This document shows positions 1 to 64,000 of a stretch of 64,000 nt of DNA, in pieces (positions within the stretch are counted from its first letter, which is position 1; each line of letters starts with the position of its first letter). The position numbers and the translations under genes are program-made. The stretch is from positions 2,022,210 to 2,086,209 of the forward strand of contig JBFWNU010000001.1 of assembly GCA_050250895.1 (NCBI GenBank). Reading direction: 5' to 3'. The notes beneath the pieces are model-generated. The model did not search any database and was not told the origin of the DNA. It was given only the letters and a program-made list of their open reading frames with translations. The stretch is from Vulcanimicrobiota bacterium (GTDB taxonomy: Bacteria > Vulcanimicrobiota > Xenobia > Xenobiales > JADMJV01).

Positions 1-219
1 AGCCGGTGACCACCTTGCCCACCTCGCCCAGGGCCCCGTCGATGGCCGGGTTCTCGTCGTAACCTCGATAGCGGTCAACCACCCAGGCCACCGTCTGCAG
101 TTGCTTGTCTCCATTGTCGTCGAGCGGCTTGGGCTTGAGTTCGCCCACCTGTTCGTGGCGAGCCAGCCGCTCGAGGGTCGGGCGGGCGAAAGCCGGCAGG
201 GTGTTGACAATGTCCATGA
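1..219 (-). CDS. hypothetical protein, 5' part only (N-terminus MDIVNTLPAFARPTLERLARHEQVGEL...). The gene continues beyond the window start.
   Basis: ATG at 219..217 on the minus strand. The open frame reads through to position 1 with protein-like composition. I recognise no domain. Confidence 0.4.
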
Positions 220-326
220 GATGAGAATAACCTTCCTCCGAGCTTGGTATATCAATAGAAAGTTAAAGCTCGACGAAACCCTGGCGGAGGTGACCGGTCA
301 AACCTTGCCAGAGGTGGGAGGTAAAA

Positions 327-815
327 ATGTTCAAGCGTGCAGTCATTCTGAGCTGTCTGACCCTGTTGGCCCTGGCCCCGGTGTTGGCCCAGGGGGCCTG
401 GACGGCGGCGCCGGGCCAGGGGGTCGGTCCCCTCAAGCTAGCCATGTCGGTCAACGAAGTCAACAACCTGTTGGCGCCTACCGAGGTCATCGGCTCGACC
501 CGCAACCCCCGCTACATCCGCTACGGAGACTTTCTGGTAGAGTTCGCCGCCGCCAAGGCGGTGATGTATAGCTGGCAGTCCAACTCGATCAAAACCAAAT
601 CGGGGGCCGTCAATCTGCAGCTCAATGCCGGCATCGGCGTGGGCACCCCTTTCAACATGGTCGAGACCACCTATGGCCGCAACTATATCTCTAACGACCT
701 CAAGACCGCCAAGGGAGCGCCCCGCGAGACCTATTACGCCTACACGGCGCTGGGACTGGGCTTTCGCACCAAGGCCGGGCGGGTGGCCCAGGTCGATATT
801 TGGCCGGCCAAATAG
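327..815 (+). CDS. small secreted protein (signal peptide MFKRAVILSCLTLLALAPVLAQG), function unknown
   Basis: ATG preceded by a GGGAGG Shine-Dalgarno sequence. N-terminal signal peptide present. Its 3' end overlaps the convergent YfhO-like gene by ~76 nt. Confidence 0.55.
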   Translation: MFKRAVILSCLTLLALAPVLAQGAWTAAPGQGVGPLKLAMSVNEVNNLLAPTEVIGSTRNPRYIRYGDFLVEFAAAKAVMYSWQSNSIKTKSGAVNLQLNAGIGVGTPFNMVETTYGRNYISNDLKTAKGAPRETYYAYTALGLGFRTKAGRVAQVDIWPAK

Positions 816-2920
816 CCAGCCAGGGCTAGCCAGGCCAATCCGCTGAGCATGAGCGCCAGGCCAAACCCGGCGGGTTGAAAGCGGAAGGTGACTTCGTGCT
901 GGCCGGCCGGCACGGCCACGGCCCGGAAGGCGAAGTCGGCCCGCAGCACCGGGGCGGGTTGGCCGTCGACGGTGGCCTGCCAGTCGGGATGCCAGTTGTC
1001 GCTCACCACCAGATAGCCTTCGGCCGGTGCTTGCACGCGCAGACGCTGGCTCAGTTCGCCGTCTTCCAGCCATTCGACCGTGCCGGTCTCGCCGCTGGTA
1101 TTGGCATTCTGGCCATCGGCCAGCAGCACCTGGGTGGCGGGGTCGTGGTCGGGGTCGGCCAGCAGGGCCAACTGATCGGGCAGCGGAGCGCTGCGGTGGC
1201 CGGTGATCAGACGCGCCCGTGGCAGCGGGTCGGGCAGGGCATAGACCAGCAGGGGCGGCAGTTCGGGGTGGACCTGATGGACCTGGGGGGACGGCAAGTC
1301 GCCGGTCAGGGGCAAGAACGACACGATGCGAGTGACCGCTTCGGCCCGCATCAGGCGCTGGGCCGCCTCGGACACCACGGCTTGTTCGCCTTGAGAAGAG
1401 ACCCCCTGGCGAATGGCTCGTTGGAGAGCTGCCTGGGGGGCCAGGACGAGCCCGCCCTCCAGGATGGCCTTGTCGGTGGTCACTTTGGCGCCATAGAGGG
1501 CGCTCGAGTCGGGGGCTAGCGAGGCGCGCACGGCCCGCAGATAGTCGGGGCGACCGCGCCAGCCACCGGCCTTGAGATAGGCCAGTTGCCAGGTTTGCTC
1601 GGCCGTGGGGTGGGCCAGACGGTCCTGGGGGGCCAGGGCGATCGGGGTGGCCGGGGTGAGCCAATCGGCCTCGACAAAGACGTTGTAGGAGCGGTGCAGG
1701 TGGTAAAGGTCGCCCACCGTGAACAAAAGCAGCAGCAAGGCGACTCGAGTCGGAACTTTTTGGGCTCCCAGGCCGGCCAGCAGCGCCAGGGCGAGGGTGA
1801 GGGGGCCCACGAATCGCGAGGCCAGACGAAAAAGCGAAAAGCCGGGCACCAGCTTGTAAACCAGCCAGTAGAGCCCGCCGTAACGACCCAGGGCCAGTAG
1901 TAGCAGGACCAGGGCCAGTCCGGCCATTGAAGCCAGCTGGCGCTTGTCCTCAAAGCGAGGCGAGAGAAAGACCAGCAGCAGGGGAGCCAGACCGATGTAG
2001 CAGAGGTTCTCCCAGAAGAGTCCATGCTCGGCCAGGCCTTCGAGCGGCCAGCTGGCGGTGGCCGGGTTGCCTCGCCAGAAGGGATAGAGCAGGTAGCCCG
2101 GCAGGTCGGCCGGATTGAGGGGAAAGTCGGTCGCCGCTTGCCACGACAGGGCCTGGCCGCGCTCGACCTGCCCCACCAGGCGCCAGGTGGGCTGCAGTTG
2201 GGCGGCGGCCAGCAAGAGGGCGGCCAGGCCGGCCAGACTGAAGAGACCGAAGGCTCGGGCCAGGGTGGGCAGGTCGAGGCCCAGGGCTATGGCCCGGGCC
2301 AGGGCATAGAGCAGCGAGGCCAACAGGCAGATACAGGTCATGTGGGGGTGGCCGGCCAGCAGTTGCAGGGCCCAGACCGCGGCCGCGGCCAGCAACCAGC
2401 GAGGATGGCGGTCGGCCAGCCAGCTCTCGATGCAGTAGAGCGACAGCGGCAGCCAGGCGGACACCTGGATCATGTTGAGATGCTTGAGGCGAATCAGCAA
2501 GGTCGGCCCCAGTCCGAAGGCTACCGCCGAGATGGCCGCGGCCGGGGGGTCAAGAGTCAGGCGGCGAGCTAGCAGATAGGTGGAGAACAGGGCCAGCCAG
2601 ACGGTGAACATGATGGCCAGGTTGGTGGCCGGGCCTGGCGGCAGGGCGAGGTAGACCAGGTTGGGCGGATAGAAGGGTCCGGACTGGCCCTCGGCCAGCA
2701 AGGGAAAGCCGTTGCCCAGCAGCGAGGTCCAGTGCGGCAGGTGGCCCTGGCGGTAGGCATCGGCCACCAGGGCCCGGCGGGGCAGGTTGAGGTCGAAGAG
2801 ATCCGAGCCAGTCAGGTCGCCGCTATAGACCAGCTTGCCCAGCAGAGCGGGAAAGAAGAAGAAGACCACCAGCGCCAGTGCCCCTAGAGCGGCCAGGGCA
2901 AACTCGCGGCGGGTGGGCAT
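740..2920 (-). CDS. YfhO-family polytopic membrane protein (glycosyltransferase-like, many TM helices)
   Basis: 726-aa ORF. The N-terminal motif ...GDLTGSDLFDLNLPRRALVADAYRQGHLPHWTSLLGNGFPLLAEGQSGPFYPPN is typical of YfhO. It is followed by more than 10 hydrophobic segments. Confidence 0.7.
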   Translation of the reverse strand: MPTRREFALAALGALALVVFFFFPALLGKLVYSGDLTGSDLFDLNLPRRALVADAYRQGHLPHWTSLLGNGFPLLAEGQSGPFYPPNLVYLALPPGPATNLAIMFTVWLALFSTYLLARRLTLDPPAAAISAVAFGLGPTLLIRLKHLNMIQVSAWLPLSLYCIESWLADRHPRWLLAAAAVWALQLLAGHPHMTCICLLASLLYALARAIALGLDLPTLARAFGLFSLAGLAALLLAAAQLQPTWRLVGQVERGQALSWQAATDFPLNPADLPGYLLYPFWRGNPATASWPLEGLAEHGLFWENLCYIGLAPLLLVFLSPRFEDKRQLASMAGLALVLLLLALGRYGGLYWLVYKLVPGFSLFRLASRFVGPLTLALALLAGLGAQKVPTRVALLLLLFTVGDLYHLHRSYNVFVEADWLTPATPIALAPQDRLAHPTAEQTWQLAYLKAGGWRGRPDYLRAVRASLAPDSSALYGAKVTTDKAILEGGLVLAPQAALQRAIRQGVSSQGEQAVVSEAAQRLMRAEAVTRIVSFLPLTGDLPSPQVHQVHPELPPLLVYALPDPLPRARLITGHRSAPLPDQLALLADPDHDPATQVLLADGQNANTSGETGTVEWLEDGELSQRLRVQAPAEGYLVVSDNWHPDWQATVDGQPAPVLRADFAFRAVAVPAGQHEVTFRFQPAGFGLALMLSGLAWLALAGYLAGQISTWATRPALVRKPSPSAV

Positions 2921-2996
2921 GGGCGCTCGGTTTGCTCAGGTCGGTGGAGATCCCTGCGCGACAGGACAAAGGCCCCATCGCGAGTAAGGGGCTCCA

Positions 2997-3899
2997 ATGC
3001 GAGCTTTATTGAGCGTTCTGCTAGTTTTGACGATGGCCGGTCCGGGGCTGGCCGAAGGCAACGGTCCCCATCTGATGGACGTGACCGAGAAGCTGCTGCG
3101 GGTCACACCCGAGGCCGATTGGGCCCCCCAGGCTGGCTGGCACTGCTGGGGATTGCGTCCTGGCGACAAGCTCAGAACGGTGATCTATGACTCGCGCGGT
3201 GCGGTTGCCTCAGCCGTCTGGGAGTTTCAACCGGGGGGAGCCAACGGCTGGTCCGAGGTGACCAAAATGGTCAGCCGCACCCCGGGCCACAAGCCCAATT
3301 GGGTCCAGGGCCGGCACTTTTTTGCCATCGAGGTCAATGGAGAGTGGTCTTGGGGTTGCGATTTTCGCTTTTGCGAGGTCGACTATCTGGGCCAGAAGCA
3401 CCTGCTGCCCAGTGGCCCCTGGCGCGAGCTAGCCTATGCCCTGGTCGACGACGGACTGATGCTCTGCTATTGGCTCGAAGGCCCCACTTCCTTGCGCTGG
3501 TATCCTCCTGATAGCTTCGAGGTGCCGCTGATGCTCAGCTCGGAAGTGCGCCGGCGGGGCGAGACCCTGTTCCGCAAAGAGCGATTGAGCCAACTGGTCC
3601 TAAAGCCGGGCGAGACGGTGGCCGGGGCGTTGCGGGTGGCTTCGGCCGAAGAACTCCGTGGGCTGGGCGATGGCGACTACGAGCTGGTCTTGCTGGCCCA
3701 GACCGAGCACGGCGGACCCTGGCCGGTGGTGCGGTTGAGCCTTCCTTTGAAAGGTGGCAAAGTGGTTCCTAACCCCGAGTTCTCGGGGCCACAGGTCGAC
3801 CCCCGCAAGTTCTACCCGAGTACCGATAGCTGGTTCGGGCCCAACCGTGAGTCGCTCGAGCAGATCCCGGATTACTACGTGCGGCGCAAGTCGAACTGA
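2997..3899 (+). CDS. secreted hypothetical protein (signal peptide MRALLSVLLVLTMAGPGLAEG)
   Basis: ATG start, signal peptide and non-repetitive composition. I recognise no domain. Confidence 0.6.
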   Translation: MRALLSVLLVLTMAGPGLAEGNGPHLMDVTEKLLRVTPEADWAPQAGWHCWGLRPGDKLRTVIYDSRGAVASAVWEFQPGGANGWSEVTKMVSRTPGHKPNWVQGRHFFAIEVNGEWSWGCDFRFCEVDYLGQKHLLPSGPWRELAYALVDDGLMLCYWLEGPTSLRWYPPDSFEVPLMLSSEVRRRGETLFRKERLSQLVLKPGETVAGALRVASAEELRGLGDGDYELVLLAQTEHGGPWPVVRLSLPLKGGKVVPNPEFSGPQVDPRKFYPSTDSWFGPNRESLEQIPDYYVRRKSN

Positions 3900-5230
3900 T
3901 CGGCCAGCTGCTGCTCGCTATAGCCGAGGTCTTTGCCTAGCTCTAAAAGGTAGTCCCGCTCGGGAGGCTCGATGTCGGCCTCGAAACTGGCCACCACGAG
4001 CATAAAATCGAAGAACGCTGCGCGTTTTTCGGGAGTATCGAACTCGGCTCGAAGCTGCCGGCGGGAGCGGGCCGGTGGCGGGTGGTCGGGGTCAGGCATC
4101 AACGACTTGAGACCGGCCTCTTCGAGCACCGTTCGCAGGCGTTTCTCTTCTTGGCGAGAGAAGCGTCCATCGACCGCCAGCAGATTCGCGAACTCGGCCA
4201 CCTGGGCCGGGCTGATGACCTCGGGCGGGGGCGCTTCGACTCGATTGGGAAAGAGCTTCTCGACCAGCTTGCGAAAGCGGGCCTGGAGCGGGTCGCTGAA
4301 GCGATCGATGGTCGCTGCCACCCGGGCCAGCTGGGGCTCGTATTGGTCGAGCTTGGCGTCGACCCTGGCCCGAAACCTGGGCGAAACCTGATAGCCCACC
4401 TTGACCAGGTTGGCGGCCACGGCCAGGGCGATGCCAGGGACGACGGCCACCCCGCTGGTGAAGGCCAGAGCCGTGCCCACCGCCGCCGCCATGTCGGCCA
4501 GGCCGTCCAGCTCTTTCTTGTTATCGGCGTTCTTCAGGCCCACCGAAAAGTCGTGCAAGCCTCGCCCCAGCTGCAGGGCGCCCGCGATGGGAGCAAAGAC
4601 GATTCCGATGGTGTGAAGAGCGGCCGCATGGTCTTTGAGCAGGCGGCCGAAGGTTCCCAGCGAGCGGGTGGCGTCCAGCACGCCTTGCAGCTGAAATCGA
4701 GCGTCGCGACGCAGAAAACCCTGAGTGGAGTTGACTCCTCCTCGAAAGACATTGAGGGCGGCTGCTAACGGAGCGGCCACATCGCGGGCCCCGGGCAGCC
4801 CGGCCACGGTGAAGGCGATGACCGCGGCCGTATTGAGGTCGACCAGACCTTCTAGCATTCTGCCACGATCTCGCTGGTTGCGCCCCGAGACCAGCTTCAT
4901 TCCACCGGCCAGACCCTGGACTCCGGCCGCTCCATAGCCGACAGCGGTGCCGATGGTCGAGGCCAGGTCGGTGAGACTGCTGCGGGCTCCGTCGTCGACC
5001 CGATCTTTGATAATGGGCAGATTCAAGAGTTGGCGGGGGATGTTCTGGACCTGTCTCCAGGCGCCTTTCATGCCGCCAGCCACGCTCTTGAACAGGTTGC
5101 CGACATCATGCAGCTGTTCCTGGTCCAGGCGCAGCAAGAGATCACCCACCTCCGAGCCCCAGGCCGCGCTGGAGTTCTTGCGGGGTGGGGTGCGTTCGCC
5201 AGGCGGGACTTTGGCCGAACTGACTTTCAC
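3875..5230 (-). CDS. hypothetical protein with a TerB-like C-terminal domain (...FDFMLVVASFEADIEPPERDYLLELGKDLGYSEQQLADQF)
   Basis: 451-aa ORF with a GTG start at 5230. The start is uncertain and could be an internal ATG. The C-terminal domain resembles TerB/DnaJ-like co-chaperone domains. Confidence 0.45.
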   Translation of the reverse strand: MKVSSAKVPPGERTPPRKNSSAAWGSEVGDLLLRLDQEQLHDVGNLFKSVAGGMKGAWRQVQNIPRQLLNLPIIKDRVDDGARSSLTDLASTIGTAVGYGAAGVQGLAGGMKLVSGRNQRDRGRMLEGLVDLNTAAVIAFTVAGLPGARDVAAPLAAALNVFRGGVNSTQGFLRRDARFQLQGVLDATRSLGTFGRLLKDHAAALHTIGIVFAPIAGALQLGRGLHDFSVGLKNADNKKELDGLADMAAAVGTALAFTSGVAVVPGIALAVAANLVKVGYQVSPRFRARVDAKLDQYEPQLARVAATIDRFSDPLQARFRKLVEKLFPNRVEAPPPEVISPAQVAEFANLLAVDGRFSRQEEKRLRTVLEEAGLKSLMPDPDHPPPARSRRQLRAEFDTPEKRAAFFDFMLVVASFEADIEPPERDYLLELGKDLGYSEQQLADQFDLRRT

Positions 5231-5328
5231 CTCGCCTGCAGTCTAGCAGTGCAAGCCCGGTCAGAAACTGGACAGCTCCCCGCGATGTTAACGGAAGGTT
5301 GCGAACTTTCGACCTCGAAAGCCGCGGG

Positions 5329-6372
5329 GTGCGCATCATAACCATCTTTTTGCTCTTCCTTCTGAGCGGTGCGGCCCTGGCCGAACCTCAGGTTTACACG
5401 CGAGAGATCATCACCGGCACCTATAAAATCGACAAGATTTACCGGTCTATGATGGGTCCCTATGGCACCGAGTCGCTCAAGATTCGTGATGGTGACCGCG
5501 AACTGCTGTGGATCGTGGGTTACGAGGCCGAGGTCATCGACGGCAAAGAAGACAAAGTGATCTCGCAAGAGTTCATGTGCCACTCCAACCTCGACTACAA
5601 GCCCGAAAGCTATGGCAAGATCAACAACCACATCCCCTGGGACGGCCGTTTCTTCACTCTCTCGCAGGGCATGCAGAACGTTCGCTTTCCGGCCGGTTGC
5701 GGCATCCCGATCTACTCCAATGAAGAGATCGACCTCAACACTCAGGTCTTGAACCTCAACGACCCCCATGCCGATCGCCGCGTCCGTTACCGGGTCCAGA
5801 TTCACTACCTGCGCGACCAGGAACTCGACCACAAGATGGTGGCGCTGCGCCAGTTCGGGGTCCAGGGTCTCAAGTCGCTGACCGGAAAGACCGCCTACTG
5901 GAATCAGAAGAACGCGGACGAGAAACACCACGGCCCCGGTTGCGCCGTGGGCTCGAAGGCTGTCAAAGACACCTTTCAGTATGAGGACAGCTTAGGCCAG
6001 AAATTCACTGCTCACTGGGTCGTGCCCCCGGGACGCGACACCAACAGCACGCTGGTGACTCGCTATCTAGGTCTTACCGAGGATGTGCGCGTCTATTACA
6101 TCGCCGTCCATTTACATCCTTACGCCGAGTCCCTCGAGCTCAAGGACCTGACCACCGGCAAGACGATTTTCAAGAGTCTGGTCACTCCCGCCAAAGGTCG
6201 TATCGGCATCGAGAAAATTGAGGATTACTCCGATCCCAAGGGCATGATGCTCTACAAAGACCACGAGTACGAACTGGTCAGTGTTTACAACAACACGACC
6301 GACCACGACGTCGATTCGATGGCCGTGCTCTATCTCTACTCGGGTTTCGACTTTAAACCGAAGGAAAAGTAG
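5329..6372 (+). CDS. secreted hypothetical protein (His/Cys-containing, ~348 aa)
   Basis: The ORF track opens this ORF at TTG 5299. An in-frame GTG at 5329 gives a clean signal peptide, MRIITIFLLFLLSGAALA/EP. The gene is co-directional with the next gene and 3 nt from it. Confidence 0.55.
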   Translation: MRIITIFLLFLLSGAALAEPQVYTREIITGTYKIDKIYRSMMGPYGTESLKIRDGDRELLWIVGYEAEVIDGKEDKVISQEFMCHSNLDYKPESYGKINNHIPWDGRFFTLSQGMQNVRFPAGCGIPIYSNEEIDLNTQVLNLNDPHADRRVRYRVQIHYLRDQELDHKMVALRQFGVQGLKSLTGKTAYWNQKNADEKHHGPGCAVGSKAVKDTFQYEDSLGQKFTAHWVVPPGRDTNSTLVTRYLGLTEDVRVYYIAVHLHPYAESLELKDLTTGKTIFKSLVTPAKGRIGIEKIEDYSDPKGMMLYKDHEYELVSVYNNTTDHDVDSMAVLYLYSGFDFKPKEK

Positions 6373-6375
6373 CTG

Positions 6376-6888
6376 ATGGGTACCGACCGCCTCACCTCGA
6401 TGCTCGACGACGAGTATCTCGAAGACCCGCTCGAGATCGAGTTGGCCAGGGCCGAGCGTTATGGTCGACACATCGGTTTCATCTTGCTGGAGCCAGACTT
6501 CGGAGATCTGACCTCGACCATGGTGTACCAGGCTTTGAAGTATCTGGCCGCCGTCTGCCGCGAGCACACCCGCAAGGTGGATATCAAGGTGCGTTGGGGC
6601 AACTCGATCCTGATCGTCTTGCCCGAGACCGCTTCTGAGGGCCTCGAGGTGGCTGTCAAGAAGCTGACCGACGCCTTTTCCAGACAGAGCTTCGACCATC
6701 CCACCAATGGTCAACAGGTGGCCGGGCATCTGGCCGTAGCCAAAGCCGTCTTTCCTGGTTTCGAGAAGTCACCCGAAGTGAGCGAGCAACTCGGCCTCCG
6801 GCGCGGGTTGTTGCATTGTCTACGCCTGCAGCTTTCCCAGGAGCGGACGGGTACCGAAGTGGGTGAGTCGACCCCACCATCCGCTTAG
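6376..6888 (+). CDS. degenerate GGDEF-like (diguanylate-cyclase fold) domain protein. The catalytic GG(D/E)EF motif is replaced by RWGNS.
   Basis: ELARAERYGRHIGFILLEPD...VRWGNSILIVLPET aligns to the GGDEF pattern RYGRxFSLLMLDIDHF...RYGGEEFVVLLPET. An ATG start follows a Shine-Dalgarno sequence immediately after the stop of the upstream gene. Confidence 0.5.
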   Translation: MGTDRLTSMLDDEYLEDPLEIELARAERYGRHIGFILLEPDFGDLTSTMVYQALKYLAAVCREHTRKVDIKVRWGNSILIVLPETASEGLEVAVKKLTDAFSRQSFDHPTNGQQVAGHLAVAKAVFPGFEKSPEVSEQLGLRRGLLHCLRLQLSQERTGTEVGESTPPSA

Positions 6889-7290
6889 ACCTCCGGTCCC
6901 AACGTTGAGAGGGCGACCCTGGTAGTGAGCGCTGAATACCCGCATGACGTAGCGCTCGTCCCACTGGTGGATGGCCGCCTCGGTCTTGCCTTCTTTAGCC
7001 AGGTGCAGCGTCTTGCCATAGCAGGCCAGAAAACGACCCATCACCGGCATCGAGCCGCGGGGCAACAGGATCAGGTCGCCAAGGTTCAGGTGCTCGGGTT
7101 CGACCGGCTCGAGGTGCAGCTCGGACCCCACCGGCACGCAGCTGGGCATCTCTGAATAGTCGATCCTGAGGCGAGGCCTATAGTCCTGAGGGCTCGGGCG
7201 CCGTTTCTTGGGGGTCGGGGCCGGCTGCGGTTCGTCGCCCCAGAGTTCGGCCGCCTCGTCCTGTAGTTCGTGCCAGTCGAACTCACTCAT
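6820..7290 (-). CDS. hypothetical protein (MSEFDWHELQDEAAELWGDEPQP...)
   Basis: The ATG at 7290 overlaps the stop of the upstream lipoprotein gene (ATGAGTGA), indicating translational coupling. The ORF-track N-terminal extension to 7536 is Pro/Arg-rich and is probably not coding. The 3' end overlaps the convergent GGDEF-like gene by 69 nt. Confidence 0.45.
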   Translation of the reverse strand: MSEFDWHELQDEAAELWGDEPQPAPTPKKRRPSPQDYRPRLRIDYSEMPSCVPVGSELHLEPVEPEHLNLGDLILLPRGSMPVMGRFLACYGKTLHLAKEGKTEAAIHQWDERYVMRVFSAHYQGRPLNVGTGGLSGWWGRLTHFGTRPLLGKLQA

Positions 7291-7579
7291 GGTCGGTGGG
7301 CACGCTTTCGCTATCGTCGAGAAAGACCGGGGCGCCGTTGTTGAGATGGGAGTGTTCGCTGTGTCCCTGAGGCTCGAGGCGACCGCGCCAGCGGGCCGTC
7401 TCGGCCTCGGTCGGGCCGTTCTGCCAGACGCGTTCCAGGCCCGGCTCGACATGCAACTGGGGAGGGGAGAATACCTGTTGTTGAACGGGGACAATGGGGG
7501 CGGCCGGCCGGGGAGCGGTGCTCGGCGGGCCGGCACAACCGACCGTGGCCAGGATTAGCAACAGCCAAAATCTTCTCAC
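7283..7579 (-). CDS. small lipoprotein (MRRFWLLLILATVGCAGPPS...)
   Basis: Signal peptide with an LxGC-type lipobox. The gene is co-operonic with the downstream gene 6820..7290. Confidence 0.5.
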   Translation of the reverse strand: MRRFWLLLILATVGCAGPPSTAPRPAAPIVPVQQQVFSPPQLHVEPGLERVWQNGPTEAETARWRGRLEPQGHSEHSHLNNGAPVFLDDSESVPTDHE

Positions 7580-7609
7580 CTCTGCCTTATCGGCTCGTGG
7601 ACGAGAGTG

Positions 7610-8269
7610 TTAAGGCCGCGTCCGGGTGGCCGCGAACAGGTGTCCCGGACTCCCTTTGGGGGTCTTGCCGGCCCACAGCAGATCCTGGTCGAGTTCGAGG
7701 GCCGGTAGGCTGCGCAGCACATCCATGGCAGTCAGGTTCTCGCCTAGCACCAGGCCTTGCTCGATGACTCGCCCGAAGATGGCGCCTCCGCTCTGGCGCA
7801 GGTGGGGGTTGTCGGCCATGTTGATAAAGAGCTGGGTGGCCGCTCGCCGCTCCCCGTCTTCGGCCATGGCGATGGTGCCGGCCAGGGGCTCGAAGTAGTT
7901 GGGCTCGGCCTCGATGGTCTCGTTCTTCCAGTGGCGAAATTTGGGGTCGGGGTTGATGCCGAACTGGACCACGAAGTCGGGGACCACCCGCACCATGGTG
8001 GTGTCGTTGTAATAGCCCGAATCGACCAGTTCGAGAAAGCGAGCCACATGGCGCGGGGCGGCCACAGGATACAACGCAAGCGAAACCAAGCCGTGGCTGG
8101 TGGTCAGGTGGACCACGACCACCTCGCTCAACTCGGGAGCTTCGACCCCGACCAGGGCCTGCAGAGGCCCCTCTTTCGGGGGGGGCGGCGGCGCTTGGGG
8201 CGCCAGAAACCAGGCCGCCAATCCCACCACCATCACCAGCAGGGCCAGTTCTAGCAGGCGTCGGGTCAT
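7610..8269 (-). CDS. peptidyl-prolyl cis-trans isomerase, cyclophilin type, with an N-terminal TM or signal anchor
   Basis: Cyclophilin motifs are present: FHRVVPDFVVQFG, NMADNPHL, GGAIFGRVIEQGL. The real start is the ATG at 8269 (MTRRLLELALLV). It overlaps the upstream aldo/keto reductase stop as ATGA. Confidence 0.85.
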   Translation of the reverse strand: MTRRLLELALLVMVVGLAAWFLAPQAPPPPPKEGPLQALVGVEAPELSEVVVVHLTTSHGLVSLALYPVAAPRHVARFLELVDSGYYNDTTMVRVVPDFVVQFGINPDPKFRHWKNETIEAEPNYFEPLAGTIAMAEDGERRAATQLFINMADNPHLRQSGGAIFGRVIEQGLVLGENLTAMDVLRSLPALELDQDLLWAGKTPKGSPGHLFAATRTRP

Positions 8270-9729
8270 TGGTAGACGCTCGAGGTCGCGTCCAGGACCT
8301 TTTCGGGATCGGGATGGGCCGTCCACTCGAGCACAGCCGCCGAGTCCTCGACGTAGTCGCGCCGGCGCATTCCGTTGAGCACCACGCTGACGCCCGCGGG
8401 GCTGCCGGCCAGCCACAGGGCTTTGCGCGACAGGGTCTCGTGGCGGCGCTGCTCGGGAATGCGCGGGTCGAGCGTCTGGCCCACCTTTTGGCTGTGCTCG
8501 TGACTCAAGCGGGTGGCCCGCTCTTCAATCGCGTTAGAGACTCCGCGGAAGGCGTCGGTGTAGTCCTTCTTCCAATCGAGCCATTGGTCCAGAAAGCCCG
8601 TGTGGGCGGCTGCTTCGACCGCCTCGAGCATGGCCGCCAGGTGGGGTCGGATCCGGATCTCTTCAAGGGTAAGCCAGTGGTCTAAACCCTGCAAATGATT
8701 GGGAGCGTCCTGGAGAAAGGGGGCCCAGCGAAACAGCTGATCCACGTTAGGTCCGGCCAGGTTGGGTAGAAACTCCTGGCGGAACCTCTCTTCCTGGCGT
8801 TCTAGCTCAGCCAGGGCGGCGGCCAGATCCTCTTCTTCCTCGTCGAGTTCGAAGTCGGCCAACCGAATCAGGTTGCCCGAGCCGTAGGCGTTGAGAGGGC
8901 GATTGACCATCACGCCGAGGTTGGCGGCCCGGGCGGTCTCGAGCACAGCGGGCACCCCTTCCCACTCGAGCAGGTTGAGGGGCAATTGGATCACGCCAAA
9001 ATGGTGGTCTTTGCCGCCGGCCCGCTCGGCCGCTTCGAGGAAGGCCTCGAGCTGGGTGCTTTCGGGGTGGTCAACCGGCATGACCAGGTTGTTCGACGAG
9101 ACCCCATAGCTGCCGATGCGACCGGCCTTGACCTGCGCTTCGAAATAGGCGAAGGCGCGCTCGACCCGGTCGTAAAACTCCTGGCGTGACTTCTCCAGGT
9201 CCGCCTGGCGCTCGGCCGCTTCCATCAAGAAATACTCGGGATTGTGCAGCAGGCAGACGTCGAGGGTGGCCAATCCAAGGCGCTCGAGCGAAAGCTGCAA
9301 CTGGTGCTCGAGAAACTCGGGGTGGATGCAATGCCACAGGCCCGGGGTCAGGCGCACCATCTCGGGGATGGGGTTTTCTTCGTTGTCGCGGGCCCAGGCA
9401 TACTCGAAGTTCTGGCCTTGCACATATCCGATCTTCGAGACGACGATCACCTGCTCGCGCTGCAAGCGGTCGTTTTCGACGAGACGCGCCAGGACCTCGC
9501 CGACGGCGCTCTCGCTCTCGCCATCGGTGTAGTTGGTCGAGGTGTCGATGAGATTCACGCCGCGATCGAGCGCAATCTCGATAGCCTCGCGATGGTTGGG
9601 GTTTTCGAAGTCGATGCGGTAACAACCGAAGCCCAGGCGCGAGCAGCCCAGCCCCGTCTTGCCCAGTCGGTTCGGTTGATGAGAAGTGGCTTCGGGCGTG
9701 GCCCGGCCGGCGATGATGGTCTTGGTCAT
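8266..9729 (-). CDS. aldo/keto reductase family oxidoreductase with a long C-terminal extension (~487 aa)
   Basis: N-terminus NRLGKTGLGCSRLGFGCY..., DTSTNYTDGESE and IVVSKIGY are typical of aldo/keto reductases. ATG start at 9729. The ORF-track upstream extension is not used. Confidence 0.85.
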   Translation of the reverse strand: MTKTIIAGRATPEATSHQPNRLGKTGLGCSRLGFGCYRIDFENPNHREAIEIALDRGVNLIDTSTNYTDGESESAVGEVLARLVENDRLQREQVIVVSKIGYVQGQNFEYAWARDNEENPIPEMVRLTPGLWHCIHPEFLEHQLQLSLERLGLATLDVCLLHNPEYFLMEAAERQADLEKSRQEFYDRVERAFAYFEAQVKAGRIGSYGVSSNNLVMPVDHPESTQLEAFLEAAERAGGKDHHFGVIQLPLNLLEWEGVPAVLETARAANLGVMVNRPLNAYGSGNLIRLADFELDEEEEDLAAALAELERQEERFRQEFLPNLAGPNVDQLFRWAPFLQDAPNHLQGLDHWLTLEEIRIRPHLAAMLEAVEAAAHTGFLDQWLDWKKDYTDAFRGVSNAIEERATRLSHEHSQKVGQTLDPRIPEQRRHETLSRKALWLAGSPAGVSVVLNGMRRRDYVEDSAAVLEWTAHPDPEKVLDATSSVYQ

Positions 9730-9782
9730 TGCCGCCACTTTTCTGAGCCAGCAGGCCCGGCCCCTGGCATAATTGCAGAAAA

Positions 9783-19076: not shown

Positions 19077-19745
19077 ATGCGTGGGTTTGTACTGGTCGGC
19101 CTGCTGGTCGTCCTGGGGGGATGCAAAGGTCCGAGCCAGGCCGTGATGACCTTCAAGGAGCGCGAGATGCTCCAGTGTAAGGGTCAGCTTCGCGAACTCG
19201 GCTCGCTTTTCGGAGGCGAGCAGGTGGAGCAGTTCCAGGCCGAGATGGCCGCCAACAGTCCCCGCGTTCGCTGTGCCACCGCCCGCCAGAACACCTACGC
19301 CGCCAGCCTCACCGCCTGCGTTGGCAAACCGGTAAGTGAAGCCGTGATCGTGTGCGGCGGCCACCACCATGCGGGGGTGGGCCTGGCGCCCGACTATCCC
19401 CGCTGGACGAAAGCGGATGGAGTGGCCGAGAGCCCCGAGAAAACGGTGGCGCTGCCCACCGGTTTCCCCCTGCCTTTACCTCAAGACGCCAAGCTGCTCG
19501 AGACCTACGCAACGACTCAGGAGGGCGATGTGGTGGTGGTCTTCGAGACCGGCCAGGACCTTCGTTTGCTCTGTGAACAGTATCACCAGATCCTCAACCC
19601 CGGGGTCGAAAATGTGGCCGCCGAACGCAGAGGCACCCTGGGTGTGTCCGGCACCTTTCAGGGATCGCCCTGCGGCGCGACCATGCAACTCGAGAATGGA
19701 CGGGTCGAGGTGCGCTACGCTCCGGCCTATCTGGCCGAGGAGTAG
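19077..19745 (+). CDS. lipoprotein (MRGFVLVGLLVVLGGC...), first gene of the pseudopilus-like operon
   Basis: Lipobox LGGC. Its stop overlaps the Shine-Dalgarno sequence and ATG of the following GspF-like gene (GAGGAGTAGAGATG). Confidence 0.6.
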   Translation: MRGFVLVGLLVVLGGCKGPSQAVMTFKEREMLQCKGQLRELGSLFGGEQVEQFQAEMAANSPRVRCATARQNTYAASLTACVGKPVSEAVIVCGGHHHAGVGLAPDYPRWTKADGVAESPEKTVALPTGFPLPLPQDAKLLETYATTQEGDVVVVFETGQDLRLLCEQYHQILNPGVENVAAERRGTLGVSGTFQGSPCGATMQLENGRVEVRYAPAYLAEE

Positions 19746-19747
19746 AG

Positions 19748-20788
19748 ATGAACCCATCGGCCGAATCGCTCTCGCTTTTCTTTCGGTCGATGGCTGTGAT
19801 GTTCACGGCCGGCATCTCGCTCGACCGGGCCCTCCATCTATTGGCCGACCAGAGCGAAGATGCAAAGATGGCCGAAGTCTCGCGCGATCTGGCCCAGCGG
19901 ATCAGCCAGGGCATTCCACTCTCCAAGGCCTTCTCGACCCATCAACAGGCTTTCTCGAACATCCAGGTGCGCTTGCTGACGGTGGGGGAGCGCACCGGCA
20001 ATGTCGACGCGATCCTCCACCGGTTGGCGCTTTATGAAGAAAAGCGTCGCGCCGTAACCATGAAAATTCGGGGAGCATTGACCTATCCGGCTTTCTTGAT
20101 GGCCATCGCGACCTTTATGCTGGTCGTCTTGCCGCCCTACATGTTCAAGGGTTTGTTTCAAATGATCGAGACGACGGCGGTCGACCCTCCCTTGATCACC
20201 GTGTTGGTCGTGGGTTTTTCGAAGTTCGTGCGCACCCCGTGGTTTTGGGGAATGGTGCTTGCTCTGGTAGGGATGGGAGTGACGGTAGGGCCGTCGCTAT
20301 GGCGTCAGCCCGGGTTTCGCCTCTGGTTGGCCGAACGCATCCTGGCTACACCGGTGCTGGGCCGCACCTATCAAAATCTGGGCACGGCCCGTTTCGCCCG
20401 AGCCATGGAGCTGCAACTGCAGGTTGGCGAGGGTCCCCTGGCCGGTTTCAGGCTGTCGGCAGAGGCCAGCGATAACCCCGTCTTGAGCCGCTCGATCGAA
20501 GGGGCCATCGAGGCCCTCAAGGGGGGCGAGGGCTTCACCGACAGCCTCAAGGCGACGGGGTTTTTCCCGAATTCGTTTCTGCAGGTCATGCGGGCCGGCG
20601 AAGAGTCGGCCGACTTGCCCGAAATGATGGGCCGCATGGCCACCATGTTCGAGGAAGAACTCGACCACTCCATCGATACCTTTACGGCTCTTTTGGAACC
20701 CCTGGTGATGTTGGTCATGGGAATCATCGTGGGGGTCGTAGTCATCGCTACCATGTTGCCCATGATGCAGTTGATCCAGAATCTTTAG
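19748..20788 (+). CDS. type II secretion / type IV pilus platform protein (GspF/PilC family, two T2SSF domains)
   Basis: Both T2SSF repeats are recognisable. Repeat one is LSKAFSTHQQAFSNIQVRLLTVGERTGNVDAILHRLALYEE...TYPAFLMAIA.... Repeat two is ...VMRAGEESADLPEMMGRMATMFEEELD.... TM helices are present. Confidence 0.8.
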   Translation: MNPSAESLSLFFRSMAVMFTAGISLDRALHLLADQSEDAKMAEVSRDLAQRISQGIPLSKAFSTHQQAFSNIQVRLLTVGERTGNVDAILHRLALYEEKRRAVTMKIRGALTYPAFLMAIATFMLVVLPPYMFKGLFQMIETTAVDPPLITVLVVGFSKFVRTPWFWGMVLALVGMGVTVGPSLWRQPGFRLWLAERILATPVLGRTYQNLGTARFARAMELQLQVGEGPLAGFRLSAEASDNPVLSRSIEGAIEALKGGEGFTDSLKATGFFPNSFLQVMRAGEESADLPEMMGRMATMFEEELDHSIDTFTALLEPLVMLVMGIIVGVVVIATMLPMMQLIQNL

Positions 20789-20796
20789 GAGGCTTA

Positions 20797-22044
20797 ATGC
20801 GAGACGACGCAACCATCAATATCGAGGGCGACGAGGCCGAGGGCCGCGAGTTCGTTCGCACTGGCTATGACCTGGTTCTCATCTCTTCCGACGGCGCTCA
20901 GAGTCGATTTCCCATCTGCTATTCCGAAGTGACCGTCGGAGGCGCCGGAGAAAAGCATAACGACATTGAACTCGAGGCCCCCGGAGTGGCCAATCGTCAA
21001 CTCAGTCTCAGCTACAAGACCGGCCGTCTCTTCTATACCAACCTGAATGTCGCCCTGCCCGTTGCCCTCAACGGGCAAGTCAGCACCTTTCGCGAACTGC
21101 AAGACCAGGACGAACTAGAGTTGGCGGGCTGCAAGCTGAGGGTGGTCGGCCTGATGGATCAACTGGCCTCGCTCGAGGGCTATAGCGATCCCTATCGCGG
21201 TCATCGTTGGGCCATCGGGCGCGAGCCCGTCACCATCGGCCGAGCCGGCAAACGCGACAATGTCGTCTCGCTCGAAGACCGGACCGTGTCGCGAACCCAG
21301 GCCACCATCCGGCTGCACGAGGGCACCTTCGTGCTCGAGCCCGAGACCACCAGTAGCCCTGTGCGGGTCAACGGTGACAAGGTCGAGCAATCGTCGATGC
21401 TCTCGGACGGGGACCTGATTCAGTTAGGGCAGCAGCTGCTGCGGTTTCGCACCGCCAAAGGGTCGAGCCGACCGCGCAATCTCGCCCCTCAGGAGGCCAC
21501 CATCCTTTTTTCGGATATCTGGAATTATTCGAGTCTGGCCGAGAGCCGGCCGCTCGAAGAGACGATCCACCAGATGAACGAATTCTATGGGGCCATGGGC
21601 AAGGTCATCCAGGCCGGCGGTGGCTTCTTGATGACCTTTCTCGGCGACGCGCTCATGGCCGTCTTTGGAGCCGAGAGTAAGGATGACCGCGATCCCCAGC
21701 GGGCCGTCGAGACCGCCGTGGCCATGCAGAAGCGACTGGAAGAACTCAATCAAGATTGGTCGAGTCGCGGCATGCCCACCATGCAAATCGGGGTGGGCAT
21801 CAATACCGGGGAGGTTATGGTCGGGGATGTGGGCTTCACCGGCAAGTTCGAGTTTGCCGCCATGGGCGATAACACCAACCTGGCCGCTCGCCTCGAGAAA
21901 TTGACCCGTGAGTTCAAAGCCCGCATTATCGTCAGCGGGTCGACTCACAAAGCCCTCACCGGCGGACCTACGCTGAGCTATCTGGGAACGACCAGGGTCA
22001 AAGGCCGAGAAACTCCGGTGGAACTTTACGGTGTCGAGTTGTAA
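20797..22044 (+). CDS. tandem FHA-domain protein fused to a class III adenylate/guanylate cyclase catalytic domain
   Basis: FHA signatures GR...NDIVL-like (...RWAIGREPVTIGRAGKRDNVVSLEDRTVSRTQATI...) appear twice. Cyclase motifs ATILFSDIWNYSSL, FLGDALMAVFG, GINTGEVMVGDVG, GDNTNLAARLE and VKGRETPVELY are present. A strong Shine-Dalgarno sequence, TAGGAGG, precedes the start. Confidence 0.85.
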   Translation: MRDDATINIEGDEAEGREFVRTGYDLVLISSDGAQSRFPICYSEVTVGGAGEKHNDIELEAPGVANRQLSLSYKTGRLFYTNLNVALPVALNGQVSTFRELQDQDELELAGCKLRVVGLMDQLASLEGYSDPYRGHRWAIGREPVTIGRAGKRDNVVSLEDRTVSRTQATIRLHEGTFVLEPETTSSPVRVNGDKVEQSSMLSDGDLIQLGQQLLRFRTAKGSSRPRNLAPQEATILFSDIWNYSSLAESRPLEETIHQMNEFYGAMGKVIQAGGGFLMTFLGDALMAVFGAESKDDRDPQRAVETAVAMQKRLEELNQDWSSRGMPTMQIGVGINTGEVMVGDVGFTGKFEFAAMGDNTNLAARLEKLTREFKARIIVSGSTHKALTGGPTLSYLGTTRVKGRETPVELYGVEL

Positions 22045-22066
22045 TTCTTCTGGTAGAATCTGGGAT

Positions 22067-23860
22067 ATGCGTACATCGAATCGGGGGATGTCGCTGGCCA
22101 CGACCTTGCTCCTTGGTGCTCTGGCACTGACGCTGGCCTTTACTTTCGCGGGGGTGGGCTTTACCCACCTCAACCTTTCCACCCGTCGAGCCAACGCCGA
22201 TAAAGCCCGCAATGCGGCCGAAGCGGTCATCGCCCAGGCTATCGAGCGGGTGCTGAGCAACAATGGCAACTATTTCAAGGCCCCCCCTTATCAGTTACTG
22301 ATTCAGCTCCAGGGCGCCGAGGGGCTTTTGACCTTCGACCCTGACGAGGCCGACGACCTCGACATTGCCGTTTCCACCTACAATCTCGGTGAGACGACCG
22401 AGAAGACCGGAGCGGGCGGCCGGATGGTTCCCAAGGATTCTATTCACTTCGTGGGCGTCGGTCGGGCCAATGGGGTCGAGCGGCGCATGGAAGCCATCTT
22501 GCAGGTTCCCACCTACCCTTACGCCCTGAGCACCAAGGGAAGCCTTTTCAGTCAGGGCGAACTGTGGGTGGCCGCCGCCGAGAGTCCGGATGACGTGGTG
22601 GCTGGCGGTATCGAAGCCAATTTCGACAATCTGTTGCCTTCTCATATCGCTGCCAATAGTACGGACCCGGACCACGCCATCAACCTGCCTTCGAGCAGCA
22701 AGAAGATTCGCATCAGCGGCGACGCCCGGGCCGCCGGAGGCATCGAGGCCAGTTCGCCCTTCGTTCAGATTTTGGGCGAGACCCGTCCCGACGCCGGAAC
22801 CATCGACATGCCGGCCTTCGAAATGCGCGATTTTGATCCAGACAATTTCGGCGATGTCCTCGGTTTGCCCGCTTCGTTGCCAGCCGACCGCAGGCTGGCT
22901 GTCGGCGGGTTGGTCAAATACAACGGAGATGTGGGCACCAACCCATCGAGTTCGGGTCCCGACGGCCTGGTCAACGAGCTGGTGTTACCCACCGACGGCT
23001 CCGGGGCTATCGTTTGGATCGACGGCGACCTCGAGGTGCAAGACGGCATCGTCGGCCAGGGGGCCATCTTCGTTACCGGCAACATCACCATTCACGGGGC
23101 CGGCCATTCGGATGTCACCGCGCCCAACGAGGCGGCCCTCATCGCCGGAGGCGACATCCATATCGACGGCGACTCGCAGCACACCGCCTTCTTCAAAGGC
23201 TTGCTGGTGAGCGGCGGTGAGATGAGCCTGCAAGGCGTTTCGGTTTTTGGGACGGTGGTGGTGGGCGCGACCCAGCTGAACGGAAACCCTACCGGTCCCG
23301 CCGACCCGAGCCTGAGCCTGGAAGATGCCACCGTGGTGAACGTGCCCGGCGAGGTCGAGTTTCCCTTCGAGATCCCCTTCGACATGGGCATGGGCACAGG
23401 CTTCACCACGGCCATGCGACCGGGAATCGAACTCGAGCGGTTCTTGGACAACAGCCCCGGCCCCGCCGACGAGCGCCCCTTCAACCCCAACCTGTTCACC
23501 GGCGACGGGTTCAGCGCCGCCAGCCCATTCGGCTTCAAGGTCGGACCGAACTTCGTCACCAAGGCCGGTCTGGTGGCTCAGATGAGTGGCTTCGCAGGCC
23601 CCATCGATTGGCCCCCTCACGGAACGGAATACGCCAATTGGACTGACGCCGCAGTAGCGCTGGGCTATCCGGACCTGGCCGCTTTCATCGATGGCGAGAT
23701 GGTCCCCTGGATCATCAACCACCAGCGTTCGATCATGCGCGAGATCAACACCAATTACCAGGCCGACTGGCCCAAGGAGCAGGGCGCCTTTAGCCTCGAC
23801 CCCAATCAGTTCTTGCAGCTGGAAACCAAGACCCGGGTCGTGCTCTGGAGGGACTTGTGA
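22067..23860 (+). CDS. PilX-like N-terminal domain protein with a large Gly-rich beta-helix-like C-terminal region. Putative pseudopilus tip or adhesin.
   Basis: N-terminus MRTSNRGMSLATTLLLGALALTLAFTFAGVGFTHLNLSTRRANADKARNAAEA fits the PilX_N pattern. Repetitive GxIxVxG-type beta-helix segments follow. The ATG at 22067 is chosen, whereas the ORF track starts at GTG 22031 inside the cyclase gene. Confidence 0.55.
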   Translation: MRTSNRGMSLATTLLLGALALTLAFTFAGVGFTHLNLSTRRANADKARNAAEAVIAQAIERVLSNNGNYFKAPPYQLLIQLQGAEGLLTFDPDEADDLDIAVSTYNLGETTEKTGAGGRMVPKDSIHFVGVGRANGVERRMEAILQVPTYPYALSTKGSLFSQGELWVAAAESPDDVVAGGIEANFDNLLPSHIAANSTDPDHAINLPSSSKKIRISGDARAAGGIEASSPFVQILGETRPDAGTIDMPAFEMRDFDPDNFGDVLGLPASLPADRRLAVGGLVKYNGDVGTNPSSSGPDGLVNELVLPTDGSGAIVWIDGDLEVQDGIVGQGAIFVTGNITIHGAGHSDVTAPNEAALIAGGDIHIDGDSQHTAFFKGLLVSGGEMSLQGVSVFGTVVVGATQLNGNPTGPADPSLSLEDATVVNVPGEVEFPFEIPFDMGMGTGFTTAMRPGIELERFLDNSPGPADERPFNPNLFTGDGFSAASPFGFKVGPNFVTKAGLVAQMSGFAGPIDWPPHGTEYANWTDAAVALGYPDLAAFIDGEMVPWIINHQRSIMREINTNYQADWPKEQGAFSLDPNQFLQLETKTRVVLWRDL

Positions 23861-24240
23861 AGCGAGCCTTTACCCTGGCCGAGACCATCTTTGCCACCTT
23901 CGTGTTGGCTCTGGTCATGATGACCCTGTTCAACATTTTTCCCTCGTCGGCCCTGGCGGTGAAGCGCGGCGAGATGCAGCTGCTGGCTGATTCGGTGGCC
24001 GAGGCTCACCTGGAACAACAACGAGCCATGGCTTTCGACAGTCTGGCCATCGCCGCTGAGAGCTACCTGCCCGACCAGGACCTGAAGGGTCTGCACTTCA
24101 AGCCCTCGCTGACCATTTCGGCGGTGCCGGGCTCTGACGTCGACCGGCTCAAGTCGGTTAACGTCAACGTTTACTGGTCTTTTCGCGAGCGCAACTACAA
24201 AGTCAGCCATGAGGCCTGGATTGTCAAAGTCGGCGAATAG
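23857..24240 (+). CDS. minor pseudopilin (prepilin-type N-terminal methylation domain, KRAFTLAETIFATFVLALVM)
   Basis: Class-III signal sequence with an FTLAE core but Ala rather than Gly at position -1. Overlaps the upstream gene by 4 nt. Confidence 0.6.
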   Translation: MKRAFTLAETIFATFVLALVMMTLFNIFPSSALAVKRGEMQLLADSVAEAHLEQQRAMAFDSLAIAAESYLPDQDLKGLHFKPSLTISAVPGSDVDRLKSVNVNVYWSFRERNYKVSHEAWIVKVGE

Positions 24241-24868
24241 AGCCTTCAGCCTGCTCGAGTTGTTGGTGGCTTCGGGCCTGCTCTTGCTGCTGGGAACCCT
24301 GTTTGTCTGGTTCTTGGTGCCGTCGGTGCGCTACTCCAGCCAGGGGGCGGCGCGCGTGGATCTCGAGCAGATGGTCACACTGGCGCTCGACCGAATCGGC
24401 AACGACCTGCAACACACGGTGGCCCGCGGGGTCTCGTATCACCCCTTGGCCGCGGCTGGCGCGAGCGACCCGGTGGTCTTGGCCATCGTGCCCCAGGCCG
24501 ATGTCGACGCCGACGGGCGACGCATCTGGTCGCAAGAAGTCGTCGTCTATTTTTGGGACCGTTCTGCCCACAAGCTTTATCGCCGGACCTGGCCGCCCGG
24601 TCCCCCGGCCAGCCTGAGCGTGCCCACGCCGTTACCTACCAACCGCCCGACCTCGTTCGGCGTGGCGGATTTGTTGGCACTCTGCGACCCCGCCGGAACT
24701 CGCTCGGTGGCCACGGATGTGACCCGATTTGATGTCTCGCACGCGGGGCCCGGTGCCTCGATTGTGCCTCCTCTAAGAATCGACCTGGAACTCTCGCGTC
24801 AGGTCGGCCCGAACCAGACCGAGACCTTCGCTAACACCAAAACCATCACTCTCCGGAACTCGCTATGA
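24209..24868 (+). CDS. minor pseudopilin (GspJ/PilW-like, NRAFSLLELLVASGLLLLL)
   Basis: Prepilin-type N-terminus, again with Ala at -1. Overlaps the upstream gene by 32 nt. Confidence 0.55.
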   Translation: MRPGLSKSANRAFSLLELLVASGLLLLLGTLFVWFLVPSVRYSSQGAARVDLEQMVTLALDRIGNDLQHTVARGVSYHPLAAAGASDPVVLAIVPQADVDADGRRIWSQEVVVYFWDRSAHKLYRRTWPPGPPASLSVPTPLPTNRPTSFGVADLLALCDPAGTRSVATDVTRFDVSHAGPGASIVPPLRIDLELSRQVGPNQTETFANTKTITLRNSL

Positions 24869-26340
24869 AAAAATGGTTGTTGTTGTTGACCTGGCTGACA
24901 CTGGCGCCGGCCTGGGGCGAGGATCACTACTACATCCATTTTCGCACCTATCCGCCGCGGGATGTGTTGGTCAAGCGCTCGAGCGGCACCGAGCAACCGG
25001 CCAGTGCCGAGCGGTATCAACTCACTCTCGAGAGCGGCGCTACGCCCGCCCTGAAATTGGTTTTCACCCATCCCGGCTTCCGCCAGCGAGAGGACTCTTT
25101 CTATGTGCAGGAGTTGCTCGAGCAGGGCAACCCGGTGGTGCAGGATGGCCAGACGATCTATACCTGGCCGCCCCCGGATCGAGCGCTCATCAGGCTGGAG
25201 CCCGAGAATGCCGTGCAAGCCCTGCGCTGGTGGGTCGTTTATCACCCCCTGGTTTTCGCCCTGGGCTTGCTGTTGAGCGGGGCCGTCACCCTCGGTGGAG
25301 CGCTCTATGTTCGCTCGAGTCGGCGAGACAAGCTTCGATTGGCGCAACTGGCTCAGGCCAGGGCCCAGGCCACCGCCAATGACCCGCTGGTCAGCGAGCA
25401 GGCAATGCTGGGATCCTATCGTATCGTGGATCGTCTGGGTGTCGGCGGGATGGCTGTCGTGTATAAGGCGGTGCCGGATTCTTCGCTCGATGCTCAGCAG
25501 GCCGTAGCCATCAAAGTCATCAAGCCCGAGTTTCTGGAAAATCGCGACTTTGTCGACAGGTTCCGGCGCGAGATCAAGCTCTCGACCAAATTGAATCATC
25601 CCAATATCGTACAGACCCTGGATTTTGGCGACCAGGACGGTTTGTTGTACGTCGTCATGGAACTGCTCGATGGTGGCGACCTCGACAATCAGATACCGCG
25701 TCAGGGTATGCCCTTCGACCAGGCCATGAACTTTTTTCGGCCCATCTTGCAAGGCTTACTCTACGCCCACGGGCGAGGCGTGGTCCATCGCGATCTCAAG
25801 CCCGACAACATCATGGTCACCTCTCGAGGAGAGGTCAAGATCGCCGATTTCGGTTTGGCCCGCGACCACGACGCCACCAAGCTTACCAAGACGGGCAGCG
25901 CCATGGGCACGCCAGCCTATATGCCCCCTGAACAACTTTCGGGGGTCGAGCCCCACCCCAGCGCCGACCAGTACTCCATTGGCATCGCCTTTTACGAGAT
26001 GCTGACCGGAAGACGCCCCTTCGAGGCCGACGATATCATGCAACTGCTGGTCAAGCAGATGTCGGAAGACCCGCCGCCGCCGACCCGTTTCAAAAAGTCT
26101 CTCAATCCGATCGTGGAGCAGATTTTATTGCGCATGCTCGAAAAGGACCCGGCCCGTCGCTTCGAGAGCTTGAGCCAGGTGCTCGAGGGCTTCGAGTGCG
26201 TGCTAGCGGGGCGCCCCTGGTCCATGCCTGCGGTCACGGTTCAGACCGAGACTCCCGGTCCCGGCTCTGGCAGCTTCAAGCTCCCGACCGCAAGTCAGCC
26301 GGTCGTGGATGAGGGCGATACGATCGGCTTCGGGGGATAA
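24865..26340 (+). CDS. receptor-type Hanks Ser/Thr protein kinase (N-terminal extracytoplasmic domain, one TM, C-terminal kinase)
   Basis: Kinase motifs GVGGMAVVYKA, AIKVIK, HRDLKPDNIM, DFGLA and GTPAYMPPE are present. Signal peptide plus a TM helix LVFALGLLLSGAVTLGGALYV. Overlaps the upstream pseudopilin gene by 4 nt. Confidence 0.9.
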   Translation: MKKWLLLLTWLTLAPAWGEDHYYIHFRTYPPRDVLVKRSSGTEQPASAERYQLTLESGATPALKLVFTHPGFRQREDSFYVQELLEQGNPVVQDGQTIYTWPPPDRALIRLEPENAVQALRWWVVYHPLVFALGLLLSGAVTLGGALYVRSSRRDKLRLAQLAQARAQATANDPLVSEQAMLGSYRIVDRLGVGGMAVVYKAVPDSSLDAQQAVAIKVIKPEFLENRDFVDRFRREIKLSTKLNHPNIVQTLDFGDQDGLLYVVMELLDGGDLDNQIPRQGMPFDQAMNFFRPILQGLLYAHGRGVVHRDLKPDNIMVTSRGEVKIADFGLARDHDATKLTKTGSAMGTPAYMPPEQLSGVEPHPSADQYSIGIAFYEMLTGRRPFEADDIMQLLVKQMSEDPPPPTRFKKSLNPIVEQILLRMLEKDPARRFESLSQVLEGFECVLAGRPWSMPAVTVQTETPGPGSGSFKLPTASQPVVDEGDTIGFGG

Positions 26341-26431
26341 AAAAAATGCCCCGGCGTTGTTGCCGAGGCGAAGGTCCAACCAAATGCTCATCTCACTGAA
26401 ATCAGGCTAACGGCCGACCGTCAAGACAGCG

Positions 26432-27541
26432 TTAAATGGCTCGCAGGCTGGTGTATCCGCAAGCTTCGCAGACGCGGGCCACCACCGGCTTCCAGTGTGA
26501 GCCCACCTTCACCCGCAGCGGCCCCGCCTCGGTCTCGAGGGGACAGTCCTGGAACAGGCGCCCCTGGCTACAGCTGGGACAAGTCGGAACCGCCGCCGCG
26601 GGCCGGGGCAGTTGGTCGAGCAGGTCCTGGCTGCGCGCCTCGAGCCACTCGAGCAGAGAGTCCCAGGCCTGATCGCGCACCAGGCCCGCCTGGGAAAGGT
26701 CTTTGTCTAACCCGGTCGTCCAGACGATCGTCCTGATGCCCGGGGCCACTTCCTCAGACGAGGCAAAGCTGACGCCATCGAGGATGACCGTCAGCGGGGG
26801 ACGCTGACCCGTCTCTTCATAGCTCAAGACGGCGGAATGCAGCTCGCTGGCGGGCAGCTCGTAGCGCCGGCCCTCGGGACAATCCACCAGGCCGATGCGA
26901 AACCGTCCCGGCACGATGGCATAGCCTCGACACGACCCGAGCTGTACGGCCAGGCGGGCCGGCCGGCCGTGGATGGTAAGCTCTTGCACCGGGGCCAAAC
27001 CGCAGCGCTCGGCGATGAGGTTGGACTCGATCAGCTGGCTGGCCGGGGTGTAGAGCCTCTTGAGCATGGGAGCAGCCGTCTTGAGGTGAAAACGAAAGCC
27101 ACCCCGGTCGGGGCAGCTCTCGACTCTGGGAGATTCCGCCGCCTGCAATCGGTGGCCGTGCGATTCCACGGTCAGGCTCAGCGGATCGAGCGCCAGGGCG
27201 CCATTGACGGCGATGGCCAGCTCGTGGAGTTGGCGGCTGGGCTGACTGGAAAACAGACTCCGTAACGCCTCACCCTCAAGGGGGCTGCAATTGCTGAATA
27301 GCTCGAAGTCGTCGGCGTCCTGGCGGACATCGATACTGGTGGCTCCTCCGGCGATTGCCGAAGCGACCAGGTTGAGGGCGAAATGGTGGGGAGTCTCGAG
27401 CTGATATTTGGCCAGCTTGAGCCGCGCTTTGGCCGGGTCGAGGGTGAATTCGCCGCTGGAATCGCGTTCGCCGGCGCCGCGCTCGGCTAATTCCTTTTCT
27501 AGTTCCGACACACGGGCAGGTTCGAGCCACCGTTTGCGCAC
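26432..27541 (-). CDS. paralog family member P1: hypothetical protein with a degenerate GHKL/Hsp90-like N-terminal segment and a C-terminal Cys4 zinc ribbon
   Basis: N-terminus ...GEFTLDPAKARLKLAKYQLETPHHFALNLVASAIAGGATSIDVRQD resembles the MutL/HtpG ELVENAxDAGATxIxV block but lacks the Glu/Asn residues. Zinc ribbon CPSCSQG...CEACGY. Paralogous to genes 36492..37616 and 45580..46683. Confidence 0.5.
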   Translation of the reverse strand: MRKRWLEPARVSELEKELAERGAGERDSSGEFTLDPAKARLKLAKYQLETPHHFALNLVASAIAGGATSIDVRQDADDFELFSNCSPLEGEALRSLFSSQPSRQLHELAIAVNGALALDPLSLTVESHGHRLQAAESPRVESCPDRGGFRFHLKTAAPMLKRLYTPASQLIESNLIAERCGLAPVQELTIHGRPARLAVQLGSCRGYAIVPGRFRIGLVDCPEGRRYELPASELHSAVLSYEETGQRPPLTVILDGVSFASSEEVAPGIRTIVWTTGLDKDLSQAGLVRDQAWDSLLEWLEARSQDLLDQLPRPAAAVPTCPSCSQGRLFQDCPLETEAGPLRVKVGSHWKPVVARVCEACGYTSLRAI

Positions 27542-27581
27542 CCTCTAGGAGACGGCCGGGAGCGTCCAGAAGGGGTGGTCG

Positions 27582-28685
27582 ATGTTTACGCCCGGAGTCG
27601 TCCTGCAAGATCGTTACCGCATCGACAAGCTGCTCGGCGAGGGCGGCATGAGCTATGTTTATCTGGCCCACCATCTGCAGCTCGATCGGCCGGTGGCGCT
27701 CAAGGTCGTCAAGCTGCTCTATGCTGACCCCAACGAGGCTCGCCAGCATGCCGAGCAACTGCAGGTCGAGGCTCGCATCATGGCTCGCCTCGACCACCCC
27801 AACCTGGCCCGAGTATTGGATATGTTCCTCGAGGGCAACATCCCGGTGCTGGTGATGGAGCTGATTACCGGCAGGGATCTCGAGCAGACGGCCATTCTGG
27901 CTCCCAAGCCCATCGCCCAACGGCGGGTGATGGCCTGGGCCCGGCAGCTGCTCGACGTGCTGGAATACCTTCACACCCAGGAGCCGCCGGTGATCGTGCG
28001 GGACCTCAAGCCGAGCAACGTGATGCTGGGTCACGACGGCCGCCTGCGCCTGATCGACTTCGGGTTGGCCAAAATGGCGTCGGGTCAGGGCGGCACCCGG
28101 GCCATCGTGCGGGGCATGGGCTCGGAAGGTTATGCACCGCTCGAGCAGTATGCCAAGGCCAGCACCGACGCGCGCTCGGATTTGTATGCCTTCGGAGCCA
28201 CCCTCTACTTCATGCTGACCGACGAGGTGCCCCCGCCGGCCTCGCTGCGGGTGGCTCACGGGGCGCCCGTCAAAGACCCGCGCATCATCAATGATTCGGT
28301 GACTCAAGACCTGTGGACCGCCATCGAGAAGCTGATGGCCCTCAATCCCGACGAGCGCCCGCCCACAGCCGCCGAGGCGCGCCGCTTGCTCGGCCTTGAC
28401 GAGGGTAAGCCCGACGACGGTCGCCGGCGCTGCGTTCAATGCTCAACCACTCTGACCACGGTCGTTCGGCGGGGGGTCGAGATCGACCGCTGCCCTGAGT
28501 GCGGCGGAGTCTGGCTGGATAAGGGAGAGCTCTCACGGTTGACCGAGACGGGCAAGCCCCAATCGCTGCCTCGACCCGCCGCCCTCGGCCCGGCCCCGAA
28601 GAAGAGGCCGAGGAAGGTCGACAGCGACGAACTCGAGACCAAGAGCCTGTGGCAGTCGCTGCTGGAGTTTCTGGACCTGGACTAA
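27582..28685 (+). CDS. Hanks-type Ser/Thr protein kinase with a C-terminal zf-TFIIB-like zinc ribbon. The catalytic loop reads VRDLKPSN instead of HRD.
   Basis: Kinase motifs GEGGMSYVYLA, ALKVVK, DLKPSN, DFGLAK and EGYAPLEQ are present. C-terminal ribbon CVQCSTTL...EIDRCPECGGVWLDKGEL matches the zf-TFIIB pattern. Confidence 0.85.
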   Translation: MFTPGVVLQDRYRIDKLLGEGGMSYVYLAHHLQLDRPVALKVVKLLYADPNEARQHAEQLQVEARIMARLDHPNLARVLDMFLEGNIPVLVMELITGRDLEQTAILAPKPIAQRRVMAWARQLLDVLEYLHTQEPPVIVRDLKPSNVMLGHDGRLRLIDFGLAKMASGQGGTRAIVRGMGSEGYAPLEQYAKASTDARSDLYAFGATLYFMLTDEVPPPASLRVAHGAPVKDPRIINDSVTQDLWTAIEKLMALNPDERPPTAAEARRLLGLDEGKPDDGRRRCVQCSTTLTTVVRRGVEIDRCPECGGVWLDKGELSRLTETGKPQSLPRPAALGPAPKKRPRKVDSDELETKSLWQSLLEFLDLD

Positions 28686-28700
28686 GGGCCTGACAGGGCC

Positions 28701-29858
28701 CTAAGCGTGGGCGCACTCGAAGAAATGGGCGTAGAGGTAAGGAAAGCCCAATAACTCGGCGGTCGGATGCAGGGGCGAGCCCAGGTGGCGTAGAGCGGCC
28801 ACATGCTGCACCCGATAGCTGTTGTTGTAGATGTAGCGGCTAAAATGTTCCTGCGTCTTGAGGATGTTCAACCCTAACTCGTCGAGATCGGCAAAGAGCT
28901 GGTCGGGCTTTTCGATCAGGCCGGGGAAGGTGGTCAGGAACAGGCGGGTGTCGGGGCCCGGAGCCATCGAGGCCACCGCGCACTCGAGAAAAAAGCGCAT
29001 CCCCTTGGCCGCGTAGGGGGGGTCGGTGGTGACCAGGTCGTAGGCGCCCTTCATCGAGTCGGGCACGCCGTGGCGCAGGTTGTGCTGGAGCACGGTTAGA
29101 CGGTCGCCGCCCTTGGCCTGAAGATAGGCCACCAGGTCCTCGTCGAGTTCGAGCACATCTACCTCGAAATCGCCGCCCTGATGCAGCAAAGCCAGCGAGA
29201 CCAGGTCGTCGTCCCCCAGCACCAGCACCCGAGCGCCCGGTTTGAGGGCAGCGATCATCCGCTCTGCCCGGGATTGGGTGGTGCGCGGGATGCAGAATTG
29301 CTGCTCGTAGCGCAGCTTGAGCGCGGGACGCTCGAACAACTGGCGCAGCAGAGCCAGATCCACGGTCTGGTTGTCGGCTTCCAGGTCGTGGGTCAGAAAG
29401 GCGCGCGTGTGGTCGAACATGAAGTCGACCAGGCGATGGGGCTCGTGCATCAGATGGCCGGCCTGAAGGGGGTTGCCGGTGAAGGGTCTGGGCATCCACC
29501 GTTGCCGAAAGATGTCTTCGGCCCGCCCCAGCAGCTCGAGCAAACCGGCCCGGTCGGTGGTGGTCTCGGGCCGCTTGCCCTCGAGTTTCTCCAGTTCGTT
29601 CTTCAGGCTCGCTTCCAGGCGGAGGATGAAGTCCGGAGGTTGGCGGTCTTCGTCGCCCACCAGCACATGGGCCTGGTGGGACCGCTGCAGCCAGGCGTCG
29701 TCAGGCAGAGCGGCCGGGCTCTGAAAGGGAGCCAGCCGCTCCCATCCCTCGGTGTCCATCAGGATGCGGGTTCCGTAGCTGAGGTTGGTCAGCAAGATCT
29801 CGCGTAGGGTGTTGCCGTAGCGGGCATCCAGGTGCTGGGTGAGCCAAACGTTCGCCAT
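28701..29858 (-). CDS. DUF43 / BpsA-like (N4-bis(aminopropyl)spermidine synthase family) putative aminopropyl- or methyltransferase
   Basis: VLVLGDDDLVSLALL and YDLVTTDPPYA are signatures of the DUF43/BpsA family. Start ATG at 29858 (MANVWLTQHLD...). The ORF-track extension to 29930 is not used. Confidence 0.6.
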   Translation of the reverse strand: MANVWLTQHLDARYGNTLREILLTNLSYGTRILMDTEGWERLAPFQSPAALPDDAWLQRSHQAHVLVGDEDRQPPDFILRLEASLKNELEKLEGKRPETTTDRAGLLELLGRAEDIFRQRWMPRPFTGNPLQAGHLMHEPHRLVDFMFDHTRAFLTHDLEADNQTVDLALLRQLFERPALKLRYEQQFCIPRTTQSRAERMIAALKPGARVLVLGDDDLVSLALLHQGGDFEVDVLELDEDLVAYLQAKGGDRLTVLQHNLRHGVPDSMKGAYDLVTTDPPYAAKGMRFFLECAVASMAPGPDTRLFLTTFPGLIEKPDQLFADLDELGLNILKTQEHFSRYIYNNSYRVQHVAALRHLGSPLHPTAELLGFPYLYAHFFECAHA

Positions 29859-29932
29859 CGCCGCCCATTGCCCGGCCAGTCGGATTCTTCCTGCTCGAAG
29901 GGTTGACCCGGCCACATGACAAAGTCGCATCT

Positions 29933-31603
29933 GTGACTACCGAGACCTCAACCAACCCCATCGATGACATCCAACGGCAACTGTTGACCATTATTGGCGG
30001 GCAGGACCCAGCCGAGGTGAAATTCCTGGTCGAAAGCCAACTGGCCATCGTGGCTCGCGAGCTCGAACAGGTGCCCGAGCGGGCCCAGCGGCGCGGTGAC
30101 GACTTCGTGCAGCAGATCTCCCCCTGCCTCGAGGCTTTGATGGAGCAGCTGAGACGCTATCAGACCTGGCTCAAAGAGCTCGACGAGTCACTCGAAGAGC
30201 ACGACACCGGCGGCATCATGCAGGCCTATGAAGAGAGCCAGGAGCTGGCTCCCGCCCTGGTCGCCGCCCAGGACGAATACGTCAAGTTCTTCGCCGGCCA
30301 CGGCCCCCACCAGAGCCAGTGGTCGAACGCCCTCGAGCAGGCAGCCCAGGCGGTGCGACGCGGCGAGGCCGGGCGCGAGCTGTGGCAAGAGCAAGTGGCC
30401 CACTATCAGCGACTGTTCCGTAAGGCGGGTGAAGAGGCTCAGGCCACCAAAATGCCGGGGCGGGCCATCCTGGCCGAGAATTACATCGCGGCCGTGGCTG
30501 CGCTGGAGACGCTGGCGGGCTCTGACCCTACTCAGGCCGAAGCTCTCGCCGAGCCGTTCAAGGCCCTCGACGAGGCTTCCAATGAGGCCGAGAAGATGAA
30601 CAAGCTGATGGTCGAAGCCAGCGCTTCGCCCACCTCGATTCCGGCCACCAACGTGCTGCTCACGGTGGTGCGGCAGGCGATGGCGGGCGAGCTCGAAATG
30701 CAGATCGCCGAGAGCGTGTTTGATGACTATTGCGAGATTTCCGACTCGTTCTGGGAAGGGTTCGAGCAGTCCATCCAGCGACCCATGGATTCGGCCCTGG
30801 TCCAAGACGAGATCCCGCGCACCATCGAATGTGCCGACGCCCAGTATGTGGCCCTCGAGGCCCTCTCCGAAGCCTTGCCAAAGCGCGACGCCCAGGCCGT
30901 CAACGAGGCGCTGCAGCAGCTCGAACAGGTAGCCATGAAACTCAACGAGTCGCGCGAGGTCTATGCCACCGCCGCTCAGCATCAGAGTCACACCATGTGC
31001 CCAGGTTGCGGTCGAGCCAATCCCCCCGAGAATCGCGTCTGCGAGGCTTGCGGTCAGACCCTGCAACGGATGGAGGAGGGGCTCGGCATCGCCTCGTCCA
31101 CTTTCAGCATGCTGACCGGCCCGGCGCTCGAAGAGAACCAGCAGATGGTCATGACCGAGAACGTGGCCAAGCTTTTCGATGCTTGTGACAACGTGGCCGT
31201 CGGCAAGATCACGCCCGAAGAGTTCGCCGAGGTGTTGACCTGGGCCGCCAAAGGTCTCAAGGAGTATGCCGACGAGATCGAGCAGATCGCCATTGATGTC
31301 TCGGACGAGTCGCAGATGTCCGACGAGATGCGCCAGGTTTGGCGCGAACAGCATCTGCCCTATCTGCACGAGGTCACGGCCTCGTTCGAGCAGGGCGTGG
31401 CCGAAGTCGAAGAGGGCCTGAGTTTTATGGCCAACTACCTCAACGAGCCCGACGACCAGCACCTCATCGACGGCGTGCGCGGAGTGTGGGAGGGGATGGG
31501 CACGATCCACCGGGCCCAGCTTTCGCTCGAGACCTCGGTCAAGACCCTCGACGACCTGCTCGAGGAGGCGGCCGAACAGGGCCTGCTAACGGAGGAGGGT
31601 TAG
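29933..31603 (+). CDS. acidic coiled-coil hypothetical protein with an internal Cys4 zinc ribbon (CPGCGRANPPENRVCEACG)
   Basis: Long open frame from TTG 29903. The GTG at 29933 is preferred as the start, but this is uncertain. Divergent from the DUF43 gene. Confidence 0.5.
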   Translation: MTTETSTNPIDDIQRQLLTIIGGQDPAEVKFLVESQLAIVARELEQVPERAQRRGDDFVQQISPCLEALMEQLRRYQTWLKELDESLEEHDTGGIMQAYEESQELAPALVAAQDEYVKFFAGHGPHQSQWSNALEQAAQAVRRGEAGRELWQEQVAHYQRLFRKAGEEAQATKMPGRAILAENYIAAVAALETLAGSDPTQAEALAEPFKALDEASNEAEKMNKLMVEASASPTSIPATNVLLTVVRQAMAGELEMQIAESVFDDYCEISDSFWEGFEQSIQRPMDSALVQDEIPRTIECADAQYVALEALSEALPKRDAQAVNEALQQLEQVAMKLNESREVYATAAQHQSHTMCPGCGRANPPENRVCEACGQTLQRMEEGLGIASSTFSMLTGPALEENQQMVMTENVAKLFDACDNVAVGKITPEEFAEVLTWAAKGLKEYADEIEQIAIDVSDESQMSDEMRQVWREQHLPYLHEVTASFEQGVAEVEEGLSFMANYLNEPDDQHLIDGVRGVWEGMGTIHRAQLSLETSVKTLDDLLEEAAEQGLLTEEG

Positions 31604-32806
31604 GGCGCGAAAGTGCCCGGTCACATCCTCGGCCTCGAGTTTTTGAAGCTCGAGTTTGGCCAGACCGGCTTTGCCCTGCCGCTTGTAGAGGCGGGCCAGC
31701 ACCGAGCGCATGGCCAGGCTGTTGAGATAAGGAGCGGCCAGACTTAAGCCGCGACGCAGCATGCGGGTGGCCTTCATTGGCTCGCCCAGTTGTTCCAGGG
31801 CCAGGGCCGCAGCCCAGCACAGCCGATAGTCGGGTTGGGTTTCGGCTTGAGCCTGCCGGGCCACATCCAGGGCTTGCTGCGGGCGCTCCAGGCGAGCGGC
31901 CACTTCGGCGCACAGCCCGCCCAGATAGAGCTTTCCATCGGGGGGTAGCCCGGGTCGCTCGAACAGCTCGAGCCAACCCTCCAGGGCTTTTTCGGGCTGG
32001 CCAAGGTAGTGCCGGCACGTGCCGCTTAGATAGGCCGACTCGACCGGGTAGTCCTGGCCCAGGCTTTCGAGGATGGGTAAGGCCTGGTCGTAGCGCTGGA
32101 ACCTGACCAGGGCGGCCGCCTGGTCGATTGGCCCGGCCTCATAACCAGCCACCGAACCTTCCACGAAGGGTTGGGCCAGGCGCCGGTACTCGGTGGGGGT
32201 ATAGCCCCCTAGAACCGAGTAGGCCACCGTGGTCATCAAGGCCTCGAGCCGGCACTCTCGGGCGAACTGTTCGGCCTCTTGCCAGAGCTCGCCGGTGGGG
32301 GTGAGAAAATAGTCGATGTCGAGGTCGAACAGAACGGGCTGATCGGGCCGGGGCAGATTCTCGAAGGTCCCAAGCTCGAAGGGGATGCCCATCACCGTTC
32401 CTTCGACCCGACCGTCGACCAGCTTGAGGTGGTGATATTCGGCCAATTCCAGGTCGAACCAGCCGTTGAGATGGGCGCGAGCCCAGGTCAACAGCGAGCC
32501 TTCCACCAGGGAGGGGGGGATGACCCAGGTCAAGCGGTTGACGATGCCTTCGCGGATGGCCGGGTAGAGGTAGTTTCCGCAGTGCAGCCCGCCCCAGGGC
32601 AGATAGGCGTTGCCGGTCAGGCCCTGGTCGCGCGCCTCGTCCAGGCTCTGGCAGGCGGCCAACCTGGCCAGAGTGGTGTCATCCAGTCCATCGGTACCGA
32701 CATCGAGGTGAGCGTCGACATGATAGCACCAGGCAGCCTTGATCCCGGCCCGCTTCCAGACAAAGTAGGCTTCGCAGTGCTCTTCCATGGCCACCCCGGT
32801 GGTCAC
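31586..32806 (-). CDS. UPF0489-family (arginase/deacetylase-fold-like) domain protein with C-terminal TPR repeats
   Basis: N-terminus ...AAWCYHVDAHLDVGTDGL... resembles UPF0489 (the fHiDaHlD motif). The C-terminal half contains TPR-like helices. Overlaps the GNAT gene by 4 nt. Confidence 0.5.
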   Translation of the reverse strand: MTTGVAMEEHCEAYFVWKRAGIKAAWCYHVDAHLDVGTDGLDDTTLARLAACQSLDEARDQGLTGNAYLPWGGLHCGNYLYPAIREGIVNRLTWVIPPSLVEGSLLTWARAHLNGWFDLELAEYHHLKLVDGRVEGTVMGIPFELGTFENLPRPDQPVLFDLDIDYFLTPTGELWQEAEQFARECRLEALMTTVAYSVLGGYTPTEYRRLAQPFVEGSVAGYEAGPIDQAAALVRFQRYDQALPILESLGQDYPVESAYLSGTCRHYLGQPEKALEGWLELFERPGLPPDGKLYLGGLCAEVAARLERPQQALDVARQAQAETQPDYRLCWAAALALEQLGEPMKATRMLRRGLSLAAPYLNSLAMRSVLARLYKRQGKAGLAKLELQKLEAEDVTGHFRALTLLR

Positions 32807-33366
32807 GAACGCTTTTGACGACGCTCTTTCATGGCCTCTCGGCGCTGCTTGAGGCCGGCCAGCCCCTCGGCCACCTGGGCCCGATCTTGGCGAGCCTTCT
32901 CGACCCGCGCCATGAGCGCCTCACCCTCGGGGGTGCACGGTCTCACCAGGCGATAGGCCTCGAGGAAGAAATTGTTGCGCACGGCCGCTTCCCAGCGGGG
33001 ATTGTTGGCGGCCACCTCGCCGGCCATGAAGTCGATGCCCAGCGAGGCGGTCAGTTCGGTGGCTGCGTCAAAGAGGGCGTGACCGACCCCTTTGCCCCAA
33101 TACTTGGGCAGGGCGGCGATGTCTTCCACAAAGGTCTGGCGCCGGCCCAGATCGTCTTGATGGTACAGGTTGAGCAGTAAATAGCCGATCGGCTCACCCC
33201 TGGCCTTGTCGCGAGCCACTAGAAAACGATAGAGCCCCCTGCGCACGTAGTTCTTGAGTTCGGCGAACTCGCTCCGTACGTAGGTGGCTCGGTCTTCGGT
33301 GGTATGCCGCAGGGCGTCTAAAGTGTGAAGCGACGCCGTGGCCGCAAGTTCTTCGATGAAGGACAT
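32803..33366 (-). CDS. GNAT-family N-acetyltransferase
   Basis: Core motifs ...LLLNLYHQDD...GKGVGHALFDAATELTASLGIDFMAGEV. Start at ATG 33366 (MSFIEEL), with GTG 33408 as the alternative. The ORF-track N-terminal extension is not used. Confidence 0.7.
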   Translation of the reverse strand: MSFIEELAATASLHTLDALRHTTEDRATYVRSEFAELKNYVRRGLYRFLVARDKARGEPIGYLLLNLYHQDDLGRRQTFVEDIAALPKYWGKGVGHALFDAATELTASLGIDFMAGEVAANNPRWEAAVRNNFFLEAYRLVRPCTPEGEALMARVEKARQDRAQVAEGLAGLKQRREAMKERRQKRS

Positions 33367-33415
33367 TTCATGCGGCTCGGCGTCGCCGATCTCATACCAC
33401 GTTTCCACGTGGTGG

Positions 33416-33808
33416 TTAGGCGCGGAGGCTGATTCCGAGGTGCATCTCGGCGTGGGGGCCGAACTGAGGGCCACCGTGACCGCCGAAGGGGCTGAACAGG
33501 TTGCCCATGGTGTTGCCGAACCAGCCACCCATGTCGAAGCCGCAACCGCGTGCGCCGTTCATTCCGCAATGCGAAACCGGGCCACACTGGTGTTGGGGAC
33601 AACGATTACCGGCGAAGGCGTTGCGACAACGACCGCAGCCTTGGGCTCCACCGCTGATGCGGTTTGCTAGAGCGTTGTTGAGGTTGGCCTGCGACTGCAT
33701 GAGCTGTTGCTGGGCCGGATTCATTCGAGGGGCTCGGGGACCTCCACCGCCAAAGATTCCACTCGCGATGTTAAGTCCTGCGCTGATGCCAAGCATTTCA
33801 ATAGCCAA
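33416..33808 (-). CDS. Gly/Cys-rich small protein (130 aa, 8 Cys, GGGG tracts), function unknown
   Basis: TTG start at 33808 with GAGGAGA 10 nt upstream. High GC3 in this frame. An AT-rich promoter-like region lies upstream. Motifs CGRCRN...RCPQHQCGPVSHCG...GCGFDMGGWFG. Confidence 0.4.
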   Translation of the reverse strand: MAIEMLGISAGLNIASGIFGGGGPRAPRMNPAQQQLMQSQANLNNALANRISGGAQGCGRCRNAFAGNRCPQHQCGPVSHCGMNGARGCGFDMGGWFGNTMGNLFSPFGGHGGPQFGPHAEMHLGISLRA

Positions 33809-33829
33809 TTTACCCGTCTCCTCTTCTGT

Positions 33830-33925
33830 TTGTGCTTGTTATCATGTATTGCTTCCCAGGGGCCTAAAGTCCAGGTCTGTTTTGTGAAATATTTGTTAAC
33901 TGCGTTAACATGGCCTGCAATTTTG
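33830..33925. promoter_or_regulatory. unusually AT-rich intergenic segment with two HpaI-type palindromes, GTTAACtgcGTTAAC. Probably the promoter or operator of the Gly/Cys-rich peptide gene.
   Basis: The local AT content is far above the window average. GTTAAC appears as a direct repeat 3 nt apart. Confidence 0.35.
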
Positions 33926-34693
33926 TTACGGAAAATAGAGAGTGAAGTGATCCGGGTCTTGATAGGCGATCGTATCGAGGGGTTCGCCCAGTTGGCGATA
34001 CTTTCGCAGGATGGTCTGACCGGCTGCATTAAGCTTCGCAGACCAGTCGGCTCCCTCCTCCAGGTCGTATTGGGGCACCTCGCCCCGTTTGGACGTCACC
34101 ATGCGAGCCTGGCCCAGCACCCCGGCCACTTCGGGCTTGTCGTCGAGGGGATAGAGGTAGACCTTTTTCTCGACCAGGTCTGGGCCCTCGTAGGTGTACG
34201 AGACGAGCCCCTCGGCCCGATGGGCCGCCAGGTCGTAGCCAGCCACCAATTCCTTGAGATGGGACGGCAGCAGCGACAGGTCGCGGGCTCTTAGATACAG
34301 CTTGAACTGGCCTTCTTGAAGGTCCCAGCCCAACCCGTAGAAGCGAAAGTCCGGCCCGTACTCTTGGGGAACGGCGATGCCTCGTTCGGCCAGCACCGGG
34401 GCGGCCCCGGCGAAGGCCTCTTCGGGGTGCGTGACCGAGCCGTAAGCCATGCGCGAAGAGTTGACCTTGTCGCCGTCGACGCGGTGGCTATAGGTATAGT
34501 AGCTGAAATGCTCATAGCCACCCTCTGAGGTCTCGGCGAACGACTGGGCCAGGCGAAAGCAGGTCTCGAGATAGTCTTTTTCGAGGCTCGACAGGCGCCG
34601 GCGAAAAGGAAAGAAGTGGCGGGTGTGCCAGCTGAGCAGATGGCGATGATAGTTGAGGATCGAGTAATCCACGCCGCCTGATTCGACCGCCAC
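33926..34693 (-). CDS. hypothetical protein (~255 aa; ...VDYSILNYHRHLLSWHTRHFFPF...YGLGWDLQEGQFKLYLRARD...)
   Basis: The 3' portion of ORF 33926..35548 is protein-like. The upstream half of that ORF is antisense to the thioredoxin-like gene and is rejected. The start is probably GTG 34693, with GTG 34672 as an alternative. There is no in-frame ATG nearby. Confidence 0.45.
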   Translation of the reverse strand: MAVESGGVDYSILNYHRHLLSWHTRHFFPFRRRLSSLEKDYLETCFRLAQSFAETSEGGYEHFSYYTYSHRVDGDKVNSSRMAYGSVTHPEEAFAGAAPVLAERGIAVPQEYGPDFRFYGLGWDLQEGQFKLYLRARDLSLLPSHLKELVAGYDLAAHRAEGLVSYTYEGPDLVEKKVYLYPLDDKPEVAGVLGQARMVTSKRGEVPQYDLEEGADWSAKLNAAGQTILRKYRQLGEPLDTIAYQDPDHFTLYFP

Positions 34694-34747
34694 ACTTTCG
34701 ATACATTCTGACCAGATTTTTATGGGTCTTTGAACTATCCTGAGGTT

Positions 34748-35683
34748 ATGACTAGAAGAATCCTCGCCACCCTCCTGCTCTGTTTGACCCTCCCCCTGGC
34801 GGCCGACGAGGCCGGAATCATCTGGTTTGGCACCCTCGAGGACGGTCTCAAAGAGGCGGCCCGCACGCACAAGCCGATTCTGTTGATGTCGGCAGCCCCG
34901 CACTGTCACAACGTCCCGGGCATCTGGTGACCGGCTAAGCAAGACGCCGACAGGAGTTTCCTGTCGCAACCGGAGGTCATCGCAGCCTCCCGAAAGTTTG
35001 TCTGCGTGCGGCTGGCCACTTATGAGAACGCCAAGGAAGGAGCCTATTTGAAGGCTTTGTTCCAGACCGGCTCGGGGGAGCTGGAGAATAGTGTCTTTGC
35101 CATCTTGAGCCCCGACGCCAAGGCCTATCTGGTGCCGGCCGGGCGCTCGCCTCGGATGGTCTTCGGCACCGCCCAGCGCATGGCCCAGAGCATGGAAGAG
35201 ATCGGTTCTCGCTATCACGGCAGCACCGCCACTTCGGACCGGTTGCCCAAAATGGCCAATGTCCGCCTGGCTCTCAATGTGGCCGCCTGTGACGACGTGC
35301 CCCTGGTGATCGCGGTGGGTCGCACCGCCAAAGAAGAACGGGCCCTCGAGCAGCGGCTGGCCAACTGGGCCTGGAATTCTTACTTCGCCGGGCGGGCCGA
35401 GTATGCCACCGCCACCAACCTGGCCGAGCTTTCGATGATCAGCGGCGCCAAGCCGGCCAGCGGCTATGTGGTGGTCCAACCCGACCGCTTTGGCCAGCAG
35501 GGCACCGTCATCGCGACCATCGACGGCGATGCGAAGTTGCCCGACCAATTATGGGAGGCCATCGGGCGCTATCAGTCGGCCGGCCAAAAGGATACCGGTT
35601 CGCACATTTCGGCGGGACGCCAGAAGGGTGTTTACTGGCAGACCGTCATTCCCGTCACCGACCCCGGTCCGCGAGGTCGTTAG
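34748..35683 (+). CDS. secreted thioredoxin-fold protein (Thioredoxin_7 / DsbD-gamma-like) with a C-terminal extension. An in-frame TGA at 34928-34930 interrupts the frame, so it is either a selenoprotein candidate or a pseudogene.
   Basis: ORFs 34730..34930 and 35006..35683 are in the same frame. Joined, they read ...IIWFGTLEDGLKEAARTHKPILLMSAAPHCHNVPGIW-[TGA]-PAKQDADRSFLSQPEVIAASRKFVCVRLATYENAKEGAYLKALF.... This matches the i.W..leeAl..AkkegKPvlvdfyAdWCgpC...dpeV...ln..FV.vkvD thioredoxin-domain pattern across the stop. A 7-bp hairpin, CGACAGG-agttt-CCTGTCG, lies 17 nt downstream of the TGA. Confidence 0.45.
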
Positions 35684-35707
35684 AGCCCGGGGCCAGAACC
35701 TGTTCGG

Positions 35708-36610
35708 GTGATCGAACTCGAACGCTACGGCCCGGTCGAGGCCTTCCACCACGGGCGCTCGCCCTTCGGATTCTTGAAGCCGGTCATGTCGGTGCGCTGC
35801 TACCAGGTCGACGGTCTTCTGATCGACTCTGGGTTGAGCGTCTTCTCCTCGGCCGTCGGCCGCTGGGCCGTGGATAGGGGGGCGCGTCGCGCCCTCATCA
35901 CCCATCACCACGAGGACCACAGTGGCAACTCCAAAACCCTGCAGGGACACGGGCTCGAGGTGCTGGCCTCGCAACGAACCAACGACTGGGTGGAACGGGG
36001 CTTTTCGATCCGACTTTATCAACAGCTGGTGTGGGCGCCCGCCCCTCCCACCCGGCTGAGCCCGCTACCGCAGGTGGTCGAGACCGACCGCTATCGTTTC
36101 GAAGCTCTGCCCGCCCCCGGGCATTGCGACGATCAGATGGTCTTCTTCGAGGCCGACCAGGGGTGGCTCTTTTCGGGTGATGCCTTTCTGGCTCGCCGCA
36201 TCAAGTATTTTCGGGCCGACGAGGATTTCGCCGCCACCGTCGACTCGTTGCGCCGGTTGACTCGATTGGACTTTGGTGACCTCTTCTGCGCCCACCGTCC
36301 CGTGATGAAGACCGGCCAAGAGGCGCTGGCCGCCAAGCTGCAATTTCTCGAAGACCTCGAAGGCCGGGTGCGCGAGTTACATCAACAGGGCCTCGGTCCG
36401 CGAGCCATCACTCGCCAGCTGCTGGGGCCCGAGTCGTGGCTGTTCTATCTCTTTTCCTGGGGTGATCTATCCAAACTCAACCTGGTGCGCTCTATCCTTT
36501 TTGGACCGACGCTTCGAGCGGACTACCCGCCAGTCGGCGCCACTGCAGGGCGGCCTCTCGGCGAGAGCTACGAAAAAGCAAGCCAAAGTGACCTAGAACC
36601 TGGCCCGTGA
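35708..36610 (+). CDS. metallo-beta-lactamase fold hydrolase
   Basis: HxHxDH motif ITHHHEDHSGN, together with downstream His/Asp ligands (PGHCDD, SGDAF, CAHRPV). GTG start. Its 3' end overlaps the convergent gene by ~119 nt, so one of the two ends may be mis-set. Confidence 0.75.
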   Translation: MIELERYGPVEAFHHGRSPFGFLKPVMSVRCYQVDGLLIDSGLSVFSSAVGRWAVDRGARRALITHHHEDHSGNSKTLQGHGLEVLASQRTNDWVERGFSIRLYQQLVWAPAPPTRLSPLPQVVETDRYRFEALPAPGHCDDQMVFFEADQGWLFSGDAFLARRIKYFRADEDFAATVDSLRRLTRLDFGDLFCAHRPVMKTGQEALAAKLQFLEDLEGRVRELHQQGLGPRAITRQLLGPESWLFYLFSWGDLSKLNLVRSILFGPTLRADYPPVGATAGRPLGESYEKASQSDLEPGP

Positions 36611-37616
36611 GGAGCGCGAACCGGGCCCGCAACTGCTCGACCAGTTCGCCGAAGGCGGCATCTTCTCGCAGCGAGATTTGCGACAGATCGGTGGTCAGGT
36701 GGTCGGCCACCACCACCGCCGAGGCGCCCGGCGGGCCCAGGTCGACGGTCTTGGGCGGGCATAAATAACCGCGCCGGATGACGGTCAGGGTGCCTTTGCC
36801 CTCGAGCTGCAGCGGCAGGCTCAACCAGGCCCAACCACGCTCGGGCCCGACTCGGACCAGGGTGTCCATCGAGTCCAGGCCCAGCTCGCGGTGAACGGTC
36901 AGTTCGGGGTCGTAGCTGAGCCGGGCCCGCGTGGGCGGAGCTTCCAGGCTGCCCGGTTCGATCATCTGGCGACCCAGGCAGAATTGCTGGCTGGGGGTCA
37001 GGGGTTGGTTCACTTGGCGGCCATCGAGTTCGAGAGGAATCGGGCAGTGGACAAAGCCCCTGCTGACCATACGATGCTCGTCGGCCAATCCCGCCTGAGG
37101 GCGAAATCGATGCCAGAAGTCGGCCTTCACCGAGGGACGTCCCAGGTGAATTCGCAGGCCGGGGCGGTCGCGTACCGACAGGCGCATGGGACCGAACCGC
37201 TCGACCAGGCCCGACTCGAGCACCACCAGCCAATAGCGCGGTCCGTCACGAATCGAGCAGGCGGCCAGCGAATAGCCCTGTCCCAGGCTGCTGCGCAGAC
37301 CGATCACCAGGTCGCCGACGGGATCGTTGCCGGCCACCCTCAGGGCGGCCAGCTCCTGGGCCAGTTCCACTCCTTCGGGCAGAACGGCGCCGGGAGCGTC
37401 GATCATCAACTCGCCCGGGCGCAGCCGCAGCGAAAGAGAGTTGGCTCCCAGCCCTACCAGCCCCTGAAGCAGTTTGACGGCCACGAAACCCGGGCCGGGC
37501 AAGCGATACTGGTCGAGCACCTTCTGGGCCCGCTCGGCATCCAGGGCAAAACGCGAGCTGGAATCGACTTCTCCAACGGCCCGAAAGCTCTCTAGAAGCT
37601 CGTGCAGCTCGCTCAT
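36492..37616 (-). CDS. paralog family member P2 (degenerate GHKL-like N-terminus; CPIPLELDGRQ motif)
   Basis: ATG at 37616 (MSELHELLESFRAVGEVDSSSRFALDAERAQKVLDQYRLPGPGFVAVKLLQGLVGLGANSLSLRL...). The N-terminus and the CPIPxxLDGR block are shared with gene 45580..46683, and the N-terminus also with gene 26432..27541. Confidence 0.5.
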   Translation of the reverse strand: MSELHELLESFRAVGEVDSSSRFALDAERAQKVLDQYRLPGPGFVAVKLLQGLVGLGANSLSLRLRPGELMIDAPGAVLPEGVELAQELAALRVAGNDPVGDLVIGLRSSLGQGYSLAACSIRDGPRYWLVVLESGLVERFGPMRLSVRDRPGLRIHLGRPSVKADFWHRFRPQAGLADEHRMVSRGFVHCPIPLELDGRQVNQPLTPSQQFCLGRQMIEPGSLEAPPTRARLSYDPELTVHRELGLDSMDTLVRVGPERGWAWLSLPLQLEGKGTLTVIRRGYLCPPKTVDLGPPGASAVVVADHLTTDLSQISLREDAAFGELVEQLRARFALLTGQVLGHFGLLFRSSRREAALQWRRLAGSPLEASVQKG

Positions 37617-37674
37617 TCGGCCTGCTTCGCTCTGCCAACCAGGGTCTTCCCCCTCGGGGCCGAAAGCCGCGAAC

Positions 37675-39111
37675 ATGACCGAACATGCGCCCGCCGATTC
37701 CCACCCCCAAGAGGGCACCAGCCATGGAGCCTCCTGGCTGCTGCCAGCCATCATCGTGGGGGTTATCCTGGGCGGTCTGGTGGGGGCACAATGGCCTCAA
37801 TTCGCGATTCATTTCGAGTTTTTTGGCGAGCTCTTCCTCAATGCCCTGAAGATGCTAATCGTACCCCTGGTGGCCAGTTCCATGATCGCGGGCATCGCCA
37901 GTCTCGGCGATGTGCGCAAGCTGGGCAAGCCCGGACTGGTGACGGTCCTTCTTTACGCCGCCACCACAGCGCTGGCCGTTTTCATCGGCATGATCTTCGT
38001 CAATCTGCTAAAGCCCGGCGCGGGGGTCCAGGTGGAAGGGTCCAACAGGGCGCCCGCCACGCGCCTGGTCAAACAGATCGAAGGCGAGTGGGTGGTCTTC
38101 GACAAGGGCGATAACCTTTACACCCTCGACGGCGAGCCCGTGCGAGCGGTGGTGGCCCGTTTCAAAGACGAGCACTCGGCCCATGAAGCCGCCAAAGAAG
38201 GCGAGAAGTCGCTCTTCGGCGTGGTCGCCAAGGTGATGCGCATGATGGTCTCGGCCAACATCATCCAGTCGGCCGCCGCCACCGATATCCTGCCCCTGAT
38301 CTTCTTTTCGCTGTTGTTTGGCGGGGTGTTGACCACCCTGGGGCAAAAGGGCCAGATGGTGCTCGAGTTCTTCGCGGGCGTGAGCGAAGCCATGATGGCC
38401 ATGGTCAACCTCATCATGTATGTGGCGCCCCTTGGTATCTTCTCGCTGATTGCCGCTCGGCTGGGTAAAGCCGGCGGCGGTAGCGCCTTCGTCGAAGAGG
38501 TCACCAAGCTGGGCAACTATGCCCTGTGCGTCATCCTGGCCTTGCTCGTGCACTCTATCTTGCTGATCGGGCTCTATGCGCTGCTGGCCCGGCGTAGCCC
38601 GGTGGCCTTTTTGGCTAAGCTGGCCAAAGCTCTGACCACCGCTTTTTCCACCGCTTCTTCCTCGGCCACTTTGCCGCTGACCATGGAATGTTGTGAAGAG
38701 GCAGGAGTGTCGCCGGAAGCCACCAGTTTCGTGCTGCCCCTGGGAGCCACCGTGAATATGAATGGAACCGCTCTCTACGAGTCGGTGGCAGCCATCTTTA
38801 TCGCTCAGGCTTTCGGAATACCCCTGGGCATGGAAGGCCAGTTGATTGTCTTCGTTACGGCGACCCTGGCAGCTATCGGAGCGGCCGGCATTCCCGAGGC
38901 GGGTCTGGTGACGATGTTGATCGTGCTCAACGCCGCCAACCTGCCCACCGCAGGAGTGGGGCTGCTGCTCTCGATCGATTGGTTTCTGGACCGCTGCCGG
39001 ACCTCGGTCAACGTCTGGGGAGACGCGGTGGTGGCGGGCTGTGTCGACGAAATGGTGTTCTCCAAGCTCGACCTATCGGGCGAGATGCACCACGCCTCTA
39101 GCGTACGGTAG
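37675..39111 (+). CDS. dicarboxylate/amino acid:cation symporter (DAACS family; GltP/DctA-like)
   Basis: Polytopic protein with DAACS signatures: ...LKMLIVPLVASSMIAGIASLG..., ...FSTASSSATLPLTMECCEE..., ...NMNGTALYESVAAIFIAQAFG..., ...GIPEAGLVTMLIVL.... ATG start at 37675. Confidence 0.85.
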   Translation: MTEHAPADSHPQEGTSHGASWLLPAIIVGVILGGLVGAQWPQFAIHFEFFGELFLNALKMLIVPLVASSMIAGIASLGDVRKLGKPGLVTVLLYAATTALAVFIGMIFVNLLKPGAGVQVEGSNRAPATRLVKQIEGEWVVFDKGDNLYTLDGEPVRAVVARFKDEHSAHEAAKEGEKSLFGVVAKVMRMMVSANIIQSAAATDILPLIFFSLLFGGVLTTLGQKGQMVLEFFAGVSEAMMAMVNLIMYVAPLGIFSLIAARLGKAGGGSAFVEEVTKLGNYALCVILALLVHSILLIGLYALLARRSPVAFLAKLAKALTTAFSTASSSATLPLTMECCEEAGVSPEATSFVLPLGATVNMNGTALYESVAAIFIAQAFGIPLGMEGQLIVFVTATLAAIGAAGIPEAGLVTMLIVLNAANLPTAGVGLLLSIDWFLDRCRTSVNVWGDAVVAGCVDEMVFSKLDLSGEMHHASSVR

Positions 39112-40759
39112 CCACCGGCACGCCGCCGGTCACCAGACCCCGCAACAGAGGGGGCTGATCGCCCTGGCACAGGTAGGGATAGAATTCGTCCAGGCGGATG
39201 GTGCGGTCACCGTCGAGATCGGCTCCCCCGCCCAGACCACTGACCACTGCATCCAACAGACTCTCGGGAGTCCCGCCGATGGCGGCCCAGCCGGCCTCGG
39301 CCAACTGCTCCAGAAAGGTCGCTTCGGCCTGGCTCGACGGACCCTCGCCGGTATCGAAGATGGCCACCACCTTGCGCCCGTGTAAAGGTCCAAGCCACTC
39401 CAGCAGCTGTTTGACCCCGGCCGTGCCGTCGCTGAGTTCGAGCAATTTGTCCTCGCCGGCCTGGCGGGCTTTGCCCCGGTAGTAGAGCAGCAAAAAGTCG
39501 TGGTCTCCGGCCTGACCCGCCCAGCGCTGTAGCTCAGACTTGAGGGTGGCGGTGGTGCGCCGACTGACCGTGCGCAGATGACCGTCGGGAATGGCTGATC
39601 CGGTCTTGAGGGCGCTCACCAGAGCGGTGCTGTCTTCTCCAATGACGATGGCCCAGCGGTGATCAGGGGCCGGCCGGGCCACCCCGTCGCCGCGCAACAG
39701 CAGTTCTCGTCGGGTGGTCTGGCGGCGGTTGTCGGTGGCTTCGACCTCGATGCGATTCCAGCCCGGAGTGGCATTGACCATCATGTCCAGGCGCAACTGG
39801 CTGGACTGATATCCGGGCGGACTCTTCCACAGCTCTTGGCCATTGAGCGACACCCTGCTCGAGGCCAGACCGGCCGGAGCATACATCTCGCCCGACAGAC
39901 TCAACTCGCGTTCGGACGTGCTGGAGAAATCGAATGGTTCTTCCAGTCGGATGGTGGGCTCGTGCACCTCGTCGAGGTTGACCGTGACCACCCAGTCTTT
40001 GGTGTAGCTGGCGATGATTTTGCCCTGGACGACCTCTGCGCTCTGCATGCGAACCGTCGCTCGGGCCTGGCGAGGGGCTGAGGCTTCGGCTTTGACCAGC
40101 GAGTCGACCCGGGTCAGGCGAACCCGCTCCCAGCTGCCGCGCTTGTCCTGGCGGGCCAGTGACTCGTAGCTGGCCAGGCTGGGGCTGTGGCCACGAATCG
40201 TCCAGCCGCTCTCGCCGCTCTTGAAGAGGTAGACGCGACCATCGTAGCCGACGCCGATCTTCTCGGCAAACCCGTCGGCGTCGAGGTCACGATCGATGGA
40301 GCCGACCAGAGCCGGAGTCGGCGCAGCGAGATCACCGAGCGGCGGGCTCTGCAGGCGCAACTTGAGGTTGCCGTCTTGACTGGCGGTGTCCACGACCCTG
40401 GCCCGCAAGGCCCAGGCCAGCAGGCGATCGTTGGGGTGCCTGCTGTCGATCACAAAGCGCCGGGATTGACCCTGGCCGGGCGTGAGCACGACTCCGAACC
40501 CGGCGCGCGCCTGACCGGCCTCGATCAGGTGCCGATAGCCATCGAGCATGGCCGCCTGGCGCGAACGGTCGACCTGGCGTCGGCCCGGCTGGGGCGCCCA
40601 CCCGTCGACCTCGATGGTCTCCGAGGCCTGGGCGGCCGCGTCGGTCGGCTCGGGAAAAGGGTCGACCTCGGCTTGAGCCGGCTGGAAGAACCCCTGGAGG
40701 AAAAGCATCGTGAACAGGGCCAGCAGGCTTGTCAGGTAAAGTAGGGCGCGTGCTTTCAT
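39098..40759 (-). CDS. secreted protein with a degenerate caspase-like (peptidase C14-like) domain lacking the catalytic His/Cys. It also carries a C-terminal EF-hand-like Ca-binding loop.
   Basis: Signal peptide MKARALLYLTSLLALFTMLFLQGFFQPAQA. ...HRWAIVIGEDS...DFLLLYYRGKARQ...VVAIFDTGEG resembles the caspase blocks ALvIG / lfyYsGHG / ldaChsG but has neither His nor Cys. GGGADLDGDRTIRLDEFYPYL resembles an EF-hand. Confidence 0.45.
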   Translation of the reverse strand: MKARALLYLTSLLALFTMLFLQGFFQPAQAEVDPFPEPTDAAAQASETIEVDGWAPQPGRRQVDRSRQAAMLDGYRHLIEAGQARAGFGVVLTPGQGQSRRFVIDSRHPNDRLLAWALRARVVDTASQDGNLKLRLQSPPLGDLAAPTPALVGSIDRDLDADGFAEKIGVGYDGRVYLFKSGESGWTIRGHSPSLASYESLARQDKRGSWERVRLTRVDSLVKAEASAPRQARATVRMQSAEVVQGKIIASYTKDWVVTVNLDEVHEPTIRLEEPFDFSSTSERELSLSGEMYAPAGLASSRVSLNGQELWKSPPGYQSSQLRLDMMVNATPGWNRIEVEATDNRRQTTRRELLLRGDGVARPAPDHRWAIVIGEDSTALVSALKTGSAIPDGHLRTVSRRTTATLKSELQRWAGQAGDHDFLLLYYRGKARQAGEDKLLELSDGTAGVKQLLEWLGPLHGRKVVAIFDTGEGPSSQAEATFLEQLAEAGWAAIGGTPESLLDAVVSGLGGGADLDGDRTIRLDEFYPYLCQGDQPPLLRGLVTGGVPVATVR

Positions 40760-40822
40760 GTCTAGTGGGATACCCCGGTGGCCGGTAGGAGAAACCAGAA
40801 CGGAGCCTCGAACAGCCCGCCC

Positions 40823-42466
40823 ATGAAGACCTGGCAGGGCGCCACCGCAAGCTTCGTGGCTATGGCGTTGGTTTATCTGGCCAGCCTGGCCCCGGACCTG
40901 GCCACCACCCACGACGGAGGAGAACTCGCCACGGCAGCCGTCAGCCTGGGCATCGCCCACCCCCCCGGCTATCCCCTCTTCACTCTGCTGGGACACCTCT
41001 TCAGTCTGCTGCCGGTGGTCTCGCTGGTGGGGCGGGTGAATCTGTTTTGCGCCCTGGCGGCCGCCCTGGGAGTGACCCTCTTCGGGCTGTGCTTCGCCCG
41101 CCTCGTTGACAATCTGCCGGCCGGCTTGCTGGCGGCCGCGGTGGGCGGTCTGGCGGTGGCGCCCTGGCGCCAGGCGGTGGGTGTGGAAAAATACGCGCTC
41201 CATTTCGTGCTGGCCGGAGCACTCTGCTGCTGGGCGGCTTACCGTCGCCACGGCCAGGCGCCCAATTGGCCGGGAGCCCTGCTTCTGGGTCTGGCCCTGT
41301 GCCACCATCACACCATCTTGCTCTTTGCACCCGCTCTGCTGGCCTATCTATGGGGCACGAAATCGGACGAGCAGCCCTGGTGGCAGACTCCGGCCGCCCT
41401 GGTGGTGGGGTTGCTGCCGCTGCTCTATCTGCCGATCCGAGCCAGCCAGCACCCGCCCCTCAACTGGGGCGACCCCAGTTCGCCCGAGCGGCTGCTCTGG
41501 GTCTTGCTACGCCGGGGCTATGGCACCGGCGTGCTCAGCGCTGGCCATGAGAATGCGAGTTTGGGGTTTCGGCTTGGCTACTACTTTCAGTCGCTGGCTC
41601 TCGAGCAGTTCTCGTGGGGCATCCTGCTGTTGCTGCTGGCTGGTGCCTATCTCAGCTGGCGTGATCGCGAGCGGGGCGGTCTATTGCTAGGCCTGGCCTG
41701 GTTCTTTACCGGGCCTTTCTTTGTGGTGCTGGCGGCCCAACCGCCCGAAGCCGGCTATCTCGATATCCTGGATCGCTTCTACGCTGTATCCTATCTGGTG
41801 GCGGCGGGTTTTCTGGCGCGCCTGCTAGCTGAACTCAAGCCGCCTCAGGCGGTGGGCGTCGGCTTGCTGTTGTGTCTGGTCAACGGCGCCGCCCACTGGT
41901 CCTCGACCAGCCAGGCGGGCAGCTATCACCTGCCCGACACCGTCGCTCTGGTCTGGCAGACCCTCCCCCCCGACGCGCTCTTGATCCCCGCCAGCGACAT
42001 GACCTCGGGCGCCTTTCTCTACGAGCAGGTGGTGCTGGGCCGGCGTCCCGACGTGCAGGTGATTCATGCCGGCCTGCTGACCTCGGACTGGTATCGCCAG
42101 AGCCTGCCCCGCGAATTGCGCAAAGACAGCCTGGCAGAGGTGCTGACGGCTGGCCGGCCGGCCTATTTCGAAGCGGTCCAGCCCGAAATCCCGGGCTTTT
42201 TCGTGCCTCGGGGCCTGGTTTATCAGTATTTGCCAGCGGGCGCCCCCATCCCGGAGCGGCAACCGGTCGACCGCGACACCTTCGAGCGTCTCGAGGCCTT
42301 CCCGCGCCGGGGAGATTGGCGCCGGAAACCGACCACCCCCTACTTGCGAGGCTATCTGATGGAGCGGTGGGCCAACGCCTACCGGACGGTGGCCGAATCG
42401 CTGCCCGAGCCCCAGGCCGAAGTGGCCCGCCAGCGGGCTAGAACCCTTTCTTCAGGCGATTCTTGA
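40823..42466 (+). CDS. DUF2723-family polytopic membrane protein (TMEM260/GT117-like glycosyltransferase fold)
   Basis: YLASLAPDLATTHDGGELATAAVSLGIAHPPGYPLFTLLGHLF is the DUF2723 hallmark. Many TM helices. ATG start at 40823. Divergent from the caspase-like gene. Confidence 0.75.
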   Translation: MKTWQGATASFVAMALVYLASLAPDLATTHDGGELATAAVSLGIAHPPGYPLFTLLGHLFSLLPVVSLVGRVNLFCALAAALGVTLFGLCFARLVDNLPAGLLAAAVGGLAVAPWRQAVGVEKYALHFVLAGALCCWAAYRRHGQAPNWPGALLLGLALCHHHTILLFAPALLAYLWGTKSDEQPWWQTPAALVVGLLPLLYLPIRASQHPPLNWGDPSSPERLLWVLLRRGYGTGVLSAGHENASLGFRLGYYFQSLALEQFSWGILLLLLAGAYLSWRDRERGGLLLGLAWFFTGPFFVVLAAQPPEAGYLDILDRFYAVSYLVAAGFLARLLAELKPPQAVGVGLLLCLVNGAAHWSSTSQAGSYHLPDTVALVWQTLPPDALLIPASDMTSGAFLYEQVVLGRRPDVQVIHAGLLTSDWYRQSLPRELRKDSLAEVLTAGRPAYFEAVQPEIPGFFVPRGLVYQYLPAGAPIPERQPVDRDTFERLEAFPRRGDWRRKPTTPYLRGYLMERWANAYRTVAESLPEPQAEVARQRARTLSSGDS

Positions 42467-43058
42467 TGGTCTTGAGGTTGGCCGCGCCGGGATCGATCTT
42501 ATCGTAGGGAGCGCCGTTGACGAGGTCCAGGGCCTCGGGTACCTTGCGGGTGTCCATGGTGGCCACATCTTGATGACCGTAGATCTTCTCGAGCGGAATG
42601 TCATACTCGGTCATCAGTTGATGGCAAAGGCGGGCGGCCGTCTCGAGGGTTTTGGGCCGATGGGCCAGGTCGTTGGCTTCCATGGCTACCATCTCGATGT
42701 TGATGGCTCGGTGATTGATGCCGTAGCAACCCCGCGAACGGACATCGGGAGGCAGAATCTCCCACACTTTGTCGCCATCCACCACGTAGTGCACCGCCAA
42801 CCCCGGCGATTCGCCGGCGAAATCGTTGGTATTGACGAGGTTCCAGGGAAAGCCGGTCGAGACGGTATAGTGCAAGACGATGCAGGTGGGGTCGAGTTGC
42901 CAGGTATCCTCACCGTAGTGGCGCTTGGAATACTTGGCGATTTGCGGCTTCCAACTGGCCAGCTTGCGCGCCCGACTCTTGTCGATCTTGAGATTGGTTT
43001 GAGCCAGGGCGCCTGCCACCAGGCCCACCGCCAGCAATAGACATAAGACTCTCTTCAT
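42438..43058 (-). CDS. secreted N-acetylmuramoyl-L-alanine amidase (Amidase_2/PGRP family)
   Basis: Signal peptide MKRVLCLLLAVGLVAGALAQ. ...IVLHYTVSTG...HYVVDGDG-like...CYGINHRAINIEMV... are typical of Amidase_2. The ATG at 43058 overlaps the permease stop. Confidence 0.7.
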   Translation of the reverse strand: MKRVLCLLLAVGLVAGALAQTNLKIDKSRARKLASWKPQIAKYSKRHYGEDTWQLDPTCIVLHYTVSTGFPWNLVNTNDFAGESPGLAVHYVVDGDKVWEILPPDVRSRGCYGINHRAINIEMVAMEANDLAHRPKTLETAARLCHQLMTEYDIPLEKIYGHQDVATMDTRKVPEALDLVNGAPYDKIDPGAANLKTIKNRLKKGF

Positions 43059-43843
43059 TTGATCGCTCCCGCGGTAATGCCGCTGATGAATTGCTTCTGC
43101 AGCAGCAAGAATAAGATGACGATGGGTAGCATGGCAAGTACCGATCCGGCTGCCACGATGCGAAACTGCGAACCGAAGGTATTGGCCAGGTGATTTAGAC
43201 CCACCGAAAGGGGATAAAGTTCTCGCGATTTCAGAATCACCAGCGGCCACATGAACGAGTTCCAGTGGGCCACAAAGGCGAATAGAGCCAGGGTGCCCAT
43301 GGCCGGACGGGTGAGGGGCAACATGACCCGGGTGAAAATCGTGAATTCGTTGCATCCGTCGATGCGGGCCGCGTCTTCAAGCTCTTGAGGCACCACCAGA
43401 AAGGCCTGGCGCATCAGAAAGATGCCGAACACGCTCACCGCCGAAGGCAAGAACACTGCGGTCAGTGTGTCGTAGAGGCCCAGGCTGCGGATGGTCATGA
43501 AGTTGACGATGATGTTGGCCTGAGCCGGCAGCATCATGGTGGCCAGCAAGAGTCCGAAAAGCAGCCCTTTGCCGCGGAATTCCATGCGCGCGAGGGGGTA
43601 GGCCGCCGTGGCGGCCAGGATGAGTTCGAGGCCAACTCCGAAAAAGCAGATGATGGCGGTGTTGAGAAAGAATCGTGGCAGCTCGGGTACCTGGCGAAAG
43701 ACGTCTTTGTAGGCCTGGGTGGTCGGCTCGTTGGGCAGAAGATCGCTCAGTTGCTCGAGGCGGAACAGGTCTCCACCCTCGAACGAAGTCGACACCAGAA
43801 AGAGGAAAGGGCCCATCAAGAAGACGGCCAGCAAAGCCAGCAA
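43055..43843 (-). CDS. sugar ABC transporter permease (MalG/UgpE-like)
   Basis: EAA-loop ...ELEDAARIDGCNEFTIFTRVMLPL... with 6 TM helices. Confidence 0.85.
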   Translation of the reverse strand: MLALLAVFLMGPFLFLVSTSFEGGDLFRLEQLSDLLPNEPTTQAYKDVFRQVPELPRFFLNTAIICFFGVGLELILAATAAYPLARMEFRGKGLLFGLLLATMMLPAQANIIVNFMTIRSLGLYDTLTAVFLPSAVSVFGIFLMRQAFLVVPQELEDAARIDGCNEFTIFTRVMLPLTRPAMGTLALFAFVAHWNSFMWPLVILKSRELYPLSVGLNHLANTFGSQFRIVAAGSVLAMLPIVILFLLLQKQFISGITAGAIK

Positions 43844-43859
43844 AAGATAGGTCGCGAGC

Positions 43860-44753
43860 CTAGTAATAGCTACTCAGCCCCCCTTCGCGAAAGTAGCGCA
43901 CGTTGATGAGCGAGATGACCGCCACCACCCCGGCCAACACCAGGGCCACGGCCGCTGAATAGCCCATGTCGAAGTCTTCGAAGGCGCGAGTGTAGATGTA
44001 GTACACCATGGTGAGGGTGCTGTACTCCGGACCGCCGTCGGGTGTCATGATGAAGATCTCGCCGAAGACTTTCAGAGCCGAGATGCAAGAAATGATGGTG
44101 CACAGGGCCACCGTCGGCCGCAACAGGGGTATGGTGATGCGGGTCAGCACTTGCCAGGCGTTGGCCCCGTCGAGTCGGGCCGCTTCTTCGAGTTCTGGCG
44201 AGATCGTCTGCAAGCCGGCTAGATAAAGAATCATATAGTAGCCCAGGCCTTGCCACAGGGTCACGAACATCACCGAGAAAAGCGCGATACCGGGATCGGT
44301 CAACCAGTCGACCCGCTCGAAGCCGAGCCGGGTCAGCAGATAGTTGGCCAGGCCGTCCGAGCGCAGCACCCAGCGCCAGGTGATGCCCACGATGACCACC
44401 GAGGTGATGACCGGGATATAATAGGCGGTGCGAAAGACGTTGCGACCGCGGATGGGCTGGTTGACCAGCACTGCCAGGATGATCGAGGCGAACTGGATGA
44501 TCGGGACGACCGCCAGGTAGAGGATCGAGTTGGCCAGGGCCTTCCAGAAATAGGGGTCAGCCCACAGTCGCATGAAGTTCTTGAGGCCCACGAAGACGGG
44601 GGGCGCCAGATGCCCTTCGGGGGTGTGGCGCAGTAGCGAGAAGTCGAAAAAGGCCAGACCCACACCGCACAGGATGGGATAGAAGGTGAATACGCACAAC
44701 AGCAACAGGGCCGGCGCCAAAAAGGCCAGGGCCACCCACTCTTGCCGCCTCAA
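43860..44753 (-). CDS. sugar ABC transporter permease (MalF/UgpA-like)
   Basis: EAA-loop ...ELEEAARLDGANAWQVLTRITIPLL... with TM helices. Confidence 0.85.
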   Translation of the reverse strand: MRRQEWVALAFLAPALLLLCVFTFYPILCGVGLAFFDFSLLRHTPEGHLAPPVFVGLKNFMRLWADPYFWKALANSILYLAVVPIIQFASIILAVLVNQPIRGRNVFRTAYYIPVITSVVIVGITWRWVLRSDGLANYLLTRLGFERVDWLTDPGIALFSVMFVTLWQGLGYYMILYLAGLQTISPELEEAARLDGANAWQVLTRITIPLLRPTVALCTIISCISALKVFGEIFIMTPDGGPEYSTLTMVYYIYTRAFEDFDMGYSAAVALVLAGVVAVISLINVRYFREGGLSSYY

Positions 44754-45109
44754 TCGCGGTACTCCGTGTATTTCTCCTTGCGGCCTTTGACTCGCTCGAC
44801 GGGATAGCGGCTGTCGAGTTCGGTCAGCTTCTCGTCGAGGGCGCGAGCCAGGTCGACGCCGCTAGCCTCGGCCAGCAGCAACAGCAAGTTGAACACGTCG
44901 GCCAGTTCGGTAGCCAACTCAGGCAGTTCGCCCCGTTTTAGTTTTCCCTCGATCTCGGCCGGAGACTGAAAGCGAAACAGGTCCAGCACTTCGCCAACCT
45001 CTACGGCCAGCACCAGAGCCAGGTCCTTAGGGTTATGAAACTGCTGCCAGTCGCGTGCATCGCGGAAGGCCAACACTTGCGCCTGAAGTTGTTCGAGCGA
45101 GCGCTTCAT
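44750..45109 (-). CDS. MazG-like nucleoside triphosphate pyrophosphohydrolase (small all-alpha NTP-PPase)
   Basis: EVGEVLDLFRF...ELADVFNLLLLLA are EExxE/D-type MazG motifs. Overlaps the downstream permease gene by 4 nt. Confidence 0.65.
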   Translation of the reverse strand: MKRSLEQLQAQVLAFRDARDWQQFHNPKDLALVLAVEVGEVLDLFRFQSPAEIEGKLKRGELPELATELADVFNLLLLLAEASGVDLARALDEKLTELDSRYPVERVKGRKEKYTEYRD

Positions 45110-45238
45110 GGAAAAAAATTCTAGTCGATAGCCCGTCGGCCCTGCCGCGGCGGTGATTCTGGGTGCTCAAAGTCGATAATTGGAGCGTTCATCGTGCTCA
45201 AGGTGGGATCTGTCCGCCCTTTTCTCGAAGTGTCTTCG

Positions 45239-45583
45239 ATGAGGTGTCCCAGGTGTCAGAACCTCACTGACGCGAAGCCTTTGTACTGCAGTTGTGGCTA
45301 CTGCCTCGATCCCGCTCGCCGCCGCCGAATCTGGGCAAATCTGGTGGTGAAACTGACCCTGTGTCTGGTGGTCGGGGGCGCCTATCTGCTGGGGGCGACC
45401 TTCTTCTTTTGGCTGGCTGCCCGCCTGGCCATGGCCGGCTACCCTCTGTTATTGAGCCTACCCGTGATGGTTGTGTTCGGCGGGTTATCTTTGCTGCTTT
45501 TTCGGCGTTTGGTAAAGGGGTGGCTGTCGGCCCGAGAGATCTGGACGAATTCGCTCGAGGAGCTCTCCTGCTCGTGGAACTAG
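45239..45583 (+). CDS. small membrane protein with an N-terminal Cys4 zinc ribbon (MRCPRCQN...CSCGYC) and 2 TM helices
   Basis: ATG at 45239. The ORF track starts at GTG 45194. Confidence 0.4.
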   Translation: MRCPRCQNLTDAKPLYCSCGYCLDPARRRRIWANLVVKLTLCLVVGGAYLLGATFFFWLAARLAMAGYPLLLSLPVMVVFGGLSLLLFRRLVKGWLSAREIWTNSLEELSCSWN

Positions 45584-46683
45584 GCCTCTGGTCTGACGGC
45601 CGCGGGGCAACGCTCTTCGATGGTGCGTAGAGCTCGGGAGCCCAGCCATTGATTGGCCGCGGCCCGGTCCAAACCGGCTCGAACCGTTTGGGCCAATCGC
45701 TCTCTGAGGTGGTGTAAAAGTCGGTCGAAGGCTTCGTCTCGGACCACCTGCATCGAAGTCGCGTCGGTCTTCAGGCCCTCGAGGTCGACGATGGCGGCCG
45801 CTCCCGGATAGCCAAGGTCGGCTCGGTAGCCGTGCAAGAGCACACCATGCCCCACGAACCAGACGATTTGCGGGCCACCAGGAACCTCCGGAGCAGTCAG
45901 CGCCAGCCTGCACAGGCCGGGCTCGGCCTCTCCCCCGCGGCTCACCCATTCCTGGATGAGCTGGCGGCCGCCCTGGTCAAAGGGAGTGCCCTGCGGGTCC
46001 ACCCGAAAACCCCCCGGAGCCTCATACAGTCCGAAGAGGGGGATGGGATGATACGGGGCCCGGCCGGTCGCCAGATTGCGGCCGTCGAGATAGACCGGTA
46101 TAGGACACAGACAGCAGGCGTGGCACAGTTCTCGCGTTTCGTCGGCGGCGTGGCAGCCCCGGGCGAAGACCCGCGCCCAGAAACCGACCTTCGGCTCGGG
46201 GCGGGTCTGCTCTACCAGGACCGCTGAAGGCGAAGAACCCAGCCCGAAGGTCTGGCGCAGCTGGTCGGCTTCCTGGCGGTCTATTCGGCCGTGATGGCTT
46301 TGCTCGTTCCCGAAGGTCAGCCATTCTGAATGCTCGCCCAGAACAGTCCAGCGATAATGTTGATGTTGGCGGGCCATGGTCGCCACGAAGCTCTCGCTGA
46401 GTTCGGTTGTTCGAGTGCTGGCCAGCCGACTGGCGGGCGGCAGTGCCTGGGTGGTGGCAAAGGCCAGGTGGGTGGTGTGGGCCTGGTTTCGAATCTGAAC
46501 CGCCGGTGCCCCCAGCCGCACGGCGGCCTGAACCAGCTTGACCAGCCAATAGAACGGCTGGGCGCGCAGCAGGTCAAGGGTCAGTCGCTGACCTCGCTTG
46601 AGGTCGATGGTGAAGAAGCCTTCTGAGTCGAACTCGCCTTGCTGGCGAAGCTCGGCGAGATGGTGTTCGAGCTGTCCGCTCAT
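45580..46683 (-). CDS. paralog family member P3 (degenerate GHKL-like N-terminus; CPIPVYLDGRN motif)
   Basis: ATG at 46683 (MSGQLEHHLAELRQQGEFDSEGFFTIDLKRGQRLTLDLLRAQPFYWLVKLVQAAVRLGAPAVQIRNQ...). Paralogous to P1 and P2. Its start overlaps the substrate-binding-protein gene stop by 4 nt. Confidence 0.5.
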   Translation of the reverse strand: MSGQLEHHLAELRQQGEFDSEGFFTIDLKRGQRLTLDLLRAQPFYWLVKLVQAAVRLGAPAVQIRNQAHTTHLAFATTQALPPASRLASTRTTELSESFVATMARQHQHYRWTVLGEHSEWLTFGNEQSHHGRIDRQEADQLRQTFGLGSSPSAVLVEQTRPEPKVGFWARVFARGCHAADETRELCHACCLCPIPVYLDGRNLATGRAPYHPIPLFGLYEAPGGFRVDPQGTPFDQGGRQLIQEWVSRGGEAEPGLCRLALTAPEVPGGPQIVWFVGHGVLLHGYRADLGYPGAAAIVDLEGLKTDATSMQVVRDEAFDRLLHHLRERLAQTVRAGLDRAAANQWLGSRALRTIEERCPAAVRPEA

Positions 46684-47924
46684 CGGTAGGCCGCCAGAAT
46701 CTCGTTCCATCGCTCGGCGGCGCGGTCCAGGGCCTCTCGAGAGCTGAGTTTGCCCGCCAAAGCCGCTTCGACATTCTCCTTCAAAGCCCGGTTGAGGTCG
46801 CGCTGCTTGGGTAGGCCCAGCGAGAAGTCACGCGCCCGAGCCAGCTGGTCGATCGAGATACGAATCGCCTCGTCGAGTAGCGGCTCGCCACTGCCGGTCT
46901 GGAAGAACGGATCCTCGGCCGTCGCCCGGGTCGAGGGCAGAATGGGGACCAGCTTGTCGAAGGCCAGCTGGTTGTCGGGATTGGTTAGAAACAACCCGAA
47001 CTCGACCGCCAGTTGGCGATGACGGGCCGAGCGGGGCACCACGAAGTTCATGGTGGCCGCCGGCACTTCACCCGAAGGTGAGGCCGGTAGGGGAGCCACG
47101 CCCGTGTTGGCATAGACTCCGGGGGCGTCGGCCTTGAGTTCGAGTAGCAGTTGGGGCCCGGCCTCGAGAAAGGCGAGCGAACCGGACTTGTAGCGGTCGA
47201 GCGCCCCCCGATAGCCGTCGGTAAGGGATTCGGGGGGAATGACTCCCTCCAGAAACATCTGTCGATACCAGTCCAGGCGCGCCACTCCCTCGGGGCTGTT
47301 GAAGCGGGCCGTCATGTCGGAGTAGTCGACCACCGGCACCTTCCACATGGTCCAGTCGTTGACGATCTTGATGGACGGCATGTAACCGACATACTTGGTG
47401 CGAGCGTGAACCTGGCGCGCATAGGCGGCCAGTTCGTCCCAGTCGGCCGGCGGGTGCTCGGGATCAAGACCCGCTTCTGCCAGGATCCGCTTGTTGTACA
47501 TCACCACCCGGGTGGTCACATACCAGGGAATGGCGTAGACCTGGCCCTCGAATTCGGCCGCCTGCCACAGGCCGGGAAAGTAGAGTTGCTGGGTTTCGGG
47601 TGGGACTGCCTCGGTCATGCTCACCAAAGCCTGGTTTTGGGCCAGCACCAGGGCGAACTCGGTGTTGAGGTTGACCAGGTCGGGGGGCTCGCCGGCGGCG
47701 ATGCCGGCCATCAGCTTCTGCTGGGCCGCCTGCAGCGGCAGGTCGATCCACTCCAGCTTCACCTCGGGGTGACTGGCTTCGAAGGCCTCCATGCGAGAGC
47801 GGATGTAGGGCTCGAACTTCTCCAGACTCATGGTCCAGAATTCCAGGTGGATTTTGTCGTCTCTAGGCGGGCGCTGGCACCCGACCAGGGCCAGCAGCAA
47901 CATGAGCCAGAGAAGCTTCTTCAC
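46680..47924 (-). CDS. sugar ABC transporter substrate-binding lipoprotein
   Basis: Lipoprotein signal MKKLLWLMLLLALVGC. The fold is typical of family-1 solute-binding proteins. Confidence 0.8.
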   Translation of the reverse strand: MKKLLWLMLLLALVGCQRPPRDDKIHLEFWTMSLEKFEPYIRSRMEAFEASHPEVKLEWIDLPLQAAQQKLMAGIAAGEPPDLVNLNTEFALVLAQNQALVSMTEAVPPETQQLYFPGLWQAAEFEGQVYAIPWYVTTRVVMYNKRILAEAGLDPEHPPADWDELAAYARQVHARTKYVGYMPSIKIVNDWTMWKVPVVDYSDMTARFNSPEGVARLDWYRQMFLEGVIPPESLTDGYRGALDRYKSGSLAFLEAGPQLLLELKADAPGVYANTGVAPLPASPSGEVPAATMNFVVPRSARHRQLAVEFGLFLTNPDNQLAFDKLVPILPSTRATAEDPFFQTGSGEPLLDEAIRISIDQLARARDFSLGLPKQRDLNRALKENVEAALAGKLSSREALDRAAERWNEILAAYR

Positions 47925-48955
47925 TTTTCTTGCGGCGTCTGGGCGGGAGTCGGGTCGGTGCTCTGAGCCGGCTCTTCAACCTCGTCGGGCTCGGGAGTCT
48001 CGTCTGTCTCGGGAGCTTTCTCGGGTTCCGGCTTGGGCAGCCGCTCGAGGGCCTTTTCGGCCTCGACGATGTTGGGGTCCGACTTGAGGATCTCTTCATA
48101 GACCAGGCGGGCGTCGCTCTTCTTGTCGAGGGCTTCCAAAGCCCGGGCCTTGAGCAGGGCGGCCTGGACCAACTCTTTGTTCTCTTTGAGAGCCAGATCG
48201 CTCAGCTTCACGGTTTTCTCATAGTCTTTGTCGAGATAGGCCCCCAGGGCGGCGGCGGTAAAACCGATATCGTGGCGCTCGTTGGCCTCTTCCTGGGCTT
48301 CTTTGAGCCGCAGTCTCGCCATGCCGACCTGCTGGCTGTCGGCCAGGGCCCAGGCCAGGTTGACCAGATAGAGAGGGTTCTCTTTCTCGAGATCGTTGGC
48401 TTCACGAAACTCGATCAGGGCTTGCTCGGGTCGGCCGCCCATCAGATGCAGCGTGCCCAGGTTGTTGCGAGCCCGGGCCATCTTGGGGTCACCGATCAGG
48501 GCCTCTTTCCACTCTTTCTCGGCTTTGACCAGATCCTTGCGGGCATAGGCAAGCACCCCCAGGCAGTAGTGGGCCACGGGCGAGCCCCGCGGCACCATCA
48601 TCATCGACTTGAAGTGCTTTTCGGCCTGGTCGAACTGCTCGGTGACCAGATAGAGGTTGCCCAGTTGTTGCCAGGCGGGAAAGAAGTCGGGCTCCCATTC
48701 GATGGTCTGTTTGAAATCTTTTTCGGCTTCAGGATACTGCTCGAGTCCAAAGTGACACAGGCCGCGCAGATAGACAGCGTCGGCGAAGTGCGCGTCTGCC
48801 TTGATGGCCTTCTCGATCTCTTCGAGGCCGCGCTTCCAGTCGCCGCGCTCGGCGAAAGTGCGAGCGAACTTATACTGGTTTCTGGCCGTCACCGACTGAG
48901 CCCAGACCGGGCTGGCCACCAGCATTACCAAGCACAGGAGCGAAAAGGCACGCAT
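47921..48955 (-). CDS. secreted TPR-repeat protein
   Basis: Signal peptide MRAFSLLCLVMLVASPVWAQ, about 8 TPR units and an acidic Pro/Glu-rich tail. ATG at 48955. Confidence 0.7.
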   Translation of the reverse strand: MRAFSLLCLVMLVASPVWAQSVTARNQYKFARTFAERGDWKRGLEEIEKAIKADAHFADAVYLRGLCHFGLEQYPEAEKDFKQTIEWEPDFFPAWQQLGNLYLVTEQFDQAEKHFKSMMMVPRGSPVAHYCLGVLAYARKDLVKAEKEWKEALIGDPKMARARNNLGTLHLMGGRPEQALIEFREANDLEKENPLYLVNLAWALADSQQVGMARLRLKEAQEEANERHDIGFTAAALGAYLDKDYEKTVKLSDLALKENKELVQAALLKARALEALDKKSDARLVYEEILKSDPNIVEAEKALERLPKPEPEKAPETDETPEPDEVEEPAQSTDPTPAQTPQEK

Positions 48956-49034
48956 GACTGCCTGTTTAGGCGTCGGACCGGCCCGGCCCTGCGCCTGGAA
49001 GGCCTCGGACCGGCGCTCGCCAAATCTTTCTCTC

Positions 49035-49448
49035 ATGAGAAAGCTGATGACGGTCTTGTTGCTCACGCTGGTCGCTCAGGCCAGCATGTTCGACCTGCCG
49101 GAGGGCGTCTGGCAAGACGGCCCCCGGGATTTCTGTCGACTCGAAGTCGGCACGCCCGAGAATCGGGCTTTCCGCCTGACCTATGGTGACCTTAAGACCA
49201 CCATCAGTGGCACCTACCAGGTCACGGCAACCAAAGGCGACGCTCACCTCAAGTGGACCGTGGGCGACGTTTCCGTCCAGGGACGGGGGTCGAAGACGGT
49301 CAGCCTGGGCGGCCTCGAGGTGAAGTCGGGTGATACCCTGACCGCCCTGATCACCTGGGGCGACGAGCAGAAAATCACCCTCACCGTCTTCGATCCCGAA
49401 ATCCAACCCGTCTTCACCCGCACCCTCACCCCGGCCAAGCTGCCCTGA
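49035..49448 (+). CDS. small secreted protein (137 aa), function unknown
   Basis: ATG at 49035 with signal peptide MRKLMTVLLLTLVAQA. Confidence 0.45.
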   Translation: MRKLMTVLLLTLVAQASMFDLPEGVWQDGPRDFCRLEVGTPENRAFRLTYGDLKTTISGTYQVTATKGDAHLKWTVGDVSVQGRGSKTVSLGGLEVKSGDTLTALITWGDEQKITLTVFDPEIQPVFTRTLTPAKLP

Positions 49449-49452
49449 AACC

Positions 49453-49731
49453 TCACTCCGGTGGAGTCAGGTTGGGGTTGCCGAAGAACTTGATGCGATA
49501 GTCCCGAAAGGCCTGCCGCTCGGCGAAGTCGCTGGTCGAGAAGTAGGTGACCAGCGACGGCGCAGCCCGGTCGACGGTCGAGGTCTCGAGAGTGATCAGC
49601 TGGCCGCCCTGGTCGAAGTGATAGACCAGGCGATACTCCTCACTGTTTTCATGAACGGCAAAGCTCACGAGCCGGGCATCCTGGCCTTTGAGCCGCCGGC
49701 AGGCCTTGAGAAAGCCCTGATGGTTAAGCAA
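49453..49731 (-). CDS. stand-alone NuoC/30-kDa-subunit-like (Complex1_30kDa) domain fragment
   Basis: ...YRLVYHFDQGGQLITLETSTVDRAAPSLVTYFSTSDFAERQAFRDYRIKFFGNPNLTP resembles the NuoC block fYHL...PS...F..anWyEREvwDlfGI.F.GHPNLRR. Only a TTG start is available, at 49731 or 49791. It overlaps the PHP gene stop. Confidence 0.3.
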   Translation of the reverse strand: MLNHQGFLKACRRLKGQDARLVSFAVHENSEEYRLVYHFDQGGQLITLETSTVDRAAPSLVTYFSTSDFAERQAFRDYRIKFFGNPNLTPPE

Positions 49732-50545
49732 AGCGGCTGCTCCGGGCCCGCATCGACTCGACCACGGCCGGATCGACTTTGACCTGGCCAAGACCCGGAC
49801 GCGATTTGCAGTCGGGGCGGTGGAAATCAGACCCGCCCGTGGTCAGCAGGCCGCGATTGCGGGCCAGGCGTCGATAACGCTTGACCTCGCGCGAGCCGTG
49901 AGATGGATGCCAGACCTCGAGGCCGTCGAACCCCTCGTCGAGCAAGCGAGCCACCAGAGTATTGTCGCGCAGCAAGACCGGGTGGGCCAATACGCAAAGG
50001 CCGCCCGCATGATGGAGCGCCTGGATGGCCTCGGCCGGGCTCAGCGACTGGCGGGCCACGTAGCCCGGCTTGCCAGGACGTAAATATCGTTCGAAAGCCT
50101 CGTCGATGTTCTTGACCCACCCCTTCTCGACCATCGCTTCAGCCAGGTGGGGTCGGCCGATGCTCGACCCCTTGGACCGGTCGGCTACTTCGCCATAACT
50201 CACCTCGAGGCCTAGCTCGGCGAGCCGTTGGAGCATCTCTTGCATCCTGGTCACCCGGGTGGCTCGCATATCCTCGAGCAGCGCTTGCAGGCCGGCATCG
50301 TCGGGATTGAAAAAATAGCCCAGCACATGAACTTCGCGAGCGGCTGCATAGCAGCTGATCTCGATCCCCGGAATCATCTCGATTCCGGTGCCCACCGCGG
50401 CCCGGCAGGCGGGAGCCCAGGCGCCGGTGGTGTCGTGGTCGGTGATGGCCAGATGGGTCAGTCCGATCGAGGCCGCCTGCGCCACCAGTTCTTCGGGACA
50501 GAGGGTCCCGTCGGACGCGGTGGTATGGCAGTGTAGTTCGATCAA
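49724..50545 (-). CDS. PHP-domain phosphoesterase (TrpH/YciV-like)
   Basis: MIELHCHTTASDG...ITDHD...HP are PHP metal-binding motifs. TTG start with GAGGAG 7 nt upstream. Overlaps the upstream gene stop as TTGA. Confidence 0.85.
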   Translation of the reverse strand: MIELHCHTTASDGTLCPEELVAQAASIGLTHLAITDHDTTGAWAPACRAAVGTGIEMIPGIEISCYAAAREVHVLGYFFNPDDAGLQALLEDMRATRVTRMQEMLQRLAELGLEVSYGEVADRSKGSSIGRPHLAEAMVEKGWVKNIDEAFERYLRPGKPGYVARQSLSPAEAIQALHHAGGLCVLAHPVLLRDNTLVARLLDEGFDGLEVWHPSHGSREVKRYRRLARNRGLLTTGGSDFHRPDCKSRPGLGQVKVDPAVVESMRARSSRFA

Positions 50546-51099
50546 TAGCGCTCCTCAGAGGAGTAGATCAACACCCGCATGTCGTCTCGAAAGCCTGTCA
50601 GCGACGACTCTCCCGGAGGGTGGGCCCGCAGTCTCTCGAGACTTCGATGCAAGACCTCTTCCTGGAAGCCGGCTTCGTCATCGGGCATCTCTTCGTTAAG
50701 GGCCAGCGCCCGCTCGAAGGCCTCGCGCACCAGGGTAACCACCATCGTCAGTTCTTCCAGCGACAGGGTTTCGATATCGCGTTGAATCTGGATGCTATCG
50801 ACCTCGACATCATCCTCAGGGTCGCCGCTGACAAACTCGCCCCGGCGGGCTTCGCTGCGACTGACACTGTAGTGGCGCGCGTCCATCCGCTGGAGGTCGA
50901 AGAAGACCTCCCATGATAGGATGAGCTGCTCGCGAAACACCTCGAACTGGTGCTCCAAAAGTTGTTCTTGCAGATAGAAGTCGAGCAAAAGGACCGCGCC
51001 GCCCTCGGCCAGGCAGGCGGACCCGAGTTCAGGAAAGCGAACGAGCAGAGAGGTCAGGAAGGTAACGCCCTCGGGAGATTCAGAGCCGGGACTGGTCAT
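50542..51099 (-). CDS. acidic hypothetical protein (185 aa)
   Basis: ATG start. Co-directional with the PHP gene and translationally coupled to it. Confidence 0.45.
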   Translation of the reverse strand: MTSPGSESPEGVTFLTSLLVRFPELGSACLAEGGAVLLLDFYLQEQLLEHQFEVFREQLILSWEVFFDLQRMDARHYSVSRSEARRGEFVSGDPEDDVEVDSIQIQRDIETLSLEELTMVVTLVREAFERALALNEEMPDDEAGFQEEVLHRSLERLRAHPPGESSLTGFRDDMRVLIYSSEERY

Positions 51100-51131
51100 A
51101 GAGGCATCCTAACACCCCGGCAGGGCGGAGT

Positions 51132-52724
51132 CTACTTGGCGTACTCAAAGGCCCGCGTTTCACGAATCACGGTGACTTTGATCTGGCCTGGGTACTGCAG
51201 CTCTTCTTCGATCTGGCGAGCGATCGAGCGGGCCAGGCGCGGGGCCGAGGCGTCGTCGACCACCTCGGGCTTGACGATGATGCGCACTTCGCGTCCTGCC
51301 TGGACGGCGTAGGTGTGCTCGACCCCCTCGAACGAATTGGCCACCACTTCGAGCCGCTCCAGTCGTTTGACATAGGTTTCGACGTTCTCGCGGCGGGCTC
51401 CGGGGCGGGCTGCCGAGATGGCGTCGGCGGCCTGGATCAGCATCGCCTCGACGGTGCGCTGCTCGACATCTTCGTGGTGGGCTTCTACGGCGTGGACCAC
51501 ACCCGGGGCCTCCCCGTATTTCTGGCACAGACGAGCGCCCACGATCGCGTGGGGCCCCTCGATTTCGGCCGTGACGGCCTTACCGATGTCGTGCAGCAGG
51601 CCGGCCCGGCGGGCCACCTCAGAGTCGGCTCCCAATTCCGCGGCCATTTGCCCGGCCAGAAACGACACTTCCAGCGAGTGAAAGAGGACGTTCTGGCCGT
51701 AGCTGGTGCGAAATCGCAGTCGTCCCAGCAGCTTGACCAGTTCAGGATGCACGCCGGTGAGGCCGGCTTCGAGCAGGGCCGCTTCGCCCTCTTCCACGAT
51801 GCGGTCGTCGATCTCCTTGCGCGACTTCTCTACCATCTCTTCGATACGAGCCGGATGAATGCGGCCATCGGCCACCAGCTTTTCCAGGGCCAGGCGGGCC
51901 ACTTCTCGGCGGATGGGGTCAAAGCAGGACAGGATCACCGCCTCAGGAGTGTCGTCAATGATGAGATCGACCCCGGTCATGCTCTCGAGCATGCGGATGT
52001 TGCGGCCCTCGCGTCCGATAATGCGCCCTTTCATCTCGTCAGTGGGCAGGTTGACCACGGAAACGGTCGACTCGACCACCTGATCGGCGGCCCACTTCTG
52101 AATCGAGGTGGTGATGATGCGACGAGCCTTGCGGTCGGCTTCGTCGCGAGCGGCTTCTTCAGCCTGGCGCACGCTGCGGGCCAGGGCCAACTCGTTTTCT
52201 TTTTCGACTCGCGAGAACAACTCTTGACGAGCTTGCTCGGAACTCATGCGGGCCGCCTCTTCGAGGCGGGCATCGACGGCCGCCCGGTCAGCTTCGGCCT
52301 GTTCTCGCAACTGGCGCAATTCGTCTTCGCGTTCGCCCAGGCGTTCTTCCCGTCGATCAAGCTGCTCTTGTTTGCGCTCGATGAACTCTTCGCGAGCGGC
52401 CAAGCGTTTCTCCAACTCGCGTAGCTCCTGGCGCCGCTCGTTATTTTCCTTCTCGGCCTCGGCACGCAAATCTTGGGCCTGGCGCTGGGCTTCAAGCAAG
52501 TGCTTGTCGCGCAGACCTTCGGCCTCGATCTTGGCCTTCTCCAGCAGATCCTGGGCGCCCTGACCCGAGGCCTCTTGAGCCTGACGCTCGACGCCTCGGC
52601 CCAACATGAAGCCAAGGGCGAGCACGATTGCGCCCACAATGCCGAGTACCACGTCGATGGCTGAAGACCTCCCTCGTTTGCTAAGAACGCCAAGAAAGCG
52701 TCGCTGGAGGTGGTCGCCACGCAA
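51132..52724 (-). CDS. rny: ribonuclease Y (N-terminal TM, coiled coil, KH domain, HD domain)
   Basis: Nearly the whole KH-HD core matches Bacillus RNase Y: ...[95 protein letters not shown]...[24 protein letters not shown]...LLHDIGKA...[18 protein letters not shown]. The start is uncertain, either TTG 52724 or GTG 52652. Confidence 0.9.
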
Positions 52725-52802
52725 AGAGATGAGCCAGGCCCATCAGTGAAGATAGAATCTATAACCCAAGTCCCCCGCCGAGGGGGTCGTTAAATATCGA
52801 AA

Positions 52803-52818
52803 CCCCGACTGCTCGGGG
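52803..52818 (-). terminator. candidate intrinsic terminator hairpin (CCCCGA-gcag-TCGGGG followed by TTTCGATATTT) downstream of the CxxCxxCC-protein gene
   Basis: GC-rich inverted repeat followed by a moderately T-rich tract on the minus strand. A second hairpin, CCCCC-tcggc-GGGGG, lies at 52771-52787. Confidence 0.35.
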
Positions 52819-52839
52819 ACCAAATCCAGCGATCCGATT

Positions 52840-54006
52840 CTAATGACTGACCCCCCCAGTGTCAACCTCTTCCGGACTAAACAGCGAAAGCTGCTCGAGC
52901 ACGCTGTTTCCAGTCATCAGCAAAAGGGCGTCGAGGTTACGTCCGTGGGTAACGATCTCGCGCTCGACCAGATCGAGGGCCATCTCCATGTCGACCTTCT
53001 CGGGAGCGGCTGCACCTCGCACGAGCGAGTGAAGCCCTGCATAGAAGCAGAGCCAGTCTGGCAAGAGATAGAGCAACACCAGGTTGTGAAAGACGGGACG
53101 ACCTTTGCCCAGCTGTTTGCAGAACAACAAGCCGCGAAAGTAGCGCTCGACCATTTCGCCGAGTTCCACCTTATTGGCCGCTTCGAAGACCTCCGAGGCA
53201 GAGCCAGAGAAGCCCCATTCTTCAAAGGTAAATTCCTGGCCCGCCATGAGGCGCTCGGTGATTTCCTGAGCTTTGTGATTCTCGGTGGCGCTCAAGAAAG
53301 CCACCACCGCAAAGGCGCTAAAAAAGAGCGTCGACTGGATCACCTCGGCCTGACTGACCCGATCGCGATGGGCCTGGTGACGCTGCAGGTCTTCGGGCGT
53401 GACCAGCTTTCCAGCGAAAATCAGGTCCGCCACCAGCGTCATGCCCCTGGCGATGGCCTGCTTCCAGCCCAGCTTTTCGTGGTCGGCGCTCAAGCTGGCT
53501 TCGAGAGCCTTGAAGGCCTCCCAATCGATCGACACGTTGGAGCCGAGCGCCAGCGGTTCGAACCCCATGCCGGTGAACTTGATACCCTTGAGAATCTCTT
53601 CGATCTCGCCCTGGTGCGCACTCAGGGGTCGGCCGTTGTTGAGTTTGGCCGAGGTGCAATAGTGACTGATGCCGATGAAGTAACCGTCGGGGGTGGGCGT
53701 GATCGAGTAGGGGAAGATTCGGCAGATGAGGGGCTTGGCCTCGATCCCGAGCTGGGCGTGGATTTCGCACAGGTTGTCCTGGTTGAGGAAGACGCATTTG
53801 TGGTCGATCTTGGTCACGATGTTGCGGCCCTCGGGCGAGACCGTGAACGGCTCGACCCCGTGCTCCTCGATCACCCGAAGGGCTAGAAAAGACTCTTTAA
53901 CCACCCGCTGGCTGTAGGGGTCGACCCCCACTTCCAGGCGGTCGAGGCAGCCTTTGGCACACTGAACACAATCGTAGTGTTGGCCTGGGGCAAAATGAAA
54001 TTCCAA
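52840..54006 (-). CDS. YkgJ/FliB-family putative Fe/Zn-chelating protein (CxxCxxCC domain) with a C-terminal extension
   Basis: YDCVQCAKGCLD...CVFLNQDNLCEIH...ICRIFPY are present. TTG start at 54006 with AGGAGT 6 nt upstream. Confidence 0.65.
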   Translation of the reverse strand: MEFHFAPGQHYDCVQCAKGCLDRLEVGVDPYSQRVVKESFLALRVIEEHGVEPFTVSPEGRNIVTKIDHKCVFLNQDNLCEIHAQLGIEAKPLICRIFPYSITPTPDGYFIGISHYCTSAKLNNGRPLSAHQGEIEEILKGIKFTGMGFEPLALGSNVSIDWEAFKALEASLSADHEKLGWKQAIARGMTLVADLIFAGKLVTPEDLQRHQAHRDRVSQAEVIQSTLFFSAFAVVAFLSATENHKAQEITERLMAGQEFTFEEWGFSGSASEVFEAANKVELGEMVERYFRGLLFCKQLGKGRPVFHNLVLLYLLPDWLCFYAGLHSLVRGAAAPEKVDMEMALDLVEREIVTHGRNLDALLLMTGNSVLEQLSLFSPEEVDTGGVSH

Positions 54007-54060
54007 TGGTTACTCCTATCGGGGCCAGGGGGCAGGCCCGCCGGGCCAGAATGCTGCCGC

Positions 54061-54912
54061 ATGGATCGGCGGTTGATCTGGCTCACTCTCATAACCGGCC
54101 TTGGGTTGGCCGGGTTCCTTTACGTCAATCGTCCTGGTCATCACACTTCTCAGCACCAGGGGCCGCCACCTGCGGGGGCGCCGGTGTGGACGGTCAAAGT
54201 GGTCAAGACCTACCCCCACGACACCAGCGCCTTCACCCAGGGCCTGCTGTTCCACGACGGCTTCCTCTATGAGAGCACGGGCCGGCACGGGCGCTCGCAA
54301 CTGCGCAAACTAGACCTCGAATCGGGAAGAGTGCTGCAGCGGCGCAAGCTGAGCGAAGACTATTTCGCCGAAGGCCTGGCCCTGTTCAACGATCGCTTCT
54401 ATCAACTCACCTGGGAAGACGGTGTCGCCTTTGTCTATGACCTGGACTTCGAGCCTCAGAAAGAGCTGCTCTATACCACCCAGGGCTGGGGATTGACGCC
54501 GGTGGGCGACTATCTGGTGCTCAGTGACGGCAGCTCGAATCTATCCTTTTACGAGCCCGAGAAGTTCTTTCGCATCAAAACGCTGCCGGTGGCCTGTCAG
54601 GGCCAGGCGATCGCCGCCCTCAACGAATTAGAGACGGTCGAGGGCGAGATCTGGGCCAACGTTTGGATGCAGAGCTACCTGGCCCGCATCGATCCCGAAA
54701 CAGGCCAGGTGGTAGGCTGGATCGACTGTCGAGGTTTGTTGAGCGAGCGCGAGGCTCAGCGCTCAGACGTGCTCAATGGCATCGCCTATGATCCGGCCAC
54801 CAAACGGATCTTTTTGACCGGCAAGCTCTGGCCCCACCTTTTCGAGGTCGAGCTGGTCGGTCCTAAGCCTTCTGATAGTCCCGAAACCGATAGCCCAACC
54901 CCCGCTCATTGA
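54061..54912 (+). CDS. glutaminyl-peptide cyclotransferase (plant/bacterial beta-propeller type) with an N-terminal signal anchor
   Basis: VKVVKTYPHDTSAFTQGLLFHDGFLYESTGRHGRSQLRKLDLESGRVL matches the glutamine-cyclase family signature. ATG at 54061. The ORF-track start at 53977 overlaps the divergent gene. Confidence 0.8.
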   Translation: MDRRLIWLTLITGLGLAGFLYVNRPGHHTSQHQGPPPAGAPVWTVKVVKTYPHDTSAFTQGLLFHDGFLYESTGRHGRSQLRKLDLESGRVLQRRKLSEDYFAEGLALFNDRFYQLTWEDGVAFVYDLDFEPQKELLYTTQGWGLTPVGDYLVLSDGSSNLSFYEPEKFFRIKTLPVACQGQAIAALNELETVEGEIWANVWMQSYLARIDPETGQVVGWIDCRGLLSEREAQRSDVLNGIAYDPATKRIFLTGKLWPHLFEVELVGPKPSDSPETDSPTPAH

Positions 54913-55576
54913 AGATGTAGCGAGGGTTGCGCGCGTCGGGCTCGAGCTTCTTGCGCAGGTAGGTCACGTAAAGGCGAAGGATCTGGGTGTCGTCGCGATA
55001 TTCTGGTCCCCACACCCGGCTCAGCAGGGTTTCGTGGGTGAGCAGCTTGCCCGGATAGTTGATGAACTGATGCAGCAGCTTGAACTCGGTGGGTCGCAAA
55101 TGGACGGGCTCACCGTCGACTACCGCCTGGCGGCGATCGAGGTCCACCGAGAGGTGGTCATCGATCTCGATCAGTCCGCGGGTCACCGGGGCAGGCATCT
55201 CCGTGCGGCGCAGCACGGCTTTGATCCGGCTGACCAATTCGCGGTGGTTGAACGGCTTGCCCAGATAGTCGTCGGCTCCCAGTTCGAGGCCTAACACCCG
55301 ATCGTCGTCGCTGGCCTGGACGGTCACCATGATCACCGGCGCCGAGGCCGTCTGGCGCAACTGGCGTAAGACCTCGAAACCGCTGATGTCGGGCAGGTTC
55401 AGGTCTAATACCACCAGATCGGGCATCTCCTCGCGGGCTCGCTCGAGGCCCTCGGTTCCGGTCACCGCGCCGGTCACGATAAAGCCCGCTCCCTCGAGAG
55501 TCACCCGGATCAGGTCGAGCATGTGGGGCTCGTCCTCGACCACCAGGATTCGCCTATCTCGAAAATCTTTGGCCAT
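54863..55576 (-). CDS. OmpR-family two-component response regulator (REC domain plus winged helix)
   Basis: ILVVEDEPHMLDLI...DLVVLDLNLPDISGFEV...GADDYLGKPF plus a C-terminal wHTH ...LRPTEFKLLHQFINYPGKLLTHETLLSRVWG.... The ATG shares a nucleotide with the histidine kinase stop (TAATG). Confidence 0.9.
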   Translation of the reverse strand: MAKDFRDRRILVVEDEPHMLDLIRVTLEGAGFIVTGAVTGTEGLERAREEMPDLVVLDLNLPDISGFEVLRQLRQTASAPVIMVTVQASDDDRVLGLELGADDYLGKPFNHRELVSRIKAVLRRTEMPAPVTRGLIEIDDHLSVDLDRRQAVVDGEPVHLRPTEFKLLHQFINYPGKLLTHETLLSRVWGPEYRDDTQILRLYVTYLRKKLEPDARNPRYIFNERGLGYRFRDYQKA

Positions 55577-57120
55577 TATTCACCGCGAGGAACAGTAAAG
55601 TAGAAACTGGCTCCTCCTCGCTCTCCTTCCTCTACTCCGATGGTGCCGCCGTGGGCATCCACGATCGATTTGCTGATATAAAGTCCCAGGCCGGCCCCCC
55701 GAACCGTCTGGCCGATACCTCGCTCGAAGGCCTCGAACAGTCGCTCCCGTTCGCCCTGGGCGATGCCGGGGCCGCTGTCGGTCACCCGGATGGTGACCTT
55801 TCGGCTATCCCATTCGACCTTGACCTCGATGGGAGTGCCGCCACCATACTTGGTGGCGTTTTCAATCAGGTTGGTCAAGACCTGCTGGATGCGTCCACTA
55901 TCGACCCTCACCAGGATGCTGTCGTGGGGCATCACCAATTCGAGTTCGCAGTTCGCCGCTTTGAGGACGGGCGCCAGTTTTTGGGCCACCCGTCTAACCA
56001 GGCTGGCCAGATCCTCGCTTTCGTACTGAAGCTGGATACCGCCGGCTTGTATGCGGGTGGCCTCGAGCATCTGGCCCACCATCTTCTCGAGGCGGACGCT
56101 CTCTTCGAGAATGATGCCCGCCTTCTCGCGGATGGTCTCGGCCGAGAGGTTGACCTCGGGGTCGCTGATCAAGCCCGCAAAACCCTTGATGATGGCGATG
56201 GGCGTGTGTAACTCGTGGCTCACGGCCGACAGAAACAGCTTCTGGAGGCGTTCGACCTCTTTGCGACGACTGATGTCGCGGACCGTCATCACCCAGCCCA
56301 GGGCTTGATTGTTCTCGTCAAACAGAGGAGCTCCGCTGAGCTCGATATCCATCGGCTCGCCGCGGCGGTCATACAGAATGGCCTCGACCGGTTCGGTGCG
56401 TTGGGAAAAATGGCGCCGGCCGAGCCGCTCGAGCGAGGTCTGGTCGCGAGGTTGAGACTCGAGCTTGACCGGAAAAACCTCGTGGCTGGGTCGTCCGGCG
56501 GCCTCCCCGATGGTCCAGCCGGTGAGCTTGGACATGGTCAGATTGTAGCCGACCACCAGGCCCTGACGATCGAGAATGACCACCCCGTCCGAACTGTGTT
56601 GGACCACCGCTTCCAGCCAGCGCCGCTCGGCAAGCAGGCGCTGCAGCAGCCGGGCATTCTGGATGGTGATATCGACCTTGTCGACAAACAGATGATAGAG
56701 GCCTGGCGACATGCGCGGGGTCTCTTGCGAGTTGAGCAGGCAGAAGAAGCCGATGGAGCGGCCCCCGCTGCGCACCGGCACCGTCAAAGCCATGCCTCCG
56801 GCTGCATCCTGGACGTCGCGGTCGAGTCGCAATACCAGGTCGGGCGAGTCGTTGCCGTGCTCGGTCAATTCATGCACGGCTTGCTCGATCAGGGGTGCGA
56901 TGGTGGCCGTCTTGGCTTCGTCGACGCCAAAGCTCGAGGTGCGCGCATTGCCCTCGTCGAGGGTCATCAACAGACCGCCCTCGCCGCCAGCGGCTCGCAC
57001 CACTTCGCTGAGGATGCGTTCGAGTGACCGGACCGACCCGGGCTCGTCGCCCAGGTCCAGCGAGATTCTCAAAGTCTCGCCATCAGGTAGCTCGACGCCT
57101 ATGGGAACCGGCTCGTCCAT
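55576..57120 (-). CDS. cytoplasmic sensor histidine kinase (GAF-PAS-HisKA-HATPase)
   Basis: H-box LSAVSHELHTPIAII. N-box VLTNLIENATKYG. G-boxes DSGPGI and GAGLGLYISKSIV. Confidence 0.9.
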   Translation of the reverse strand: MDEPVPIGVELPDGETLRISLDLGDEPGSVRSLERILSEVVRAAGGEGGLLMTLDEGNARTSSFGVDEAKTATIAPLIEQAVHELTEHGNDSPDLVLRLDRDVQDAAGGMALTVPVRSGGRSIGFFCLLNSQETPRMSPGLYHLFVDKVDITIQNARLLQRLLAERRWLEAVVQHSSDGVVILDRQGLVVGYNLTMSKLTGWTIGEAAGRPSHEVFPVKLESQPRDQTSLERLGRRHFSQRTEPVEAILYDRRGEPMDIELSGAPLFDENNQALGWVMTVRDISRRKEVERLQKLFLSAVSHELHTPIAIIKGFAGLISDPEVNLSAETIREKAGIILEESVRLEKMVGQMLEATRIQAGGIQLQYESEDLASLVRRVAQKLAPVLKAANCELELVMPHDSILVRVDSGRIQQVLTNLIENATKYGGGTPIEVKVEWDSRKVTIRVTDSGPGIAQGERERLFEAFERGIGQTVRGAGLGLYISKSIVDAHGGTIGVEEGERGGASFYFTVPRGE

Positions 57121-57252
57121 TCCCTCTGCCTTCTTCTCGGCCCCACCGGGCCCCTACCGTTAACGATTCTCTAATTCTGGTCTTGCGGCCCTCTAACGCA
57201 GCTCGCCTACACTGTAAACGACTCAAGAACATCTCCAAGGAGGAAGCAACAA

Positions 57253-57666
57253 ATGAACTTGATCAAATTTGAACCCTTCAACGAACTGGCTGGACTGACC
57301 GACACTCTGGAGCGCTCCTTCCTGCGACGCAAAGAGTGGAACGTCCCGGTGATGCAGCTTGATGCCATCGAGACCGCCGAAGAACTGGTCATCAAAGCCA
57401 CGGTGCCGGGAGCCAGCAAAGAGTCGTTCCAGGCGGAGTTCGAGGATGGTGTGCTCTCGATCAAAGCTGAAGTAAAAGCCGACGAGACCCTCGAGAACGC
57501 CCGCTATCACCTGCGCGAGCGCACCTTCGGCAAAGTCTCTCGCACCTTGCGCATCCCCTTCCACGTGGAAGCCGACCAGACCAGAGCCGAGTTCGAGAAT
57601 GGCGTCTTGACCCTGACCCTCCCTAAGGCGACCAGCGCCCGCAAGCGCGTGATCGAAATCCAATAG
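57253..57666 (+). CDS. Hsp20/alpha-crystallin family small heat-shock protein
   Basis: The alpha-crystallin domain ...ELVIKATVPGASKESFQAEFEDGVLSIKAE...GKVSRTLRIPFHVEADQTRAEFENGVLTLTLPK is present. Strong Shine-Dalgarno sequence AGGAGGAAG. Confidence 0.9.
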   Translation: MNLIKFEPFNELAGLTDTLERSFLRRKEWNVPVMQLDAIETAEELVIKATVPGASKESFQAEFEDGVLSIKAEVKADETLENARYHLRERTFGKVSRTLRIPFHVEADQTRAEFENGVLTLTLPKATSARKRVIEIQ

Positions 57667-57682
57667 ACGCCCCGAGCAGACC

Positions 57683-57720
57683 TCCCACCTGGCGTGGGGG
57701 GTCTTTTTTTTTCTCCGGCG
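57683..57720 (+). terminator. rho-independent terminator of the Hsp20 gene
   Basis: 10-bp stem with one G-U pair, GACCUCCCAC-cuggc-GUGGGGGGUC, followed by a U9 tract. Confidence 0.65.
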
Positions 57721-57733
57721 AACCATCCGTGCG

Positions 57734-58846
57734 ATGCAGGCCAGAATCGCGATTTTGGTGCTATTGTTGGCGGCCGCCGGCTGGACGGCCGATTGGGATA
57801 GTCTTAAGCAGGCCGGGGACGAAGCGCTCAAGTCCAAGGACTACGCGGCCGCCGTGAGCCAGTTCGAGAAGCTGGTGGATGCCTTTCCCGAGCGGGCCGC
57901 GGCCCACAACGCGCTGGGTTTTGCCTACTACATGAACGGGCAGTTCGAGCCGGCCGAAAAGCAGTTTGAAGCGGTGCTTGCCCGCGAGGCCAACAATCCG
58001 GCCGCCCAGCGCAATCTCTTGATGGTGGGAGGCCGATTGGCGTTAGAGATGGACTACGATCAGGCCATCTCCAAGCTTGACCGATTGGCCAGGCGGTTTC
58101 CCAAGAACCCAGAACTGGTGGCCCTCTCTTTCTATCGAGGCAAGCTCCACTTTTTGAACGGACGGACCGATCTCGGCCTGGCCGCCTGGCAGGAGGTTGC
58201 CCGGGCCCGCCCTCAGTCGGCCACGGCCGACTTTCTGACCGGTCTCGAGGCTCACCGCCGCGGTGACCTCGACCAGGCCCGCCAGTCGTATGAAAAGGCG
58301 CTGGAGAAGATGTCGGATGAGGTGGTGTGGGTCACCTATCTGGCCGCACTGCTCTATGAACAGGGTCATCCCGACTGGGGCCTGGCCCTGGCCGACCCTT
58401 TCCTGGCCGACAATCCCGGCTATGCCCACCTGCAAGTGTTGGCCTCGAAGCTCGACCAGAACAGGGCCCTGAGAATCCTGACCAAAGCCTCGGAAGGGGG
58501 GCTGCCCGGGGCCCAGCTCCAGATGGGAGCCCGCTTGCTGGGAGTCGAGATCGCCACGGCCCGCCGCGAACTGAGCGCCGCCTTAGGTCGCTCGGGAGCC
58601 CCTGCCGTCGTGGTGTTGGGCGATTCCGCCACCTTCATGTGGATCGACGACTTTCCCCTGGGCCCGCCTCCCATCGGCTGGTTCGTGAACCCCGGTACCC
58701 ACCGGCTGTTGGCTCGCAATCCCAAACGGGCCCCCTCGACGCGCGAGTTTAGCGTGGCCGCCGACAGCCTCAAGATCGCTCGCATCACCAGCGCCATCGA
58801 GTTGCTCGATCGGCCGCGCAAGGCCGAGCTGGTGCCTGCTCGCTAG
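57734..58846 (+). CDS. secreted TPR-repeat protein
   Basis: Signal peptide MQARIAILVLLLAAAGWTA followed by multiple TPR-like helices. ATG start. Confidence 0.7.
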   Translation: MQARIAILVLLLAAAGWTADWDSLKQAGDEALKSKDYAAAVSQFEKLVDAFPERAAAHNALGFAYYMNGQFEPAEKQFEAVLAREANNPAAQRNLLMVGGRLALEMDYDQAISKLDRLARRFPKNPELVALSFYRGKLHFLNGRTDLGLAAWQEVARARPQSATADFLTGLEAHRRGDLDQARQSYEKALEKMSDEVVWVTYLAALLYEQGHPDWGLALADPFLADNPGYAHLQVLASKLDQNRALRILTKASEGGLPGAQLQMGARLLGVEIATARRELSAALGRSGAPAVVVLGDSATFMWIDDFPLGPPPIGWFVNPGTHRLLARNPKRAPSTREFSVAADSLKIARITSAIELLDRPRKAELVPAR

Positions 58847-59763
58847 AAGTTCTCGCGGATGATATAGTCGCTGGCCGGCTGACCATTCCTGGCCGGCGTC
58901 GGAGCGGGCGCGGGCTTGGGCGGTGGCTCGACCGGCTTAGGCGGATCGGGCTTGACGGCCACCGGTGGGTCCTCGGCGATGGTCCAGTCAGGAGGGCGCT
59001 CGGGCTCGGCCGGGCTTGGAGCGGGCTCGAGCGGTGACTCCAGCACCACTGGCACTGGAGGTGGCTCGACTGCTTCGGTGGGCTGCTCGGCCGTGTCGGT
59101 GGGTTCGACTGCGAGGGGGGCGATGGTCTCCTCGGCCGACGGGTCGACCTCGGGCTCGACCACCGCCGCGGGTTCGACAGGCTCGGGCTCGACGACTTCA
59201 GGCGAGGCGTCGCCGACTCGCACGGTCGGCTCGGTATGCGGCGCGATCTGGTCGAGGGTGACATCGCTGCTGGGATCGGACGTTACGGAATTCTCGGGGG
59301 GCCAGAGCAGGCCCGCCACTACCCAGGCCAGAGCGAACATCACGAAGATGGTGCCCAGGTACCGTCCCCACGGGACCCCGCGCTCGAGGGGCTCAGGCTC
59401 GGGTGCCTCTTCGGCCCCAGACTCTGGCTCTGGTTCGACGGCCAGGACAGGTTCCACCTCGGGTTCTTTAGGGACGGGGGGAGGCGTCTCGGACTGGACC
59501 GATTGCAACTCGATCGAGGGCGGAACCCGCTCGGGGTCTTCGCTTGAGCGATAGAAGCCCTTCTTCATGGTCTCGGGAACCAGATCTTCGAGTTCTTCTT
59601 TGGTCTGCGCCTCGCGCTCGGAACGGGGAGGATACTGCAGCTCGAGGGTGGGCTTGTCGCCGGCTTTGTCCTGGTCCAGGCGAGGCCGCATCCGCGGCCG
59701 CTTGAGTTCGAGGTCGAGAAGGACCTTGGGCGGCTTGCCGTCTTTACTGGCGTCTTCGCTCAC
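58843..59763 (-). CDS. proline/glutamate-rich single-pass membrane protein (TonB-like linker without a TonB C-terminal domain)
   Basis: Cytoplasmic N-terminus, TM YLGTIFVMFALAWVVAGLLW, then EPxPVEP/PKPVEPPPKPAPAP repeats. GTG start, uncertain. Overlaps the convergent TPR gene by 4 nt. Confidence 0.5.
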   Translation of the reverse strand: MSEDASKDGKPPKVLLDLELKRPRMRPRLDQDKAGDKPTLELQYPPRSEREAQTKEELEDLVPETMKKGFYRSSEDPERVPPSIELQSVQSETPPPVPKEPEVEPVLAVEPEPESGAEEAPEPEPLERGVPWGRYLGTIFVMFALAWVVAGLLWPPENSVTSDPSSDVTLDQIAPHTEPTVRVGDASPEVVEPEPVEPAAVVEPEVDPSAEETIAPLAVEPTDTAEQPTEAVEPPPVPVVLESPLEPAPSPAEPERPPDWTIAEDPPVAVKPDPPKPVEPPPKPAPAPTPARNGQPASDYIIRENF

Positions 59764-59857
59764 TTTGGGTCCTCCTTTTCCGGTTCGGTCTCTGGCAGTT
59801 TTCTGGTGGGCCGTGGGCCTCTCCTCCTGTTGACGCGTGGCTTTGCCGAGGCATAGG

Positions 59858-59885
59858 TTGACGACTTGACATTAAAGTGTATAAT
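59858..59885 (+). promoter_or_regulatory. near-consensus sigma70-type promoter (TTGACG, 16-bp spacer, TATAAT) driving the leader of the HD-GYP/SARP regulator gene
   Basis: -35 TTGACG at 59858-59863 and -10 TATAAT at 59880-59885. Two hairpins follow downstream at 59901-59915 and 59923-59940. Confidence 0.45.
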
Positions 59886-59963
59886 CAACACGAAAAAGAG
59901 CGTCTTCAAGACGCCAAAAACGGTCGGGTCTGTTCCGACCCGGCAGAACCGAGCTATAGAACG

Positions 59964-60044
59964 ATGACAGCAGGAGAGATCCTTTTGTTCGCGGTGGCCG
60001 CGACACTGTGGGTGGCCACCTGCACCTTCTTCCGGACCGGATAG
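59964..60044 (+). CDS. candidate 26-codon hydrophobic leader or small ORF (MTAGEILLFAVAATLWVATCTFFRTG)
   Basis: ATG-to-TAG frame in the 5' leader between the promoter and the regulator start. A hairpin, GGGAaacaattgTCCC, directly precedes the regulator ATG. Confidence 0.2.
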   Translation: MTAGEILLFAVAATLWVATCTFFRTG

Positions 60045-60080
60045 AGGAAAATTCGAACAGCGGGAAACAATTGTCCCTTT

Positions 60081-62201
60081 ATGTCCGGGCAGCTGATTTC
60101 TCGATACAGTGATCTGGTCAAATCCCTGATCACTTTGCTCGAACTGCGCAATCCCTATAATATCGACCACTGCAAATTGGTCGCACGCTATTGCGATCTT
60201 ATTGCCCGCAAGGCCGACCTCGACCCCGCTGCCCGCACTCGGGTGGTGCAGGCGGCCGAGTTGCATACCCTCGGCGTGAGCCTGCAGATGGAAGAGAAGA
60301 AGCCCTATCAGGCGCTGCCCATCACTCAGCTGGGGCTAACGTCGGGCCGCGATGTTCCCATGCACATCCGCGAAGAGCACATCCTTCGCAAGGTGCTGGG
60401 CGGCATTGAAGGGCTCGAGGATTGCGTCGACGTGATCATTCAGCGCTATGAGTGGTTCGACGGCACGGGCTCGCTCTATGGATTGGCGGGGGATGCGATT
60501 TTGCCGGAGGGACGTTTGCTGGCCGTGGCTGACGCTTTCGTGGACCTGGCTACCCCCAAGAAGCACCGACCTCAAGAAACGACGCGGGTGGTGCTGGCTC
60601 GCATCATGGAGCAATCCGGCACGCAGTTCGACCCCCGCTACGTGGAAGCCCTGGCCGCAGTGGTCGAAGAAGAGGAGGGTCGCTGGAAAGCGGCCGGACG
60701 GGTCGAGCACTTCGAGACGGCGCGTTGTCGCCACTATCTCAATCTAGGCCACCTCTATATTGCTATCCACGAGACCCGCTGGGCTCTGCGATCCTATCTC
60801 AAAGCCGAAAAGATCGCGGTCGAGATGCAAGACCGCGGCCTCGAGCTGGGAGCCATTTCCGGCCAGGTGATGGTCTATTGCAACCGGGGCGAACTCGAGC
60901 GAGCCCGCGAGGCCCTGCAACGGGCCCGCACCCGCAGCCAATCCGAACGCGAGCGGCACGGTTATCACCTGATGTGGGGCCTGGTCGAGTGGCTGAGCGG
61001 ACGCCAGGAAAACGGCAAGCAGATTCTCGACGGGGTGGCCGAACATTACGAGAAGACGCGCAACGTGCCTGGCCTGGCCGCCTCGTTGGGTTTGCAAGCC
61101 AACATGCTTTTGATTCACCGCGGGGTCGATGACATCGAGCACAAGGAGTGCCTTAAACGCTTTCTGACCCTGGTGCGCGACCACGACCTGTTTGATGTGG
61201 TCGAGCGTTACCGCCCCTTCACTCTGCCGGTTTTTCTGTCAGCCGTGGTCAACGACTGCGAGTCGGTGACAGCCCGGGCCATGCTGACCCGCATGGGCGA
61301 GCCCTGCCACCGCGCCCTGCGCGAGCGTCTCGGGGATAGTCCGCCCAGCGAGTGGACCAGTATCCTCTTGCCCGAGCCGGTCATCCCTACCCCCGAGGCT
61401 CCGCCCAAAGTCACCTCGACCAACCACAACAGCTCGAAGAAACGGGTGTTCGTGCGCACTCTGGGCGGCTTTCGGCTGGAGTTCGGCGACAAAGAGGTGG
61501 CCGAAGACGATTGGCCCACCCAGAAGTCGCTGCGCCTGTTTGCTCATCTGGCCTCAGGCAAAGGCATCCCCCTGTCCGACAACTATCTCATGGAGACCTT
61601 CTGGCCCGACTCGACCCTCGAAAAGGCCCGCAACTCGCTGCGTAACGCGATTCACCAGATCCGCTCGGTGCTAAAAGAAGTGCTCGACACCCCCCCCGCC
61701 CAGGTGGTCGTGCGCAGCCGCAAAGCCGGCACCGTGGCCCTGGCTCTCGACTACGAGCTAGACCTCGAGCGCTTCGACGGGTTGTTGACCCAGGCCCAGA
61801 CTCTGGTCGACCAGGGTCAGAGCCAACCGGCCCTCGAAGCCGTCAAGGCGGCCCTGGTTCTCTACAAAGGCGATTTTCTCGAGGGCATCTACGAGGACTG
61901 GAGCGACGGCCTGCGGGTGCAATACAAAGAGGCCTATCTACGCGCGCTGGCCCTCTTGGCCCGCGCCTATCTCGACGGCGGCAATCCCGAGGCCGCCGAG
62001 ATCTCGGCGCGCAAGATTCTCTCCGTCGACGACCTGCGCGAAGACGCCCACGGCTTGCTCATCGAAGCCGTCAATTCCGACGGCCGCCCGGCCGAGGCGA
62101 TTCGCCTCTATGAAGAGGCGGTCGAGCTGTTCGAACGCGAAATCGGCATCGCCCCCGCCTCCCTCACTCGTTTACTCGAGAAAGTCGGCCTGCTGCTCTA
62201 A
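60081..62201 (+). CDS. multidomain regulator: degenerate HD-GYP domain, TPR-like region, and a C-terminal SARP-family (OmpR-like wHTH plus BTAD) DNA-binding module
   Basis: The HD-GYP fold is recognisable, but HD is replaced by HT (AAELHTLGVS) and HHE..GYP by QRY..SLY (QRYEWFDGTGSLYGL...AVADAFVDL...GTQFDP). The C-terminus ...VFVRTLGGFRLEFGDKEV...LRLFAHLASGKG...ALVLYKGDFLEGIYEDWSDGLRVQYKEAYLRAL... matches AfsR/DnrI SARP plus BTAD. Confidence 0.7.
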   Translation: MSGQLISRYSDLVKSLITLLELRNPYNIDHCKLVARYCDLIARKADLDPAARTRVVQAAELHTLGVSLQMEEKKPYQALPITQLGLTSGRDVPMHIREEHILRKVLGGIEGLEDCVDVIIQRYEWFDGTGSLYGLAGDAILPEGRLLAVADAFVDLATPKKHRPQETTRVVLARIMEQSGTQFDPRYVEALAAVVEEEEGRWKAAGRVEHFETARCRHYLNLGHLYIAIHETRWALRSYLKAEKIAVEMQDRGLELGAISGQVMVYCNRGELERAREALQRARTRSQSERERHGYHLMWGLVEWLSGRQENGKQILDGVAEHYEKTRNVPGLAASLGLQANMLLIHRGVDDIEHKECLKRFLTLVRDHDLFDVVERYRPFTLPVFLSAVVNDCESVTARAMLTRMGEPCHRALRERLGDSPPSEWTSILLPEPVIPTPEAPPKVTSTNHNSSKKRVFVRTLGGFRLEFGDKEVAEDDWPTQKSLRLFAHLASGKGIPLSDNYLMETFWPDSTLEKARNSLRNAIHQIRSVLKEVLDTPPAQVVVRSRKAGTVALALDYELDLERFDGLLTQAQTLVDQGQSQPALEAVKAALVLYKGDFLEGIYEDWSDGLRVQYKEAYLRALALLARAYLDGGNPEAAEISARKILSVDDLREDAHGLLIEAVNSDGRPAEAIRLYEEAVELFEREIGIAPASLTRLLEKVGLLL

Positions 62202-62305
62202 CGGGCCTTCGGCCCGACGGCGAAGCCGAAACACCTCAGCGAAACTGAAACAACGCGGCGAAGCCGCCCAGTGTTACGACGCGAAGCGTCGACTATCCCA
62301 AAACC

Positions 62306-62443
62306 TCGAGGTGAGCCAAAGCGAACCTCGCTCCTTCCTCACGAGCGAAGCGAAGTGCTCCTTCCTCACGAGCAAAGCGAGTGCTCCCCTCTCACGAGCG
62401 AAGCGAAGTGCTCCTTTCTCACGAGCAAAGCGAGTGCCTCGCC
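62306..62443. repeat. tandem direct-repeat array, four 26-27-nt units alternating between two variants (A-B-A-B, 53-nt super-period) plus a degenerate fifth unit. Each unit contains the mini-hairpin-forming core GCGAAGC.
   Basis: Unit 1 is 62338-62364, CTCACGAGCGAAGCGAAGTGCTCCTTC. Unit 2 is 62365-62390, CTCACGAGCAAAGCGAGTGCTCCCCT. Unit 3 is 62391-62417 (variant A again) and unit 4 is 62418-62443 (variant B). More GCGAAGC(G)-containing half-sites lie at 62215-62300. There are no spacers, so this is not a CRISPR array. Confidence 0.7.
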
Positions 62444-62528
62444 GGTTCGAGGATCTTTAGGCACGGCAACGAAGCAAGCTGCCGGTATGGGGAAATCCCC
62501 AGCTGAGTAAGAACGGAGTGGCCTTAGA

Positions 62529-64000
62529 ATGGATACAACCCAGGCAAGAATCGAATCGGCAAAGAGCGACCACGCCGAGCCCGATGTCGAAACCTTAGAA
62601 ACTCGAGAATGGCTGGACTCTCTCGACTATGTGTTAGCCCATAGCGGGCCTGAGAGAGTCATCGAGCTAATGGGCCAGCTGCAGGCTCACGCACAGCGCC
62701 ACGGCGTGACCTTCCCCTTCACAGCCAACACCCCGTACATCAACACCATCCCCCCGGACCGCCAGCCGCCCTACCCGGGCAGCCGCGAGATCGAGCGTCG
62801 CATCAAGAGCATCATTCGCTGGAACGCCATGGCCATGGTGGTCAGGGCCAACAAGAACGAGAGCGGCATCGGCGGGCACATCTCGACTTACGCTTCGGCC
62901 GCCACCTTGTATGAGGTCGCCTTTAACCACTTCTTGCGCGGCAAAGACGAAAACGGCGTGGGCGACATGGTCTACTTTCAGGGCCACGCTTCTCCGGGCA
63001 TCTACGCCCGCGCCTTTCTCGAGGGGCGACTCGATCAGGAGCAGCTCGAGAACTTTCGCCGAGAACTCAAGCCGGGCGGACTTTCCTCTTATCCGCATCC
63101 CTGGCTGATGCCCGACTTTTGGGAGTTTCCCACGGTGTCCATGGGTCTGGGGCCGATCATGGCCATCTACCAGGCCCGCTTCAACAAGTATCTGATCAAT
63201 CGTGGCCTGATGCCCGCCAGCGACCGCAAGGTGTGGGCCTTTTTGGGCGACGGCGAGACCGACGAGCCCGAGTGCCTGGGCTCGATGACCCTGGCCTCCC
63301 GCGAGAAGCTCGACAATCTGATCTTCGTGGTTAACTGCAATCTGCAGCGCCTCGACGGTCCGGTGCGCGGCAACGGCAAGATCATCCAAGAACTCGAAGC
63401 GGCCTTCCGCGGCGCCGGATGGAACGTCATCAAGGTCATCTGGGGCCACGATTGGGACGACCTCTACGCCCGCGATAAGGACGACTTGCTGGTCAGACGG
63501 GCCGGCGAGATCGTCGACGGCGAGTATCAGAAGTATGTGGTCGAAGACGGTGCTTACATCCGCGAACACTTCTTCGGCAAAGACCCGCGCCTGCTGGAAC
63601 TGGTCAAACATCTCTCGGATGAGCAGATTCACCGCATGCGGCGCGGCGGCCACGACCCCGAGAAGGTGCACGCCGCCTTCGCGGCGGCTCAGCGGGCCAA
63701 GGGGCCAACCGTCATTCTGGCCAAGACCATCAAAGGTTACGGCCTAGGCGAAGCCGGCGAGGGCCGCAACATCACCCACCAGCAGAAGAAACTCAACGAA
63801 GACGAACTTAGCTTCTTCCGCACTCGCTTTGGCATCCCCATCAGTGATGAAGAGGTGACCAAAGCGCCGTTCTACCGTCCCGCTGACGACAGCCAGGAGA
63901 TGATTTATCTCAAAGAGCGTCGCCAGGCCCTGGGCGGTTCGCTGCCCAAGCGGGTCAACCAGTGCAAGCCGCTCGAGATGCCGAGCGACAAGTGCTTCGA
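62529..64000 (+). CDS. aceE: pyruvate dehydrogenase E1 component (homodimeric AceE type), 5' ~490 codons. The gene continues past the window end.
   Basis: ...TPYINTIPPDRQPPYPGSREIERRIKSIIRWNAMAMVVRANK...GGHISTYASAATLYEVAFNHF...YFQGHASPGIYARAFLEGRL...LSSYPHPWLMPDFWEFPTVSMGLGPIMAIYQARF...FLGDGETDEPE...NLIFVVNCNLQRLDGPVRGNGKIIQELE...WNVIKVIWG... matches AceE nearly block for block. The ORF track does not list it because there is no stop inside the window. Confidence 0.9.
   Translation, partial: MDTTQARIESAKSDHAEPDVETLETREWLDSLDYVLAHSGPERVIELMGQLQAHAQRHGVTFPFTANTPYINTIPPDRQPPYPGSREIERRIKSIIRWNAMAMVVRANKNESGIGGHISTYASAATLYEVAFNHFLRGKDENGVGDMVYFQGHASPGIYARAFLEGRLDQEQLENFRRELKPGGLSSYPHPWLMPDFWEFPTVSMGLGPIMAIYQARFNKYLINRGLMPASDRKVWAFLGDGETDEPECLGSMTLASREKLDNLIFVVNCNLQRLDGPVRGNGKIIQELEAAFRGAGWNVIKVIWGHDWDDLYARDKDDLLVRRAGEIVDGEYQKYVVEDGAYIREHFFGKDPRLLELVKHLSDEQIHRMRRGGHDPEKVHAAFAAAQRAKGPTVILAKTIKGYGLGEAGEGRNITHQQKKLNEDELSFFRTRFGIPISDEEVTKAPFYRPADDSQEMIYLKERRQALGGSLPKRVNQCKPLEMPSDKCF

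Follow-up and report, generated by a model that had tools for sequence, protein, structure and literature searches.

A catalytically degenerate HD-GYP domain joined to a C-terminal SARP module in a putative one-component regulator of Vulcanimicrobiota

The window (the whole 64,000-nucleotide stretch of Vulcanimicrobiota DNA analysed here) encodes a 706-aa regulator that combines an N-terminal HD-GYP fold with replaced catalytic residues, a helical TPR-like middle, and a C-terminal SARP module. With somewhat more confidence than doubt, we read this protein as a one-component transcription factor in which the dead HD-GYP pocket provides the ligand or switch input to the SARP output, and whose own synthesis is controlled at translation initiation.

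Domain architecture and relatives of the regulator

The gene and its domains, all on the plus strand, are as follows.

60081-62201, plus strand: regulator gene, 706 aa (Pfam, NCBIfam, about 75 full-length homologues)
60081-60674, plus strand: degenerate HD-GYP domain with N-terminal stalk helix, aa 1-198 (Pfam, AF2, Foldseek, alignment)
60690-61370, plus strand: central all-helical TPR-like repeat region, aa 204-430 (AF2 secondary structure and pLDDT, Foldseek TPR superhelices)
61446-61760, plus strand: OmpR-type winged helix-turn-helix (wHTH) of the SARP module, aa 456-560 (Trans_reg_C, NCBIfam AfsR, AfsR/EmbR structures)
61761-62183, plus strand: bacterial transcriptional activator domain (BTAD), aa 561-701 (Pfam PF03704)

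The order of domains given in the original prediction, HD-GYP, TPR, and C-terminal SARP, was borne out by Pfam, AF2 and Foldseek: the HD-GYP fold (aa 1-198) is followed by the TPR-like region (204-430), a disordered linker (438-451 in the AF2 model), and the wHTH and BTAD (456-701). Pfam placed HD_5 at aa 15-186 (E 8e-16, 58.7 bits against a cut-off of 27.2) and BTAD (PF03704) at aa 560-700 (E 4e-22), with Trans_reg_C at aa 480-536 slightly below its cut-off (24.5 vs. 26.2 bits). We nevertheless accept the wHTH, because the AF2 model (pLDDT 88.7, pTM 0.77) and Foldseek agree on its structure (AfsR SARP module, TM 0.82). Foldseek scores against the AfsR module ran from TM 0.80 to 0.83, EmbR was also matched, and the AfsR profile of NCBIfam aligns across aa 448-698. 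Pfam matches to TPR are faint in the regulator itself; this region is an all-helical repeat in the AF2 model, its Foldseek matches are TPR superhelices, and TPR_12 is significant in the homologous region of distant full-length relatives. Pfam detected no Response_reg domain in the regulator, whose open reading frame is bounded by an in-frame TAG 39 nt upstream.

The wHTH is directly followed by the BTAD, the layout of the SARP family (Pfam, NCBIfam, AF2, Foldseek), and this contiguous pairing of an OmpR-type wHTH with a BTAD is shared with AfsR (8HVR, 8K60), EmbR (2FEZ), and ActII-ORF4, DnrI and RedD. In contrast to these proteins, the window's module lies at the C-terminal end (aa 456-701 of 706), behind a sensor domain, and its host belongs to the Eremiobacterota. 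Described SARPs carry the module N-terminally and are reported as actinobacterial (PMC10972967). The C-terminal placement had been called unusual, and this holds against the characterised Streptomyces SARPs (PMC10972967) but not more widely, since most top matches to the module across the protein universe carry it C-terminally; C-terminal SARP modules are common in metagenomic proteins. Two other groups, the REC-wHTH-BTAD response regulators of COG3947 ('SAPR family') and the STAND/AAA-TPR-SARP proteins (AAA-TPR-C-terminal-SARP examples are P0134, P0137, P0154 and L017) likewise place a C-terminal SARP behind an N-terminal signalling domain, but have no HD-GYP domain. Several orthologues are labelled 'two-component SAPR family response regulator' by JGI; this name is a misnomer for the window's family, which has no receiver.

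SARPs bind heptameric direct repeats that overlap the -35 of their target promoters. By analogy with AfsR, the window's module is likely to activate transcription by occupying such direct repeats and by contacting and recruiting RNA polymerase. A search for classical heptamer repeats spaced 11 nt found none. In 9 loci the neighbouring aceE is preceded by two conserved motifs, CGAGGATCT and CGAAGG, spaced 22 nt apart, but nothing ties them to the regulator.

About 75 full-length homologues (42-96% identity) bear names that point to metagenome-assembled genomes of Eremiobacteraeota, Xenobia and Vulcanimicrobiota, and about 70 orthologues with replaced catalytic motifs all come from Eremiobacterota/Xenobia genomes of this kind. 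The HD-GYP-TPR-SARP layout, with or without a receiver, also occurs in relatives that retain HD, HHE and GYP. These uncharacterised proteins (L028, L029, P0128-P0133, P0141, P0143, P0149 and P0153) are collinear with the query over aa 5-700 at 26-33% identity. Most have an N-terminal receiver and mostly intact HD, HHE and GYP motifs, whereas the window's family is REC-less and degenerate. REC was found in the distant relatives L028, L029, P0128, P0141, P0143 and P0184; the full-length relatives of 820-860 aa combine REC, HD_5 (106-145 bits), TPR and BTAD, and most keep HD, HHE and GYP. Their opening REC-HD-GYP portion follows the RpfG-type layout, which the window's regulator, without REC, does not. 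Because their catalytic motifs are mostly intact, the REC-HD-GYP-TPR-SARP relatives may be real phosphodiesterase-regulators. Our family looks like a branch of this older response-regulator group that lost both its receiver and its catalytic residues. The protein type is uncharacterised but not unique.

The pocket of the degenerate HD-GYP domain

In signalling proteins, HD-GYP domains are known as output modules with c-di-GMP phosphodiesterase activity. They are normally C-terminal (10.1101/2021.11.05.467447), whereas the window's domain is N-terminal and presumably an input. By phmmer and Foldseek it matched DvhD, V-cGAP3, PmGH and PA4781. We mapped its losses on the metal ligands of PmGH and counted them over 71 orthologues. 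The loss of catalytic residues, predicted from an HT and an SLY, was confirmed by alignment to solved HD-GYPs and by these orthologues: H62-T63 and S131-L132-Y133 align exactly with HD and GYP of PmGH, V-cGAP3 and DvhD. The equivalent of PmGH D222 is threonine in 71 of 71 orthologues, so that HD reads HT. HHE has become R122-Y123-E124, with arginine in place of PmGH H276 in every orthologue and H, Y or N in place of H277. GYP has become G130-S131-L132, with the family form [G/A]S[L/I] (serine in 70 of 72 sequences, glycine or alanine at position 130). The PmGH E185 equivalent is Y26 (Y or F across orthologues), and the lysine of HDxGK is V66 (V, L or I). H189, H221 and D305 of PmGH are retained in the family. 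In all, the family has fixed replacements at four of the eight metal ligands of PmGH, at the lysine of HDxGK and at the tyrosine of GYP. The catalytic HD-GYPs PmGH (4MCW), PA4781 (4R8Z) and V-cGAP3 (5Z7C) share the fold of the window's protein, but the latter lacks these four ligands, the lysine and GYP. From its sequence, the domain appears no longer able to build a metal centre for phosphodiester hydrolysis. The first metal site of HD-superfamily enzymes has four ligands, of which three are retained here, and a single metal on H30, H62 and D151 could in principle sustain a weak phosphodiesterase or phosphohydrolase. We regard residual activity of this kind as very improbable, given that the HD aspartate, the N-terminal glutamate, one or both HHE histidines and the lysine are replaced family-wide, and that DvhD, with similar losses, is inactive with any metal tested (PMC13090378).

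Although the homologues are only 42-96% identical to the query, some ten polar or charged pocket positions are invariant, forming a largely basic pocket (H30, H62, T63, R90, R97, R122, D151, K160, H162 and R163). The best PDB match for aa 12-198, by both sequence and structure (phmmer, Foldseek), is DvhD of Desulfovibrio vulgaris (9RBZ/9RC0), a non-catalytic HD-GYP receptor for c-di-GMP. DvhD has SQ in place of HD and MN for HH, shows no phosphodiesterase activity, and binds c-di-GMP metal-free with a Kd of ~0.1 µM (PMC13090378). Both proteins have lost the HD dyad and the double-histidine motif and kept the stalk helix, and both retain a basic P-[RK]-x-[YH]-R motif, through which DvhD contacts c-di-GMP. 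We compared nine canonical-site contacts of DvhD (Y523, L577, K582, Y621, M646, R650, Y652, R653 and E668), five of which are kept or conservatively replaced in the window's regulator: Y523, M646, R650, Y652 and R653 align with Y26, L156, K160, H162 and R163, all conserved in the family. In contrast, DvhD retains GYP and its guanine-reading Glu668, where the window's regulator has GSL and serine (Tyr621 corresponds to S131 and Glu668 to S179), and the counterparts of K582 and L577 lie in a loop that carries an insertion specific to the family and aligns unreliably. DvhD also sits in the membrane as a receptor (dCache-TM-PAS-HD-GYP) and controls a periplasmic protease, whereas the window's HD-GYP is N-terminal and cytoplasmic and its protein outputs through a DNA-binding module.

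The sensor role proposed for this domain is thus plausible, because the fold is catalytically degenerate with replacements fixed family-wide and has a precedent in DvhD. With four of the DvhD canonical-site residues not kept or not alignable, binding of c-di-GMP is not predictable from sequence. We suggest that the pocket acts as a ligand-binding or switch module, that its likeliest ligand would be a cyclic dinucleotide or a related anionic nucleotide, and that the stalk helix and the TPR-like middle would relay the signal to the wHTH-BTAD at the C-terminus.

Alternatively, the domain might bind no small molecule and provide a scaffold for dimerisation or protein-protein contacts, a role that has been put forward for inactive members of the RpfG family. 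Control of the regulator would then come from partner proteins acting through its TPR region, or from how strongly it is expressed. A census of HD-GYPs describes inactive members that work through protein-protein contacts (10.1101/2021.11.05.467447), several DvhD contacts to c-di-GMP are lost here (PMC13090378), the TPR-like module is large, and the HD-GYP of DvhD is itself a dimerisation module. However, invariant polar and charged pocket residues are what one would sooner expect of a ligand site than of a scaffold, and the PKxHR motif matches phosphate and base contacts of DvhD. We therefore hold the scaffold to be the less probable account, though one to be taken seriously, and continue to favour a ligand or switch pocket.

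The 5′ leader and its upstream reading frame

Upstream of and around the start codon we found the following elements.

59858-59885, plus strand: sigma-70-type promoter, TTGACG-16-TATAAT (score 11/12)
59899-59915, plus strand: leader hairpin 1, GCGUCUU-CAA-AAGACGC, 6-8 nt from the predicted 5′ end
59923-59944, plus strand: leader hairpin 2, a GC-rich 8-bp stem conserved in L019
59964-60044, plus strand: putative 26-codon hydrophobic upstream ORF (uORF), MTAGEILLFAVAATLWVATCTFFRTG (ORF list, sequence)
59970-60077, no strand assigned: 108-nt block identical between the window and L019, except for a 1-nt insertion in L019 near 60050
60043-60056, plus strand: block D, a Shine-Dalgarno (SD)-like box, TAGAGGAAAATTCG, ~30 nt upstream of the ATG
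60061-60103, plus strand: stem-loop enclosing the start codon, a 15-bp interrupted stem with AUG (60081-60083) in its 10-nt loop

The near-consensus promoter that had been proposed held up well. Across both strands of the 64-kb window only two sites reach 11/12 or more, this one included, where shuffles give 0.08, and the close relative L019 (96% identical protein) retains both hexamers as TTGACC-16-TATAAT. The other such site lies upstream of the RNase Y gene. Transcription is predicted to start at about 59892, and the regulator gene is probably transcribed from this strong sigma-70-type promoter into an mRNA with a structured leader of ~190 nt. The two predicted stem-loops are both present: in hairpin 1 of L019, GCGCC..GGCGC replaces GCGTC..GACGC, which is a compensatory change, and the loop of hairpin 2 is 1 nt shorter. 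They probably stabilise the transcript; the organism encodes RNase Y, and its gene lies in the window. Folding of the plus-strand leader is modestly better than expected (z = -2.24), and no Rfam 15 family matched over threshold. Comparison with the one close relative, L019, supports a structured, conserved 5′ leader.

Some of these observations would also suit a function on the opposite strand, where the T-run hairpins, which precede the divergent proline-rich gene, could be intrinsic terminators or an attenuator, or else form the 3′ end of an antisense small RNA over the regulator start. Of the four terminator-like sites in 59500-62700, three correspond to these two hairpins in minus-strand reading; the GTG of the proline-rich gene, which has a strong SD (AAGGAGGA), follows ~135 nt downstream. 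Both hairpins carry minus-strand T-runs, which suit a terminator on that strand at least as well; hairpin 1 reads there as a stem and then a T-run, both conserved in L019. The sole weak Rfam matches, two sub-threshold hits (E 2 and 5.7), were to terminator regions at the 3′ ends of sRNAs, again on the minus strand. However, the terminator-like sites are no more numerous than in shuffles, the T-run at hairpin 2 is disrupted in L019, and the best minus-strand promoter candidates score an unconvincing 8/12 and lie inside conserved coding sequence. The minus strand also folds less well (z = -1.30), and the three G.U pairs of the start-codon hairpin become A.C mismatches there. We consider a minus-strand function unlikely and treat the leader as a plus-strand RNA.

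The start-codon hairpin had been described as abutting the ATG. The hairpin is present, but the AUG lies within its loop. It has a predicted stability of -14.7 kcal/mol (z ~ -2), and because three of its 15 bp are G.U pairs, it would form only in plus-strand RNA. All five differences between the window and L019 across 60061-60103 fall at unpaired positions, and the L019 hairpin is more stable (-18.9 kcal/mol). No SD adjoins the regulator AUG, and block D is too distant from it (30 nt) for an ordinary SD. An equivalent of box D (T[G/A]GAGGAAATTT or AAAGGATTTT) occurs ~22-38 nt before the start codon in seven of seven aligned loci of the 62% clade, and a similar box in L001. In predicted folds, the GAGG of block D pairs with CCUU at the 3′ end of the uORF in the window, and block D pairs with block C, AGAUCCUC, in L004, L023 and L026. 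Control is most likely exerted at translation initiation, because there is no adjacent SD, the AUG sits in a conserved hairpin loop, and the SD-like box 30 nt upstream, shared across the family, is paired with a CU-rich partner.

The hydrophobic uORF is present as predicted. Its ATG has no SD, although an in-frame TTG at 59985 is preceded, 8 nt upstream, by an internal AGGAG. The uORF is identical to L019 at 80 of 81 nt, and the single change is synonymous. The 108-nt block spans the uORF, its stop codon, block D and the 5′ arm of the start-codon hairpin, and it is the longest identical run in ~5 kb aligned between the window and L019, ahead of runs of 56 and 52 nt. In the regulator gene, by comparison, any 81-nt window has at least 3 differences (mean 10.6), and 33% of third codon positions differ. 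At that divergence ~9 synonymous changes would be expected in the uORF, where 1 was observed. Because the uORF is frozen even at synonymous sites, the constraint on this region points to selection at the nucleotide level rather than on the peptide.

The original prediction of control by a leader peptide or attenuator was not upheld. No terminator-like sites were found on the plus strand across 59500-62700, hence none after the uORF; no hairpin with a T-run lies on that strand between 59964 and 60081, and the terminator-like sites nearest the uORF read on the minus strand, upstream of it. The uORF peptide contains no regulatory codon runs. Wherever upstream sequence could be read among the orthologous loci L001-L006 and L020-L026, the uORF and the whole leader are absent; only L019 shares them, so that the uORF, whose conservation had been in question, has this one counterpart. 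At an orthologous locus of 79% identity, the intergenic region is only ~50-60 nt and holds no uORF.

A more detailed form of this idea can be considered: if the uORF were translated, its translation or stalling could control the regulator, with ribosomes at its 3′ end melting the CCUU-GAGG hairpin of box D and remodelling the start-codon hairpin. The frame is intact in both leader-bearing genomes with its sole change synonymous, the internal AGGAG could serve the TTG, and hairpins are predicted within and at the end of the ORF, one of them sequestering box D. We nevertheless consider this unlikely. Beyond the ATG without an SD, the missing plus-strand terminator and regulatory codons, and the absence of the frame from every other orthologous locus, the frozen synonymous sites do not indicate peptide selection, and GC-rich sequence may well contain an open frame of 26 codons by chance. 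The ORF is probably incidental to the leader RNA element, or at most helps to open it.

Candidate targets and significance

The flanking genes, for the pyruvate dehydrogenase (PDH) E1 (aceE-like) and a proline-rich membrane protein, are the most likely candidate targets, by conserved linkage only. aceE adjoins the regulator in the window, L019, L002-4, L006, L023, L025 and L026, and the regulator gene is inverted between two aceE-linked arrangements; the linkage is absent at L001, L005 and L020-L022. The proline-rich gene homologue adjoins the regulator in the window, L019 and L001-L004.

A fusion of a dead HD-GYP to a SARP module is not surprising in kind, and the leader-peptide idea that made the locus seem more exotic is not borne out. 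A dead HD-GYP acting as a high-affinity c-di-GMP receptor has only recently been shown, for DvhD, and a conserved dead HD-GYP at the input end of a DNA-binding activator would extend the receptor idea to transcription control. In its boldest form, which we offer as speculation, the Xenobia family would provide the first case of a transcription factor with a dead HD-GYP as its cyclic-dinucleotide (c-di-GMP or cGAMP) receptor, coupling the messenger to SARP-type activation, with PDH E1 and membrane-protein genes as possible targets and its own expression gated by a new cis-regulatory RNA. SARP modules, reviewed as actinobacterial and N-terminal, prove widespread as C-terminal output domains. The graded series from an apparently active REC-HD-GYP-TPR-SARP to the degenerate REC-less form is a natural experiment in the change from enzyme to sensor. 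Finally, Eremiobacterota/Xenobia is a phylum with almost no cultured members, and the family would offer an entry into its signalling.

Domain order and the HD-GYP pocket

The region holds a single long ORF (60081-62201, + strand), which encodes a regulator of 706 aa. AlphaFold2, run on an input of 61 family members, gave a confident model of it (pLDDT 88.7, pTM 0.77).

Domains of the regulator (amino acids, assignment, source)
1-198, stalk helix and HD-GYP fold (AlphaFold2 model)
4-209, HD-GYP response-regulator model (NCBIfam alignment)
15-186, HD_5 (Pfam, E 8e-16)
204-430, TPR-like repeats, about eleven helices (AlphaFold2 model)
438-451, disordered linker (AlphaFold2 model)
448-698, SARP part of AfsR (NCBIfam alignment)
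456-560, beta-sheet/winged-helix unit (AlphaFold2 model)
480-536, Trans_reg_C (Pfam, 24.5 bits, slightly under the 26.2-bit cut-off)
560-700, BTAD (Pfam, E 4e-22)
561-701, BTAD (AlphaFold2 model)

When the model was compared with the PDB by Foldseek, its N-terminus matched DvhD, PA4781 and PmGH, and its C-terminus matched the SARP module of AfsR (TM 0.82) and EmbR. Because Pfam, NCBIfam, the model and Foldseek agree, the domain content and order of the original prediction, a degenerate HD-GYP followed by TPRs and a SARP module, were correct.

The metal ligands of PmGH (4MCW) are reportedly E185, H189, H221, D222, H250, H276, H277 and D305; this list agrees with the numbering of the phmmer alignment at an offset of 6. 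At these positions the regulator has Y26, H30, H62, T63, H100, R122, Y123 and D151, and in the same alignment the HDxGK lysine becomes V66 and G-Y-P becomes G-S-L. The predicted loss of catalytic residues was thus borne out, and the replacements are shared across 71 full-length orthologues: the T of ‘HT’ and R122 are invariant, the position after R122 is H, Y or N, the HDxGK lysine position is aliphatic throughout, and the H250 position is mostly Q. S131 is found in 70 of 72 sequences. The degeneracy of the family is ancient. What the family keeps is an invariant polar set (H30, H62, R90, R97, D151, T158-P159-K160, H162, R163 and Q182), which sits in the same pocket as the lost catalytic residues.

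The top PDB relative by sequence was DvhD (E 2e-14), the HD-GYP c-di-GMP receptor of Desulfovibrio vulgaris. In DvhD, SQ replaces HD and MN replaces HH; the protein is unable to hydrolyse c-di-GMP and binds it at ~0.1 uM, independently of metal (PMC13090378, 2026). DvhD canonical-site residues Y523, M646, R650, Y652 and R653 align to Y26, L156, K160, H162 and R163 of the regulator. In contrast, the GYP tyrosine (Y621) and the guanine-reading E668 of DvhD are both Ser in the regulator, and K582 and L577 fall in a loop that carries the regulator family’s own insertion (QMEEKKP). The HD-GYP domain is therefore well supported as a non-catalytic sensor, as proposed, but the assignment of its ligand is not. 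By analogy with DvhD, c-di-GMP may be considered a candidate ligand only, and the DvhD precedent makes this hypothesis directly testable.

Predicted promoter and structured leader

Features upstream of the regulator (coordinates, strand, description)
59858-59885, +, predicted promoter, TTGACG-16-TATAAT
59899-59915, +, 5′ hairpin 1
59923-59944, +, 5′ hairpin 2
59964-60044, +, upstream ORF (uORF), 26 codons
60045-60054, +, SD-like box GAGGAAAATT (block D), 30 nt 5′ of the AUG
60061-60103, +, 15-bp stem enclosing the AUG in its loop

The near-consensus promoter of the original prediction scores 11/12, a level reached by only two sites in the whole window, both strands included (0.08 in shuffles). 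L019, a contig of 4.8 kb belonging to an Eremiobacteraeota MAG, retains both hexamers, in intergenic DNA that is otherwise 73-83% identical. These findings are good, if indirect, evidence for a real and strong promoter, whose position would give a leader of about 190 nt. The second 11/12 site, TTGACA-17-TAGAAT at 52865 (minus strand), is the window's sole other near-consensus sigma-70 promoter; an RNase Y gene (51132-52724, minus strand; RNase_Y_N + KH + HD) lies shortly downstream of it. The presence of RNase Y implies mRNA decay of the Firmicutes type, where 5′ stem-loops protect.

The leader appears, from its sequence, to be both structured and constrained. Its folding z-score is −2.24 on the + strand vs. 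−1.30 on the minus strand, and hairpin 1 differs in L019 by a compensatory change. The stem around the AUG includes three G.U pairs, which make it specific to the + strand, and all five differences between the window and L019 within this stem fall at unpaired positions. Leader conservation amounts to one comparison, since this leader recurs in L019 only. When the leader sequence was searched by BLAST in the window and in 45 fetched loci, no copy beyond L019 came up; with the protein as query, GTDB genomes and JGI metagenomes yielded no relative between 79% and 96% identity, and in the JGI metagenomes no relative exceeded 68%. The 79%-identical orthologue (L001) has the same divergent neighbour with just about 50-60 nt of intergenic DNA, and the upstream regions of orthologues at 55-65% identity are unrelated to the leader.

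Between the window and L019, the DNA of the regulator gene is 86.8% identical, its third codon positions diverge by 33%, and every 81-nt window of it has at least three differences. The uORF is identical at 80/81 positions and overlaps a 108-nt identical run (59970-60077), the longest within about 5 kb of the alignment. Because the synonymous sites of the uORF are frozen too, the constraint speaks for an RNA or DNA element, not for a selected peptide. Control by a leader peptide or attenuator, as originally predicted, is not supported and is probably wrong: there is no terminator 3′ of the uORF on the + strand, and by the criterion of the original prediction itself the uORF is unconserved, being shared with L019 alone.

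The most likely point of action of the leader is translation initiation. No SD precedes the regulator AUG, and of the leader elements only block D recurs in the other aligned orthologues. Its predicted pairing partner is a CU-rich segment, namely the uORF end in the window and block C (AGAUCCUC) in the orthologous loci L004, L023 and L026; translation of the uORF may help to unmask block D. The two 5′ hairpins may instead work as minus-strand terminators or as part of an antisense RNA. Both follow an A-run on the + strand, so that on the minus strand they resemble stem and T-run terminators, upstream of a divergent proline-rich gene. However, the best minus-strand promoter candidates score 8/12 and lie within conserved coding sequence, none being credible, and L019 has a disrupted T-run in hairpin 2. 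A search of Rfam with 59600-60300 (both strands, E up to 10) returned merely terminator-like sRNA fragments.

Four other origins or roles for leader elements were considered and set aside. The hairpins as relic terminators of an ancestral regulator-to-proline-rich-gene arrangement are unsupported: the counterpart intergenic regions of L003, L004 and L026 have no similar hairpins, and carry a conserved promoter-like CTTGTTTT-N17-TAAGAT. The uORF shares a reading frame with the regulator ORF in the window, with TAG and 12 sense codons between them (59964-60083), but in L019 this relationship is lost through the insertion of 1 nt (GAGGAAGAATTCG), and read-through was rejected. The idea that the uORF is a relic of aceE came from a resemblance of the uORF peptide GEILLFAVAATLWVATCTFFRTG to AceE residues 116-138 (9/23 identities), which was rejected as chance, with an E-value of 0.15 against a single subject and DNA similarity absent. 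Finally, a 12-nt inverted repeat, CTCTCCTCCTGT / ACAGCAGGAGAG at 59819-59830 / 59967-59978, flanks the promoter and the two 5′ hairpins and is only partly retained in L019; a MITE-like insertion with these boundaries was set aside, the repeat being near the chance level of ~0.2 such pairs per 400 nt.

Linked genes and candidate operators

Neighbours of the regulator (coordinates, strand, description)
upstream of the regulator, Hsp20 gene and TPR gene
58843-59763, −, divergent proline/glutamate-rich membrane protein, 306 aa, no Pfam match
62317-62437, 27-nt tandem repeat, consensus CAAAGCGAAGTGCTCCTTTCTCACGAG, between regulator stop and aceE start
62448-62475 (L019, 4293-4320), region of CGAGGATCT and a CCGAAGG-like box
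from 62529 past the window end, PDH E1 (aceE-like) gene, downstream of the regulator

The proline-rich protein has one predicted TM helix, and its gene has a strong AAGGAGGA SD ahead of its GTG start codon. The protein is changing very rapidly: its aa identity to L019 is ~62%, where the regulator reaches 96% and AceE 98%. aceE adjoins the regulator in the window, L019, L002-L004, L006, L023, L025 and L026, and a homologue of the proline-rich gene does so in the window, L019 and L001-L004. The order is prorich(-) / reg(+) aceE(+) in the window and L019, and aceE(-) / reg(+) in the 62%-identity clade, followed by prorich(+) in L002-L004 and L026. In this comparison of window 58843-64000 with L002-L004, L006, L023 and L026, the two arrangements differ by an inversion of the regulator gene, while aceE, the regulator and, in the loci that allowed the check, the proline-rich gene remain neighbours. 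Linkage is lost in L001 (aceE only), L005 and L020-L022. From linkage only, we infer that aceE and the proline-rich gene are putative targets of the regulator.

All nine linked loci carry an invariant 9-mer, CGAGGATCT, at 47-80 nt before the aceE start, and a CGAAGG/CCGAAGG-like box exactly 22 nt downstream of it (23 nt in L026). The 9-mer is uncommon otherwise: the 64 kb contain two copies, against 0.9 expected. In the window and L019, the 27-nt tandem repeat stands 5′ of CGAGGATCT. Each unit consists of a CU-rich stretch with CGAAG/CGAGC motifs, and copy number varies between close relatives, from ~4.5 in the window to about 2 in L019. The CGAGGATCT/CGAAGG boxes and the repeats are candidate operators; CGAGGATCT could be an operator or a 5′-UTR element. 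The uORF contains, at 59977-59985, an incomplete copy of CGAGGATCT in reverse orientation (AGATCCTTT).

Two side observations concern c-di-GMP. In L020 (65%-identical orthologue), the gene directly 3′ of the regulator (7348-7686) encodes a PilZ domain (c-di-GMP-binding), and the spacer between them carries a GAGGATCT box (7162-7169, minus strand). In the window, a 170-aa ORF (6376-6888, + strand) matches GGDEF (diguanylate cyclase) weakly, with 28.1 bits vs. a cut-off of 23.8, which is the sole hint there of c-di-GMP synthesis by the organism.

Family spread and origin

The regulator family is compact, with about 75 clusters (90% identity) that are 42-96% identical to the query, after which scores fall steeply. 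Its named members are MAGs of Eremiobacteraeota, Xenobia or Vulcanimicrobiota, or labelled just ‘bacterium’; one MAG, BWSM_10, holds two paralogues (L002 and L005). The contig of L001, CAYRFU010000098.1, is labelled ‘uncultured Burkholderiales bacterium’, probably through a binning or labelling error, since all other named members are Eremiobacterota, Xenobia, Vulcanimicrobiota or unclassified MAGs.

When 1.8 billion representatives were searched exhaustively with a profile, the family formed about nine 50%-identity clusters, and at least 10 clusters of 820-860-aa proteins were collinear with the whole query. The C-terminal SARP module occurred in a very large number of proteins; the original prediction had its placement right but overstated its rarity.

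Architectures of example proteins (Pfam)
REC + HD_5 + TPR + BTAD: L028, L029, P0128, P0141, P0143, P0184
HD_5 + TPR + BTAD, without REC: P0149
AAA/STAND + TPR + C-terminal wHTH-BTAD: P0134, P0137, P0154, L017

The REC-containing relatives mostly retain HD, HHE and GYP. The regulator family therefore resembles an offshoot of an older, RpfG-like response regulator with SARP output, and this offshoot would have lost the receiver first and the catalytic residues next. A review of SARPs describes N-terminal SARP domains alone and terms the family exclusively actinobacterial (PMC10972967), in contrast to the C-terminal module and the Eremiobacteraeota, Xenobia and Vulcanimicrobiota hosts of the regulator. 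A census of HD-GYP proteins mentions no DNA-binding fusion and finds HD-GYP usually C-terminal (10.1101/2021.11.05.467447). The HD-GYP-TPR-SARP layout is unstudied, yet it is neither rare nor confined to the regulator gene, and the regulator is a degenerate, REC-less branch of this uncharacterised group.

Follow-up and report, generated by a model that had tools for sequence, protein, structure and literature searches.

The window, meaning the whole 64,000-nt stretch of DNA that was analysed, contains a 327-bp spacer between a regulator gene and aceE. The spacer lies outside coding sequence and is pieced together from short hairpin repeats rich in G and C. The following features were located in and around it.

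60081-62201, plus strand: upstream flanking gene (706 aa), encoding a regulator with an HD_5 domain, a weak wHTH match and a BTAD domain
62202-62528: spacer between the TAA stop codon (62199-62201) and the aceE ATG (62529)
62202-62216, plus strand: hairpin H1, CGGGCC-TTC-GGCCCG, directly after the stop codon
62218-62267, plus strand: 19-nt mini-array of about 2.6 copies, made of the hairpin CGGCGAAGCCG and an AAACA-type spacer (TRF period 19, score 56)
62277-62291, plus strand: hairpin H4, CGACGC-GAA-GCGTCG, containing GCGAAGC
62307-62330, plus strand: degenerate unit U0, with a 6-bp stem CGAGGT/ACCTCG around the apex GAGCcAAAGCGA
62330-62356, plus strand: unit U1 (type A), 27 nt, with GCGAAGC
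62357-62382, plus strand: unit U2 (type B), 26 nt, with GCAAAGC
62383-62409, plus strand: unit U3 (type A), 27 nt, with GCGAAGC
62410-62435, plus strand: unit U4 (type B), 26 nt, with GCAAAGC
62434-62464, plus strand: junction hairpin, GTGCC[TCGCCGGTTCGAGG]ATCTTTAGGCAC
62448-62528, plus strand: non-repetitive aceE-proximal region outside the array, with a conserved element and the Shine-Dalgarno (SD) sequence GGAG (62515-62518)
62529-64000, plus strand: aceE, pyruvate dehydrogenase E1 (Pfam Transketolase_N), running off the window

Homologues of the downstream gene carry the name pyruvate dehydrogenase E1. Its best match showed 77% identity, and its matches were scattered over phyla. Relatives of the locus were traced via the regulator, since aceE is too conserved for that purpose.

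Hairpins and tandem units in the spacer

The repeats in front of aceE, reported in a first-pass annotation of this DNA, were confirmed. TRF placed the top tandem repeat of the window at 62317-62437 (period 27, 4.5 copies, score 161), and a 53-nt A-B dimer was found duplicated at 92% identity (62330-62382 vs 62383-62435). Units U1 to U4 (62330-62435) run head-to-tail with lengths of 27, 26, 27 and 26 nt in the order A-B-A-B. Together with U0 they make up the four near-identical units and the degenerate unit of the first description, and a degenerate unit pattern gave 4 matches vs 0.01 expected. No further locus with the 26/27-nt unit was found within the window, where the array is a single locus. 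The units abut without spacers, and a CRISPR array was rejected on this ground. At 49664, the sequence CTCACGAGC was rejected as a further unit; it is a lone chance 9-mer in coding-like sequence.

The repeats had also been said to fill the entire spacer, which overstates their extent. The 26/27-nt array covers only about 40% of it, and the final 80-90 nt or so are non-repetitive. The GCGAAGC cores ascribed to the units are present in U1 and U3 only, whereas U2 and U4 carry GCAAAGC. GCGNAGC heptamers start at 62220 (H2), 62258 (H3), 62281 (H4), 62345 (U1) and 62398 (U3), so that the "many" additional GCGAAGC copies placed farther upstream came to three. As GCGAAGC or GCTTCGC, 5 of the 23 heptamers of the window lie inside the 327-bp spacer (Poisson p = 5e-8).

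On the plus strand, each unit consists of a C/T-rich linker in one of the versions GCTCCTTCCT, GCTCCCCTCT or GCTCCTTTCT, followed by CAC, the apex and GTG. The apex reads GAGC-GAA-GCGA(A) in A units and GAGC-AAA-GCGA in B units. It is closed by the short stem CAC/GTG, the counterpart of which in U0 is GGT/ACC, lengthened to 6 bp. An alternative unit stem, GAGCA/TGCTC, has 5 bp vs 3 bp for CAC/GTG plus the apex. Written as an oligonucleotide, the unit hairpin is CACGAGCGAAGCGAAGTG, with a separate version for the B unit. The minus strand of the linker is GTGAGGAAGGAG and stands where the GTAG-type tag of REPs stands.

In the apex GAGC-GAA-GCGA, tandem G.A pairs flank a d(GCGAAGC) mini-hairpin. 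The stability of such mini-hairpins is beyond the reach of standard nearest-neighbour parameters, according to a 2026 review, and a G-to-A change at the loop-closing position brings back SSB binding (PMC13037366). Because of this effect on SSB binding, the apex was considered intact in the A units and broken in the B units.

By nearest-neighbour parameters, the unit hairpins reached -2 to -3 kcal/mol, and shuffled sequences folded equally well. The predicted DNA fold of U0 was -6.0 kcal/mol (z = -3.4). The values for H3 and H4 were -5.0 kcal/mol (z = -2.3) and -5.9 kcal/mol (z = -2.5), respectively. The fold of the whole spacer was not compelling, with z = -2.1 on the plus strand and -1.4 on the minus strand.

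Four GC hairpins with GAA or TTC triloops precede the array (62202-62216, 62218-62228, 62255-62267 and 62277-62291). H1 is terminator-like but lacks a T tract. The second and third hairpins, H2 and H3, belong to the mini-array at 62218-62267, which includes an exact 11-nt repeat. Directly 3′ of the array, the element CGAGGAnCT-N10-GCnnCGAAG at 62448-62474 was recognized as conserved in an alignment of the aceE upstream regions of the window and three related loci (L004, L126 and L343).

A promoter and terminator scan of 62000-62700 found no sigma-70-like promoter in the spacer. It gave a single terminator-like match, located at 62267-62255 of the minus strand (1 found vs 1.4 expected). Rfam returned nothing meaningful, either for the whole window at the gathering threshold or for the spacer at E <= 10. 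Since no promoter of this type was found in the spacer, transcription through the array is possible.

These scans bear on the idea that the minus strand yields an antisense small RNA or protein sponge, in which four GGA-containing purine-rich loops (GUGAGGAAGGAG) would act in a CsrB/RsmZ-like manner. The GGA motifs do recur between short stems on that strand, and the terminator-like site at 62267-62255 has the required orientation. However, the scan gave no promoter-like site and a terminator count at chance level, Rfam was empty, and the minus-strand fold had a z-score of only -1.4. Furthermore, no CsrA gene was present among the window ORFs scanned, and the orientation of similar units varies at other loci. 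The CsrA-sponge reading was rejected, and we consider an antisense small RNA or protein sponge extremely improbable.

The regulator and the relation of the array to aceE

The regulator gave Pfam matches to BTAD (4.3e-22) and, in its N-terminal part, to HD_5 (7.8e-16). Its Trans_reg_C (wHTH) match of 24.5 bits was below the Pfam cut-off of 26.2. The designation as a SARP-type regulator was amended accordingly: HD_5 and BTAD domains are present, and the wHTH falls below the cut-off. A total of 75 regulator homologues were collected. The named ones come from Eremiobacterota/Xenobia, and the family is restricted to an Eremiobacterota/Xenobia-like lineage.

Among the relatives, an independent Logan contig (L001) is identical to the window up to 62303 and breaks just before U0. 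The closest comparison came from L004, a MAG contig (GCA_020431725.1) with a 96% identical regulator and aceE downstream, where the spacer measures 142 bp vs 327 bp in the window. Two units remain there, as does the 3′ half of U0, which now adjoins the stop codon in a fusion. The contig lacks 62202-62319 (118 nt of the hairpin block, H1 included), together with two units and the inner stem CCTCG/CGAGG of the junction hairpin. As U0 is truncated in this contig, a deletion in L004 is the simplest reading. Variation in unit number, which the first-pass annotation had proposed to check between strains, was found among relatives, with four units plus U0 in the window vs two in L004, although L004 is a short-read MAG contig, in which repeat collapse could mimic a lower unit count.

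The regulator gene and the pyruvate dehydrogenase (PDH) operon adjoin in 3 of the 6 lineages sampled. Their arrangement is tandem in the window and L004, and divergent in L126 and L343/L344. In the divergent loci, the operon (aceE, E2, E3) is separated from the regulator gene by a spacer of 138 bp in L126 and 113 bp in L343. aceE lies away from the regulator in L005, L006 and L345-L350. No units were present upstream of aceE in L126 and L343/L344, though the regulator adjoins there, and some 110 kb of non-redundant sequence from relatives other than L004 yielded none. Because the units are absent in these relatives and the conserved element lies 3′ of them, the array is placed between the gene end and a conserved aceE control region and is itself unconserved. 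It is not a conserved aceE operator.

The first description had raised the possibility of an aceE operator, in which the units would be arrayed binding sites of the upstream HD/BTAD (SARP-like) regulator. The position of the direct repeats next to a BTAD regulator gene fits this proposal, as does the adjacency of regulator and PDH operon in half of the sampled lineages. Against it, SARP heptamer sites are spaced 11 or 22 bp apart, which the 26.5-bp period of the array does not match, and the divergent spacers of L126 and L343 contain no units in spite of the adjoining genes. In addition, units are present at loci without the regulator, the wHTH match is below the Pfam threshold, and a better candidate site, CGAGGA-N16-CGAAG, is conserved 3′ of the array. 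The operator proposal was not upheld by these observations and now appears very unlikely.

A regulatory link between the HD/BTAD regulator and the PDH operon nevertheless seems plausible from the gene order, because the two recurrently adjoin. If this link holds, the better candidate operator would be CGAGGA-N16-CGAAG, with related hexamers 22 bp apart, and not the array. Taken together, the recurrent adjacency and the conserved element make the regulator and the PDH operon a specific candidate pair of regulator and target in a lineage that is uncultured.

The array could also belong to a dedicated cis-acting leader RNA, in which four anti-SD-like CUCCUU(C/U)CU linkers would pair with the aceE ribosome-binding site and tune translation. 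As the scan found no sigma-70-like promoter from the array to aceE, the two may be co-transcribed. Predicted folds pair the SD sequence GGAGU (62515-62519) with GCUCC of U1, and in these folds the probability of the SD being unpaired was 0.12-0.18 with the array vs 0.4-0.76 without it. Moreover, 9 nt of the U4 linker match the usual 3′ tail of 16S rRNA. These points are countered by the aceE leaders of relatives, where the array is missing in L126 and L343 and halved in L004. Elsewhere, the units are reversed relative to transcription and stand at gene 3′ ends. The whole-spacer z-score of only -2.1 and the lack of an Rfam family also argue against a dedicated leader, which we regard as improbable. 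The repeat should stay unannotated as an aceE operator or a riboswitch-like leader.

Units at other loci and the recurring apex

A strict unit pattern gave 0 matches in a genome-contig collection that does not include the source genome. An exact 21-22-mer of the unit was present in L002 and L003, two contigs of one JGI metagenome. They hold three arrays of 24-27-nt units with the form CCCTCA-[short hairpin]-CTTCT. Two of these arrays are located between convergent genes as inverted clusters; the third separates a Lon-domain gene from a GTP-cyclohydrolase-II gene. Both orientations occur at these intergenic sites, and in L003 the orientation is opposite to the window relative to the flanking genes. 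In the two contigs, the first unit provides the TAG stop codon of several flanking genes. Neither contig carries a regulator or aceE homologue, and a tblastn comparison with all loci found no orthologues within the window lineage. Their GC content is 69-71% vs 62.8%, and the likeness of their units to the aceE array could be convergent.

Further arrays were found in two MAGs. L097, from a MAG labelled Clostridia, contains a similar array as an inverted cluster, and in L017, from an Acidobacteriota MAG, units with the tags GTAGGGG and GTAAGGG occupy five intergenic sites within 3 kb. No Y1_Tnp or other transposase was identified among the 39 window ORFs and the L001 gene table.

The apex itself is far more widespread. 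In a genome-contig scan, two copies of CGAGCRAAGCGA within 8-38 nt of each other were found in at least 119 stretches. The bacterial groups listed were Acidobacteriota, Chloroflexota, Bacteroidota, Actinomycetota (with many mycobacteria), Myxococcota and Patescibacteria; Halobacteria and Thermoplasmatota were the archaeal groups among the matches listed. The flanks of the apex are complementary in many different sequences. Among the matches listed, complementarity of at least 3 bp was found in 102 of 258 distinct genome contexts (about 25 expected) and of at least 4 bp in 60 of the 258 (8 expected). For viral contigs, the count of at least 3 bp was 136 of 316 vs about 30 expected, again among the matches listed. 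An extended apex consensus, GCGAGC-GAA-GCGAGC, was obtained in AT-rich surroundings too.

The doublet pattern was compared with altered patterns in viral contigs, with the following numbers of matches.

Real pattern (GAA/AAA): at least 120
Scramble 1: 2
Scramble 2: 26
GCA loop: 29
GTA loop: 34
GAT loop: 1
GAC loop: 7

In this comparison the counts obey the G-N-A rule for DNA mini-hairpins, although base composition may contribute to them. No Rfam family was found at 18 loci carrying the apex motif, and the literature yielded no description of GCGAGC-GNA-GCGAGC as a repeat apex. A repeat-derived rep-PCR primer for M. intracellulare contains GAGCGAAGCGA (PMC10117815), and this primer was the only occurrence of GAGCGAAGCGA found in a relevant literature context.

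The array might alternatively be a purely local VNTR, formed in situ by slippage at a hairpin-prone sequence, with no dispersed family and with lookalikes elsewhere that converged on one slippage-prone, hyperstable hairpin motif. The array is one locus in 64 kb and absent from relatives other than L004, its A-B dimer copies are 92% identical, and the unit count differs from that of L004. The GC content of L002 and L003 also differs, and independent origins would fit the occurrence of the apex on unrelated stems in widely different taxa. However, the 21-22-nt identity with L002 and L003 spans the linker and stem bases and extends beyond the 11-nt apex. The linker-plus-hairpin architecture is also shared elsewhere by several arrays per locus. 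Considering both sides, we judge a purely local origin to be unlikely.

We instead favour, at a probability of roughly 60%, the reading of the array as a REP/BIME-like mini-hairpin cluster that is resized by tandem duplication and deletion and whose effects on aceE are incidental. This reading fits because arrays elsewhere occur in both orientations, the unit number varies and the apex widely recurs. The alternative of a REP-like structural element, already put forward in the first-pass annotation, is thus supported by similar unit arrays at unrelated loci, variable unit number and the recurring apex.

In such a cluster, the units would fold once the DNA or its transcript is single-stranded, and the cluster size would change through slipped-strand mispairing or unequal recombination. 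The window lineage would have duplicated the 53-bp A-B dimer, and L004 would have lost 118 bp by deletion. A RAYT-like Y1 enzyme may have seeded the unit family. The cluster would be a passenger in its place behind the regulator gene and ahead of the conserved aceE control region, with a structured barrier and 3′-end protection of the regulator transcript as likely side effects. Should transcription carry the array into the aceE leader, partial sequestration of the aceE SD sequence by the CUCC linkers may result. In practice, the variable array may help to tell strains apart, and assembly breaks are probably caused by it.

The recurrence of the apex is a more interesting lead than the locus itself, which is of modest interest. 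Very tentatively, GCGAGC-GNA-GCGAGC may represent an undescribed cross-domain module of repeated DNA, the hyperstable single-strand hairpin of which promotes its own duplication. Amplification into arrays and dispersed families, across bacteria and archaea as well as viral contigs, could then be driven by slippage, SSB exclusion, priming or an unrecognised enzyme, and the aceE array would be one instance of an amplified apex. A shared apex tip of 11-15 nt, which obeys the G-N-A rule and is combined with lineage-specific stems in many phyla and in viral contigs, suggests that the success of short repeats in spreading through prokaryotic genomes depends on the stability of their single-strand hairpins.

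Comparison with known repeat and regulatory systems

Sponge RNAs of the CsrB/RsmZ type are discrete transcripts with their own promoter and terminator and with GGA in hairpin loops. The minus strand of the array has GGA, but a promoter is absent and terminators are at chance.

SARP operators consist of direct TCGAGXX-type heptamers at 11- or 22-bp spacing that abut the -10 region. The array resembles them in that its direct repeats adjoin a BTAD-domain regulator gene, and one TCGAGGA heptamer lies just 3′ of it. However, its period is 26-27 bp, and no promoter-like site was found in 62000-62700. The units are also not conserved alongside the regulator, whereas the conserved pair CGAGGA-N16-CGAAG lies outside the array.

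DNA mini-hairpins of the d(GCGNAGC) type occur in the primase sites of phages G4 and St-1, in ssiA of RSF1010 and in the N4 vRNAP promoters (review PMC13037366). They share with the array a GCGAAGC or CCGAAGG-like heptamer at the hairpin tip, and the recurring apex likewise obeys the G-N-A loop rule. In contrast to these single functional signals in single-stranded replicons, the aceE motif is the apex of arrayed units. The folded d(GCGNAGC) type is marked by exceptional resistance to heat and nucleases.

MIRU-type VNTRs have units of about 40-100 bp with a small ORF, which overlaps the stop and start codons of the adjoining genes. As in the mycobacterial MIRU-type loci, tandem direct repeats lie between co-directional genes and vary in copy number (as judged from the short-read contig L004), and the A-B dimer of the aceE array is 53 bp long. 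Unlike them, the single units are 26/27 nt and carry no small ORF over the neighbouring stop and start; 53 is not a multiple of 3.

The closest likeness was to REP/BIME elements. GTAG REPs form head-tail tandem clusters, can have very short stems and supply TAG through their ends (Di Nocera et al. 2013, PMC3733652); RAYT-associated REPs were compared from PMC2817692. Like these elements, the array comprises short hairpin-type units that are clustered, often head-to-tail or in inverted groups, and it is extragenic, with the stop codon at 62201 before it and the aceE ATG at 62529 after it. An unpaired purine-rich tag lies at one unit end, and a unit end can give the flanking gene its TAG stop, as seen in L002 and L003. 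Number and arrangement also differ between strains (four plus U0 vs two in L004). REP/BIME units are imperfect palindromes of 20-40 nt, a range that includes the 26-27 nt of the aceE units; the stems of the latter reach only 3-5 bp, vs 5-13 bp in REPs (Table 1, PMC3733652). REPs are also scattered in many copies over a genome that carries a RAYT (Y1 transposase) gene; the 64 kb of source genome analysed have one locus with the unit and, among the ORFs scanned, no Y1 transposase. Furthermore, the tag of the aceE array is GTGAG (the complement of CTCAC), neither GTAG nor CGTC, and the conserved part of its units is the apex GAGC-GAA-GCGA and not the stem. Because the GTAG or CGTC tag of REP/BIME and the size and ORF overlap of MIRU are lacking, the array was assigned to neither class. 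It is best called a REP-like cluster distinguished by a conserved, G.A-flanked GNA mini-hairpin apex together with a GTGAGG-type tag.

Regulator-PDH locus and the array region

The gene for the HD_5/BTAD regulator adjoined the pyruvate dehydrogenase (PDH) operon in three of the six lineages sampled. Two gene orders were observed:

Window 60081-64000, also L004 (MAG contig, regulator 96% identical): regulator and PDH operon in tandem
L126 22-3870 (relative): divergent
L343/L344 4383-12154 (relative, among the matches listed; about 20 further similar places were found): divergent

The tandem order in the window and L004, against the divergent order in the relatives, indicates a gene rearrangement that sets the window lineage apart from the others. 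The repeat cluster is located at the rearrangement junction.

Comparison of L004 4228-4300 with window 62199-62330 showed that 118 nt (62202-62319) were absent from L004, where the stop codon TAA is fused straight to the 3' half of the degenerate unit U0 (GCGAACCTC). The only microhomology at this junction was AA. The Logan short-read contig L001, which carries an identical regulator gene, ends at window position 62303, a few bases before U0, and this end looks like an assembly break due to the repeat.

A second array was found upstream of the main one and separate from it:

Window 62218-62267: mini-array with a 19-nt period, about 2.6 copies, hairpin CGGCGAAGCCG with an AAACA-type spacer; middle copy degenerate

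Across the main array (62330-62435), all three plus-strand frames are open and would translate to peptides such as SRAKRSAP and SHERSEVLL, and two minus-strand frames contain TGA stops. Because of these open frames, gene callers may yield spurious ORFs, for example at 62271-62510. Large high-GC3 ORFs in the first 50,000 nt of the window (1-50000) lacked a Pfam match at E <= 1e-5 in roughly half of cases. The ORFs scanned included no transposase, integrase or CsrA gene. The recognisable products included two Ser/Thr kinases, an FHA-adenylate cyclase, T2SS protein F, an aldehyde dehydrogenase, a clostripain-like peptidase and an SDF symporter.

Hairpin apex and related arrays in other contigs

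The hairpin tip of the units, GAGC(G/A)AAGCGA, was also observed elsewhere, in short repeats from a very diverse set of bacteria and archaea (at least loci L007-L125, from genome contigs) and from viral contigs (at least loci L127-L342). Copies in the window include:

Window 62343-62353: apex
Window 62396-62406: apex

The extended consensus was GCGAGC-GAA-GCGAGC, and the complementary flanks around it differed by lineage. In pattern counts, composition-matched scrambles were far rarer than the real apex. GNA loops outnumbered GAT and GAC, and within GNA, GAA greatly exceeded GTA or GCA. No description of this recurring apex was found in the literature.

Two metagenome contigs with near-identical units, L002 and L003, carry the following features:

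L002 3290-3615: repeat array
L003 7414-7576 and 8239-8367: repeat arrays
L003 8189-8240 (minus strand): near-consensus sigma-70 promoter, TTGACG-17 nt-CATAAT, between a repeat array and the GTP-cyclohydrolase-II gene

Those of the arrays that lie between convergent genes are inverted clusters, and TAG stop codons of flanking genes belong to the first repeat unit (TAG-AAGCTCG...). The -10 hexamer in L003 ends 14 nt before the GTP-cyclohydrolase-II ATG; the predicted leader is therefore very short (some 7 nt for a transcription start at the usual distance downstream of the -10).

Conserved aceE-proximal element

An aceE-proximal element, CGAGGAnCT-N10-GCnnCGAAG, was conserved at four loci:

Window 62448-62474, beginning directly 3' of the array
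L004 4293-4319
L126 1636-1662 (minus strand)
L343 9909-9935 (minus strand)

CCTCG/CGAGG motifs occur on both sides of the array (window 62304-62311, 62325-62330, 62437-62441 and 62447-62452), with TCGAGG at 62306 and 62447; CCTCGAGG is a palindrome in its own right. This bracketing hints that the array may have grown from, or inserted beside, the conserved CGAGGA element. The element could be the true operator or a promoter element of the PDH operon. It contains two related hexamers spaced 22 bp apart, and its first hexamer region, TCGAGGA in the window and L126, resembles the SARP heptamer.
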